Of a DNA stretch of 64,000 nt, positions 1 through 64,000 are shown in pieces. The DNA lies in the NCBI GenBank assembly GCA_051362555.1, contig CM120648.1, forward strand, positions 6,692,587-6,756,586, in the 5' to 3' direction. The DNA comes from Lingula anatina. Lineage: Eukaryota > Animalia > Brachiopoda. Made by a program: the position numbers and the translations under genes. Positions within the stretch are counted from its first letter, which is position 1. The number at the start of each line of letters is the position of its first letter. The notes beneath the pieces were generated by a model, which ran no database searches, was not told the DNA's origin, and saw only the letters and a list, made by a program, of their open reading frames with translations.

Positions 1-1274
1 TATGATACATTTTAAACCTGTGAAAAAGGCACTTTCTGAGCACAGGGGTCGCCAACTAGTCTATTACAAAATTGTTGCCTGTTCTTAAATTTTGTAAAAA
101 GCTGTACTCACTAGTACTAGAGGACTACCCTCTGATATCAGGGCCCCACTAAAATACTATACTTTAGCAGTCTGGGATAAAGTGACTGCCCCACCCTCAC
201 CCGCTCCTTTGACAGTGGCTCAGTAGGTGAGGAAGGGGGGGGGGCGGTAATCGGGGGTTCTGTGAAATTACTCACATGTAACCACTTTGATGTAAATAAG
301 CCTATGTTTCAGATGCTTATTTTGACTTGCAAAACGTTACATAGACAGGGATATGCGCTGTTAAGCACCAGCTCACACTTAGCTTAGATTCAGTTCTCGT
401 TCAACAAAAAAAAAAAAAAAAAAAGGCCAACATGGGAACAGCTTAAAGACAGAGGAATCCTTGGGCTGAATGATCAAAAAGGCACACAGTTGTCAGTTGA
501 TTTTTTATTTTATTTCAGTCTCAGACTGATCATTTGATCTTTATTAAACTATTTAAGGCACCATTTGTCTACAGAATATGGCAATTTAACTATCAATAAT
601 AATTATAAAAATTAAAAAAAAAAACACAAATAAAGAATGATAAATATTTAAAACATGACACATGTTTTGTAAGATCTTTCAGACTTAACACGAACATTCT
701 TGAAATAATTAACCTGTGGCACTGTGTATGTAAAATGCTTGCATATCATTCAATCACAAGTTACACTTATAAAATGACAAGACCACTTTCTCTAAATTAC
801 AGTACCTGTAGTCCATTGCTAATTCTCAGAATAAATCACACGATGAAAGAGTCTTAGATATTAAGGAAAATGGCACATAAATACTAGTAATCAAGTACTT
901 TTTATCTATCAATTGACAATTCATTTTATTTTCTTAATTTCTTTTCTTCTAAACCCTCATCTTTATCTATTTTTTTTCAGGGGCAGGTCCAGAGATATTT
1001 TGAGAGATATATATTGACAGTCTTTTCAAATTATCTTTGTTGATCCATCCTCTGCTTTTGACCCTCTTTTGACAGAAAAAAAATTACATGCCAAACCATG
1101 TAAACTTTAAATAATTCTGACTGTCTTCTGGAAGACCCAGAAAATGGCCTCCGTCTGCCCCTTTATTTCTACTTCAAAAACTTAAATATGTTTCACAACC
1201 CAGCCTTTTCTTTTTAATAAACACCATTTAAAATGGAAAGAAAAAAAATTAAAACAAAATGTCCATAAAGTAAA

Positions 1275-3710
1275 TTACTTTTTACTCTTGGGCCCTTTCT
1301 TTTCATCTTTTTCCTTGATATAACCATGCTGTTGGAGGATAGTTCTGGCACAGTTGTTGATATGTTTGAACCTGTCAGGGCCCAGGTGAACACCACCATA
1401 CCACCTCGTGACAACAACCATAACATTTAACGCATTAATAATCTGCATGATATGCAGCATACGGGACCCCGCATGTGTTTCACCATCGTCCTTACAGTTC
1501 TGTGCAATCACATTATGTGGACCATCCTTGCGAATTCGATAGGCAAGAATGTTGTGTGTGGCACTGGCAATCTTTTTATTCTCCAGTAGTTTCTCCATTA
1601 CAAGCTGCACCTCTTCCTCGCTGTTCACGGCTGCCAGGTGGGCCTGGAATGTACTTTTACGGTCCTTCACAGGATCGCCATGGTGAATCACCGGACACTG
1701 AATTTTCTCCACAAGGTCTGGTTTGTGAAACGTCTGGGGCAAAACTTCAAGTGACTTCACCTCTTCTGAGAGGTCACTCAGGTCAAGGTCAGGCTCAGGG
1801 TGAAGGTCACCAGTAGCCTCATCACCCACATCTTGCATTTTCAGGTTCACATTCATTTCATCACTGCAGGCTTCAGCCTCACTAGAACTCAGCTCTGCAT
1901 CATCCTTTTTCTTGCTAAGGTAGTCCCTGATTTTCTCTACCCATAAATATACAATGCTCTCCCCTGCATTCTCAACATAAACTTCCTCAAGGGTGTTTTG
2001 TAATTCATATCTCTCCCCTCCTCGGAGCCATGGGGCATTGATTTCATATGTGGGTGGGGCTGAACCTGGATAGTCAGCAGGCAAAGTCACCTGGAGGGTA
2101 ATTTTCCACTTGGGCTCGTCTTTGCCATCTGTGATCTGAAGTAAAAAATATGGTTGCATACTATTAATAAGAAGTGTAACAGGTCTAATGTGGTACTATC
2201 TGAATTACTTTAATTATGCTTTATTTTAATTTCTCCATCCAACAAAGGTATTTATCTCGGATCATACATGTACATGGCACCCTGAGCTTCAGAGATAACT
2301 TGTCACTAACCTCTTCACTATAGCCTATCTTCATCGTGTCAAGTTACCTCTGACCACATTCGATAGCCTCCGTTGCCCGCCAATCAAATTTAAAGCCCGC
2401 ACTCAATGACTCATTGAACGATCTAGCCAATGAACGCGAACGAGTCAAAGTGCGCTTTGTTCAAATCCGGACCAATCAAAGATAAGGCTGAATATCAGGG
2501 ACTTGCCGTAACCTGTGGACAGCACACAAAATACATCATCCCTCAGTAGATAATGATGCAGGGCCTCAAACTGCTCTGGTTTCAATTCCGATATACTCAT
2601 ATTTTGCAAAGAATCAAGAGATAACTTAACACATTATTTTACGTAGTCACTCGTAGGAGACGCCATGTTTTCTTTGTGTTCGGTTATGCACTCGGAACTA
2701 CTCGGATGTCTCCGCACTCGACAATAACTTTGTTGTTAGTATGGAGCTTGCGGAATCAGCCGAGGATTGCCGATTGACGGTCAACCAATCAGCGTTTTCA
2801 CCAAACTTTGGTGAAAAATTTTGAAACATGGATTCGATTGGCTTATATAAACTAGGTCAAACTATTTTCGTCAGAGGTAACTTGACACGATGAAGATAGG
2901 CTATAGTGAAGAGGTTAGTGGCAAGTTATCTCTGAAGCTCAGGGTGGTACATGGTGACTGAAATGCGCAATACACTGCAATACAGCGCAACACAGCGCAA
3001 AACACTTGAAAACACAAGTCCAGTTGCAAGTAAAAACAGGAAAGGATAATCTCAAATAAAATATTGTGATATAAAACAAAATATAGTACATAGTAATTAA
3101 TATTGCTGATACAACTTGACAATTTTTTCATTGTTTGGTCAGCCGCCATGTTGGCGAGTAGCTCTTCTTGGCCAGTAATATATCCAAGAAGAGCCACTCG
3201 CCAACATGGCTGCCAACCGGACAATATAAAAGTCTTGCTGAACTGTTAAGTTATATCAACGATATTACTTACCTAGTAATAGGTTGTTTTTATATCACCC
3301 TACTTTGCTGGAAATGGTCATTTCTTTTGTGTAATCGAAACTGGATTTGATTTTTGAAGTGTATTGCACTGTGTTGTGCTGTATTGTGGTGTATTGCGCA
3401 ATTCAGTCATACCGCATGTACATGTGCATAGTACATATGATACAGTAGTACACGTAGCACATATTGAGAGTAAAGAGATTCAAAGAAAAGGCTCACAACC
3501 AATTTTGAGAGAGCGGGTGAAAAAAACTGCCTGGCACAAAAGTTTGTAAATCAAACCAAAAGTGCATAGTAGAACTGAGTGTAGAATTGGTGGACAAACC
3601 TCTATACAGTAATGTCTCTCAGCCTCATCTACAACTCGCCAGTCCTCCCCATAGATGGAGGACAGAGCCTCAATTTCGTCTGCCTGGCGGGATAAATTGT
3701 CGTCATCCAT
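1275..3710 (-). CDS. IMPACT: Protein IMPACT (RWD domain + UPF0029/ancient domain; GCN1-binding translational regulator), 2 coding exons: 3710-3600, 2135-1275 (~323 aa)
   Basis: Exon 1 MDDDNLSRQADEIEALSSIYG ends at GAG|gtttgt. Exon 2 starts after ttcag and contains LPADYPGSAPP (RWD), DRKSTFQAH, KIASATHNILAYRI, DDGETHAGSRML and VVTRWYGGVHLGPDRFKHI. The phase-0 join is in frame. Confidence 0.95.
2278..2946. mobile_element. Non-autonomous DNA transposon (MITE), hAT/P-like, in the IMPACT intron
   Basis: 77-bp terminal inverted repeats (2278-2354 and 2870-2946, one mismatch), CA...TG ends, and a perfect 8-bp target-site duplication GTACATGG (2270-2277, 2947-2954). Confidence 0.9.
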
Positions 3711-4004
3711 GGTTGCTGGCACTCATTTCAAGGTGCAGAATTGTCCGTTGTGACTGGGATCGATCTTAATTATTATTTGTTTTGAAATTTTGATTAAAAA
3801 AAGAGGGGTGTCGATCTGGTAAAACTTACATGCAGACATTTTCAGTCTCCAAACAGTGAAGAGTGATTTATCAAGGTCAAGGTTACCGGATGTGACGACA
3901 CGGGCATGGTTTAAAAAACTTATGGTTGCACAAACACATGATTGCGTTTAAGTTTTGTTAATTGTATTCTTGACACTGACTTTGCTACGGAGTAGAAGGA
4001 AATA
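3711..4004. promoter_or_regulatory. Putative bidirectional promoter shared by IMPACT and LSG1
   Basis: The divergent start codons are only ~294 bp apart; there is an ETS-like CCGGATGT near 3886-3893. Confidence 0.6.
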
Positions 4005-5255
4005 ATGGGGAAGAAAAACAAGGAGCCTTCCCTCGGAAGACATTTGATAAAAGAGAGATTTGGGAAACAGCGGAAGAAAGTTGGGACAGATTCATTCGTA
4101 AGTCGATTCCTCGTCTTGGCAAGTGCAATTTCAGTTGTTCATTTTAACTTGCCCGAATTCATATACCTGTATAGGGATTGTAACTTTGCCGGATGTGAAA
4201 ATGTTTCCTGATGTTCATACAGTCGACTTGACATTAAGTTCAAAGTAAAGGTAGTTAGGTGTGTGGGCACAAATTTCAATAGCAACTTACCAGTCCTTTG
4301 GACCTTTCCAAATTCCAAAATTTTGTAAACATTATGTAACGGTAACAGTTTCTTTTAACAGATCATGTTTAAAGTTGTGATGAGTTATGCTTTTTGAAAT
4401 ACAAAATAAAAATGGTCCATATGCTACATGCAAGTCTGTATTATAGTAAATATGAGCACAGCTATACACACTCAAGTGTTTTATTTATATTTATTTACTG
4501 TACATTGACATTTATCTGTCATTCAGTTACACACAAGTGAGCTTTCTGATGGTTTTGACTGGGGTCGTCTCAATCTACAGTCTGTGACAGAACAGAGCAA
4601 CTTGGATGAGTTCTTGGCTACGGCTGAACTTGCAGGAACTGAATTTACAGCAGGTATTATCTGTTTGATGAAGTCGTGACAGCAGTGAATGAATGAGAGA
4701 TGAAGATTTTAACTAACTTATTTACTAATGGAGAGCTCAAATTGTTTCATTGTAAAATCTACCACTTTAAGACATTACTTCCTTGCCCAAGACTGCCCCC
4801 AAAGAAAACATTTTTAGTCACAGGACTGAACAGTAAACTGCAAAATAAATAAATAGATAAATAAATAAATAAATAAATAAATAATAAAATAGAATAAAAA
4901 TTCAGAAAGTTTTACAGTAATTGTTAACTTTTCTAAATATATTATAACAGTATTATAAGTGCCAATTGTAAAGAATGTTTAACCAAAGAGCAATTTGATT
5001 TAATCACTCCATTTCTCTTCTTTCAGAGAAGTTAAATGTGAAGCTGATCACAGTTGACAGGAACTCTGGACTGCTGACCGAAGAGGAGCAAACTAAGGTC
5101 ACACAGGTGCAGGAGGAGAACAAACAGCTGCTGAGAATACCAAGGAGGTAGAATCTCTCTCCTTCCTCCTCTCTTTGTGTACACTTGTCTCCCTCTCCTG
5201 GCCTCCTCATCTCTCTCTCTCTCACTCTCTCTCACACACACAAAGAGATAGAGAG

Positions 5256-5296
<41 letters not shown>

Positions 5297-5305
5297 GCAA
5301 GTAAG

Positions 5306-5348
<43 letters not shown>

Positions 5349-8300
5349 CACAATGAATGTCATATCTACCTGTCCTCTCTCTTTCTCTCTCTCGCTCTCC
5401 CTCTAAATACATTTTATTTCAAACTTACGTCAACATCGTTTTATACTGTTGACAAGTTTCTCAGCATATTACATTCCCAGGCAACATGAGTTCACATATA
5501 CATACATACATACACCAGTAAGAAGCAAGCACCGTGATTATTCAGGTTCATCTGGAACTTCTAGTAACTCTTACCTATACAATTTATTAAAACCCTTGAC
5601 AGTGTTGTTTTATTACAGGCCGCAGTGGGATGAGACCACCACCAAGTCAGAGCTGGAGCAGGCTGAGAGGGAGTCATTCTTAGAGTGGAGGAAACACTTG
5701 GCCTTGTAAGTAGACTAAAGTAACTATACATATTATGTAGATTTCAGCAACTATAAGGAAGTGTATCAATATGTGAGAGAAATTTGTACAAGTATGCCAG
5801 TTGTAAAGCTTCCCAGTCCTTGCAGATTCTTTCTTCTACTGTGACTGGTCATTTTTCAACAAATTGGGAGTTTGAAAAGAAATGCTAGTATTATTTTCTG
5901 TAGACATAGTCAAAATACTCAGAATAGTGAATATACAGTATTACCAAAAATTTGAAATGATTATTCAGACTGAACATTACCACCTAGAAGTTGTGAAACT
6001 TTAAAACCCTGGCATGTTCAGTTTTTTATGTCAGCTCTATAGGACAAATGAGTTGGATGTTTTGTCTATGGTACAATGTAGCAATGATTTGGTAGTGCTG
6101 TGATATATCCTTTGATGCACTCGATTTAAATTAAGTCACATACAAAAACAATATTTTGGCCTATATTTGCCAATAACTTTTATTATTACAGACTGCAGGA
6201 GAAGGAACATATCTTAATGACACCTTTTGAGAAGAATTTGGACTTCTGGAGACAGCTTTGGAGAGTGATAGAAAGAAGGTTGGTACTGTAAACACACACA
6301 TAGCACACACACATATACAAAATAATAATTGAGGATTATTTTAAAAACTGTGATAATAGTCTGATATAAATCTCTAATATCCCCTTTTAACTGTTTGTCT
6401 CAGTTTCTTGAATATATACAATTTTCAGCAAGATAACTGATTCTCTGTATAATGCCTTTCCAGCGACATTTTGATCCAAATTGTGGATGCCAGGAACCCA
6501 CTGCTGTTCAGGTGTGTTGACCTGGAGAAATATGTGAAGGAGGTCAACACAGAGAAGGTCAACATGGTGCTGGTCAACAAGGCAGACTTTTTGACTGACA
6601 AACAGAGGTGAGGAGCCTTTACATTCATTTACATACAGTGGACCTTTTTTCACGCTATATTGACATGGGTTGCTATTGGTGAAAGTTTTCAGTATTATGT
6701 CCCTATTTCAGGATTTTCAGTCTTAATTTTGATAGTATTTTTAGTGTCACATTGGTTTAAATGAAAAGAGAATTTGTCAGCTGGGTTTTCAGGATTTTCA
6801 GTTTTTACAACTTTTCCCCAATTCTTTGTGACTTGATTTGAGTAATCTCTCATTATGCAACAGAAGATGGATCAATTTCGTGTTGAGTTATCAGGGCCAG
6901 GTGTTGTTTTCATCGAAATATATAAAACTTTGACAGGGAGGAGACAGTTTCTGAAATTATTTTTTATGCTTCAGAAAAGTGAAACTAACTTCTATTTTTC
7001 ATCAATTTGGTAAAAAAATGGGAAAAAGAAAAATACTGATGGTCATTTTCTTCACATAAACTGTAGGTATTTCTGATTAATAGGGGCAATATGATAATCA
7101 AGTTTTCTCTTGTTCTTTAGTTACTGGCTTTATGATTTCAGAGAGATGTGGTCAGAATATTTCAGCAGGGAAGGTGTCAGGGTGGCATTTTGGTCAGCAG
7201 TGGAAGAAATGAGGAGATTACAGGCAAGTCACGTAACTTAAAATATAAATAGGATGGGTGATTTGCTATAAATTTATAATGAAACAGAATTGAGACATTG
7301 TCATTTAGCAAGTGCCCCAATGCAAAGTTTCAAATGCTTTATAGACATCAACTCTTACTTGGTACTCCTTTTTAATATACAAAAGTAGACGACAGCTGTA
7401 CAGTTTAGCAAAGCGGAACTTCTGTATTTGAATTTTAGGAATTGGAAGAGAAATCTGATGAAAATGGTGACACTGCTTCTGATGGAGAAGGTGAAGAGGA
7501 AAGTGACAGTGATGAAAGTGAAACATCAGATCAAAATCCCGAGAGGAGAAGCTGTAGAGGTCAGCAGACGACATCTGGATCACAGATCAATTCTGCTGTA
7601 GAGGGGGGTGAACCCTATTGTTCAGGGACTGATGGGTCATTGAAAGGTGCAACTACAAATTTAAATCATGAACAGAAGGAAGTATGTAATTTAACAGATG
7701 ACATATCCAAAGCAGACTGTTCCACATCTGATGGTGCAATATTGTCAACTGATAATTGCAGTTGTGATACAGTGACAACAGAAAACAATGACAGCAGCAG
7801 TACAAAATGTGATGAAAACAGTGCGAGGGAAACCTGTGTCCACAACAGCAGCAAGTTGTTGAATGGAGAAGAATTATTGGAACTTTTTAAGACTGTTCAT
7901 GAAGGAAAGAAAGTGACTGAAGGGATTTTGACTGTTGGCTTGGTATGTATTTCCCTAGATATGTGTGTTGCTAGTGTCAACAACATGGTACAAGTTAATA
8001 TAATAGTAACCAGCATTTGTTTTTAGACCTAACAAGTTCTTTGGTTTGAGGCATTGTACTAAATGAATTGTCTTGAAAAAAAAAATGAAACTCATGTGAA
8101 ACGCACACAATGCTCATCAATGACAAATCAGCCTTGGAGTATTTCAGGAGTATTTGATGGAACAGCAATTTTTTTCCATAATCATTCCTTTCAGTACCTG
8201 GTTTTAGCAAAAGCTCATGTTTTTCCACTCTTTAACATTAAGATTCAGAAGGTAAAATATATTTTCATGTTTTATTTGTCAGATACTAATTTTGTGGTAG

Positions 8301-10935
8301 ATTTTTTTTCTCCCCAGGTTGGTTACCCTAACGTTGGCAAGAGTTCTACCATCAATGCTCTTCTCCACACCAAGAAAGTGTCCGTTTCTGAAACTCCGGG
8401 GAAAACAAAACATTTTCAGGTAAATAAAAGTATATCTGTAACTGTTAGTTAACACGTTTGGAAGCAAATAAATCATTTTGTGCATCAGGTCAAAAACAGC
8501 ATAGACCTGTATTTTATTAAAATTATATACCATTCTTTGAAGTACAATTAATTTCCTAATTATTGGATAAATGTTGAATTAATTTTGGTGATTTATAATA
8601 CAGTATGCTCTTTACAGGCTGTGTATGTACTAGTAGAGCCAAAATTGATAGTGTTTGACTTTGATGCTTTATATGAATAATGCTATTTATATTTTACAGT
8701 CCTTGTATGTGGAGCCAAGCCTCATGCTTTGTTACTGTAATATAAGTAATTTAATGGTTATTTATATTTTACAGACCCTGTATGTGGAGCCAAGTCTCAT
8801 GCTGTGTGACTGCCCAGGTCTCGTGATGCCCACCTTCGTGTCCACCAAAGCGGAGCTGATCCTCAGTGGAATTCTGCCAATTGACCAGATGAGAGACCAC
8901 GTGCCTCCCACTTCTTTGGTATCCTTGTCTTTAAGATAGTAAGGAAAAAATTGATGATCATCATCATCATGGTGGTTTTACCTGTGTTTTGAAAATTCAG
9001 AGAAGGGTTTTGACTTTGTCGGCATGCCCTCTGTTGGTTATATTTTGAAGGGAAGAAAAATTAAAACTTTGATAGTGCAACTTGCCAATGTTCATGTATA
9101 TGTGGCAGAAATAAGCAGCATGCATTGTCATGACCTGTTTTTTGTTTGAAATTAGAAGGTAACATTTAAGGCCTGATTGTATGTGCCAACAAATTCTGTT
9201 GTTGTAGTTTTGTCCTTTAACACTGTGCAGCTCTTACAGCAAATTCCTCGAAGGACCTTGGAAGCCATCTACGGGATTTTGATTCCAAGGCCTATGGAAG
9301 GAGAGGATGAAAACAGGCCTCCCAAAGCTGGAGAGTTCCTGAATAGTTATGGATGTAAGTTAATGCTTTTATTTGTAAACAAATCATGCAAGTTAATTTT
9401 TTCACTGGGTATTGTTTTTTCAAAAAAGAAAAAAGGGTTAATGAATTTTAAAAAGATAAAATAAATGGTTATTCAATAAATTTCCTGGACCTTAAATTTG
9501 AAACTTGAAACAGTGTAAGTGGGAGTAGTCAGGATTTTTTTTTACCTTTTTGCTTATAAATTTAAACTCTAGACTCACTCTCATTCACACAGTTAAATTT
9601 TCATAGGAAGTATGGATCTTGTAGTATCATTGGTATCAATTTATCTTATTTAAAAGATGGTCACTGTGTCAATCTGGAGATGGAAATGTCTTTATTAAAT
9701 AAATAAGGTGTCACATCAGTGGATTATTATTTTGATGGAGGTTATATTCTGTTGTAATATTTCAGACATGCGAGGTTTCATGACAGCAAGAGGTAACCCA
9801 GACTGCCCCAGATCATCAAGATATGTTCTGAAAGATTACGTCAATGTAAGTCTTGGGAAGAACAATTAGAAATGATAGGAGACATGAATACTCTAAGAAG
9901 ACAAGAATTCCATATCTTTGTATATATTCTGCTGAATGTGAAAAATATGTGCTAATAAACATGTAATAAAAAATTAAAGTGAATTATCAGAATTATTTAA
10001 TTCTCACCAACTTGATAATTACATGTACAAGAAAAAGAAATATAAATGGTCACACATAGTATGGTTTTAAAATAGTAAAGTAACAAATGTCTCATTAAAG
10101 GTTTTGGTTTTAAAGTGTTGGAAGAAATGAATAGGACCATTTAAGTAAGTGCAGTCTTTTAACTGTTTGTCATATATTGGAATTCTCCAGGGCAAATTAC
10201 TTTACTGCCACCCACCACCAGGTGTCAGTGCTAGTCAATATGAGCCCACCCCAACTCCAGCTGAAGAAAGGATGGTTAAATTACAGAAGAAAGAGGAAAA
10301 GAAGAGAGTTACAGAACATGACATGAATGATGTGGACAAGATGTTTTTCACCAAGGTGAGTGAATCCAAGGCATGTAAAAGACAACTAACTTCAACCAGA
10401 AATGGCTGTTGTCCCTGGATGAAAATGTATAAAGGTGCTTAAATATTGTTGAATTGAAAGTCCGTTCTTTAGCAATTGGGCCATTTGCTACTTAGAATAA
10501 TATAGGTTTTTTCTTATCTTCTCAAGTTTTAAAGCTATTTCTAGTACATTTATTATCAGAGTTTCGGAAACCAGTGGTAAAATATGACAGCCTTTAGTTT
10601 GTTGCGAGGGCCCCATAAAACGCCTTATTGCATCTTGTAAGTAAATATTGTCTCCCCACCCAACACAAACCTTATTGAAAGTAAGGACATATTTCTATTA
10701 GCTATGTTATGGGGGTAGTGGTGAAAATAAATCAATTTTAGACATTGAAATTAACCTTTGATATGTTCTGTTTCAGATGAGCCTTCAGGCCCATGCCAAG
10801 GGACACTCTTCTGATGGGTCTGCAAGTTCTCACAATAGCAAACAGTCCTTGGTAGAGAAACCATGGAAAAAACACAACAATAGGAAGAAGAAAGAGAAAC
10901 TGAGAAGAATATATGCCGATTTAGATAAACATTGA
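4005..10935 (+). CDS. LSG1: Large subunit GTPase 1 (circularly permuted GTPase, 60S maturation), 14 exons: 4005-4097, 4527-4653, 5027-5147, 5619-5705, 6192-6278, 6464-6607, 7142-7223 (or 7232), 7439-7942, 8318-8419, 8775-8918, 9231-9354, 9766-9845, 10191-10355, 10777-10935
   Basis: The spliced translation gives LQSVTEQSNLDEFLATAELAGTEF, LRIPRRPQW, TPFEKNLDFWRQLWRVIERSD, QIVDARNPLLF, NKAD (G4), VGYPNVGKSSTIN (G1), TPGKTKHFQT (G2), DCPGLV (G3), GILPIDQMRDH and C-terminal KPWKKHNNRKKKEKLRR. All junctions are phase-compatible. Confidence 0.95.
5209..5400. repeat. Compound (CT)n/(CA)n/(GA)n/(GT)n microsatellite in LSG1 intron 3
   Basis: Dinucleotide tracts seen directly; they generate the spurious ERERER/SLSLSL ORFs. 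Confidence 0.9.
8919..9230 (+). other. U12-type (minor spliceosome) GT-AG intron in LSG1
   Basis: 5' site GTATCCTT; branch-like TCCTTTAAC ~10 nt before the terminal CAG; no long polypyrimidine tract. Confidence 0.8.
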
Positions 10936-11648
10936 ATATTGAGACCAGAAAATTACAATACATATTAAAAAGGACAGAAATTTTGTACACCAGGAGGGGT
11001 GGACATTTGCAACATTATTAATAAAAAAAACTGGTTTGGACATAGCTGGTGCAGGAATAACAATGTAGTGAAAAAATGCCACTTTACTTCAAAAAATATA
11101 TTAGGAATTCCTTTGAACCCTTCTCATTTGTTATCATTATAATTTTTTATTTGGAATCATTCATCATATAAATTTTTAGACTCCCCCCCCCCCCCCCCAC
11201 CAGGCCATGCCAGATCTAATCGGCAGTAAAAACAAAATCTCAAACTTGAGATTTTTTTCTGCGAAATAAAACATTTGTTTTTAATTACCAATTCTGTTCT
11301 CTTTCTTGTAACATGGTTGTTCTTTTTTTTTTTCATGTTCATAAGAATAAATACAAGGCGACTTTATTTGGTCGTAATATTTTATTTGTTCACCTTTTAA
11401 CACAAGCCTATTTAGTAAGTAAGTCTAAAATGTCATTTTGTCACATTTTCAACGTTTCTTGTCAAAGATTTCTATGGCATTTAACTGGCTTGAAAAAAAT
11501 ACAGCAATATCTTACAAACGAACCCATGTAGACATACACCCAATAAAGGAATGCAAATTCAATCTCTCGATCTTTATTTTTGACAATATTAATTATATAT
11601 TCAATAGAAAAGTATAATAAATGTCATATTCATTAAGTTATCTTGTCT

Positions 11649-14314
11649 CTATTTGGCAGGTGTGCTCGTAGAAAATAATGCTAGAAGTCCTCCAGCCGCC
11701 AAAACTGAAACTATATAATTGCTGAAAAGCACAGTCAAGGCATAAATATTTCTGAAAGATTGATGCTAAAATACATTTGTTAAACATCTAAAATTTCCCC
11801 ATCCTCTCTACTCAAGAAGAAAAATAAATCAAGTTTATCATGCCTATCATATGTTAGTCCCTTGCAAATCTTTTCAGCGATACAAATTACGTCTGCCTCT
11901 CCCCCCTCAATAAAGGGAGTTACATGTCTTATATAGTATTAAATTTAACAAAATAAAAGTATTTTGATGTAATAAAAGGATACACGGTGGGATTGAAGGT
12001 CCTCAGCAGATAGAAGGAGGCCAGAATGATTAACACCAGGTACAGGGAGTTGTTGTAGAAGATGGAGAAAGTTGTGGCCTCGTAGTCGGCGACCTCGTTC
12101 TTCTTCCACAGGATTCTGAAATAAGAGGAGTGCATGAACATGGAGAGCTTTTTTTAAATGAAGGTTACATACAACAAAGAATTTGTGTGTTGCTAAGGGG
12201 TCTTTAAACTAAAATGTGGTGTTAAGTAGACACATGCACATTTTTCAGAAATAAGATGAAAAAGGAGCATGTGGTCATCATTTTTTTTTAGTACAGACTC
12301 CTATATATCTAATGCCACAACAGACAATTGCACAATTATTTCTTAATAAGCTGATATGAAATCTGAAATAGCTCACCTCTCATCCTTCTCCTTCTTGGAC
12401 ATTTTCTTGTCATCAGCAACTTTCTTCATGACCTCGCGGGTGACGGCATCTTCCCTCTTTTGGGCAATTCTGAAAACAGATAAATGGCACTTTTATAATT
12501 TCCATTATCCATTAACATCTAATGTCACACAAAAAGCATCTGATCATGAAAATGTTGATGCTGTACAGTTAATAAAGAAACAGTCCAATTAAAAAAAAAA
12601 GAGTACACTAAAAATTAGTTCAAACATCTACTTTTCTTTTGGATTGAAATGGAAGATTCAGCTTTTATAAAACCTTCAGTCAATTTTTTCAGCTGAAGAC
12701 AAACAAGCTCATTTCAAATGCAGTTTTGTAAATTTGTAAAATTTGTGCTCACTCAGTTGAAATTTCTCAAGATGAAGTTTTTTTGCAAGGAATTTCACTG
12801 AATTAAAATTGGATCAGCCCCACCTCCACCCCCCACCCCCCAAAAGAGTAAATAAATATATATGTAAAAATTAAAACTATTGACTACTAAGTTTTTAAAA
12901 ATACTATTAATAAATATAATATACTAATAAAACTTACTTGTGTTTCAGGACAAATTTCACATTTTTGTAGGCAAATGCCACCAGCCATGTGCTGATCATG
13001 GTCATGATGACAAACAAAATGGCTGACTGGTACGGGTCCATTTGGTGCACCCTCCAAAATAGCCCTGAAACAGACACCACAGGTTAAAAATTGCAAATAA
13101 TGAGGTTTTTAAATATAATGCTCAACCATTTCATTAAATGCTGTTAACTGCTGTAAGAACAGTCTGCGACATAAGCTGTAGGTCCTATATTTATATTTTA
13201 TGCCAGTTGAACCAGTAGACTTTACAAAATGTCTGAATTTAGTGGTCTAACATAGGTTTTTTTCCATAAGTTTTCAAAAGAGCTGTTAATCTGATTTAGT
13301 TTTTTTCTGAAATATGACTGTTACATTATAATTCTAAATGAAAAATTAAAAAAATCAAGTTTGTTTTTTTTTTACCAGTAAATTAATATCAATTATCCAA
13401 TAAAGGAAAATGTCCAGTCTATTGAAATTTATTAAGACCACTGAATCCCCATTCAGACCAACAGATTTAAGGAAAGTGGTGGTCCAAATGGCCAGTAAGC
13501 TGAAAAGTTGATGGCACAGTGTGTATACATGTGAGAATACCCAGCTTCAGATTAAAGACTACCGACATACTTGTACATATATGAATCATACATATGTCTA
13601 GATGATAAAAGTTGATGATTACGACCAGAACAAAAAATAAGTTAAAAAAATTAATAAATGACTATGGTCAATAATCTGTTTTTCTTTTTAATTGAATTAA
13701 TGGTGGGGTTAGATCACCCAAATAATAACTAGTAGTACAAGAGTAAACAGATGGAATGGGTTTACAAACATTGTCACTTGGTCAAAATAAAATGATTTTA
13801 TGACATTTAATGTTTACATATACGATCTACTCTTGTCTGGAATATAACCCAGAAGGCGACATACAAACAAAACCGATTTATTGAAAATTAAATTTGAAGT
13901 ACGGAGGGGTGGTAATATTGCTGAAAAGCGAACAGACAAGCAGTGGGTGCAAAGTTTTGATTATGAATAAAATAAAATATTCTCGCTATCAATTTACACA
14001 GAATGTAAACTGACCATATATTCTGATTGCAAAAAGACATAAAACAAGAACGGTTAAACTCTATTATCTAATTATTCAAGTGAATTCTCCCGTCCCTGCC
14101 GACGTGGCACACACAAACACGACCATCGTCCATCGGCACACAAACAACGGTCTTTTTCTCTAAAAGTCCGCCGGTACTTACAAAGAGGTATGGCTGAGAC
14201 GATGAAAGCATTTCCGTAGAACAAAGCACTGGATTTTGTGCTCACATTTCTACTGAAATCCTGGAGTAAAAGCTCCTCTTCTTTGGTCAACTTCTGAAGC
14301 TTGCCACCTGCCAT
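11649..14314 (-). CDS. SSR3: Translocon-associated protein subunit gamma (TRAP-gamma), 5 exons: 14314-14182, 13064-12938, 12469-12377, 12115-11984, 11721-11649
   Basis: [98 protein letters not shown] and FNPTVNYIVSV; exon phases are consistent. Confidence 0.96.
11722..11983 (-). other. U12-type GT-AG intron (last intron of SSR3)
   Basis: Minus-strand donor GTATCCTTTT; branch site GCCTTGAC ~12 nt upstream of the terminal CAG. Confidence 0.88.
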
Positions 14315-14319
14315 GTTTG

Positions 14320-14360
14320 CACGCCGGAAAAAGGAAGTACCAGTGTACGCATGCGTAGAT
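14320..14360 (-). promoter_or_regulatory. SSR3 core promoter: TCT/TOP-like pyrimidine initiator and NRF1-like palindrome
   Basis: Minus strand CTTCCTTTTTCCGG lies ~10 nt upstream of the ATG; palindrome TACGCATGCGTA at 14346-14357. Confidence 0.45.
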
Positions 14361-16130
14361 GTGATAAACAAAAATTGTGATTTCTTTCACATCTAACACA
14401 ATGTAATATCGAATATACCAGCTGTTATTTAATGTTTTTAATCTCCCTTAATATAGAAGAAAAAACATTATTTTTTGTGTGTTTTATGGTATGTGCTGCT
14501 ATTATAACGATGTTTTAAAGTTTTTTAGAGTCTTGTGAAAACCAGAAAGTAGTTGGCAACTGACACCTGAATTCAATCACACCGAACCACGATCTCTGTG
14601 CAAGTATTTATCTTTTTTTACAGATTGTGCCCAAAATACCAAAAGAAAAAAATTATCTTACTATGATGTTAGAAAAACTGCTTTTTTCTCTGAGCCCATG
14701 TCTTCACTCCCTTTCACCACCAGCCAATGACCACTTAGGTTCACGTCTTATGTACACATCCTGTCTCCTCCACCCTCTTTGAGATGTTCAAAACCGTTAA
14801 GGATACGTTAATAGCCTACACGCTTTTATGATGCTCGACCAGAGGCCTATCGGACTTTAAATGCCAAATTTCTACGAATGAATCAAATTGCTCCCAAAAA
14901 GTAAGTTTAACCCTACAATTACAGTGTTTTTTATATATTAAGTCATCGAAACACCTTAAATTGTTGGAATAGGGATTATGTTATATCCGTCTAGAAATCA
15001 GATAAAAAGCAATTAAAATATTCTGATTTTTTTCCAAGGACAGCTGAGACAATGACTTTAAATAAAAGCGTAACAAAATCAAATTTTGACTGAAAAAAAG
15101 CAAATGTATAAACGTGCACATAACATGATATCTGGTGATAAATAATACAATTACAAGAATTTAAAGAAAAATAACATGAACAATTTAGGCGGGTGACAGA
15201 AATAAATGATAAATTATTTCAATGACATTCAATGACAAATTATTTCAATGACATATAAAACGTCATTTTATATCGACATCAATAATAAGACAAATATCAA
15301 AGTGAATATTATAAAAAAAAAAGGTCGCCATCCTTGATGATCAGAAACGTTCCGTGATAATGAATTTTTAGAAGTGTATAACATCGTAAAAATGTGTCTC
15401 ATACGAGACCATGTTTCTCTGTATCATGTATCTATTATAATTAAAATGTGTGCTGGTCCAGGCTACATGTATATCTATATTTCCTATTTTATTATTGCCT
15501 CGTGGTTATATCGGTTCTTTTCACAATGAGCGGTATACTTAGCTGGACCGGTTCCATGTTAAAAGATTGACAACTTTCTAACCTTACAATTAAGTAAGAG
15601 AGTCACTTTAAAGGGGCTTCTGCGCGAAACACTGGAGATTAATTAACTTAATTAACTGAAACAAGCAAACTTGCGGAGAAATTGTCGAAGGCAGAAAAAA
15701 AAAACTCGTGAGGGCGTATCAAAGTTGATAGATCCATTTGTGAATATCGCTCAATGTGAACAAGGCCACAGAATTCTTGATCAGTCTTTCTTTGTAGAAT
15801 GCCTCCGTTTTAATCAGTCGGTCTCCGCTCCACCTGTGCCTGTGATTTAATTTATCTCTGTAAGAGTTTTGTAAGAATGGAAATAAAATCACTGTGAAGG
15901 AATTGCTTATATAATAATGCAGTTTGGAACCTCTCTGTGCCATGTTTATAAAATGTTGTCCACCGTACAAGTAATGGGTGGGTACATGTTCTCCAGCGAG
16001 TGCATTTCGTAGCAGAAGTGACAGTCATTTTCATCATTATTTTAATTAATTGGTGTGTAAGTATGGGAGGAGTTGAGTTGTAAAATAGGCGTAGTTTCCC
16101 CAGTAGAAGAGATAGTCATAGATCAACATT

Positions 16131-19100
16131 TTAATTGGTTGGTGAGTATGCGTGAGAAGAGTTAACGTTGTGTCGTAAAATGGGCGTGGTTTCCCCAGCA
16201 GAACTACCATACATATCTGTTGTGTCGCTATCGCTGCTGTTCTCAGTGGTTACGAGTCTATCACTGCCTTCATCCAGTTCGTCTACGTAGGGTGCCGTAA
16301 TATGGTACCTTTTCGTAGAAATGTCTTTCTTGCAGAAGCCAAGTTTGGTGCAGATTCGATCCCGTAATATATCAGTTAGAACACAATAGATGATAAAGTT
16401 TCCAAAGCCTTGCCCGCTGTCCCCTACAGCCTGAAGAATAACAGCAATGCATCATTGCCCGTATGTCATAACTTTTTGGCATTATTGACTATTATACTCT
16501 TTTCACATCGAGTGATATATATTCAGTGTTAGAAATTAAGGCTGGACCGTCTGCCCGGGGCTGACAACTTTCAGAATGGGCTGAGAAGTTTTCCCACCTG
16601 GCAGACATTCAGTCCAGCTACTTTTTAAGATGGCTGGACTTTCGGTCCACCAACTTATTTTCCTAAGAGGCAAACACTGTATATATATTTAAGCACTAAA
16701 ATCTGTTCCGGTCATCTTTGAGAGTCCCTAACATATATTTAAGCTGCAGAGGGTTTTACTCTCTTTCACAAGCTCTTAACAAGTTTGCTGTCTGCTGTTA
16801 AGCAAACTGGGCATGGTCTAGTCACACGTGGGTGCTCTGTTTATATGTGACCCTCTTAACAAGTAATAGACAGGCTATTTAAGGGAAAACAACTGTGCGT
16901 TTCGGCCAAAAGACAGATTTTCGGGGTAAACGACAATTTTCCTGCACTTATCAATTCGGAATCATACAGGTACAAAGTTAGGCGATGGTTTTCCCCCTAA
17001 AAAGTCTGTTTTTTCGTAATCGTTTCTTAAGATATTATTACGGACATATAGCCATCCATGTAGGTCCACGTGGTCTGGTGGCTAGCACCAACTGTTTGGG
17101 TGGTACAATGGAATTTAGTATATTTCTATGAGTTGTCTATAATGTATTAATTGTGAAAAACGAGTATTATCCTTTTTAGTTGTCAATCTCTCAAAGATTT
17201 ATACATGGTATATTGGTAACCAAGTTCTTAACCAAATAAGCTAACTTATTATTTTTATTATTGTTTTTGTGAAACAGGGTCTAGTTCCATCTTTAATCTT
17301 ACAATTCCCAGTTCTATGCTTCCTTGTTAAAAAAGACGAAGCAGGAAAATTTAGTTTTTTCCAGTTCTTTAATTTACATTTATGGTCCGGAAATGATAAT
17401 TTACGTAATTGACAATGGGTGAACTCATTATGTGTTTTATGCTCATTTTCCGACTTTCAAGCCTAAAAGCCTCGATCTGTGGGAAGGGCGTGGTAGAAAA
17501 AAGTTATAAATAAACAAACGTTCAAACTGCATGAATTAAATAATAACTAAGTACATAAACAGACAGATGAAAACAACATTCTGTTCCAGTTTTTGCACTA
17601 AATAAATATATAAATATATAAATAAATAAATAAATAAATAACATAACATAACATAACATAACATAACATAACATAATATAATGTGAATTAATATTTGATC
17701 AGTTCTTATGGTGTCTTCAGAAAAGAGTAATTCTTACCTGGTATACCACCAGCACCTTATTGAAAAATATGTCAAAGGAGGGTCCTGTATCTATTTCGCC
17801 GATCCACACAATGGTGTTGGCTAAATACCTGGAATATAAGAATATAGGCAGGTACGAATATAAAGGGGCAGACGGAAACGCAGACAGAAATAACGGCAGA
17901 CTGATACTTTGCAGGAAACATTGGGGAGGTTGGGAATCCGTTAAATCTTTAACACAATATTACTTTTGCTCTCTCTCTCTCTCTCTCTCTCTCCTGCGTG
18001 TAAATATTCACATATTCCCTTCCCTGTTTATAAATCATTCCCTATATTTTAATATAACAAACCTCAAAGTGCCGCCCAGTCGCAGTAAGAAGAACACAAT
18101 AGGGACCGCCGTCATCACTCGGTCCGTCTTCCTTACTGCGCTCAAAGTTTCCCTATCTATAAACATAGAGCCAGTCTGTTTGATCTAAAAGATAAATAAT
18201 AATAATTATTATTATTATAATGATAAATTAATTAATTTATTTATAGAAGCTTAAAAGTTTCCTATCCGAAAATACGCCGCCAAACTGAATTCAAAAATTG
18301 CAAAAAGTCAAACATGTATAATCATGGTAATATCTGATTAGGCCACACTTTTTTATTTTTATGGATGACATCCTCTGGGGACCCCAAAATCGGTGCGAGC
18401 GGGCGAAAAAAAAAAAAAAAAACAGTCCCCCCCAAAAAAAAACTGCTTAAGAAAAGTTATGTTTTCAGTACACAGCTGGAAACACTAATTTACCACAGAA
18501 ACACGTATCAAACTAACAACATGTCTTTATCCATGCTCTCAAAATATTAAAGCATAGTGAATAGGGCCTACTTCGTAGAAAGGTAAAAAGTCATGAATAT
18601 AGCCTATATATGCTGCATATTACCAGATCTATTTAAGGTTATTTCATGCATTCTGTTGGGTATAGCAATCAATAAAACAAATATCAAATATTAATAAACA
18701 GCGTGTCTTTATTTGTACTCTCAGAAAATTTAAGCATTGTGAACACTTCACAGAATTGTTAAAAAATGAAGCAAAGATAGGCTTATGCTTCCCACTACCA
18801 AATCTAAAAAAGGTAATTTCGGTCGATGCCATTTTGTCTACTTCGACTCACACGTAGCAGCTAACTATTGGGTGGCCTGTCCAACCTTCAGTCCACCAAA
18901 TACCACGACGCTCTTGTCGACCCTTTTTTCGCTACAAAAAAAAAAAAAAAAAAAAAAAAACCTGGTAAGCCTATGTGCTGCTTTGGACAGAATGTCACTG
19001 AAAATTTCCGGGCGATGATCGCTGGCCGCGGCCAGCCTTTCATACAATTGTAAAAAGGTGATATCTCCATGTCCAATATCAATGGCAAACCATTCCAAAA

Positions 19101-20712
19101 CGACGGCCCCCGTTCTCTTTATGACTTTAATTGTCGTGTATTTTGAAATTAATGCTAGAGATGAATTTGACGGCAAAGCGGCCATATTTCCACATGGTGA
19201 TAATACGCATGCGCAGAAAGCTCATTTTCCGCACTCGGAACTACTCGGATGTCTCCGCAGTCGACAATGACAGCATGGAGCTTGCGGAATTAGCCGAGGA
19301 TTGCCGATTGCATTTTCCGGCAAATTCAATAACGACGTTTGCGACAACCGACTTCCTTGGAGGGGGGGGGAGATTTTTTTTTTTTTGGAGAACAGACGAA
19401 AATCGGTGCGCGCGCAGGATGTCATCCATAAAATTAAAAAAGTGTGGCCTTAGTGAAAAAGTGAAACAAAAAAAAAAAAAAAAAATATGCATCAGAAAAT
19501 AATTTAAAAGAATACCATAACAACTACACAATTATAATATAGTCTTTTGAAAATACTTTGACTTAAAATCAGTCCATTTGGAATATCCAAAATTACTATA
19601 TCGGACAGCAACCTTCTTCACTCTACCATGTATTTACCGTTTTCCTAAGCTTAAACTTCATGGAGCAGTATATGAGGGGAAGTACCACCAGCGCTCCAAG
19701 CTCCCAGCCTTTTCCAGCCGAAAGCGTGAAGATGACAACCTCTGCGATAGGTGTCCCTTGACAAATCTTTATCCAGCACCAACCGCCGCTGCTACCATAG
19801 AATGCATTATTAGATGAATTATTTCCAGGAACTTCTTGGTAACCTAGCATTCCTAAGCATTGGGTTACTGTTAGTATAATCACTGAAAAAATAGCAAAAA
19901 GCTTTTGATATTTTTTTCTCGGAAAGATTGCACATATTGCCAAATGAAGACTAAGCAAAAAATAAATTACAAATAACCTTACGTCAGAACAGATAAATAA
20001 CGTGTGACCTTATTGATAACAATTAATTCCTTTCCATGAACAATATGCTTCTCCAAATGTTAAATTCCGGGAGTTGGAGATTTCTGTGACTGCAATTTAT
20101 CCAATGAGAACAGTGAATTTAGTAACTCCATCATACAAGTTCTTATCTATTTTTTTATGTGTATATGAAGTGTTTTAAACATTTGGAAAATGTGTCGCTG
20201 TGCATTTAGAAAAGCAATTAAAATACCGTCGTACTAGTAAACCCACGCCCTTTTCTCTTTTTGTATTCTTTGATAAGTTCTTAATGCTTACATGGAATAC
20301 CCCAAGCAATGACGTGCAAGAACCAATGGTAGCGCTCCGTCCAGCCCGTCCTTTCCGCGTGCAATATCGTCTCGCGCACCTGCCACGCGATAATCATCGT
20401 CCAGAAGAAAGATGACAAGCTTCCCAGAGTGGTTATAAAACTATGTGCCTGACAGAAAGGTGTCGGATTTTCACATTGCGATTCGGCAGATGAGTTCGTA
20501 TCGTTATAGTGGCTTAAACTCCAAAATGCACCTGATGCATTTCCTAGAGCTTCCAAACAGTCCGCCAATGCCAGGTATAATAATAAGCGTCTGCTGGACG
20601 AACGAATGCCTTTGAAAAACAACCATGTTCCGAATATCAAAACACAGCCACACCAGGACAAGAAGCAGCTGGCGAGTGTAAGGGAAAAAACGGCTACGGA
20701 AATACCGTCCAT
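16131..20712 (-). CDS. GPR157-like / cAMP-receptor-family 7TM GPCR, copy A; exons 20712-20292, 19882-19638, 18184-18063, 17828-17738, 16430-16131
   Basis: Seven hydrophobic helices. Motifs RRLLLYLALAD (TM2), CQAHSFI..SSFFWT (TM3), HVIAWGIP (TM4), GWCWIK (ECL2), GKGWE (TM5), VPIVFFLLR (TM6) and GDSGQGFGNFIIYC (TM7) match the GPR157/Dictyostelium cAR/GCR1 family pattern. ORF is intact after splicing. Confidence 0.88.
16524..16679. mobile_element. Small hAT-like MITE in the last intron of copy A
   Basis: CAGTGTT...AACACTG ends, near-perfect 8-bp TSD (TATATATT/TATATATA), absent at the paralogous site in copy B (~23410). Confidence 0.65.
18341..19449. mobile_element. PIF/Harbinger-like non-autonomous DNA transposon in copy A intron 2
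   Basis: 34-bp TIR GGCCACACTTTTTTA.TTTTATGGATGACATCCT, 3-bp TTA TSD, and an empty site in copy B (ggtaatatcagTTAgtcacaaaagt, ~25327-25351). Confidence 0.88.
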
Positions 20713-21308
20713 GTTGGTGTTGTTAACACTGCAAAACTGTTTACATGCTTAGATGTATCGTTTATCTGATTGATCTGTGTTTACATGATAATTCGTATCA
20801 TCTGAAAGTATAGACAACACTTTTGAAAGTAATCCCCACAGTCTCTTCAATCAACAGTTATACGTCATGTAGAAGGATGATAATACTACCAATAAAATTT
20901 TACCCCCCTCCCCCGTAGTCTCAGAAAATTTCGTTCAGTTCACCCGCCAATACGTGTCGTTGGAGTAGCTCTGTCGCAACAAGAAATATTTAGTAGACTA
21001 CGGTGCATGTTACCCATGGCAAAGTTGTTTTCCTGATTCATGAACAGAAAAACAATAGAGAAACAAATAAACGATGACTAATACAAAAAAAAATGAAGAA
21101 GAAGGAAAAAAAGAACTGTTAGAACGAAAGAAACAATTATCATATTAGCTATATATAAAAGAGATATGCTATTGACGCATTTGAACATGAACATGCAGTA
21201 TATACGTACATGAACCCCTGTACAACAGGATGACAGGGACTCAGCGTTGACCTCCATTTTCCTAGTGCAGACGGACTCACGCATACACTGGCCTCTGTCT
21301 CTCTCCTT

Positions 21309-21349
<41 letters not shown>

Positions 21350-22397
21350 CCCTATTTCTAGCACATCCGCCCACAAACACGCATGGCCACCCTCACGTAC
21401 ACATAACACTCCTCGTTTAAATAAACACAAAAAACCTCTTTGCACAGCATATTTAAATATGCACGACATTGGCATGTAAACCTACACGCGAAACGTCACC
21501 AAATGTGATGGAATAGTTACATTTACCACGTTACCCTATTCCCGTCTGCATACCTTTTCTCTCTGTTGTCATTTAAAATCTAGGCTATCTTAGATACGTA
21601 TTGTCAGCATATTATATGAACACTTTGCAAATATAGCCTACATTGAACTGACAGTTATCGCAACACACGCTATCATCTGTCAACCGGGTTACATGACCTT
21701 AAATAATTTGATCTTTGTAACGTTTGTGTCCCCAGTAAAGGGGTTGATTCGACCCAGGCGCGGATCCAGGATAATTTGAAGGGGGGGGGGGGGGGGGGGG
21801 GTCCGCAGATGCGAAGCCGACCCTTTCTCCAAAACAATTTTCCAGATTATTTTCCAAATTTTGTTTTGGGACGCATGGAATTTTACACATGTCTGTTCCG
21901 TGCATGATTTTTATTTTTATTTTCGTTTTGGTTTTCTCCACAAAAGCAGCCCGTGTAACACAACGGATCCTTATCAAGTTATTTCGTTCTACGTAGATTA
22001 AAACCTTGAGAATAATCAACCTGTATAAAATGCGTCTTATGATTTTGGTAAAAGATAACCAGACTCATTTGCTTTATTTTGTCGATTGTCAATCCTTTTT
22101 ATAACAATAACAACAACAACATTAATAATAATAATGTTTATTAAGCACTTATTGTGTACATAGCTTGACAATTGCTTCCTTGCTAATCTATGAAAAGTAG
22201 TACATGTATATATACATTTTTATAATAAGTATAATAACGACAATAATAATCATAGACTAAGAGCAATATCAAAAGTTGTATAACTTGACCTGAAGGTTGA
22301 TAAGGTACTATTAAACGTGATATAGATGGGGAAGTGACATTAAACCAAATCATCTCGTACAATCGACATGTTTTGCATATATGATTTGCCACTGAAA

Positions 22398-22452
<55 letters not shown>

Positions 22453-22846
22453 TTCTCGTTTGTGATATTGGGCAATTCGAAACCAATTACACTTGTGTCG
22501 AAATTCATTTTCATCCCCAGTACCTTCAAACTTGAATACGTCTTTGACATCAGACATAAAATGCCCGAACTGGGGTTAGGGTAGTTATAGGTGCTGTCGG
22601 CCCAGTTACTTTAAAGACACTTCGAACTGGTACCTGATTTGCAGAAACCATGTCAACGTTAAAGTTAAAGTTGGTTTCCAAAGCCGCCATCTTCACTTTT
22701 TGACAAACAAGTGCTTACGGGCATTTATACCAAACCAATCACTGGAATGATTCAACTTGTCTTTAAGACGTATCCGCAGGGGCGGATCCAGAATTAATTG
22801 AAGTTGGGGGTCCAATTTTTATGAACGAGAGGCCGCGAATGGGGGT

Positions 22847-23120
22847 GGTTTTCTCAGCAGAATGTCAGTCATTTTCATCATTACTTTAATTGGTTGGTAT
22901 TAAGTAAAAGGCACGTCGTTTCGTAAAATGGGCGTAGTTTTCTCAGCAGAAGTGACAGTCATTTTCATCATCATTTCAATTGGTTGGTGAGAGGAGCTGT
23001 ATCGTTATATGGGTGTAGTTTTCCCAGTAGAAGTCACAGTCATTTCAATCATTATTCTAATTGGTTGGTGTGTAAGTATGGGAGGACTTGTCTCGTAAAA
23101 TGGGTGTGGTTTCTCCAGCA
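22847..23120 (-). repeat. Degenerate ~85-90 bp tandem repeat (3-4 units) overlapping the stop codon and 3' UTR of copy B; related units at ~16005-16200 in copy A
   Basis: Recurring unit gtagttttc.cagcagaagt.acagtcattttcatcat...aattggttggtg...cgtaaaatggg. Confidence 0.75.
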
Positions 23121-24095
23121 GCACTACTATACATATCCGTTGAGTCGCTATCGCTGCTGTTCTCGGTGGTTGTGGGTCTATCACTGCCGTCATCCAGTTC
23201 GTCTACGTAGGGTGCCGTAATATGGTACCTTTTCGTAGACATGTCTTTCTTGCAGAAGCCAAGTTTGGTGCAGATTCGTTCCCGTAATATATCAGTTAGA
23301 ACACAATAGATGATAAAGTTGCCAAAGCCTTGCCCGCTGTCCCCTACAGCCTGAAAAAAAAAAACATTAGTGCATCATTGACTATTAAGTTCTTTTCATA
23401 CCGAGTGATATACATTTCAATACTAAAATCTGTTCTGGTCGACTTTGTGAGTACCAAACATATATTTAAGCCACAGAAGGGTTTACCCTCTTTCAGAAAC
23501 TCTTTACATGCCTGCTGGTTAGCAAACAGGACATGGTCCAGTCAAACGCGGCTGCTCCCTTTATGTGACTCCCTTACCAGCTAATAGTCAGGCGATTCAT
23601 ACCCTCTACCAGGGCTGCAATTATTATTGTGGACATTTTTGTGAGGCGATCAGACCAAAATGACTGTCTATTTATCTAGAGACATATCTATGAATATCTG
23701 TTAAAAGTCAATCTGTCACCCTGGTAGAGGGTAGGCTGTTCGTTTCGGTCAAAAACGGATTTTCCTGGGGTAAATCACAATGTTCCCGCACTTATCAAGG
23801 GTTAATGAATAGATTTTGACATACAAAACGAGGCGATGTTTTTTTTAAGTCTGGTTTTTCGTATTCGTTTCTTTTAAGATATTATTACGGGATGTAGCCA
23901 TCCATGAAGGTCCACGTGGTCTGGCGGCAGGCACAGATTCCAGAATAATTGCCATAAGTGCTGCTTCGGTGGTACAATAGAATTTGTAATATTTTTATGA
24001 GTGGTTTACAATATCTGCACGTCCACGATACTGGGTAACAACATTTATGAGAGCTTTCTTTCCCACAAGGTACAGCTGCAAAACAGACTCATTAT

Positions 24096-24128
<33 letters not shown>

Positions 24129-25345
24129 TTTTTTTTGCTTACTAATCGACTTACAAGCCTAAAAAGTCTCAGTGGGAAGGGCGTGGTAGCAACCCCCCCC
24201 CCCTTTCAAGAAAAAAATTAAACAATTAACTATGTGAATAAAATAAAAACCAAGTAAACAAATACATAAATAAATAAAAACAGCATTAGATCTAAGTTTT
24301 TGTACTTAAAAATGACAAATGCGGATTAATAGATGACTAATTCTGCTTGTGGTGTCTTCAGGAAAGATTAATTCTTACCTGGTAAATTGCAAGCGCCTTA
24401 TTGAAAAATATATTAAAGGAGGACGGTGGATCTATATCGCCGATCCACACAATGGTGTTCGCTAAATACCTGGAATATAAGAATGTGGGTAGATGCGAAT
24501 ATTAAGAGGCAGCCAGAAACACAGGCAGAGAAACAACGAAACAGACTGATACCCTGCAGGCATGAGCGCCCGTAGAAAATTTTCCAGGAAAGGGGGGGGG
24601 GGGCAAAATTATTGAAGGGGGAGATAATGATTGGCTGGATACCCGCAATAAAAATGCAGTTCCAAATTTCCGGGAGGGGGGGGAGTGACCCCATTGCCCC
24701 CCCTTCTTCGGACGCCCATGCCTGTAGGAAATATGGGGAAGGTTGGGAATCCGTTAAATCTTTACTGCAATGTTACTTTTGCTCTCTCTCTCTCTCTCTT
24801 ATGTATGTTAATATTAACCTATTCCCTACTCTGTTTATAAATCATTCCTTATATTTATAATATAACTAACCTCAAAGTGCCGGCCAGTCGCAGTAAAAAG
24901 AACACAACAGGGACCGCCGTCATCACTCGGTCCGTCTTCTTTACTGCGCTCAAAGTTTCTCTATCTATGAACAGAGAGCCGGTCTGTTTGATCTAAAAAG
25001 AAATAATAAAAATAAATTAATTAATTTATTTATTAATGGAACTTAAATGTTGCCTATCTGAAAAAATCCCACTAAACTGTATTTTTCCAATTGGATTCAA
25101 CGTTGTATATAAAATTTTATTAAACAATGTACACGTAATACTAAATGGCTGGCCAGTCATTTATATCGCCGTGTCTTACTAGCTGTACGTTTCAAAAAGA
25201 AATGTCGATGCCAGGTACTATTTAAGGGGGTTTATCGTATTTATCGTATTTATTCGGGAATCATACCGGTGAGATTTGTAGACAGAAAATATAACTTTAG
25301 GACATTTTCAAATGCGAATAACAAATGGTAATATCAGTTAGTCAC

Positions 25346-25399
<54 letters not shown>

Positions 25400-26692
25400 G
25401 ATGCATTAGAAAATAATTATTTTTATTCTTAACGATAACAATAGCATAACATAATTTAAACATTTGTTCATCTCAAATTAACCAAAATTACTATATAGGA
25501 CAGCAACTTTATTCACTCTAATTCTACCATGTATTTACCGTTTTCCTAAGCTTGATCTTCATGGAGCAGTATATGAGGGGAAGTACCACCATCGCTCCAA
25601 GCTCCCAGCCTTTTCCAGCCAAAAGCGTCAAGGTGACAACCTCTCCGACAGGTGTCACTGTTTTATTTTGACAAACCTTTATCCAGCACCAACCGCCGGT
25701 GGTACCAAAGACACTTTTATCAGAGATGGTTCTATTAGATGAATTATCAGTTGGTAGTTCTTGATAACCTAGCATATCCAAGGACAGGGTAACTGTAAGT
25801 ATAATCACTGAAAAAATAGCGAAAAGCTTTTGATTTAATTGATTTTTAATTTTTCTTGGAAAGACTGCACATAAAGCCAAAACGAAGGCTAAACGAAATA
25901 TAAATTACTACTAAACTTACGTCACAAGGTATAATACACGTGTGATCTTACTGATAACAAATAATATCCCTCCCTTTACAACATGCTTCGATCCACACGT
26001 TAAAATTCAGGGGTTGGATATTTGTGTGACTGCAATTTATCCAATTAGAGTAGTGAATAAACTAAGTTCGAATTCATCTTGTACGTTCCTGTCTTATTTT
26101 CAACAAAATGTGTTGTATATGTAGTGTATTAAATTTTCGGAAAATGTGCAGCTGTGCATTTTGTAAAAGGTGTCAAAAAGCGATTAAAATGCCGTCGTGT
26201 GGTTTTTCTGGTCCAGTATACCAACGCCCTTCTCTTTCTTTTTTTTTTTTTTATAACTTCTTAATGCTTACCTGGAATACCCCAAGCAATGACGTGCAAG
26301 AGCCAATGGTAACTCTCTGTCCAGCCCGTCCTTTCCGCGTGCAATATCGTCTCACGCACCTGCCACGCGATAATCATCGTCCAGAAGAAAGACGACATGC
26401 TTCCAAAAGTGATTATAAAACTTTGTGCCTTACAAAAAGCTGTAGGATTTTCACATTGCGATTCGGCAGATGAGTTCGTATCGTTGGATTGGCCTAAGCT
26501 CCTTATTGCACCTGATGCATTTCCTAGAGCTATCAAAAAGTCCGCCAGTGCCAGATATAATAATAAGCGTCTGCTTGACGACCGAATGTCTTTGAAAAAC
26601 AGCCATGTTCCGAAGATCAAAACACAGCCACACCAGGACAAGAAACTGCTGGCGAGTGTTAGGGAATTAACGGCTGTTGAAATATCGTACAT
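23057..26692 (-). CDS. GPR157-like 7TM GPCR, copy B; exons 26692-26272, 25807-25539, 24992-24871, 24469-24379, 23350-23057
   Basis: Close paralog of copy A with the same motifs, the same five-exon structure and an intact frame. Confidence 0.88.
23602..23731. mobile_element. Tc1/mariner-like MITE
   Basis: 13-bp perfect TIR CCCTCTACCAGGG flanked by TA on both sides; not present in the copy A intron. Confidence 0.7.
24561..24720. mobile_element. hAT-like MITE in the copy B TM6 intron
   Basis: CATGAGCGCCCG...CGGACGCCCATG ends, 8-bp TSD CCTG(C/T)AGG, absent from the copy A intron (~17905). Confidence 0.8.
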
Positions 26693-27249
26693 GTTGGTAT
26701 TGTTAACACTGAAGTCAAAACTGTTTACAGGCTGTGTTTACATGATAATTCGTATCATCTGAAAGTATAGAAAACAGATTTGTTGCAAACCCCAGTCTCT
26801 TCAATCAACAGTTATAGAAGAATGATGATACTACCAATAAAATTCTGCCCCCTCCCACCCCCGTAGACTCCGAGAATTTCGTTCAGTTCACCCGCCGATA
26901 GGTGTCGTTGGTAGTAACTTGTAACTTTGTTGACAAGAAATATTTAGCAGTCTACAGTGCATGTCACCCATGGCATACATGCAGTTGTTTTCCTGATTCA
27001 AGAACAGAAAAACAATAGAGTAAAAATTGAATAAACAATGGCTAATACAAAAGATGAAGAAGAAGAGAAAAGAACGGTAACACCGTGAGAAACAATTATC
27101 ATACTGGCTATATATAAAAGAGAGATACTACTGACGCATTTGAACACGAACATGTAGTATATCTGTACAACAGAATGACATACTCAACGCTGACCTCCAT
27201 CTTCCCCTTGCAGAAAAATTCACTCATGCACCTGGCCTCCCTTCTCTCT

Positions 27250-27282
<33 letters not shown>

Positions 27283-28200
27283 TGTGTCCCTCTTTCTCAC
27301 ATATCCGCCCACAAACACGCATGGCCACCCTCACGTACACATAACACTCCTCGTTTAAATAAACACAAAAACTTCTCTGCACAACGTATTTGAATATGTA
27401 CGACATTGTAAACCTAAACGCAAAACATCAAAAATGTGATTGAATAGTTACATTTACGACATTACCCTGTTCCCGGCTGCATACCTTTTCTCTGTTGTCA
27501 TTTAAAATCTAGGCTATCTTAGATACGTGTTATCAACATATTACATGAACGTAAATTGCGTATATAGCCAACACTGAACCGGCAGTTATCGCAGCACTCG
27601 CTTAAATCTGTCAACCGAGTTAGATGACCTTAAATAAATCCTTGATCTTTGTAACGTTTGTGTCCCCAGTTAAGGGATTGATTAGACCAAAGGTGTTAAT
27701 GAACCCCATTGTCTTGATATGAACAATGCCCGTCATTCGTTTGTCCATTCTTCTATTGGAATGCAAGATGGAGGGTTGGGAATGAATTACCAGCGAGAAA
27801 TATTCCATGGCGACGGATTATGATAGCGTTTTTGATACTTTTCCCATTATGCCTATTGTCATTTTTTCCCTTTTATTCAGCATTTGTATCAGTTTGATAC
27901 AAACAATTTGATACGAACAAGTTTTTTCAGATTATTTTGAAAATTTCGTTTTGGAACGCACGGCATTAAAGAAGTCTGTTCCATACTTGATTTTTATTTT
28001 CGTTTTGGTTTTCTCCACAACTGCTGAAGTTTAAATGTAATCAAAGCATCCCCAGTTACACAACCCGTCCTTATCAGTTATTTCATTCTACAAAGATAAA
28101 AACCTTTATAATAATCTATCTGTATGAATTGCGTCTTATGGTTTTGGTAGAAGATAACCAGACTCATTTGCTTTACTTAACTGATTGTCAATCCCTTTTC

Positions 28201-28237
<37 letters not shown>

Positions 28238-28889
28238 TAATAATAATAATAATAATGTTTATTTGGCGCTAAATGTGCAGGCTACATGGCTAGCCATTTA
28301 CTGGCTCATTAATCTACGAAGAGTATAGTACGTGTACTTATACACGTAGGCCTACACAATAAGTGTAATAATGATAATAATAATAACTATAGACTAAGAG
28401 CAATATCAAAAGTTGTATAACTTGACCTGAAGGTTGATAAGATATTATAAAACGTGATAACGATGGGGGAAGTGGTATTAAACCAATCCACTTGTACAAT
28501 CGACATGGTTTGTATATATAATTTGCCACTGAAATCCTTGTGGCCATCATGTGAGAAAGAGAGATGTATGTTTTCGTTTGTAATGTTTGTGAAACCAATT
28601 ACATTTGTGTTGAAATTCATTTTCATCCTCGGTACTTCAAACTTGAACACGTTTTTGACGTCACACATAAAATGCCCGAACTTGGGTTGGGGTAGTTATA
28701 GGTGCTGTCGTTCAAGCAACTTTTAAAAACACTTCGAACTGGTCCCAGGTTTGCAGGAACCATGTCAGCGTTAAAGTTGGTTTCCAAAACAGCCATAATC
28801 ACTTTTTGACAAGCAAGTGCTTATTGGCGTTTATACCGAACAAATCACTGGAACGATTCAACTTGTCCTTCAGACGTATCCGTATTATT

Positions 28890-29156
28890 AATTTATTTTA
28901 TAACATTTATTTGCGACTAACAGTCATTATATACGATTTCGCCTCCTTGGGGAGGATACAGCCCAGTTGCCGTATGAGGCGCTGAGAGTTAGCATGTTGA
29001 CAAGAACGTCCTCTGTCAGACCAGGGACCCTGCTTCAACCCCTAGGTGCTGATTTCCAAGCTTACCGTTTATAAAGGACTGGTATGTCCCTATACGGGGT
29101 CTAACCCACGTCCTCCATCTTGTGGTCAGAGTCGGACACTCTACGCACAAGGGCAT
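28890..29156 (-). mobile_element. Probable decayed tRNA-derived SINE
   Basis: Minus-strand head ...gcgtagagtgtccgactct...gtgggttagaccccgtatagggacatacca resembles a tRNA-like A/B-box head; the tail is A-rich. Confidence 0.5.
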
Positions 29157-29159
29157 AAT

Positions 29160-29200
<41 letters not shown>

Positions 29201-29219
29201 CTTTGGTATCAAGGAAACG

Positions 29220-30018
29220 TCAGTCATCACACGAAGGCTGCAATAACGGGTCTACTTCACTGTTATTTCCACTATGGGATTGCACGTGGTAATGCTTTGT
29301 TACGTCTGCCTCGTGGTAAATGTTCTGCGCTCTTGATCTTCCGTTTTTGGAGATCTTTTTTAATTTCCGCCTGCCTCGCCCAATCACTTTCCTCAGTTCA
29401 ACTCTAACGGAGTCGGTGAGTAAGCAGTACAGGACACAGTTGGTGAACCCCTGGGCGCTGTCTCCTACTGCCTGGAGACAAAGAAGAGAAATAATAGAAA
29501 CCCGTTATTTTTATGTTAGGTATACCTGTAAAGGTTACAATGTACCAGAATGTGATTTTAGATGCATTGAATTCAAACAGTCCGGACTTATAGTATAGTA
29601 TAGTATATGTAAAGAAGACACGCCCCCTGTTCACTGTACAGATTCATCTTCAAGTGAAAAATACCATATTATAGAACGAGATATCGCCAACACACTTGAG
29701 GTTTTTTAACAAGCAATATAATGAGGATGGTGCCCTTAGTCTACAGGTACACATTTTCACCTATTTAAACTCATTTCCCTTTTGTCACTGTCTAAATATT
29801 TCCTTTCATCAGCTGCGGAAGAAATTTGGGGATATTCACATCAATCCGGAAGGAAAACATTAAATCGATGTTTGTGTAGTGGCCCTTTCATTAATATAAT
29901 TTTCATGAACAGCACAAGAGGCTTGAATACGCGGATTACATGTACATGTACTGTAACCTTCTATCCAACTTCAACCAGCCAATAAAAAAAGGCATAAAGG
30001 GTAATTACCAGTATACAC

Positions 30019-30051
<33 letters not shown>

Positions 30052-30397
30052 ATGTGTGTGTGTGTGCGTAAATAAAGTAAAATTAAACAAATAGATCTAC
30101 CAAAGAAGACAATGTATTACCTGCATTATCAGGAGCACTTTATTGAAAATCAAAGCATGTGTAGCAGTTTCAGGCACAAGTTCTAAGACCAGAAGCGTAT
30201 TGCCTATAAAACGGACGCAGCTCCATAGTCTCAAGAGCAGGAACATGGCGGGGATCCAAGTCATGAGACGATCTGTTTCCTTCACTGACTCATACAGGGA
30301 AGCTGATTGATGTATTAACTCAGTAGGCTGGAAATAGAAAAGTATTATTTAGATTCCTGGGGTTTCGCAGTTTTCACAATGAAATGTGCGACAAAAA

Positions 30398-30476
<79 letters not shown>

Positions 30477-30625
30477 AGACCAGAAACAGACTTCTAATCA
30501 ACAAGAATGTTAGATTATTTTCTTATATTTAGCACCCAAAATGAAAAAGTGAATTTAAATACACTGTTTGGCGAAACACATCGTGTCACATGGTATGTGT
30601 GCCATTAATATTATAAATATTATTT

Positions 30626-30668
<43 letters not shown>

Positions 30669-31939
30669 GACTCACTGGTATCGGTACATATGACACACAC
30701 TCACAATACCACTGAAACACATGCCATTCTGACTTCATCCACACGGGCACAAAGTAACCCACACAAAGAGCAAACAATTCAGGCCGCGCACGTACAGAAC
30801 ATACCGTGACCTTAATTCTTCTTTTTGACAGTATATAGAGCACGGGAATCACCAGAAATGCCACATATAGCCAGAGCTGCCCCGTCACTATATAAAAAGT
30901 TATAATCTCCGCCGAGTTATGCCCCCTTATTTCATCGGCGCTCGTCTTTATCCAACACCAAAGTCCACTGGCCATTGTGGGTATTCCCTTCTCTTCAATA
31001 GTGTCCAGCCCAAGTCTGCCCCGACCAAGTGTGACCAAAACTATCCCCACTGGAAACAAGGAAAAAGTAAAAAAGGTCTAATAAAATGTAATATAATGGT
31101 TTTTCTCAAGGATTAATTGTATCTTTTGAGAGGAGGTTAAAAACTTGAGGAAAATTAACCTCTTACAGCAATCCCGTTCTCTTGCCTTTATTTTAATTGA
31201 TCTCGATTATACCAAGAAGCCCAAGAACCCCTGGCCACCCTCTTCCATGATTCTGTCCCCTTTACAAGCTACATAGCTTATACAGATCTAACTTTCTACC
31301 AGAGAGAGGCTGGGTGATAGAGTTATTTACTTATTTATATAATTATTTAAGAAAATACTAACACAGTACAGGGGCCTATCAAAGGGTGGGGCCTATCAAA
31401 GCCGTGCAGTGCACTGAACTTCTGTTTGTATAATTTTTTCAAGGATCAGCCAAGACCTGTGCACTTACAATGTGCTCAGATCTTCTGTACTTACAAGGTA
31501 CTCCCCAGCACAGAAGATGCTGCGCCCAGCGGTGTCTGTCCAGCCAGTACGTCCCCGTCCCCGGCACCAGGACCGACCTGTAGACGTGCCACGCTATCAG
31601 CATGCTCCACAGGAACGACGACATCGTCGCCAAAGTTGACACAAAGCTTTGCGCCACGCATGCCGGATGAGGGTGGCTGCAATTGTGATTCATTGGGTCT
31701 GGGTGAAGATGGTCCCCTAAGGTCCAGCTGGTACCTATAAGCTGACCGCTGGCCACGAAGAAATCCGCAATCGTAAGATAAAGCAGCATGAGTCGGTTCG
31801 GTGTGCGGACGCTCCTTAACAGGATCCACGAGGCGAAGATGACCGAGCAGCCTCCCAGGGAGAGAATGCACGTGCCGATGGCGGTGATGCTGGCAATGCA
31901 CTGGAAGTCGTCCACTCCACAGGTGACATTGAGAACCAT
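29220..31939 (-). CDS. GPR157-like 7TM GPCR, copy C; exons 31939-31495, 31049-30805, 30327-30121, 29471-29220
   Basis: MLLYLTIADF, CVAQSFVST..SSFLWS, HLLCWGVP, LWCWIK, IPAMFLLLRLWS, GDSAQGFTNCVLYC; 4 exons, intact frame. Confidence 0.88.
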
Positions 31940-33754
31940 ATTTGATGGCACCGAATGGGTTATAAATCCGCTATATAATCCCCACGATGATATCCTTGAG
32001 AACCACAGCACGTTGATTGAAATTTCGAAGAGTTTAGAGAATTATTGACGAAGCATAAGGGACATTGGCACTGACACAGGAACAGGATGTTTTTTTTTAA
32101 ATATCGGCGTGGAATTAAAAGTGACTGTCTTTGGAGTGCACACGTCCTGCAAAAGTATAATGAACACCTAAAATCAGAATAGAAAAATAATTGATCTATC
32201 TGCCTTAAAATTAGATCATTTCTTAGGTTACAGAGAATATGTAACGTACAAATGCATGTATATGAACCGGTTCCATCATTGCTCAAGTTTGATAGGCAAC
32301 ACTGACACTGCCATACACATATTGATAATATGTACATGTGTTATCTGTTTATCTTTTCGTCATGCATTTTGTTCGTAATTGTCATACAATATACAATACA
32401 GTGCATGTATATTATAAAATATGATAATGCTACCATATTGTAAAAATACACACCAATAACAATTGGAGCTGTTCATACTGAGTAGCCTACATGTAGGCCT
32501 ATAGCGTAAAATGAGGCCACGTATCCCCCCCTCCTCCATAATTTGCGATAACACTTTGAAATATCTGCTTAGAATATTGGAGCTGATAATATAAGCTACG
32601 ATTGTAAATTTTAAAGCGAAAATCCACATTGTAGGTTACACTGTACACAAACTGGCAATGTAGCTGCATAAGGACAGCGGGCATGCGCAGTTGCAGAGTT
32701 TTGATAAAGAATTTATTTTGTGGTGGTGTAGGATTTAAGTGGTAACCAAGTCCTTCAGAAGTTCCTTGCTTTTTCTTGAGACAGCGTCTAAATTTGATGA
32801 GTACTACATGTACAAGTGGTAAAAATAACCTGACTGCAAGAGTTTTAGGCCTGCCCTCCCCCCCCCCCTTCTCAATTTTTCTCAGCCTTGCCCCTGAAAT
32901 GGGTTATCACTTAAAAGCATATCAAGCAGATAAAGCTGGCTACAGGCCTATCGAATATAGAGGAAATACAAAAGTACTTACACATACAGTATCAACTCAT
33001 CTCAATAACACCACGGCCCGTGGTCGGGGATCAATTTAACCCAGCAGTTTCTTTTCGACCTTGACACAATTAAATGTTTTGAGTCATGATATACGTGCGG
33101 TTGCAGTTCTAGGCTCGTGGAAGTAGAGCCACAACATTTAAGGAGATTTAAGTGTTTCAGTAATCTTATTGTTGATATAATTCAGTATAGCGTGTTCCAG
33201 CGTGAGAGATGGGACCAGTTTAGGCTAGAACTTCAAATGCCACTGGTTAAATCAATTCTTACTACCATTATTTTTTACTACCTACCCTTGAACGAATAAA
33301 ACGTTATTTGTTCAAGAACTGCCTCAGTATCGTGACCTTAAGAGGTCATGGCTCAGAGGTGAGTCCTATGTTTTCTTCACATCAAAGAAATCAAAACTTA
33401 ATCTAGGCTCTATGTCATGTATCAATTTAGATCAATTAATGGGTCAATTTTTTCAGACCCCCCCCCTCTTTTAAACTGTAAACTACGGACCTGGTGAGAA
33501 AAAATTTTCACCGATTTTGTAAAATGACGAAGATTCAGAGAAGCAGAAAAGTTTTGTAAGACCATTGGAAGGAGATAAAGAACAACGGGGCACGTGTGCC
33601 CTTTCATTCAAAATTCAAAAACCTTTATTCAAACAATAAAAAATATCATTCTGATGCCTATTTTAATAGACTGTCATACGCACATATAACCCTGGAAAAA
33701 TAGATATTTCTTATCACGTTGAGATTAAAACAAATACTGTATTGATATGTCTAT

Positions 33755-35884
33755 CTGTCATTCTTTGCTAGTGGTTACAAAATGTTGAATTTGACCGAAA
33801 ATTTCAAACTTTCTCTGGGAAGCTGTAATTTTGCGATGTGATAGCTACACCATCACAGTTTATCATTTCATAAAAAGGGAAACAGCAGCTGCCCTTTTTA
33901 GGGCACACAGGAGAGTTGAACAGCTATACCCACCAAATCCAAGACGCGTTACCCTGGGTAATATATTTTGCACAAACTAATGAAAGTCTAATGGAATGTT
34001 TTCAGTTTTAGTTTAAATCATAAGGGGGTGTTGTCTCAATGCTTCAAAACTGGTTTTGAAGAATTTAATCCACATTTCATAATTAATAAAAATGGTGAAT
34101 ATGTGGGTCACGGTAACGTTATTGACGCGGGTACAAAAACTTTTTATAATCATGTAAATAATAACAATATTTTTGCTATTATCCATACACACTTCATTCA
34201 TGAGGGGCACACCACTTTCACATGCTTTTAAAATGGAATTGACAAACACAGAGGAATAATGCACATATTTTATTTACTGTAACTCTGTCATATGGGACAC
34301 ACACTGAACAAAGTTGATCTAAAGAATGTTCCAGATTGTAGTTTTTTATCAGAACTATTATTTTTTTATTATTATTTTAACACAATAACGTTCAGTTAAA
34401 TACAAAATTTAACAAAATGAAGTTCAGTGTAACACAAAGTTCATAATTATAACATTCTTCCTGACATATGTAGACCAATGGTGATATCTGTTCTGTGCTC
34501 ACTAAGGCATCCACTCTTGGGATTCTGAAAAAAAATCACACAAAGAATCTGTTAACTCTGATAACGAACAATGGATAACCTAAGATCACAAATAGTTTAT
34601 TGCTTATTCAAACAAAGTACAGTGCATTATGAGTGGCAAACACGCATTACTGAGACACATTTTCTTCACCCATTTTCGGTGCTTCATTGCGTAACGTAAG
34701 TGTTGCTAGTAATCCATTATTGCTGTTTTTACAGACGGTTAAATTTTAAACGCACGGAATACAGTGTAGCAGCTTAATTTAAGACAAAACTAAAAAAAAG
34801 TAATTCAATTTCGATGATTGAGTTTTCCAGAACAAGAGAACATGAATACGGTATCACCGCGTCACCATGTTCAATATGACCTTTAGTCCCCCATGTGAAA
34901 CAGACGCAAAACGAAAGTTCAGACGAAGTCACCCTACTTATAGAATGGTAAAAATCAATCGGTACACAAATATGTTGAAACAATTGAAGAAAAATGAAAC
35001 GAAACTCATTATTTCTCACCTTCATACAAAGAAGATCCCAATAAACAATCCTGTGACGGTTAAATCGAGGGAATTACACCTGTGCCCTGCATCCTATCTC
35101 GACAGCGTCATTGCGTGCCATGTTATCAGAATGGGCCACCCGCCAGTTTGAGCTGGTTTTTTTAGTGTGTAAAAGAAGCCATTCGTGTGTAGACGTCATC
35201 AGTTAGTGAGTATGGAAGAAGATCGCTATCGATGTATAATTTTCACGCGGCATTTTAAAGTCGTCTGATAAGAATCGATCTCTGAAGTTGCAGCGTTGCG
35301 AACGTTATATTGGGACGCGGTGAAGAAAAATCGACCTTGCTGAGCAATAAATGTGAAATTCTTAAGAAAACTGATATTATCATGGATTTCGTGACACAAA
35401 CTAACCGAAATACTACTTTGGACGATTGAACAGTTTTAATACGGAAAGATAGGATTAGATGAAATTTTCATCGGGGTGGGACACCGCATGTATCGTAAGT
35501 TAAGCTAATTTTGTGATCATTTTTCAGTGACTTCAAATAAATTTTTATTTAAATAACCATTTGCACATTCTGTTTATTATATCTTCTTGCAGTAGGTGTA
35601 TTCCCTGCTTCAATAATTCATTCAAACCCTAAACAAACTGTTCCTAAATAGAGGTAGGGTCGAAATTCCACAAAAAAAGACGCCATTTTGAGGGTAATTT
35701 CGATATATTTTCTGCTTTTTCTCTTCTTTTGCTTTTATAACAATATCCTCCTTGCTCATGCAGCTTCTTTGATTTGTTATTGAAACATACACAACGATGT
35801 CATGAGAATTTGGTCGGCTATCTAAATTGAAATAACATTCTTGTTATGGCCCCCCTCCAGTGTACCACTAGCAAAGAATGACTG
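33755..35884. mobile_element. 2.1-kb non-autonomous DNA transposon, 4-bp TSD, superfamily unassigned
   Basis: TIR C(T/A)GTCATTCTTTGCTAGTGGT, with CTAT duplicated on both sides; the empty site gtCTATagaaac is in the duplicate block at ~42619-42630. Confidence 0.85.
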
Positions 35885-36174
35885 CTATAGAAACTTGTAG
35901 ATCAAAGTTCAAATCATTAAAATGTTTATGATGTTATCTGAGGCCAGCAACGACCGCCTCTTCTCTATTAATGTTTTTCAAAACATATACAAAGTATAAC
36001 ACTACAGACAATTAAGAGCTAAACTGATCTGTTCCATCAATTTAAAAAATCACTTATCACAATTTCAAGTTGCATTATAAAAGCAAAGCAACATATTATG
36101 ACTGCTTCAACAAAGAGAGCAAAAGAAAACTGAAACAGTTACAGTGAGGCACGAAGTGATACTCCAATTCTTTT

Positions 36175-36490
36175 TGAGTGGGTGGTGGGATGGAAGCAGG
36201 TGGTGGGGAAATGGTGAAATACAGGTGGGTGGTGGGATAGAATTGGGTGGTGGGATAGTGATGAAATACAAGTGGGTGGTTGGATAGAAGTGGTGGTGGG
36301 AAAAGGTGGAATAACGGTGGGTGGTGGGATGGTAATGGAACAGAGGTGGGTGGTGGGATAGAAGTGGGTGGTTGGATGATGGTGGGATGGTAGGCTAATA
36401 GAATAGAGGTATATGCTGGAATGGAGGTGGGTAGTCACCGGGATGATGGTGGAATAGATGCGGATAGTGGGATGGTGCTGGGATAGAGGT
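36175..36490 (+). repeat. G-rich degenerate ~18-bp minisatellite (GGGTGGTGGGATAGAAGT-like); paralogous copy at ~42912-43220
   Basis: Seen directly; explains the Pro/His/Thr-rich ORFs at 36139 and 42839. Confidence 0.8.
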
Positions 36491-36946
36491 GATTAAAGTG
36501 TTCCTTTTAGTCAGTTAAGGTTCATTGTGATTAGTTTGATTTAATAAGAGGCATCCGTCAAACTGGGTCAACTAAGGGGGGGGGGGTAAAAAGGTCACCA
36601 TTTTCAGAAAATAAAAACGAACCCTCCTTTGTAATTAAAAAAAAAAAAAAAAAACAAGCCCGTTGAGATATGAGTTCTTGCACGTATGCAAATCGAACAA
36701 TTAGCGAAACAAGACTGAGTGCACCATCCCCGAGAGTACCCCCACCCCTGACCCCCAAGGGAACTGCCCTGGGCACCGTAACTTGAAAGCATCGCGTATT
36801 TCGAATAGCGATATCACATAGAGGCTACAATGTATTATATGGGGCAAGTATAAGCGAGTTATGGAATCGAGACGCTTGCGCTCGGTCGCAATGCGCGATG
36901 CTCTCGAGTTACGGGGCCCTGGACTGCGGGTAGACGTTCGAGTTCA

Positions 36947-37367
36947 TTAAGTTGGGGTACTGGCATTAAAAGATGACCGCAGTAGCGGCTCTGTCTCTGA
37001 GTCACTTTCATGTGGGGAATTCAGTTGAGTATGCATCGACCCTTCGTCTCTGTGTTGTCTTTCTCGGCGGGTGTCGGCCCACTCGCCTGGTCCTGGCCCA
37101 CTCGCCTCAGTTTGCGTGTCTCGTCCGATACCTAGACGCAAGCAGAGTTTTTTCTTGAGCTCTATTCTGACAGAGTCGGTGAGTAAGCAGTACAGGACAC
37201 AGTTGGTGAACCCCTGGGCGCTGTCACCGACTGCCTGGAGACAAAGAAAATAATTAAATACAATATTGTAGTATAAAAATGTATATTATAGTAGACCAAC
37301 ACCAACATCGCATACCAGACAGAAAGCAAGGCGAATTGCATGCGAGCAGGTTGTTTTTCTTTCAATA

Positions 37368-37407
<40 letters not shown>

Positions 37408-37844
37408 TCAACAACAACAACAACAACAACAATAATAATAATAATAATAATAATAACAGAAGCACCATTTACCTGCATCACCAGAAACACCTGATTAAAT
37501 AGCACAGTTAACATATCATCATCTGTCTTTTCATTAAAGATGAGGATTATATTGCCGACAAAACGAACGCAGCTCCAAATCCGCAGCAGTAAAAATGTGA
37601 CAGGCACCCAAGTCATGAGGCGGTCGGCTTCTTGAGCACTCTCAAATAACGCAGCTGAGTTGTAGGAGGAACTGTTGACCTTCAAACGTAAGGGAAATGA
37701 AAACGACTCTCACATATAATTTTAAAAATTCATCTCCGTATAGAACCTTTTTTTATTTTGAGCAGTAAGGTTGTAATTTTTCGTGTAGTTTCGTGTAGTG
37801 TTCGTTGAATAAGATTTTTTTAAGGAATAGCGTGCACACACAAG

Positions 37845-37888
<44 letters not shown>

Positions 37889-39166
37889 ATACCGATGGTT
37901 TTATCCTTCTTTTCGTCCTAATATAACACGTGGGGATGACAAGAAACGCCAGGTATACCCAAAACTGCCCGCTGATCATGTAGAAGGTCATAACCTCAGG
38001 CATGTCTTGGGCGGGTCCGTTTCCTGTCATCAACTCATTTTCACAAGTTCTTATCCAGCACCATATCCCACTGGCAATTGTGGGTACGTTGTTGCCTTCG
38101 ACAGTGACAGTGTCCAGTCCAAGCCTCTTACGGCATAGAGCGACCACCACAATGAGCACTGTGATAAACGAGAAAACACAAGTAAAAGTCCACTGAAAAT
38201 TTTAAGTTCACCTAAATATTTTTGTCGGTGCCATACAAGTAAGCATGAAATTCATGAGAGTGAAACTTTCCTGAATATGATACTGTTGCAGTTTGTAGCA
38301 TTACATGCATATATACTAGATGTCCAGAAGGGGAAGTGGTTGCTATTTCAGTAGGTAAATTGCTTTTATTTTTCCTGTGCAAAAGTAAATGGCCTATCTG
38401 TACATGCCCTTTAGTGTGTTCAATGGTAATGAATTCCATAACCAAAAGTACGTTCAGTACATATGTGAAACCTAACAGTTTGTCCTTTTTCGTATATAAA
38501 GAAAATAATAAAGAAGTACGCTCAAATAATATGTTCACGGGAAATACTTATCTAGGCTTTCTTCGCCCCCAACGTGCTTATTAAACATGACCCAGGTGCT
38601 GAGATACTGATTTTAATGTAGATTTAGTGAGCATTTTAATGCACGTACATACAGGTATACTGCGTACTCGCACATGTATGTACCAGCATACTTACAATGT
38701 AATCCAGTCCCCTGTACTTACAAGGCACTCCCCAGCACAGAAGATGCTGAGCCCAGCGGTGTCTGTCCAGCCAGTACGTCCCCGTCCCCGGCACCAGGAC
38801 AGACCTGTAGACGTGCCACGCTATCAGCATGCTCCACAGGAACGACGACATCGTCGCCAAAGTTGATACAAAACTTTGCGCCTCGCAGACTGGATGAGCG
38901 TCACTGCAATTGTGATTTGTCGCATTTGGATTCAGGTGGCGATTCAGCGTCCAGCTTGCCCCCATTAGCTGACCCGTTGCCACAAAGAAATCGGCGATGG
39001 TTAAATACAGCAGCATGCGTCGGTTTGGAGTCCGGACTCTCTTCATCAGGATCCATGAGGCGAAGATGACCGAGCAGCCTCCCCAAGACAGGATACAAGT
39101 GACGATGGCGGCGATGCTGGCAATGCACTGGAAGTCGTGCACTCCACAGGTAACATTTGATGCCAT
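36947..39166 (-). CDS. GPR157-like 7TM GPCR, copy D; exons 39166-38722, 38158-37893, 37679-37473, 37234-36947
   Basis: Same motifs as copy C (RRMLLYLTIADF, IWCWIR, VPVTFLLLRIWS, GDSAQGFTNC); intact frame. Confidence 0.88.
37365..37456. repeat. (AAT)n/(AAC)n microsatellite; others include (ACATA)n ~17640-17675, (AG)n ~22403-22449, poly-A ~25352-25398, (AAT)n ~28201-28256, (AT)n ~30415-30473, (ATT)n ~49732-49765
   Basis: Simple sequence repeats seen directly. Confidence 0.9.
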
Positions 39167-40940
39167 GGTGCACAGTCGGTTCCGATGGTGATTCTGGTGA
39201 AGAAAGATGATTGCAATTTCAGTATATTTCTTTTTTGGGTTCAGGGAATGCATGTATGCCCCCCCAGACACTTAAATCAATTAATTTTTACATGTAAAAT
39301 AAAATATTAGGACAGAATCAAGATTGTGTTGCAACGTGTGGTTAGATACCCGTTGTTCTGGTGCAACAAGGAAAATTATCTGATTAAATATATGTCGCAG
39401 CCGGTTAGTTAACTGACCAGTGTTTAACTGGATAAAATATTCAAAGGTCAGTTAAATAACCGGCTGTTTAAACACTGTTTATAAAACACAATTTCAACCG
39501 TCGTTTAGTTAATGGGTGTTAGGAGAATTTATCCACTGGTCAGACTTAAACACTGGTTCGTGCTTAACGTCTTTCATGAAACTGGGCCCTGGCTATTGCG
39601 TAAGTGATTGTGACACCTGAACGGAGCCTTTGCCCTCGACAACACCCGTCAAGTGAATTCGAACTTGTGAAAGCGAGTAAAAAACACCCTGTAGTGCAAT
39701 TAGATGTTAAGACACTCAACCTCCCGAAAAGAGTGTACCGCTTGGTGTGAAAGCAGTCATACAATAAAAAACTATCAAAGAGCTGATAAAGGCTCTGAAC
39801 ATGCTACTGCAAACAGAGTATATGTCAAATCAAATCATACGGTATCATATTATATCAAAGGCTCAGTTAAGCGCACTCTGAAGTCACTATTCAAGTCTTA
39901 TTCAATAGGTTATAGAAATATTGAAATCTCAGCATTTCATTCTACTTGGTTGTCGCAAACCGATACAGGTTTCCTTTTAGTGATTGATAAGCTAGTGCAT
40001 GAACATACAAGGGCATCGCATCATCTTAAATCGTATCAGCGAATCTAAATTAAATTAATTAATCAGATGTCTGTTGCTTTAATAAGTCCTCTGTTCACAT
40101 TAAAAAAACATAATGGTGGAACATTTTGAATGGTACTTACATTGCTAGTGCGGCGTAGCTTTGTTCGATTTAAATATATCCCGATGCCGGAAGTAGTGGC
40201 ACTAGAACGAAAGCTAGACACAACAGCAGCGCTAATGAGGTCGCGTGAGTGTTGCGATAGGCAAGCGCGAGAAATGCGTCAACATTGTAACACAAAAGTA
40301 GGTCGGTATGAATTGGTGGGGGGGGGGGGGGGTTATTTTGTTTTTATTTTGTTTCCATTGCTGTGGGCTTAACATTTAATTAATTTATCATTATCATTGA
40401 TATTATCATTTTTGGTGGTGTTTCAGTTACTGCTGTCTGCAAGCAGAATTGTGAAATGATGCATTTATTCAATTATACTTTGGTACTGCCGGAAAACGGG
40501 AAATAAAAGCAGTTGGGTATACAGGGATAGTTAATTAATATTTAACCATATTATCTTAATTGTTTTACTTGTTTTGGAACCATCTTTTATCTATTCTGAA
40601 CAGGTAGGCCTATGTCTAATCACATAGACAACAAAACAAATTCAAAAGTGATAACGCGAGCAATGGGTCCACAGTCTGTTCTTTTATTTGCTTTGAGTCA
40701 TAACAGTTACATATTCCACAACACAATCGATATAATAAAACCTTGTGAACAAAACTGATAAGTCCGTGGACTATGTTTGAAATAAAAGCAATGCTTATAA
40801 TTAAGCTTTAATTTCATTATTTTACAGAAGCGACATTATTTCCTCTTCACACAATTGTACACATAGGGTTTATAAATAGAGCAAAATCTCCCCACGTGTG
40901 ATTTAGTCTGCAGGACGAATAAAATGTATACAGAAATTGA

Positions 40941-41726
40941 TCACGTATACAAGTCATACTTTTGACGCAATATCGGGGTATTTTCGCTAGTTTCGCTTTC
41001 ACTTTCGATGCCACTGTGGCTCCGACTGGTGGTCGTATCTTCGCTTATGGTGTAGTCACGTGACTCATCGTACATGACGGTGTCACGTGGTAAGTTCAGG
41101 ATGTGTGTTGGTCTCCTCCAACAACAGCTTGCGCACAAATGTCTAACGATATTATCGCGCACCCTATCGGCAAGCAGGCAGTAGATAAGGCTGTTGCCAA
41201 GGCCCTGCCCGCTGTCGCCTATAGCCTTAAAAACAAAGAAATTCTCAAATTTAAATATGTGAGATAAAACTAAAAACTTAATTGTAGAAGTTAATTTATT
41301 GTAGAATTTATTTTTTAGTATAAGATATCATTGAAGTACATTTCCTATGTCTGGATAAAATACTAAATTTTCTTTTTTTTTCACATTCCGTTTTATATCC
41401 TTTCATTTCCTTCTGTTTAAAAAAACTTCACAAAACATAAACAGGGCACAATGAAAAAGTGTTAATAAAGTAAACTATTTGAAACTGTTGTTGTCAAACA
41501 AACAATTTCTTACATGTAAAACCAAAAAGATCTTGTTAAATAGCAGTTCAAACCAGGGTTCTGTTGGTAATCCGGTGATCCAGACTGTGATGTTCGCCAC
41601 GTATCGGATGGTCCCCCAGATCCTTAACGCGATGAACATTAAAGGAACAGCCGTCATCGCGCGATGGGCCTTTTTCACGGCCTCTAAAACTATCTTATCC
41701 AGGCGGGAAGCTGACGCTTTCATGAC
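40941..41726 (-). pseudogene. GPR157-like copy E: only the last two exons (41726-41514, 41225-40941; ICL3-TM6-TM7-tail), 5' exons missing
   Basis: Near-copy of the last two exons of G with intact splice sites and ORF. Upstream similarity to G stops at the duplication breakpoint (~41865) and no TM1-TM5 exons lie before copy F. Confidence 0.75.
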
Positions 41727-41835
41727 CTACAAAGATAAAAATTGAATAATTATAATAAAAGGTTACATCGAAATATTGTTGCTGTTGGCCGAAGTGTATA
41801 AGACTAAAACAACCTTAAATAATAAACCGCAACAT

Positions 41836-41866
<31 letters not shown>

Positions 41867-41928
41867 TTATAAAAACGACATTGTTGGAACCATATTGGAA
41901 CCTCTTTATAATATTTTACACAGACTCG

Positions 41929-42090
41929 GTGTAACGAAACTGAGGGTCCCTGCAACAGAAAGTCCGCCCTCCATTTAGTTATAATGGTTAAAGTTAGACT
42001 GACCTAAGTGGGTAAAAATCTAGGGCGAGGCATACCCGTACAAATGACTGGGAAGGAGACTCAGCATGGGGACTCTCTGTCACGCTACAC
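41929..42090. mobile_element. Small imperfect-TIR element at the duplication junction
   Basis: GTGTAACGAAACTGAGGGTCCC ... GGGACTCTCTGTCACGCTACAC form imperfect inverted ends; no clear TSD. Confidence 0.45.
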
Positions 42091-43220
42091 AGGAACAAGT
42101 TTAGACTAGTACTTCAAATGCCACTGATTAAATCAATTCTTACTACTATTATATTTTACTACCTGCCCTTGAACAAATAAAACGTTATTTGTCCAAGCTC
42201 TGCCTCAGTATCGTGACCTAAAGAGGTCATGGGTCAGAAGAGAGCCCTTTGTTTTCTTCACACCAAAAGAATCAAAACTTGATCTAGGCTCTTTGCCATG
42301 TATCAATTTAGATCAATTAATGGGGCAATTAAAAGATCCCTTTTTTCACTCTTTTAAACTGCAGGCTTCTTACTTGGCGAGAAAAAAAAATCACCGATTT
42401 TGTAAAATGACGAAGATTCAGAGAAAAGTTTTGTAAGATCATTGTAAGGAGATGAGCTACAACGGGACACGTGCGCCCTTTTATTCAAAAATCAAAAATT
42501 CAAACAATAAAAACAAGATGATTGTGATGCCTATTTCAATAGACTGTCATACGCACATAGCACTGGAAAAAATATATTTCTTATCACGTTGAGATGAAAA
42601 CAAATACTGTAATGATAAGTCTATAGAAACATGTGGATCAAAGTTCAAATCATTAAAATGTGCATGATGTTATCTGAGGCCAGCAACAACCGCCTCATCT
42701 CTGTTAATATTAATGTTTTTGAAAACGTATACAAAGCATAACACTAATGTCAGAAGCTAAACTGATCTGTCCCATCAATTAAAAAAATCACTTATCACAA
42801 TTTTAAGTTACATTTAAAACCCAAGCAATATATTATGACTACTTCAACAAAGAGAGCAAAAGAAACTTTACAGTTACAGTGAGGCACGGAGTGATACTCC
42901 AGTTCTTTTTGAGTGGGTGGTGGGATGGGGGCGGGTGGAGGGATGGTAATAGAACAGAGGTGGGTGATGGGATAGAAGTGGGTGGTGGGATGGTAATGTT
43001 ATAGAGATGGGTGATGGGATAGAAGTGGGTGGTGGGAAAAGGTGAAATAACGGTGGGTGGTGGGATAGAAGTGGGCGGTGGGATAGTGACGTAATAGAAG
43101 TTGGTGGTGGGATGATGGTGGGATGGTACGCTAATAGAATAGAGGTATATGGTGGGACCGAGGTGGGTAGTCACCGAGATGATGGTGGAATAGATGCGGA
43201 TAGTGGGATGGTGCTGGGAT

Positions 43221-43500
43221 TTTTTTTAACAACGTTTATTCAAAAGAAATGAAGAAATGTTGGAGATCCATGACCGTAGAGAAATAGGGACAACTTTTCT
43301 TTTGTGTTTTAAAAGAGGTCTTTCGTTCATGTAGAATTTCATTTATTTTTTGGTAAAGGGGAGGGTACCTTAAATTGAGTGAGGGGCATCTGAAAAAGAA
43401 GTGCAGAGGAGTTTCAAGGGCACCGCAGGTGCAGTGCGGTGTGTCAATAGTAGTTCAATTATGCCTAAACAATTCTGCTCTAAATAAACACCCGACACCC
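43221..43500 (-). mobile_element. 5'-truncated non-LTR retrotransposon (LINE) 3' fragment
   Basis: 11-bp TSD GGTGCTGGGAT (43210-43220, 43501-43511); minus-strand AATAAA plus A-tail; encodes a decayed zinc-knuckle IDTPHCTCGALETPLHFFFRCP typical of LINE ORF2 C-termini; empty site at ~36474. Confidence 0.85.
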
Positions 43501-43959
43501 GGTGCTGGGATAGATGTGATTAAGGTAGTTCTTTTGGTCAGTTAAGGCTTATCGTGATAAGTTTGATTTAATCCGAAGCATCCGTCAAACTGGGTCAACT
43601 AAGGCGTAAAGGGTGGTAAAAAGGTCACCCTTTTCAGAAAATAAAAACGAACCCTGTTTTGTAATTAATAGAAACAAGCCCGTTGAGATATGCACTCTTG
43701 CACGTATGCAAATCAAACAATTAGCGAAACAAGACTGAGTGCACCATCCCCGATAGTACCCCCACCCCTGACCCCCAAGGGAACTGCCCTGGGCAACGTA
43801 ACTTGAAAGCATCGCGTATTGCGAATAGCGATATCACATAGAGGCTACAATGTATTATATGGGGCGAGTACGAGCGAGTTATGGAATCGAGACGCTTGCG
43901 CTCTGTCACAGTGAGCAATGCTTTCGAGTTACGGGCCCTGAACTGCGGGCGAACGTTTA

Positions 43960-44160
43960 GACCCCATTTCCATAGATTTTAGATCGATCTATCCCTGTGG
44001 GGAGTCTCACTAGATTACTGTCAGCTCAGCCGGCTTAAGCGTCTGTCCCGCCTACTGAAAGCTGTAAGGGGGTAATTAACTATGGTGCGCGCTCGGCTGA
44101 CTGCAATTTAGCGTGAACCCCCAGGGAGTTAGGTCGATCTAAATCTCTGGGACTACACCC
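43960..44160. mobile_element. Harbinger-like MITE just downstream of the copy F stop codon
   Basis: TTA on both flanks, imperfect inverted ends (ccatagattttagatcgatcta / taggtcgatctaaatctctggg), absent from the copy D 3' region. Confidence 0.6.
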
Positions 44161-44169
44161 TTAGGTTCA

Positions 44170-44588
44170 TTAAGTGGGGGTACTGGCATTAAAAGAAGAC
44201 CGCAGTAGCGGTTCTGTCTCTGAGTCACTTTCATGTTGGATATTCAGTTGAGCATGCATCGACCCTTTGTCTCTGTGTTGTCTTTCTCGGCGGGCGCGGG
44301 CCCACTCGCCTGGTCCTGACCTACTCGCCTCAGTTTGCGTGTCTCGTCCGTTACCTAGACGCAAGCCGAGTTTTTTCTTCAGTTCTATTCTAACGGAGTC
44401 GGTGAGTAAGCAGTACAGGACACAGTTGGTGAACCCCTGGGCGCTGTCTCCGACTGCCTGGAGATAGAGAAAATAGTTAAATACAATATTTTAGAAGTTA
44501 AATGTATATTATAGTAGACCAACACCAACATTGCATACCATGCAGAAAGAAACGCGAATTGCATGCAAGAAGGTTGTTTTCCTTTCAA

Positions 44589-44620
<32 letters not shown>

Positions 44621-45034
44621 AATAAACAGAAGCCCCATTTACCTGTATCACCAGAAACACCTGATTAAATATTACAGTATACTCAGGTGTCGGTGTCTCT
44701 TCTTCAAAGACTAGGAGGATATTGCCGACAAAACGGATGCAGCTCCACATCCGCAGCAGTAAAAATGTGACAGGCACCCAAGTCATGAGGCGGTCGGCTT
44801 CTTGAGCACTCTCAAATAACGCAGCTGGGTTGTAGAAGGAACTGTTGACCTTCATACGTAAGGGAAATGAAGACGACACTCATATATAATTTTAAAAATA
44901 CATCTCCGTATAGAACCTTTTGTATTTTGAGCAGTAGGGTTGTAATTTTTACGGTTGGTGGTTTCGTAAATGAAGTGTACGTTGAATAGGAATTTTTTTG
45001 GAATAGCGAGATACACGTGCACACAAGTACACAC

Positions 45035-45067
<33 letters not shown>

Positions 45068-46486
45068 ATACCGATGAACGTATCCTTCTTTTCGTCTGAA
45101 TATAACACGTGGGGATTACAAGAAACGCCAGGTATACCCAAAACTGCCCGGTGATCATGTAGAAAGTCATTACTGCAGGCATCTCTGGGGCGGTCCCATT
45201 TCCTTTCATCAAGTCATCTTCACAAGTTCTTATCCAACACCATATTCCACTGGCAATTGTGGGTACGTTCTTGCCTTTGACAGTGTCCAGTCCAAGCCTA
45301 CCACAACACACAGTGACCACCACAATGACCACTACGATTAAAAAAAAAACGCATGAAATAAAAGTTCACTGTAAATTTCAAGTTAATCTATATGTCGGTG
45401 ACATAAATGTAAGCAGGAGATTCATGAGAGTGAAACATTCTTGAATATGATATTGTTGCATTTTGTAACATTATCTATACACGTACCAAATGTCCGGAGA
45501 AGGAAGTGGTTGAGGTTTCTAGTTGGTAGTCTTTACTTGTAAGCAGCGCTCAGAGTAAATGTAATTGCAATGGAAAAATAAAAGCAATTTATATATTGCA
45601 ATTACATTTACTCTGAGCGCTGCTTACAAGTAAAGACTACCAAGTGGAAAAGTAAAAGCTTTATCTGCGTATGTCCTAGTATGTTCAAGGGAATTCCAAG
45701 GGAATTCCAAAACCAAAAGAACATGTACGTTGAGAAGACATTTTGTATTTTTTTTTCGCTTGTAAAGATAATAAAGAAGTACACTCAAAATAACACGTGC
45801 ACGGGGAATACACATCTTGGCTCTCTTCATCCCAAAGGTGCCTATAAAATATGTCCAGGTGATGAACTACTGATGTTGGTGTGCATTTAGTGAGCCGTAT
45901 TCGTACGTGTATTTACCAGACTGTACCAGTATACTTAAAATGTACTTAAGTGAGCCTTTTAATGCACAATTTATCCACTACGCACTGCGTACTTGTACAT
46001 GTATGTACCAGTATACTCAAGTCCTCTGTACTTACAAGGTACTCCCCAGCACAGAAGATGCTGAGCCCAGCGGTGTCTGTCCAGCCAGTACGTCCCCGTC
46101 CCCGGCACCAGGACAGACCTGTAGACGTGCCACGCTATCAGCATGCTCCACAGGAACGACGACATCGTCGCCAAAGTTGACACAAAGCTTTGCACGACGC
46201 AGACTGGATCGGGGTCCTCGCAAGAGAAATTTGTCGCTTTCGAATACAGGTGGCGGTTCAGCGTCCAGCTTGCTCCCATTAGCTGGCCCGTTGCCACAAA
46301 GAAATCGGCGATGGTTAAATACAGCAGCATGCGTCGGTTTGGAGTCCGGACTCTCTTCATCAGGATCCATGAGGCGAAGATGACCGAGCAGCCTCCCCAA
46401 GACAGGATACAAGTGACGATGGCGGCGATGCTGGCAATGCACTGGAAGTCGTGCACTCCACAGGTAGTGGTAACATTTGATGCCAT
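44170..46486 (-). CDS. GPR157-like 7TM GPCR, copy F; exons 46486-46036, 45331-45072, 44849-44643, 44457-44170
   Basis: Close paralog of copy D; intact frame and canonical splice sites. Confidence 0.88.
45523..45643. repeat. Perfect 49-bp inverted repeat with 23-nt spacer in copy F intron 1
   Basis: Arms 45523-45571 and 45595-45643 are exact reverse complements. Confidence 0.92.
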
Positions 46487-47849
46487 GGTGGTCGGTTCTG
46501 ATGGTGATTCTGATACAGAAAGATGATTGCAATTTCAGTATTTTTCTCTTTTGGGTTCGGGAAATGCACGTATGCATGCCCCCAGACACTTAAATCAATT
46601 AATTTTAACATGTAAAATAAAATATAAGAACAGAATCAAGACTGTGTTGCAACGTGTGGTTAGATACCAGTTGTTCTGGTGAAAATGTCAAAGAGCTGAT
46701 AAAGGATTTGAACATGCCACTGCAAACAGAGCATATGTCAAATCATATCATATTACATCAGAGGCTCAGTTAAGCGCATTCTGAAGTCACTGTTCTTGCT
46801 GCCTATTCCCGTTTTCACGTCTTATTCAATAGGTTATGGAAATATTGACATCTCAGCACTTCATTCTACTTCGTGGTCGCAAACCGATACAGGCTTTTTT
46901 TGAGTGGTTGATAAGCAAGTAGGGCCCACATTGAACATACAAGGGCATCGCATCATCTTCAATCGTATAAGTGAATTTCAATTAAATATGAGATTAATCA
47001 GACGTCTGTTGCTTTAACAACACTTTAAACAAAATATAATGGCGGAAGATTAATTTTGAATGGTACTTACATTGCTAGTACGGTGTAGTTCTGATTGTTA
47101 TTTAATATAACCTGATGCCGGAAGTAGTTGCACAGGAACGAAAGCAGAAACCCTAGACACAACAGCAGCGCTAATGAGATCACGTGAGTGTTTCAATAGG
47201 CAATCGTGGGATATGCGTCAACATTGCAACACAAAAGGAGGTCAGTGTAAATTTTAGGGGGGAGGGGCGTTTTTCGCTTCCATTGTTGTGGGCTTCACAT
47301 TTAATCTATTTATCATTATCATTGTTATCAGCATTTTTGGTGGTGTTTCAGTTACTGCTGTCTGAAAGCAGAATTATGAAACGCCGCATTTATTCAATTA
47401 TACTTGGTACTACATGAAAACGGGAAATAAAATAGTTTGGTGTACAGAGATAGTTTATTAATATTTAATTATATTCTCTTAATTGTTTTGCTTGTTTTGG
47501 CACAACCTTTTATCTATTATGAATAGAGATATCTGATCACATAGACAACAAAACAAAATCCAAAGTGATAACACGCGCAGTGGGTCCCTTTTATTTGCTC
47601 TAAGTCATAACAGTTACATATTCCACAACACAATCAATATAATAAAACCTTGTGAACAAAACTGATAAGTCCGTGGACTATGTTTGAAATAAAAGCAATG
47701 CTTATAATTAAACTTTAATTTCAGTATTTTACAGAAGCGACATTATTTTCTCTTCACACAATTGTACACAAAGGGTTTATAAATAGAGCAAAATCTCCCC
47801 ACGTGTGATTTAGTCTGCAGAACGAATAAAATGAAAAGAGAAAAAATGA

Positions 47850-49730
47850 TTAAGTATACAAGTCATACTTCTGACGCAATATGGGAGCATTTTCACTAGT
47901 TTCGCTTTCGCTGCCACTATGACTGGTGGTCGTATCTTCGCTTATGGTGTAGTCACGTGACTCATCGTACATGGAGGTGTCACGTGGTAAGTTTAGGCTG
48001 TACCGCAGTCCTGTTTCTCTCCTCCAACAGCAGCTTGCGCATAAATGTCTAAAGATATTATCGCGCACCCTATCGGCAAGCAAGCAGTAGATTAAGCTGT
48101 TCCCAAGGCCCTGCCCGCTGTCGCCTATGGCCTTAAAAACAAAGAGGACCCCAAATGTAAATATGTGAGAGAAAACTAAAAAACTTTATCATAATAGAAT
48201 GCGGTACAAGATATCACTGACGTACATTACTTTTGCTAGGATAAAATGCTTAATTTTCTTTTTTTTACTCAAATTCCGTCTCATGTCCTTATTTCCCCGG
48301 GTTTGACTACTTTCTTCCTATTTTCAGTACTTATCAAATTATTATTAAAAGTACTTATCAAAATATAAACAGCACACCATCAAAAAAACCTGTCATTCCT
48401 AAGGAAAAAGTATAAAGTAAATCATTCGAAACTTATGGTGTCAAACAAATAACTACTTACATGTAAAACCAAAAAGATCTTGTTAAACAGCACTTCAAAC
48501 CACGGTTCTGTTGATGATCCGGTGATCCAGACTGTGATGTTCGCCACGTACCGGATGGTCCCCCAGATCCTTAACGCGATGAACATTAAAGGAACAGCCG
48601 TCATCGCGCGGTGGGCCTTCTTTACGGCCTCTAAAACTGCCTTATCCAGACGGGAAGCTGACGCTTTCAGGACCTACAAAGATAAAAATTGAATCATTTT
48701 AATTAAAATAAAAGGTTACACTGAAATTATTGTTGCTGTTGGCGTCAAGACTAAAACAACCTTAAATGATTTATTTATTTATTTATTTATTTATTTATCT
48801 ATTTATTTATTTATTTAAGAGTAAGGAGGAAAGAGTGGATCTTGTGGTGCTACCAAAATAACCTTGTAATTATGGAACCAAACGTTCTTCGGACAATAAA
48901 ATCGTTTCGGCAGGTTTAGTACAGTAAAATATCCAATATACCTTGGACAAATAAACCATTCCATATTTATTCATGTGGCATGTCTTATGATTTGAATGTG
49001 AAGAAACTGTAATGTTATTACGACACAGGCTTTCACGGGCAGAAACAAAGCATAGAAATGCCAGGCTCTGCAATAACAAAAGCCCGTCAAAGCCTATACT
49101 CACCGTGCGCTGCAACTTCCCCTTTATGTTGAAGTAAATGGTCGGCACCACAATATACGCCACCATCTCCCAGCCCTTCCCAGTGAGCAGCGTGAGGAAC
49201 ACCACTAGGCCCCAGTGCAGCTCATCGCCTTCACAGATTTTAATCCAGCACCAACCAGCGGTACTTCCACGCAGAAGATCCTCTTTACTTCCACTGTAAC
49301 TGCCCCCTTCAAATGCTGCATTTTCGGCATGTCCGTCAACAGCAACAACGACGGTGTTGTCTTGTCTTGGTTTGGTGGCATCTAGCGAAGGGTATGCTGT
49401 TTCATGGTAAAAAAAGGTCATCGACATATTTGGTGACACTGTCGTTGTTTTTGGAATCAACGAAGTGTGGTTTTCCGAGCTTTGCCAGTAGCCAAGTTTG
49501 CCATCTGCTGCTGCGGCCGTAAGTATCAACACTAAAATAATAAAATTTATTTAATAAGGAATGATGTTATTGATCATTGCAATAATAGAAATATAAGTAA
49601 CAAAACGAATGAACAAACCAATGATTAAACAATGTGTTAGAATCAAGTTGCTTATTTTATCGAATCACTGTAACTCTGATGCAAAATGGCGCATTTGCAC
49701 GTCTTGCTGAGTGTATGCAATGTCACCATG

Positions 49731-49767
<37 letters not shown>

Positions 49768-50803
49768 CGGGACACCCCAGGCCAGGAGATGAAGTAGCCA
49801 CTGGTATTTGGGTTTGTCCATCCAGCTGCTCCGCTCGCCAACCAGCGTCTCTCTCACCTGCCACGCGATCAGCATGGTCCAGAAGAACGACGCCAAGCTG
49901 CCCACGCTGGATAGGAAGCTTTGGACTACGCAGATACCGTTGGGGTATTGACAGCTGTGAAGTGCCTGGAATTTAAGTATGATGAGAATTCAAGAAAAAA
50001 AGTGAAAAAACAAAAAGTGATTCTGGGAATTATCACTCAGTCAGAAAAGCCCCAGTGTTTCATGGAATTAACATTCAATATTACTCCCAGGGCCTTGGCT
50101 GCTGCGTAGGTTTCCAATTCTGCGCTAGGCTGCTAGTTGATGCTTGTACTGTATACTGTCAGAGACCAATGAAACCAAGGGTGCCAGAAAACGGAATCAA
50201 AACACTTGACATGATTTACAGAAGAAATGTAGGCTAAATTAATGAATAGATACACCGATGTGTTAATTAATCAATGAATGAATTAAATAATAAACTTCAT
50301 GCATACAAAATGATTGGAAGTTTGATCTATTCAGTGATAGGAATAGAGGTCGGCCTATACAAGCACTGTACTGTAGGCCCTACACGTAGGCCTATGAATG
50401 AATGACGTTGGTTAGAGGGGAACAAACGCAATGATTATTGGTATAATGCACATTACTATGTAGTACATTCATAGAATTTTACACTCAAGTTCCTTTTTTT
50501 CAAATAAAAACTTGGAATGAAAGAAATAAGATGAAGTGGAAAACTAAATAAAGGTGTGACCTGAGAACTGTTCATGGCAGGACGGCCGCTAGAGGACAAC
50601 TCCAACGCCCAAGACGCGCCAATCAGGTTGCCCACCGCAGTCAGTAAGTCTGCCGTTGTTAAGAAGAGCAGGAGGCGGCGTCCTGTAGAACGGGTGTCCT
50701 TCAGGAAGATCCAGGCCGCAAATACCACAAAACACCCAACACAAGAGAGCGAGCTGGTGACTATGGCCACAATGTACACATTTCTATCGAAGTCGGATCT
50801 CAT
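47850..50803 (-). CDS. GPR157-like 7TM GPCR, copy G (long ECL2); exons 50803-50561, 49965-49767, 49531-49104, 48673-48461, 48131-47850
   Basis: RRLLLFLTTADLL, CVVQSFL..ASFFWT, HLLAWGVP, TAGWCWIK, GKGWE, VPLMFIALRIWGTIR, GDSGQGLGNSLIYC; intact frame. Confidence 0.88.
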
Positions 50804-52447
50804 TTTTGCCTTGCAATGGAGATACTTGTATTATCAGATATCTGCACCTTTCTTCCTTCTTTTCAGATGTTTTGCCTGTCTTGCCGCATAGAAATCTACG
50901 GGGTTTGTGGCAAACCCAGAGAATTCCACAGAAGGTCGTTTTTACAGGTGCGCTGTAGTCTCAAACTCAACCGCTTGATAACAAGACCATATTGGGTGAA
51001 TCTGTATACGTGTTGTGGACCAATCTATAAAGAAATGTTAATATTTAACAAATTGACCAGTAAATTGCAACCACTTTTTAAGCGTACATATATCTTTTTT
51101 TCTTAGAAGCGACATCATAGGCCAGCCTTTACTTGGTGTGCGCCCACACATTGCGCCAATGAATCTTGAAATTGTTGACAACTTTTAAAGGTATTTCCGG
51201 TTTTGCATGTTTTAAAGTACCAAACAGTCATTTAGGAGAGATTATATAAATCGCCTTGTTTATAAAATGCAAATAACATCAGCGGATCTTTTATTCATAA
51301 TGATAATAAAATGCAACATGCAACTGGATTGACAATCAAGATTACGTTCTCAAGAAAAGCACATACTGGTTGTCCAACGTTGGAAGAAAATGAAAATGAT
51401 GAAATTACCTTTTGCTGCTCTCTTCACTGTGTTTACTGTGCAAATACAACTCACCCCATTCTGCGTTATCTAGGTCAGGACATAATCGGCAAATATCACG
51501 TAATGTATAGGCCTACCACATGAGATAAAAATCCACAGATGGACTGCAATTTAGCATCCCCTGACAAGAAGCTGTTTGCTGACCTAAATATCATATTACT
51601 GAAAAAGCTCCCCCCTTCTCCAGAGGTAGAGGGTCAAAATCGGGGTGGTTTAAATATCAAAACACGAACACATGCACCTACATGTACATATAATATCCAG
51701 AAAGTCTGTAAGACAGAAGCAAAAGTGAAACCAAGAGAAAAATTTAAGGGAGTGCTTTGAGTATGTATGTCATGAAGTTGGTTGAGGGTGACAACATTCT
51801 GGTCTTAAAATGTCGCGCGATGTGACGTGACAACTTTCCACTCTGCCCGTCCTCAGACCTGACCCTGAGTTTTCTGAGTGAAGCAAAAATGTCTTTTTTA
51901 AAAATAAAAAAGTATTAAATAAAACAATATACAAGGGGGGAGTGTATATGAAACTCTGCAATTCAGGCTTAAGACCTTTGCCGGTATATCAGTTAGGGTC
52001 AGCTTTATCTTATCCATGTGATTTGTTATCCAGAATAATCAAAAATGCCCCCCCCCTCCTGTCGCCCCTGAACGGTATGTGGATCATGACAACAATGACA
52101 GAATGCGTGTCGCCGCCTGGTGTCGCTGTGTCATAGGCGAGGTAGGGAATTTATCCTTCTTCTTTCTGTATTTCTTTTTGTTCACAGAAAATTGAAGATG
52201 CTCGCAGCGGCAAAAATAAGTTATGGCAGCCCCATACTATTTATTTGCAGCGTAGTCGTGTTCAATAAGATATATATATATATTATTGTACATATACAGG
52301 TCAATCAACTAGTATTACATGGATTGAAAAAGTCAAGCTAGATAAAAAACATCACGTGGGCAAAAATAAGAAGGTCATGACAATTCTAGATACCAGCAAA
52401 AATTAAAAAAGCTCAACCATTTTTTGGTATTCACAGCTATAGAACCC

Positions 52448-52492
<45 letters not shown>

Positions 52493-52778
52493 AAGAGATT
52501 ATGAAAAAGCTGGTTTCTTGCAACAGCAGTAAATGTTGTTATTTTTTTAAGGTCGCTTATCCGGTAAACGTAGCATGGCAAATGTACCAAGCTGCTTCAT
52601 AAACATATAAACATTGTTAATATTTTTTTTTCATATTTGAGAATTAATAATATTTTCAGCTTACAAGATGCATATATTATTTTAAGGCGTCTGTGCTTAG
52701 ACGCCTGTGTTCTTATACCATTATTTGACATAGTGTGGATCTGTCTGTCGTTTATAGAGCGTTCAAATCAATCGTTAT

Positions 52779-55307
52779 TCAGGTGTCTGCGTTTAAACTA
52801 GTCGGCGTTCCTACTATGAAAATATCCTCGGGCGTATTTTTAGCGAAGGTGGAACCTTTCGAACTGAGAGGTGTGGACCTGCGACTGTGGCTCGATCCTC
52901 GAGCTATCTCAACACCACTGCTCGGCTCTGTGTGATCTAAGATGGCCGCGCTTAACGAGTCTCTGATGGAGTCGAAGTCGTCGGTCTCGGGGCGGAGGCC
53001 ACAGACGGCACATATCCGGACGCGCACTGAATCGGTGAGGAAGCAATAAATGAGGCAGTTGCCAATGCCCTGTCCATTGTCGCCGAATGCCTGGTATAAA
53101 AGGACAACAATGAATTGGTTATTTTGTAACCTTGTTTAAATGTAGACATATTATTCTTTTTCGAAATAATTTTATTTATTTATTTTACCTGTTTATTTAC
53201 TTATATTGATATTAATGAATTGATTAAATTTTATACGCAATTGTTATAAGTGCCATAATGCCCAGCATATAGACGTAGGTGCCCAAGTAACGATTGGACA
53301 GTTCACATTAAATTCAATGTACATGTATCATCTAGGCGACATGACGATATTATCGTATAAAAAACACAATAAACACGTACCTGAAATACTGCTAATACCA
53401 CGTTGACGACAGTGTGGAATGTAGGATTCTCCACTACCCCATACGCTGCCCAATAGCAGCTGTTAGCCACAAATCGTATGGTCCCCCAAATGCGTAAGAA
53501 TATAAAAATGATAGGAATGGCTTTCATGACGCGGTCAGCCCGACTCACGGCGTCTTGAGTAGCTCGGTCCACGTACATAGATTCTGTTTGGCGGATCTGA
53601 GTGACAGAAAAGAAGTTTATTTTATCTGCCTCTAATGACACTTTTTCTAATAGGGAATAAACGGTTTCCTGTACATACTGTTAGAGGGTGGGATGATAGA
53701 TTGACTGCATGAAGGAGTAAGTCGGTCCATAATAATTCATCCTAGCAAGTCCATAAATCAAACAAATTATTGTTAACTTACAGGAAAGAAGACTAAATGT
53801 GAGTTTTGCAGGATAAATAACGGGACAGAGGTAAAAAATGCTGACACTTTAAGATGAGAAGAGAGAAAAATGACGTCACATCGTGACGTCAGAGCACTTG
53901 CCGTGGATTTCAGATTCCAGCGAAGCGCAGTGTAAATTACCGGCACGGTGAAGTAGACGAAGATTTCCCAAACCTTACCCGCTGCCAGAGGTAGTCCCAC
54001 CATTAAACCTAAGAGATTTTTCTACTTTAACAAACTAGATAATATTTATATATATAGTTACCATTGTGTGAACTATTTTATATTCGATGAAATAGTTTCC
54101 AGCTGCCTTTTGTCGGTTCTAAAAGAGCCTGAATTAAGTGCTTACTACATTTACCTGAAAGCCATATGCCATTTAAACTTTATTAACTTGTCGATGTGTA
54201 GGCCTACGTAAGTCCTCCCCTCACCCCTGGTTCAAAGGGCTAATTCTTTAAAAATAAATGAACTCCCTTCAGAGACCACAAATAGTAGGCTACGTCATTG
54301 AAGATCACAAACCTAGGTCATGTCGGTCGAAGTCTGCCTGGCAGATCTTAATCCAGCACCATCCTGCGGTGAATGCAGTGCCCCCTATACTGCGGTCTGG
54401 GGAGTAGATGAAACCGAGGCGCTGGTATCGGGCTATTATGGCGGTCACGGTGACTGCAGAACGGCAACCAATGATTTTATAATTGAAATATTTATGAATA
54501 TATAACTAAATTAATTAACATTTGCATACATTTCGAATTCTGTTTAATCTCTTAATGATATCTGATATTGAAAATGCTGCATAACATACATGTGCATTGT
54601 ATGAATGAATAAATATATGTAGATCAGCTGTATTTTATATGGTTGCTTAAGAGCTTTCGAACTGTTTTTGGTTTTAACACAATATTTAACCACTTATAAC
54701 ACGCTCAAATAAAAGTTAACATCGGTTTTCTCACTTTAATCTCACCCACAGGTCTTTTTCTGTGTAGATACTAGTAGTTACTCATGGATACCAGTAGATC
54801 ACAGAAAGTCTTCCTTGGATTGAAGGACAATGTAACAATTTTAAAAACTAAACACTTACGTGGAACACCCCATGCGATGACGTGCAATATCCATTGAAAC
54901 CTATCCATCCAGCTTGGCGAATTTTTCAGAAGTGATTCTCTGACTTCCCAGGCTATGATTATCGTCCAGATGAAGGACGAAATTAACCCAGTGGTCCCTA
55001 TAAAACTCTGAGCTACGCAAACTGGGCTAGGTTTTTCGCATTCAGATGTCACGTTTACGTTAGAAATGTTCGGTCGTGACGTCATATACATCGCCCAAGA
55101 TGCACCCGTCGCGTTACTTATGCACACTAAGAAATCGGCAATTGACAGGTAAAGCAGGAGCTGCCGAGAAGAAGAACGAGTTTCTTTGAACAAGAAAAAA
55201 GTGGCAAAAATGACAAAACAGCCAAGCAGTGAAAATATGCATGTTACTATTGAAATAAGATAAATAGCTGGCGTAATGATATTATAGTCGTCGTCAATGA
55301 AAACCAT
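52779..55307 (-). CDS. GPR157-like 7TM GPCR, copy H; exons 55307-54860, 54453-54313, 54008-53902 (GC donor), 53596-53381, 53090-52779
   Basis: RQLLLYLSIADF, CVAQSFI..SSFIWT, HVIAWGVP, TAGWCWIK, GKVWE, IPIIFIFLRIWGTIR, GDNGQGIGNCLIYC. Frame is intact using ACG|gcaagt at the position where paralogs have ACG|gt. Confidence 0.85.
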
Positions 55308-57557
55308 GTCTCATAAAGTGTCTATTTTAGGACTTTGTTTTGTTAGTTTTGTATAGAATTTAGTGATTTCCTAAATTTCCTTTAATTTTTCTACTGTTAT
55401 ATCACATTTGATAGTTTTATCCGTCAACACTATATATCGAAATTCCGTCCTTTGATATTCAGTTTTTATTAATAGGTCGTGCCATATCGTTAGTGACGTT
55501 TGCCTAGGTTATATTGACTTTTTTATGACGTCACAGTTGAAAAGTGGTCCTTTCACGTCATGATGCATCTGTCATTTCATGTGAGTTCGTCTAATTTACT
55601 GTTTAATCCGTGAAGCTGTTGTTACGTGTGTATTTTACTGAGTTGCTCTCCTGTGAAGTATCGTATTTCTTGTTTTATATACTATCATCCAAAGGAGCCA
55701 CTGTCGTATGATGTGCTATAGTAAAAAGATATAAAAATGGACTTAGATTATATAAGGTTATACTATCAGCAGATTTCTTTAACAAGCATATTAAGCATAC
55801 GAATTTCTATAACCCATATTTGACAACATTTCCTAAGCCAACTATTCGAACTTGGTATTTAACAATCACTAATGCATTTAAACGGCAATCGTTATCTTGT
55901 TCGTTTTAATTGTCATCAGTTTATATTAAATAATATAAACATGCTTCGATTGTTACAAGTGATTATTCACCCTAATACGGTTAATTAACTGCCATTAATT
56001 TAAGTCCACTATGTGGAATTATCTTAAAAACAAGGACGCCGCGTTAAACATTAAACCATGACTTATTCAATATACTTACAAAAGTGTAGCAGTGCAGGTG
56101 ATGATTCAGCACGAGCCCAGGACAAAGACTGTGCAAACAAAGCCAATTGTTATCAGGTATATACACGCGGTGATGACTGGAACCACATGAACTGATGTGA
56201 CCGTTGTTGGGATGCATCTAGATAGACCTCGGATGTATTTATCTCTCATATTTATCAAAATATTATCAATATATATATAATAACTCCCTCTAAATAAAAG
56301 TCTACTCACCTTTTATTGATTTTTGTAAATGGGTTGCTTTTGTTTTTTGGATGGTTATTTCATTTTTTAAAATATTCTAGTTAGTTAAAAAGGCACATTT
56401 TATTAGTAAATTAGTCAATATATATAAAAATGAAAGAAAAAAATAATTGTCCAAGCAATAAAAGAAAATTGTGATAAGAATTTTAACTTCCTCATATCGT
56501 TTGATAATGTATCATGGGGGTTGAGCCCGCTGATCATAAGTACGTTGAATTCATTGAACGCCCGACATTTTCACACGCAGTACAACTGAAATTAAAACGG
56601 CCGAATCGGTGCACGAGTGATCTCAGCGCCTTTGTTTTACATTTGGGTACATTTGGGAAGAAATGTATATGTAGTTACTCGCTTGACACATTATTTTAAG
56701 TCTACCGTGTGTAAATGGGACAAAATACTAGAATTATCAACGAATTCAGCGTTATCTCTTCCTTGTAAATTCAACCCAGTTCACATTCCTCGTGTTCGTC
56801 TCAAACAATGCTTTAATACGGAAAAAAAGTTATCAGTTCTTTTCCATCAAAGTCAAACCTGTCGTACCTGCACTAAGTCTCATTTGATACCTGTGGATCA
56901 GCATGGTTCACAAACCTGTTGTAAGAGGACAAAGGGAACCACGCTGTAAACCAGGAAAAGAATGGCATCTTACGTCGGATACGAATGATACCAATTTGCA
57001 TTTGAATGCAGTAAAAGAAGTCCTGAAAGAAGTAGTCTTGTAAGCCATTATATCTTCACCCAGTTTATTACCTAGCAAGGGATAAACACGTCAGGAAAAA
57101 CCAGGTCCCCCAACGTCGTTAAGCAATTAAGTAGGTACGATACGATACGACAATAAAAGCGTACACAGATCAGCAATATCGTAAGTTGGTTAATTAGTTA
57201 CCAAACTCCTATGTTGTGTATATTATGGGCTTAGTGCTTAACATAAAACGTTAGCCATAATTGTACAGAAGGGTAGAAAGGTTGTGGTACAAATTTCTGC
57301 GGCTGCATCCTCGTAAGTGACTTGCATTGGATAGATGGAGTCTATGTTGCGTCATGCAGCGTCACTAGATAAGCAGATTACACGTGAATCAGACGTTAAA
57401 CCTTGGACGATCACGTAATATGTCGTGCAAGTACACAGGAGTTTATGTGAATTCAGCACTAAACAATTGGGTTGTTGTGAATGAATGGTTGGTTATCTAT
57501 AAATAGGAAAACGAGGATCCAACGTGCTTAATTCTACATTTCAGTGTGAAATGTACA

Positions 57558-58523
57558 ATGGAGGTAAATCAAGAAATTGAAATAAATGACGTCACTTTGA
57601 AGGTCCATGGTGATCACAGGCAGCCGGGGAACTGTTTGCAAAACAATGTTCCTGTCAGTCTAGCGCTTCGCATCGACACCAGAGACGGAAAAGAAACAGC
57701 AGATGGCGCCAGGACATTCCTCAAGCATAGTGACGTTACAAAAACTATCGCTGAGTATGTGACGTCACATACGTTTACCAGCCCGGAAAACATTGCCGAA
57801 GATGTCGCAAAGGTAACTATTGTTGGTTTTCAAACCACTTGGGTTGAAGTCAGAGTTAATGTGGTAGAAGAGGGACCGCAGTCTGTACATAATCCTGGCA
57901 CAATTAACATAAGAAGAACAAGGGAAGATTTTCCCCGACCCATCGTTTTTATATCCCTTGGATCAAACATCTGTCCCGAGAAGAACTTAACAAATGCTGT
58001 TAGATTACTCAGAGAAAGGACCACTGTTGTTGCCGCGTCCAAGGTTTTTATCACCCCGCCTCAACTGGACACTAACCAACCGCCATACCACAACATGGCC
58101 GTCAAAATTCTAACGCCTGGCGACCCATATGATCTTAAAAGGGCGTTGTATGATATTGAGGACAAGCTGTTGCGCGTGCGCGATCCGCTGCGTAAGAATG
58201 GGCCCCACACCATAGATTTGGATATTTCGTTTTGGGATGACGTCACATTTAGCTTCACGGCGTTCAACAGAGACACACTGGGAACTTCCGAGAAGACGAC
58301 CTTAAGCGATCACACGAAGGTCAAATCGGGTACAAAATTACAGCAAATCCCACATCCGGACACCCTGAAGTTTGCCCATACCATTGTTCCTCTCGCCGAC
58401 CTTGACCCAGATTTTAAACATCCAGTCGTGATGAAGACGTTAGCTGAAGTTGCAATGGAAGTGACAGGACACGTTGACTTTAAGGGTGTGTTTGAAACTG
58501 CAGACTTTAAAATTTACGATTAA
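57558..58523 (+). CDS. folB-folK: Intronless fusion of a degenerate dihydroneopterin aldolase (FolB/DHNA) domain and a 6-hydroxymethyl-7,8-dihydropterin pyrophosphokinase (FolK/HPPK) domain, 321 aa
   Basis: The C-terminal part carries HPPK motifs FISLGSN, TPP...QPPYHN, IE...RVR, GPHTIDLDI, IPHP and VPLADLDPDFKHP. The N-terminal ~125 aa follow the FolB pattern (IEINDV..VHG, VSLALRID, PENIAEDVA, VEVRV, GTINIRR). ATG is in a strong context (ACAATGG); TATAAATA at 57498-57505. Confidence 0.85.
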   Translation: MEVNQEIEINDVTLKVHGDHRQPGNCLQNNVPVSLALRIDTRDGKETADGARTFLKHSDVTKTIAEYVTSHTFTSPENIAEDVAKVTIVGFQTTWVEVRVNVVEEGPQSVHNPGTINIRRTREDFPRPIVFISLGSNICPEKNLTNAVRLLRERTTVVAASKVFITPPQLDTNQPPYHNMAVKILTPGDPYDLKRALYDIEDKLLRVRDPLRKNGPHTIDLDISFWDDVTFSFTAFNRDTLGTSEKTTLSDHTKVKSGTKLQQIPHPDTLKFAHTIVPLADLDPDFKHPVVMKTLAEVAMEVTGHVDFKGVFETADFKIYD

Positions 58524-59270
58524 AATCATGTATATGCAGGTGCACGTACATTTGAACTCTGTCAATACATCTACGTTGTTTTATTTAAGGCTGCATGTTG
58601 AATAGAAATACAGACCATACAGATGCATACATAATGCACATGTAGTACGACTACTGGTACCACCATCAACGATACATTGTACATGACATTTCAGGCCTGA
58701 TAAAACGTAAAATACATTTGGTAAGAATGTGTATATTATCAATAACAAGCTATATATGGCATTTAGAAAAATCAAAGGTCTCGCTATACCTGTAGAGACG
58801 TATTAAATGGGGATAAGTTTCTATCACCCAAGGCAGCACTGGGATTTTCCACTACTGTAACAACTGTAAGGTATACATATATGCACAATGCTCTCCTATT
58901 GTGTACCAGAACCGCAGATTGCTTTTTTCGCAATATGTTCACAGACATATCTTTGGCAAATTATGTGCGCTTTCCAGCGAGAATCTTTTCATAGAGTTGT
59001 CGTCCCCACTCAGCTGGGTTTTGGTAGCTATATTTGTGCCCTATCTACTAAGCTTTATCGTCCAAAAACATGACCAATTGTTAAATTTTGCGATAAAAGC
59101 ATGAAACTTGGCCAGATTCATTGCTTGTAAAATACTGATGCACCTAGTGTCACCTGGTGACCTATATTTTTTCATAATGTTTGTCACCACCATATCTGAC
59201 CGCCTTGCATGTTTTCCATGTGTCAATAAACCCATGGAAAATAGTTATGAGAAGGGAAAATCCTTGGTCA

Positions 59271-62200
59271 TTATTTTCTTCTCCATTGCTTCTTACCAAG
59301 CAGCACTGTCTCCACCGCGACCAGGGGGACCTCTATCGTCAAGGACACTAGAAAAGCGGCGCCAAAACTAACCACGACGTGGCCGATGAATATGTATGCC
59401 TGGAAATAAATACGTATGACTGGAAATAAATCATTAACCGTTCATTCAATAACCCCAATGACAATATTATTAACATTATTGTTATTACATTACTATTGCT
59501 GTTGTTGTTGACGTGCATTAAATAAGTAATAATGATAGTTTACCAAAATTTCATGCGGCATTTAAAGCGTCCCTAAGTTTTGACGGTGCCCTTTCTATCC
59601 GTTCTAACCTCCAACCCCCTCCCCCCAAATATATCAAACAACTATATTACAAACAGAATACCAAGCGGAGAAAATAATTAATGTTAATACTATTATTACA
59701 TTTACTTCTGCTCGTCTTCCATCAATGTTTATTCAGACTAATCCCCCGACCCCTTGGTAAAAACCAGGATCCGCCAGTGGTGTTATGATATTACAGGGCC
59801 GGATTGTGGCCGTCTTCTGGTTCTTCCAGAAGACGGCCAGACGGTCAGATTTTCAAGTTAGGATTGACGGGTATTTGATTTTTTCTGTTGGAAGACGGTC
59901 AAAAATGGAGGATGGAGCAACAAAGATAATTTGGAAGACTGTCAGAAAATATCTCTGGCTTACCATCATTGAATCGGTCATATACAGCATGGTCCTCTGG
60001 CTCATCCCGAACCACACCATGACTGGCAGATGGATGAGGAAAACAGAGTACACCAGGCGGCTGAGGGGCGTCCATGCCGGGTGGGACAGTAGACTGTTAA
60101 CGACACCTTTGAGAAAGAGGGGGGGAAATTAAGTCATGCCATTATTACGCAGAGGCGAAGTGTACTAGTACTACAGTGAGATCCAGGAAAACTATTTGAA
60201 AATTCCGCTGCAGATGTTTTTTTTTTTTTTTTTTTTGCAACAATTCTACATATAAACCCACTGACAGCTGACAGCTGCAGTCAAATTAAGTAAAAGTAAA
60301 AAGTTGTTAAACGCTTGATGTCAATACTAAGCTCCAAATTCGCCCCTAAGACTGCAAGAACTCATTTGATTTTTCTCATACCACCATGTCCTGTAACGCA
60401 AGCTAAAATAATCCAGGCCACACCCATTGCAAAAGCTGGTCTTGATATAGCGTCATAGGCAGCGCCACCTATATCTGACCATAGACTGTCCCCGCCCCCT
60501 TCATGCACGTTGCCATGGTAAACGTAGATGACTGACGTACAGAGTCCCAGTGACGTAATCCAACCAAAGAGTACAGCTGCCTGGCAAACAAGACTTTGAC
60601 GGTAGGAACTGTCTTAGCCACCAAGTGCCAATTATCACATGTAGTATAGGGTCTACACGTATAGCCATACCATCATGGTAATCAGTCAAAAATTATTACT
60701 ATTATTTTTTATTATTATTATTCAGTTATTTTCGAACGCTGCTGATGTTTTTATCTTAAAATTAGCACATTTTAATACAAATCTAGATAAAAAAGGAGGA
60801 AATTATTTTCATGTACGGCACTAAATGAATGAAATAATATATGAAAAATTAAAACATAGCTATAATTAAGTAGAGTGGAAATATTCTACCGTACTGTGGG
60901 TAGTTTCAGCGTGCATTGCGTTCTGTTGAGGGCGTATCCCAGCAACACACCCACCAGGTAAGGTCCCACACGGCACCATGGCGCCACGTATACACTCGTG
61001 AACATATCTAAGCTGAGCAAAATGAGAATAAAGGTAGTTGCAGGATATTGTCTCTCTAGGTGTGCCGTTATGAATAATATGATCCAGGTTAAAAAACACA
61101 CTTCACATGTACATGTACATCTACGTAGGAGAATATCGAGACGTAGTCCTTTATATTACCCTATTGTTGACGATAGACAACGGTGACATGTAAGCTGAAC
61201 ATAAATAGAAAATTGCCCACATTTCCATTTCCTTTAGAAAAAAACGTGTTAGTGTGTACTCACTTCATAAAACTCAGGCTAGGAACGTCACTCGTACTCC
61301 TGACACCATAAGATATAAGACCAGTGGCAATGATACTGGCCACCAAGAGTAAGACGCAAAGTATGACACCCAACGCTGGTATCCTGAACCGCAAATACAA
61401 AAGAAAATAATTCTAGTGAAAAATAAGTTTCCGTTTTTTGAAATTCATTTCCACTTCAATTCTTACATTTCGTTCATTTTGTGCAATACTTGGTTATAAA
61501 AGAGGCTTGAATAAAAAGAAACCATCTCTAACAAAGTTATGGAAAAACGATGCAGATAAAAGTAAAAAAGTCTCTTTATCACTAGGAACTATATCGCCCC
61601 CTCACTCGTGATCTAGATAGTGACTTTCACATGTTAAGTTAAGACAAGTTGAGAATCGATCTTCTACTCACCAAAATAATGGCAGTAGGAACAACGGGGA
61701 TATAACGTAGAACTGCATATCGTTGGAAAGATACCACGTCCAACCCATGCACTAAATGATGACCAAAAATAGAAAGAGTTTGATCCATATGTTTATGAAC
61801 ATAGAATACAATGGACACTTTCAGTTGAAAAGTGCGCTGAATAATGACGACAAATATATATTTGTGTAAAACATTTGTATAATGCAATGTTGATCTAATT
61901 TTGACCATTCCTTGTGTATTGTTCTGTGTTTTGTTCTATGAAATTCTGACAATAAATATACAGGTACAAGTATGCAGTTACCATCATTAATCTTTTAACA
62001 ATGTTCCTTTTCACAATGTCAACTGAATAGGATGTGAGGATGGACAACAGACAGACAGACAAATAAAAAAATCAAAAGGCGTACGAATATCAAAACAGAC
62101 ACAACTCACCATTTCCGCTGGATTGACCAAATTATTGACATAGAGAAGATTTTGCCACCAATTCATGCGGCAGTATTTCTCATCGGTCGAGTACTCCGGG

Positions 62201-63579
62201 GCCATAGGGCCATGCATTACATAGGGGGTAATGGTGGTGTTCAAGAAGATGACCATGGCATACAGAGGTGTTATTCTGAAATCAAAAGTATTCGGACATT
62301 TCACGAATGAAAACAAAACAAAAAAAAAATGATAATAATGCATCTCTCAATTAACGTGTTAAGAATCTTTCCCCCTCCACCCCTCACCGGAAAAAATTGT
62401 CATACAAAATTATGACGGCAAGTCTAAACACAAATACATTAATATATGACATTAAGATGAAATCGTTCAGTGTATGACATATTTTTCATTAAAAGATTAC
62501 TTATTTCAATCAAAAGGGATATAACTATTGTTCACCTCCAAAACCTGTGGATGTAGAAAAAGCTCATTTCTTTGAAGGTCACTTTTTTGAGCCTCTGTGC
62601 CCGGCCAAGAAACACGTACGACACAAAAAGACCACTGCAATATAGAACAGACAAATGTCAAAAGAAACAATGAAATTGACTTACAAATACGAGTTCTTAT
62701 ACAAGTGATATTGTATCTCAATATAGAACAAGATCAAGTGGTGAGATATGAAATGAAAATTTGAACTTTAGACGACGTACTATATTTGGTTCTTTCCCCA
62801 TCAGGATTGCTGTTTATGTTTTTTTCTGAATACATAACACAAATACATGAAAAAGATTGCGATTTGACCCACACCTCATAAGGAAGAAGACATCCACAGG
62901 AAAGGTACCATTGAATATCGCCATGAATGTAACCTCGTTGGCTTTCTGGAACACCTGTAGGGGGTTGGCTGAAAAAGAAAATTTCAGCTTACACCAAAAC
63001 TTAGAAGAAACATCCTTTGTTTGCTGTTATTCTTTTATGGTCATGATTTTCTAATGAGGTAACGACATATCTCAGTTGGAGTAGACTAGACGTCGCCAAC
63101 AATTGTTTTGTCCTACAAGTACAACACGACTGGTAATATTGATTTCGTTGTCTATGAACGGAGTTAAAAAAGGAAAGAAAAAATTAGCCTGGGATAAAAA
63201 GGAAGCAAAGGGGAGAATGCGATTGGAAATGGGGGGGGGGGGGGGGGCAATAAGACATTAAAAGAGAAAAAAGTTCTATACCGTTATTACAGTAAGGTGA
63301 TACGCATACGAAAATTTACCATCAATTAATTAAAAAAATATATAGTAAATAAATAAGATCTAAAGAAGAATAGCCAAAGGTCAGTTTATTGACCACCCTT
63401 ACAGAACATCACCCCGAAGGCCGTCATGGTGAAGTAAGTGTGCCCCAGTATCACCCATGTAATACTCAACACGCGGATAGCGTTCACACAGTGTAACGTG
63501 CCCGCTGGAGAATCCGTGTCCATTATCTTTTGTACGTTACTGTACAGTGAGAACGCTCGCAGGATCAGGAGACACTTTC
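59271..63579 (-). CDS. NRF-6/OACYL-like acyltransferase-3 membrane protein, 3' part (5' exons outside window); exons 63579-63403, 62968-62875, 62634-62536, 62275-62110, 61751-61672, 61383-61264, 61012-60895, 60580-60382, 60106-59964, 59399-59271
   Basis: AFSLYSNVQKI, LHCVNAIRVLSITWVILGHTY, VDVFFLMSGL, FYIHRFWRITPLY, CRMNWWQNLLYVNN, CMGWTWYLSNDMQFY, PWCRVGPYLVG, PLSRLVYSVFLIH and SLTIEVP; phases are consistent. Confidence 0.9.
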
Positions 63580-64000
63580 CTGTTTAAGGAAGAAATAAGT
63601 GTTTGTATTAAAAATTCTGATAAGCATATTACATATCACGAACATATATTACATATTTGATAATTTATAGATTTGAATTTATCTTTAACTTGTCATATAA
63701 AAATTATTGGAGTGTTTATTTATAAATATTTAGACATACTTTGCAGGCTTGGATCGTTTTCGTCAGGGGTGTTTCCACATGAACTTATGTCCATTATGTT
63801 ATGACTTTTGGGTGTAATTTGTGCGTACTCTGTTTTATTTATTTATTGTGGCAAATTAAATATGTAGATATTCTGCACGTTTCGTTCGCTATGCAAAAAA
63901 AAAAACAAATGTCCCAGTATAACACTGAAAAGGTTGCTGAGATGCATTCCAGCTACACTTTAATTTTAAGCACCCTTATTTTATATTACCTCTTTTCTTT

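Follow-up and report, generated by a model that had tools for sequence, protein, structure and literature searches.

A fast-evolving FolB-HPPK duplicate in the brachiopod Lingula anatina: a likely member of an old pterin module predicted to act outside folate synthesis

Introduction

What is a fusion of two folate-type enzymes doing inside an animal chromosome, and how did it come to be there? The question is raised by a stretch of 64,000 nucleotides of Lingula anatina DNA (hereafter the window), in which a single-exon coding sequence at 57558..58523 (+ strand) encodes a FolB-fold and HPPK fusion of 321 amino acids. A sequence-only reading had described it as a folate-pathway FolB-FolK fusion in an animal chromosome, either gained by horizontal transfer or unusually retained, and since domesticated.

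The gene was already annotated, as the window protein is one residue (D40G) from the Lingula anatina RefSeq entry XP_013381390.1, “folic acid synthesis protein fol1”. Genes of this kind were also reported in amphioxus and Nematostella in 2014. Excerpts of Maguire et al. 2014 (PMC4224340) describe a Branchiostoma folB-folK fusion that is transcribed, is without folP and is a likely transfer, and also note folB-folK in Nematostella and folB in Trichoplax. Searches of the open-access literature turned up no paper dealing with the genes of Lingula, with the triple fusion described below or with DHPS-less Anaerolineae. The genes are unmentioned in the main text and supplements of two Lingula genome papers, and the main text of PMC13350694 contains no folate terms. 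What is new here is the disabled-but-conserved duplicate, the spread across three phyla and an argument from comparison that the role lies outside folate synthesis.

The coding sequence and its domains

The frame is uninterrupted through its 321 codons, as originally read. The HPPK-type domain comprises amino acids 127-317 (57936..58508, +), delimited by residue comparison and domain branch. It scores 78.6 bits on Pfam PF01288 (E 6e-22, cut-off 25.7, residues 131-284) and 66 bits on NCBIfam folK TIGR01498 (cut-off 54.1), which bears out the earlier description of a clear HPPK domain. An insertion of approximately 25-30 residues lies within it (58251..58331, +), with a model pLDDT below 50 at amino acids 244-251.

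The N-terminal FolB/FolX-fold domain, amino acids 3-122 (57564..57923, +), is degenerate according to residue comparison, domain branch and model. The claim of a DHNA-like domain stands as regards the FolB match and the fold, but the match of 29.8 bits on Pfam PF02152 (E 9e-7) is slightly below the cut-off of 31.8 and catalytic residues are gone. The domain reaches 14.1 bits on FolB TIGR00525 (cut-off 72.15), which an intact Lingula paralog, XP_013401489, passes at 74.1, and 13.6 on FolX PRK11245 (cut-off 152). The AlphaFold model, whose input was an alignment of homologues with 110 rows, has a mean pLDDT of 86. It predicts the strands and helices of a FolB-type fold at residues 4-121, and its top Foldseek match, over the whole chain, is the pneumococcal DHNA-HPPK 2cg8 (E 1e-16).

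The stop codon follows after HPPK, so that the C-terminal DHPS domain of eukaryotic FOL1 is absent. No match to DHPS or SDR was obtained in the window by tblastn (E<=1), in agreement with the initial observation that FolP is missing there. A triple fusion in the window was ruled out as no SDR match was present.

Chromosomal position and alleles

Upstream of the gene lies an exon of a 7tm_2-type GPCR, identified by Pfam at 54771..55310 (-), which is the last of a tandem array. Downstream is an exon of an NRF-6-like acyltransferase gene at 60362..60613 (-), recognized by ESM Atlas (0.96) and without a Pfam match. These are the two neighbours that had been named for it. The GPCR array extends over window positions 20284-55310 (-) and contains at least seven 7tm_2-type copies, drawn from eight tblastn pieces and sharing 44-49% identity with the last copy in the first coding exon.

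The integration check covered four of the nine DNA runs with this stretch, from three studies. A contig of run X1 (54500-57858) links the GPCR exon to the ORF with 0 differences, and contigs of X7 (57329-59566) and X3 (56580-58274) also bridge the ORF and its flank. Depth on the ORF is similar to that of the flanks, no one contig covers the entire 8 kb, and run X1 is heterozygous. The ORF is a genuine chromosomal animal gene and no contaminant: the contigs join it to both flanks, and no chimeric or contaminant join was seen in these runs, as the proposal of a gene inside an animal chromosome had it.

The frame is open in both haplotypes, and the sole indel seen in the coding sequence is an in-frame loss of 18 bases. 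The record XP_013400859 was considered as a separate paralog and rejected in favour of an allele, which it likely is, because its 18-base loss and substitution cluster segregate among the DNA runs. The 22 coding differences between alleles that were listed comprise 11 nonsynonymous (745 sites) and 11 synonymous (218 sites), giving for these listed differences a pN/pS of approximately 0.3 (binomial p 0.0045). The alleles of the window copy show purifying selection. GC3 is 0.47 in the ORF and 0.45 and 0.40 in neighbouring exons, and with the selection on its alleles this upholds the suggestion that the gene has been domesticated.

Two further features of the window were recorded. A very high-copy short element occupies 59791-59958, with a diverged copy at 1003-1165; its summed contig depth is approximately 4e5, against approximately 90 in the flanks, and it occurs in many polyA reads of other loci. 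We take it to resemble a MITE with GC-rich ends, and it accounts for an apparent ORF at 59853-60128. An open frame of 306 codons lies at 1278-2195 on the minus strand and presumably contains an RWD-domain-like motif.

Upstream region and transcription

The putative TATA-like TATAAA (57498..57503, +), the acceptor-like pyrimidine tract ending in CAG (57528..57544, +) and the strong Kozak context of the main ATG (A-3/G+4) are all in the sequence, as had been noted. A 9-codon uORF, out of frame and running over the main ATG, is situated at 57551..57580 (+), with its ATG at 57551. The two candidate donors proposed for a spliced 5′ UTR are not conserved: in X2 as well as X7 the G of the one at 57181..57186 (+) is replaced by T, and the one at 57313..57318 (+) is lost in X2 through a deletion of 16 bases from 57313, so that the X2 haplotype destroys both and X7 one.

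Transcription was checked in four of nine RNA runs, on 6-25% of the data of each run. Within that sample there was no splice joint at 57181, 57313 or 57544, and the missing joints are weak evidence because hardly any reads cover the NRF-6-like exon next to the gene either. The same reads included none identical to the window within the coding sequence. Coding-sequence reads occurred only at 58073-58091, where 17 (11 + 6) carry five differences, including the Phe177 of the paralog, and reads of the XP_013401489 type were found in two of the four runs. Thin cover, of depth below 1, was seen in X16 RNA at 58416-58868. In the in-frame letters 5′ of the ATG (57507-57557), the window reads LILHFS and the paralog (P0010) LLVHCS. 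This likeness may go back to a splice acceptor common to both and hence to a DNA-level duplication, which is a weak lead.

A degenerate copy and an intact paralog

The two Lingula copies were compared with E. coli FolB and E. coli FolK as the references for numbering. The FolB domain of the window copy has lost E21, Q26, Y53 and K98 and keeps E73; all five are present in XP_013401489. We take E21, Y53, E73 and K98 to be catalytic sites. The HPPK domain retains E77, R82, R84, D95 and D97, presumably the Mg/ATP ligands, along with the pterin-site residues T42, P43, Q50, Y53 and N55, and it bears the signature of its clade, K88-N89...F121-H123. Three substitutions stand out in it: the catalytic R92 to His, the pterin-stacking F123 to His and R121 to Phe. 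The first is His217 (58206..58208, +), which is His in both alleles, at a position that is Arg in 164 of the 168 stored proteins matching the motif. Excerpts of one study (PMC4814558) name R92 and F123 as critical and report that an Acinetobacter FolK2 without them did not complement E. coli folK; PMC5879566, also in excerpt, is a further source on R92, F123 and R121.

The two domains of the window copy have evolved at different rates. In the domain trees the N-domain branch is 1.98 for the window copy and 0.40 for the paralog, and the HPPK branch is 0.25 in both; identity between the two proteins is 30% in the N-domain versus 58% in HPPK. The window copy is thus a duplicate of the intact paralog that evolves fast, and the pair is a clear example of duplicates that diverged asymmetrically. 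To judge from its residues, it looks catalytically disabled yet maintained, since the residues are lost, the HPPK branch equals that of the paralog and the alleles are under purifying selection. An amphioxus duplicate, Branchiostoma floridae LOC118422509 (P0184), carries Y53D, K98R and R92C and lost the same three sites independently, in parallel.

The N-domain of the intact paralog scores best on FolX, at 100.7 bits (cut-off 152) against 74.1 on folB, and finds PDB 1b9l first. An assignment to FolX was considered; the score is below the cut-off and the domain does not group with E. coli FolX in a tree that is not resolved at this point. A further Lingula record, XP_013401459 (P0029), consists of the N-domain only. 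It shares 92% identity with the intact paralog, and a contig of 670,120 bases is listed for each.

Distribution and origin of the family

The family is present in three Branchiostoma species with several paralogs (by homologue searches and name look-ups, which establish presence only) and in five anthozoan genera: Nematostella, Actinia, Actinostola, Oculina and Paramuricea. It also occurs in other Lingula records, in an MMETSP transcript and in Logan/ENA proteins of presumed eukaryotic status. With this spread, and with amphioxus reported in 2014, the case does not stand as an isolated or surprising one. A third domain, SDR, is fused in Oculina, Actinostola, the MMETSP form and several Logan/ENA forms. 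In Oculina it scores 339 as a pteridine reductase (cut-off 288) and has TGX3RXG, given in an excerpt of PMC1971073 as the motif of PTR1/FolM. A phage collection yielded 10 records, all below 32% identity, and a metagenome scan for anthozoan loci, in which introns were sought, gave 3 weak matches.

Trees were built as a quick version of 84 rows, a careful version of 54, which omits 30 near-duplicates and distant unnamed rows, and a version of 42 without the window copy and other long rows. The Nematostella and Actinia models were excluded, as their middle is missing. For the FOL1 rows, a DHPS domain is on record for three, none was detected in one and the rest were assigned by architecture; the row labelled FOL1_P0062 is a FolB-HPPK-SDR fusion and was counted as such.

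With 54 rows, the window copy and the intact paralog group at 99/94, Lingula and Branchiostoma at 100/96 (97 on HPPK alone), and anthozoans with the microbial triple fusions at 99/97. The Anaerolineae join the eukaryote-like rows at 98/90 and 99/91. FOL1-type rows stand apart at 100/100 with 54 rows and 100/99 with 42 rows and no long rows. A joint eukaryote clade obtained only 88/66 with 54 rows and was not resolved with 42, and a single animal origin was neither recovered nor rejected (all animals forced together, p 0.059). Constraining the eukaryote-like rows to group with FOL1 cost 26 log units (AU p 0.054) in the 54-row set and 25 log units (AU p 0.027) in the 42-row set.

Other characters were compared alongside the trees. 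The HPPK signature K-N...F/H-H is common to the family and the Anaerolineae, while all nine FOL1-type rows keep H115-R121-F123, and the paralog is 53-54% identical to Anaerolineae proteins versus 30-38% to a FOL1. A profile of the C-terminal tail, built exclusively from anthozoan and microbial-eukaryote-like sequences, scores 14.8-26.8 bits on 9/9 bilaterian tails, against at most 12.3 on 171 bacterial ones.

On these comparisons a bacterial origin appears favoured over descent from eukaryotic FOL1, and the gene probably goes back to an ancient bacterial source. Taken together, the trees, the tail and the HPPK signature favour an old acquisition from Anaerolineae-type bacteria before the brachiopod-chordate split. 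It is likely that the acquisition preceded that split and possible that the divergence of cnidarians came after it as well, most animals having then lost the gene; a single arrival in eukaryotes, followed by loss of the reductase, would be plausible. The direction of transfer follows from placing the root on FOL1. Of the horizontal transfer first suggested, the bacterial source is favoured by the trees and the AU value of 0.027, tempered by that of 0.054, and a transfer into Lingula only is not, as the genes group with those of Branchiostoma.

The bacterial module

Among GTDB genomes, the best 80 of 304 related places were analysed, and 30 of the 80 genomes, picked for large contigs and to include other phyla, were searched. 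At the 80 loci, folB/X and folK are fused in 33 and adjacent in 44, folE lies within 4 kb of the module in 63, and DHPS is found in none. In these Anaerolineae/Aggregatilineales loci (L001-L080) folE is divergent from the folB/X-folK module in 63/80, and the neighbours of the module include metK and rhamnose-synthesis genes. In some Chloroflexota this HPPK type is fused to a Nudix domain (P0007, P0052, L042, L043, L055), a candidate dihydroneopterin triphosphate pyrophosphatase, and in Caldilineales/Anaerolineae it is fused to diaminopimelate decarboxylase (P0018-P0020).

No DHPS above the cut-off was present in 23 of the 30 genomes, all Chloroflexota of one Anaerolineae-type group; because they are one related group, they amount to about one event. 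The Pterin_bind matches that these genomes do contain, MetH-sized frames or an AcsE-type enzyme, indicate that the search for DHPS works. The one extra Pterin_bind ORF (G022), examined as a candidate pterin user, is an AcsE-type methyltransferase. Each of the 23 has a single FolK, FolC and an adjacent folE, and none has PabB over the cut-off. Searches of the same genomes for pterin users over the cut-off gave PhhA in 1/23 and neither PRK09135 (pteridine reductase) nor RFA-P synthase (0/23 each). The DHPS-positive genomes, 7/7, carry at least two FolK, and beside the module they have an SDR that resembles pteridine reductase.

Judged by gene content, the bacterial pattern is that of a second pterin pathway. 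The module likely activates a pterin for non-folate use, as the nearest bacteria are without DHPS and PabB and the DHPS-positive ones have a second FolK. Free-living bacteria with the same half-pathway and no DHPS or PabB point to a different end product. The idea that the window copy is a working folate-pathway DHNA-HPPK lacks support, given the lost catalytic residues and nearest bacteria without DHPS. The label “folic acid synthesis protein fol1” that databases give to such genes is not to be relied on.

Proposed function and alternative explanations

The explanation that we consider probable is that the single-exon Lingula gene is a specialised duplicate belonging to an ancient pterin module, one that likely derives from bacteria and is predicted to act outside folate synthesis. 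In the intact members, host GTP cyclohydrolase I would supply dihydroneopterin, which the FolB-fold domain may cleave or epimerise, giving 6-hydroxymethyl-dihydropterin. The variant HPPK would use ATP to activate this product, and an enzyme other than DHPS would take the activated pterin. In the anthozoan and microbial eukaryote-like forms, the fused pteridine reductase could set the redox state of the pterin. In the window copy, the N-domain would be catalytically dead and still folded, acting as a scaffold, and the HPPK domain may be selected as a pterin/ATP-binding unit or as a slow kinase of altered specificity. It is a more tentative idea, and one we would hold with some doubt, that Anaerolineae, microbial eukaryotes and early animals have in common an undescribed, DHPS-independent pterin pathway. 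Its membership is put forward just as speculatively: GTP cyclohydrolase I, the FolB-fold enzyme, the variant HPPK, pteridine reductase and a further pterin acceptor.

The window copy could instead be a functionless duplicate turning pseudogene, with the intact paralog alone of consequence. Both of its domains are without catalytic residues, a uORF overlaps its start, and no coding read identical to it was found in the four RNA runs, two of which contained the paralog. The neighbouring NRF-6-like exon is, however, nearly silent in the same runs, and the frame has stayed open although each N-domain site has changed approximately 2 times. The HPPK branch matches that of the paralog, allele pN/pS is approximately 0.3 (p 0.0045, listed differences) and the protein is predicted to fold well, which leaves pseudogene decay unlikely. 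Rather unlikely, too, is that the family serves folate after all, the HPPK product of the paralog passing to a non-homologous DHPS or to symbionts, or the enzymes recycling pterin from folate breakdown. FolE, the FolB fold, FolK and sometimes Nudix do form a coherent first half of the pathway, FolC is found in 23/23 DHPS-less genomes, and an alternative folP is raised in excerpts of Maguire et al. 2014 (PMC4224340). Against this, DHPS and PabB are both absent from those 23 nearest genomes, folate-making genomes carry a separate second FolK, R121 and F123 are replaced across the clade, and export of a pyrophosphorylated pterin would be improbable.

The remaining alternatives concern origin. Excerpts of PMC4224340 describe FOL1 as ancestral to opisthokonts, and vertical descent from the FOL1 (folB-folK-folP) of ancestral amorpheans, with the DHPS domain dropped in animals, is not rejected by the AU test on 54 rows (p 0.054). 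We regard it as improbable, since the test rejects it on 42 rows (p 0.027), free trees set FOL1 apart (100/100 and 100/99), the paralog is far closer to Anaerolineae (53-54%) than to a FOL1 (30-38%) and the HPPK signature is common with the former. A recent bacterial transfer into the Lingula lineage alone would suit a single-exon coding sequence with bacterial relatives at approximately 50% identity and a patchy presence among animals. It is very unlikely given the clade of Lingula with Branchiostoma (100/96; 97 on HPPK alone), a GC3 that fits the host and a tail common with anthozoan forms and absent in bacteria. That an intronless, bacterial-like ORF might be a contaminant or a chimeric assembly is scarcely credible when contigs of four DNA runs from three studies connect it to its flanks, GPCR exon included, with heterozygous alleles and no difference in depth.

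Comparison with known systems

SulD, the DHNA-HPPK of Streptococcus pneumoniae (2cg8), has the same domain order and is the best Foldseek match. SulD is an active folate enzyme; the window copy shares 17-19% identity with it and is without E21, Y53, K98 and R92. Eukaryotic FOL1 (DHNA-HPPK-DHPS) likewise has FolB followed by HPPK and is the origin of the RefSeq name “fol1”, but the window gene has no DHPS domain, falls in a separate clade and carries another HPPK signature.

The FolX/FolM tetrahydromonapterin route and the folB-clustered FolK2 of proteobacteria also represent a second, non-folate pterin module. The resemblance extends to the N-domain of the paralog, which is best on FolX, and to the anthozoan fusion with a TGX3RXG pteridine reductase. 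They differ in that the module of the present family always comes with HPPK, which to our knowledge the FolX/FolM route does not need, and the paralog is below the FolX cut-off.

The closest parallel is the Branchiostoma fusion, which has the two domains, no folP, a chromosomal location and an inferred prokaryotic origin, and with which the Lingula genes form one clade. In the excerpts of Maguire et al. 2014 (PMC4224340) it is presented as an amphioxus acquisition near Planctomyces, with Nematostella left out. Here, by contrast, the window copy is without catalytic residues, the family spans three phyla and its nearest bacteria are DHPS-less Anaerolineae.
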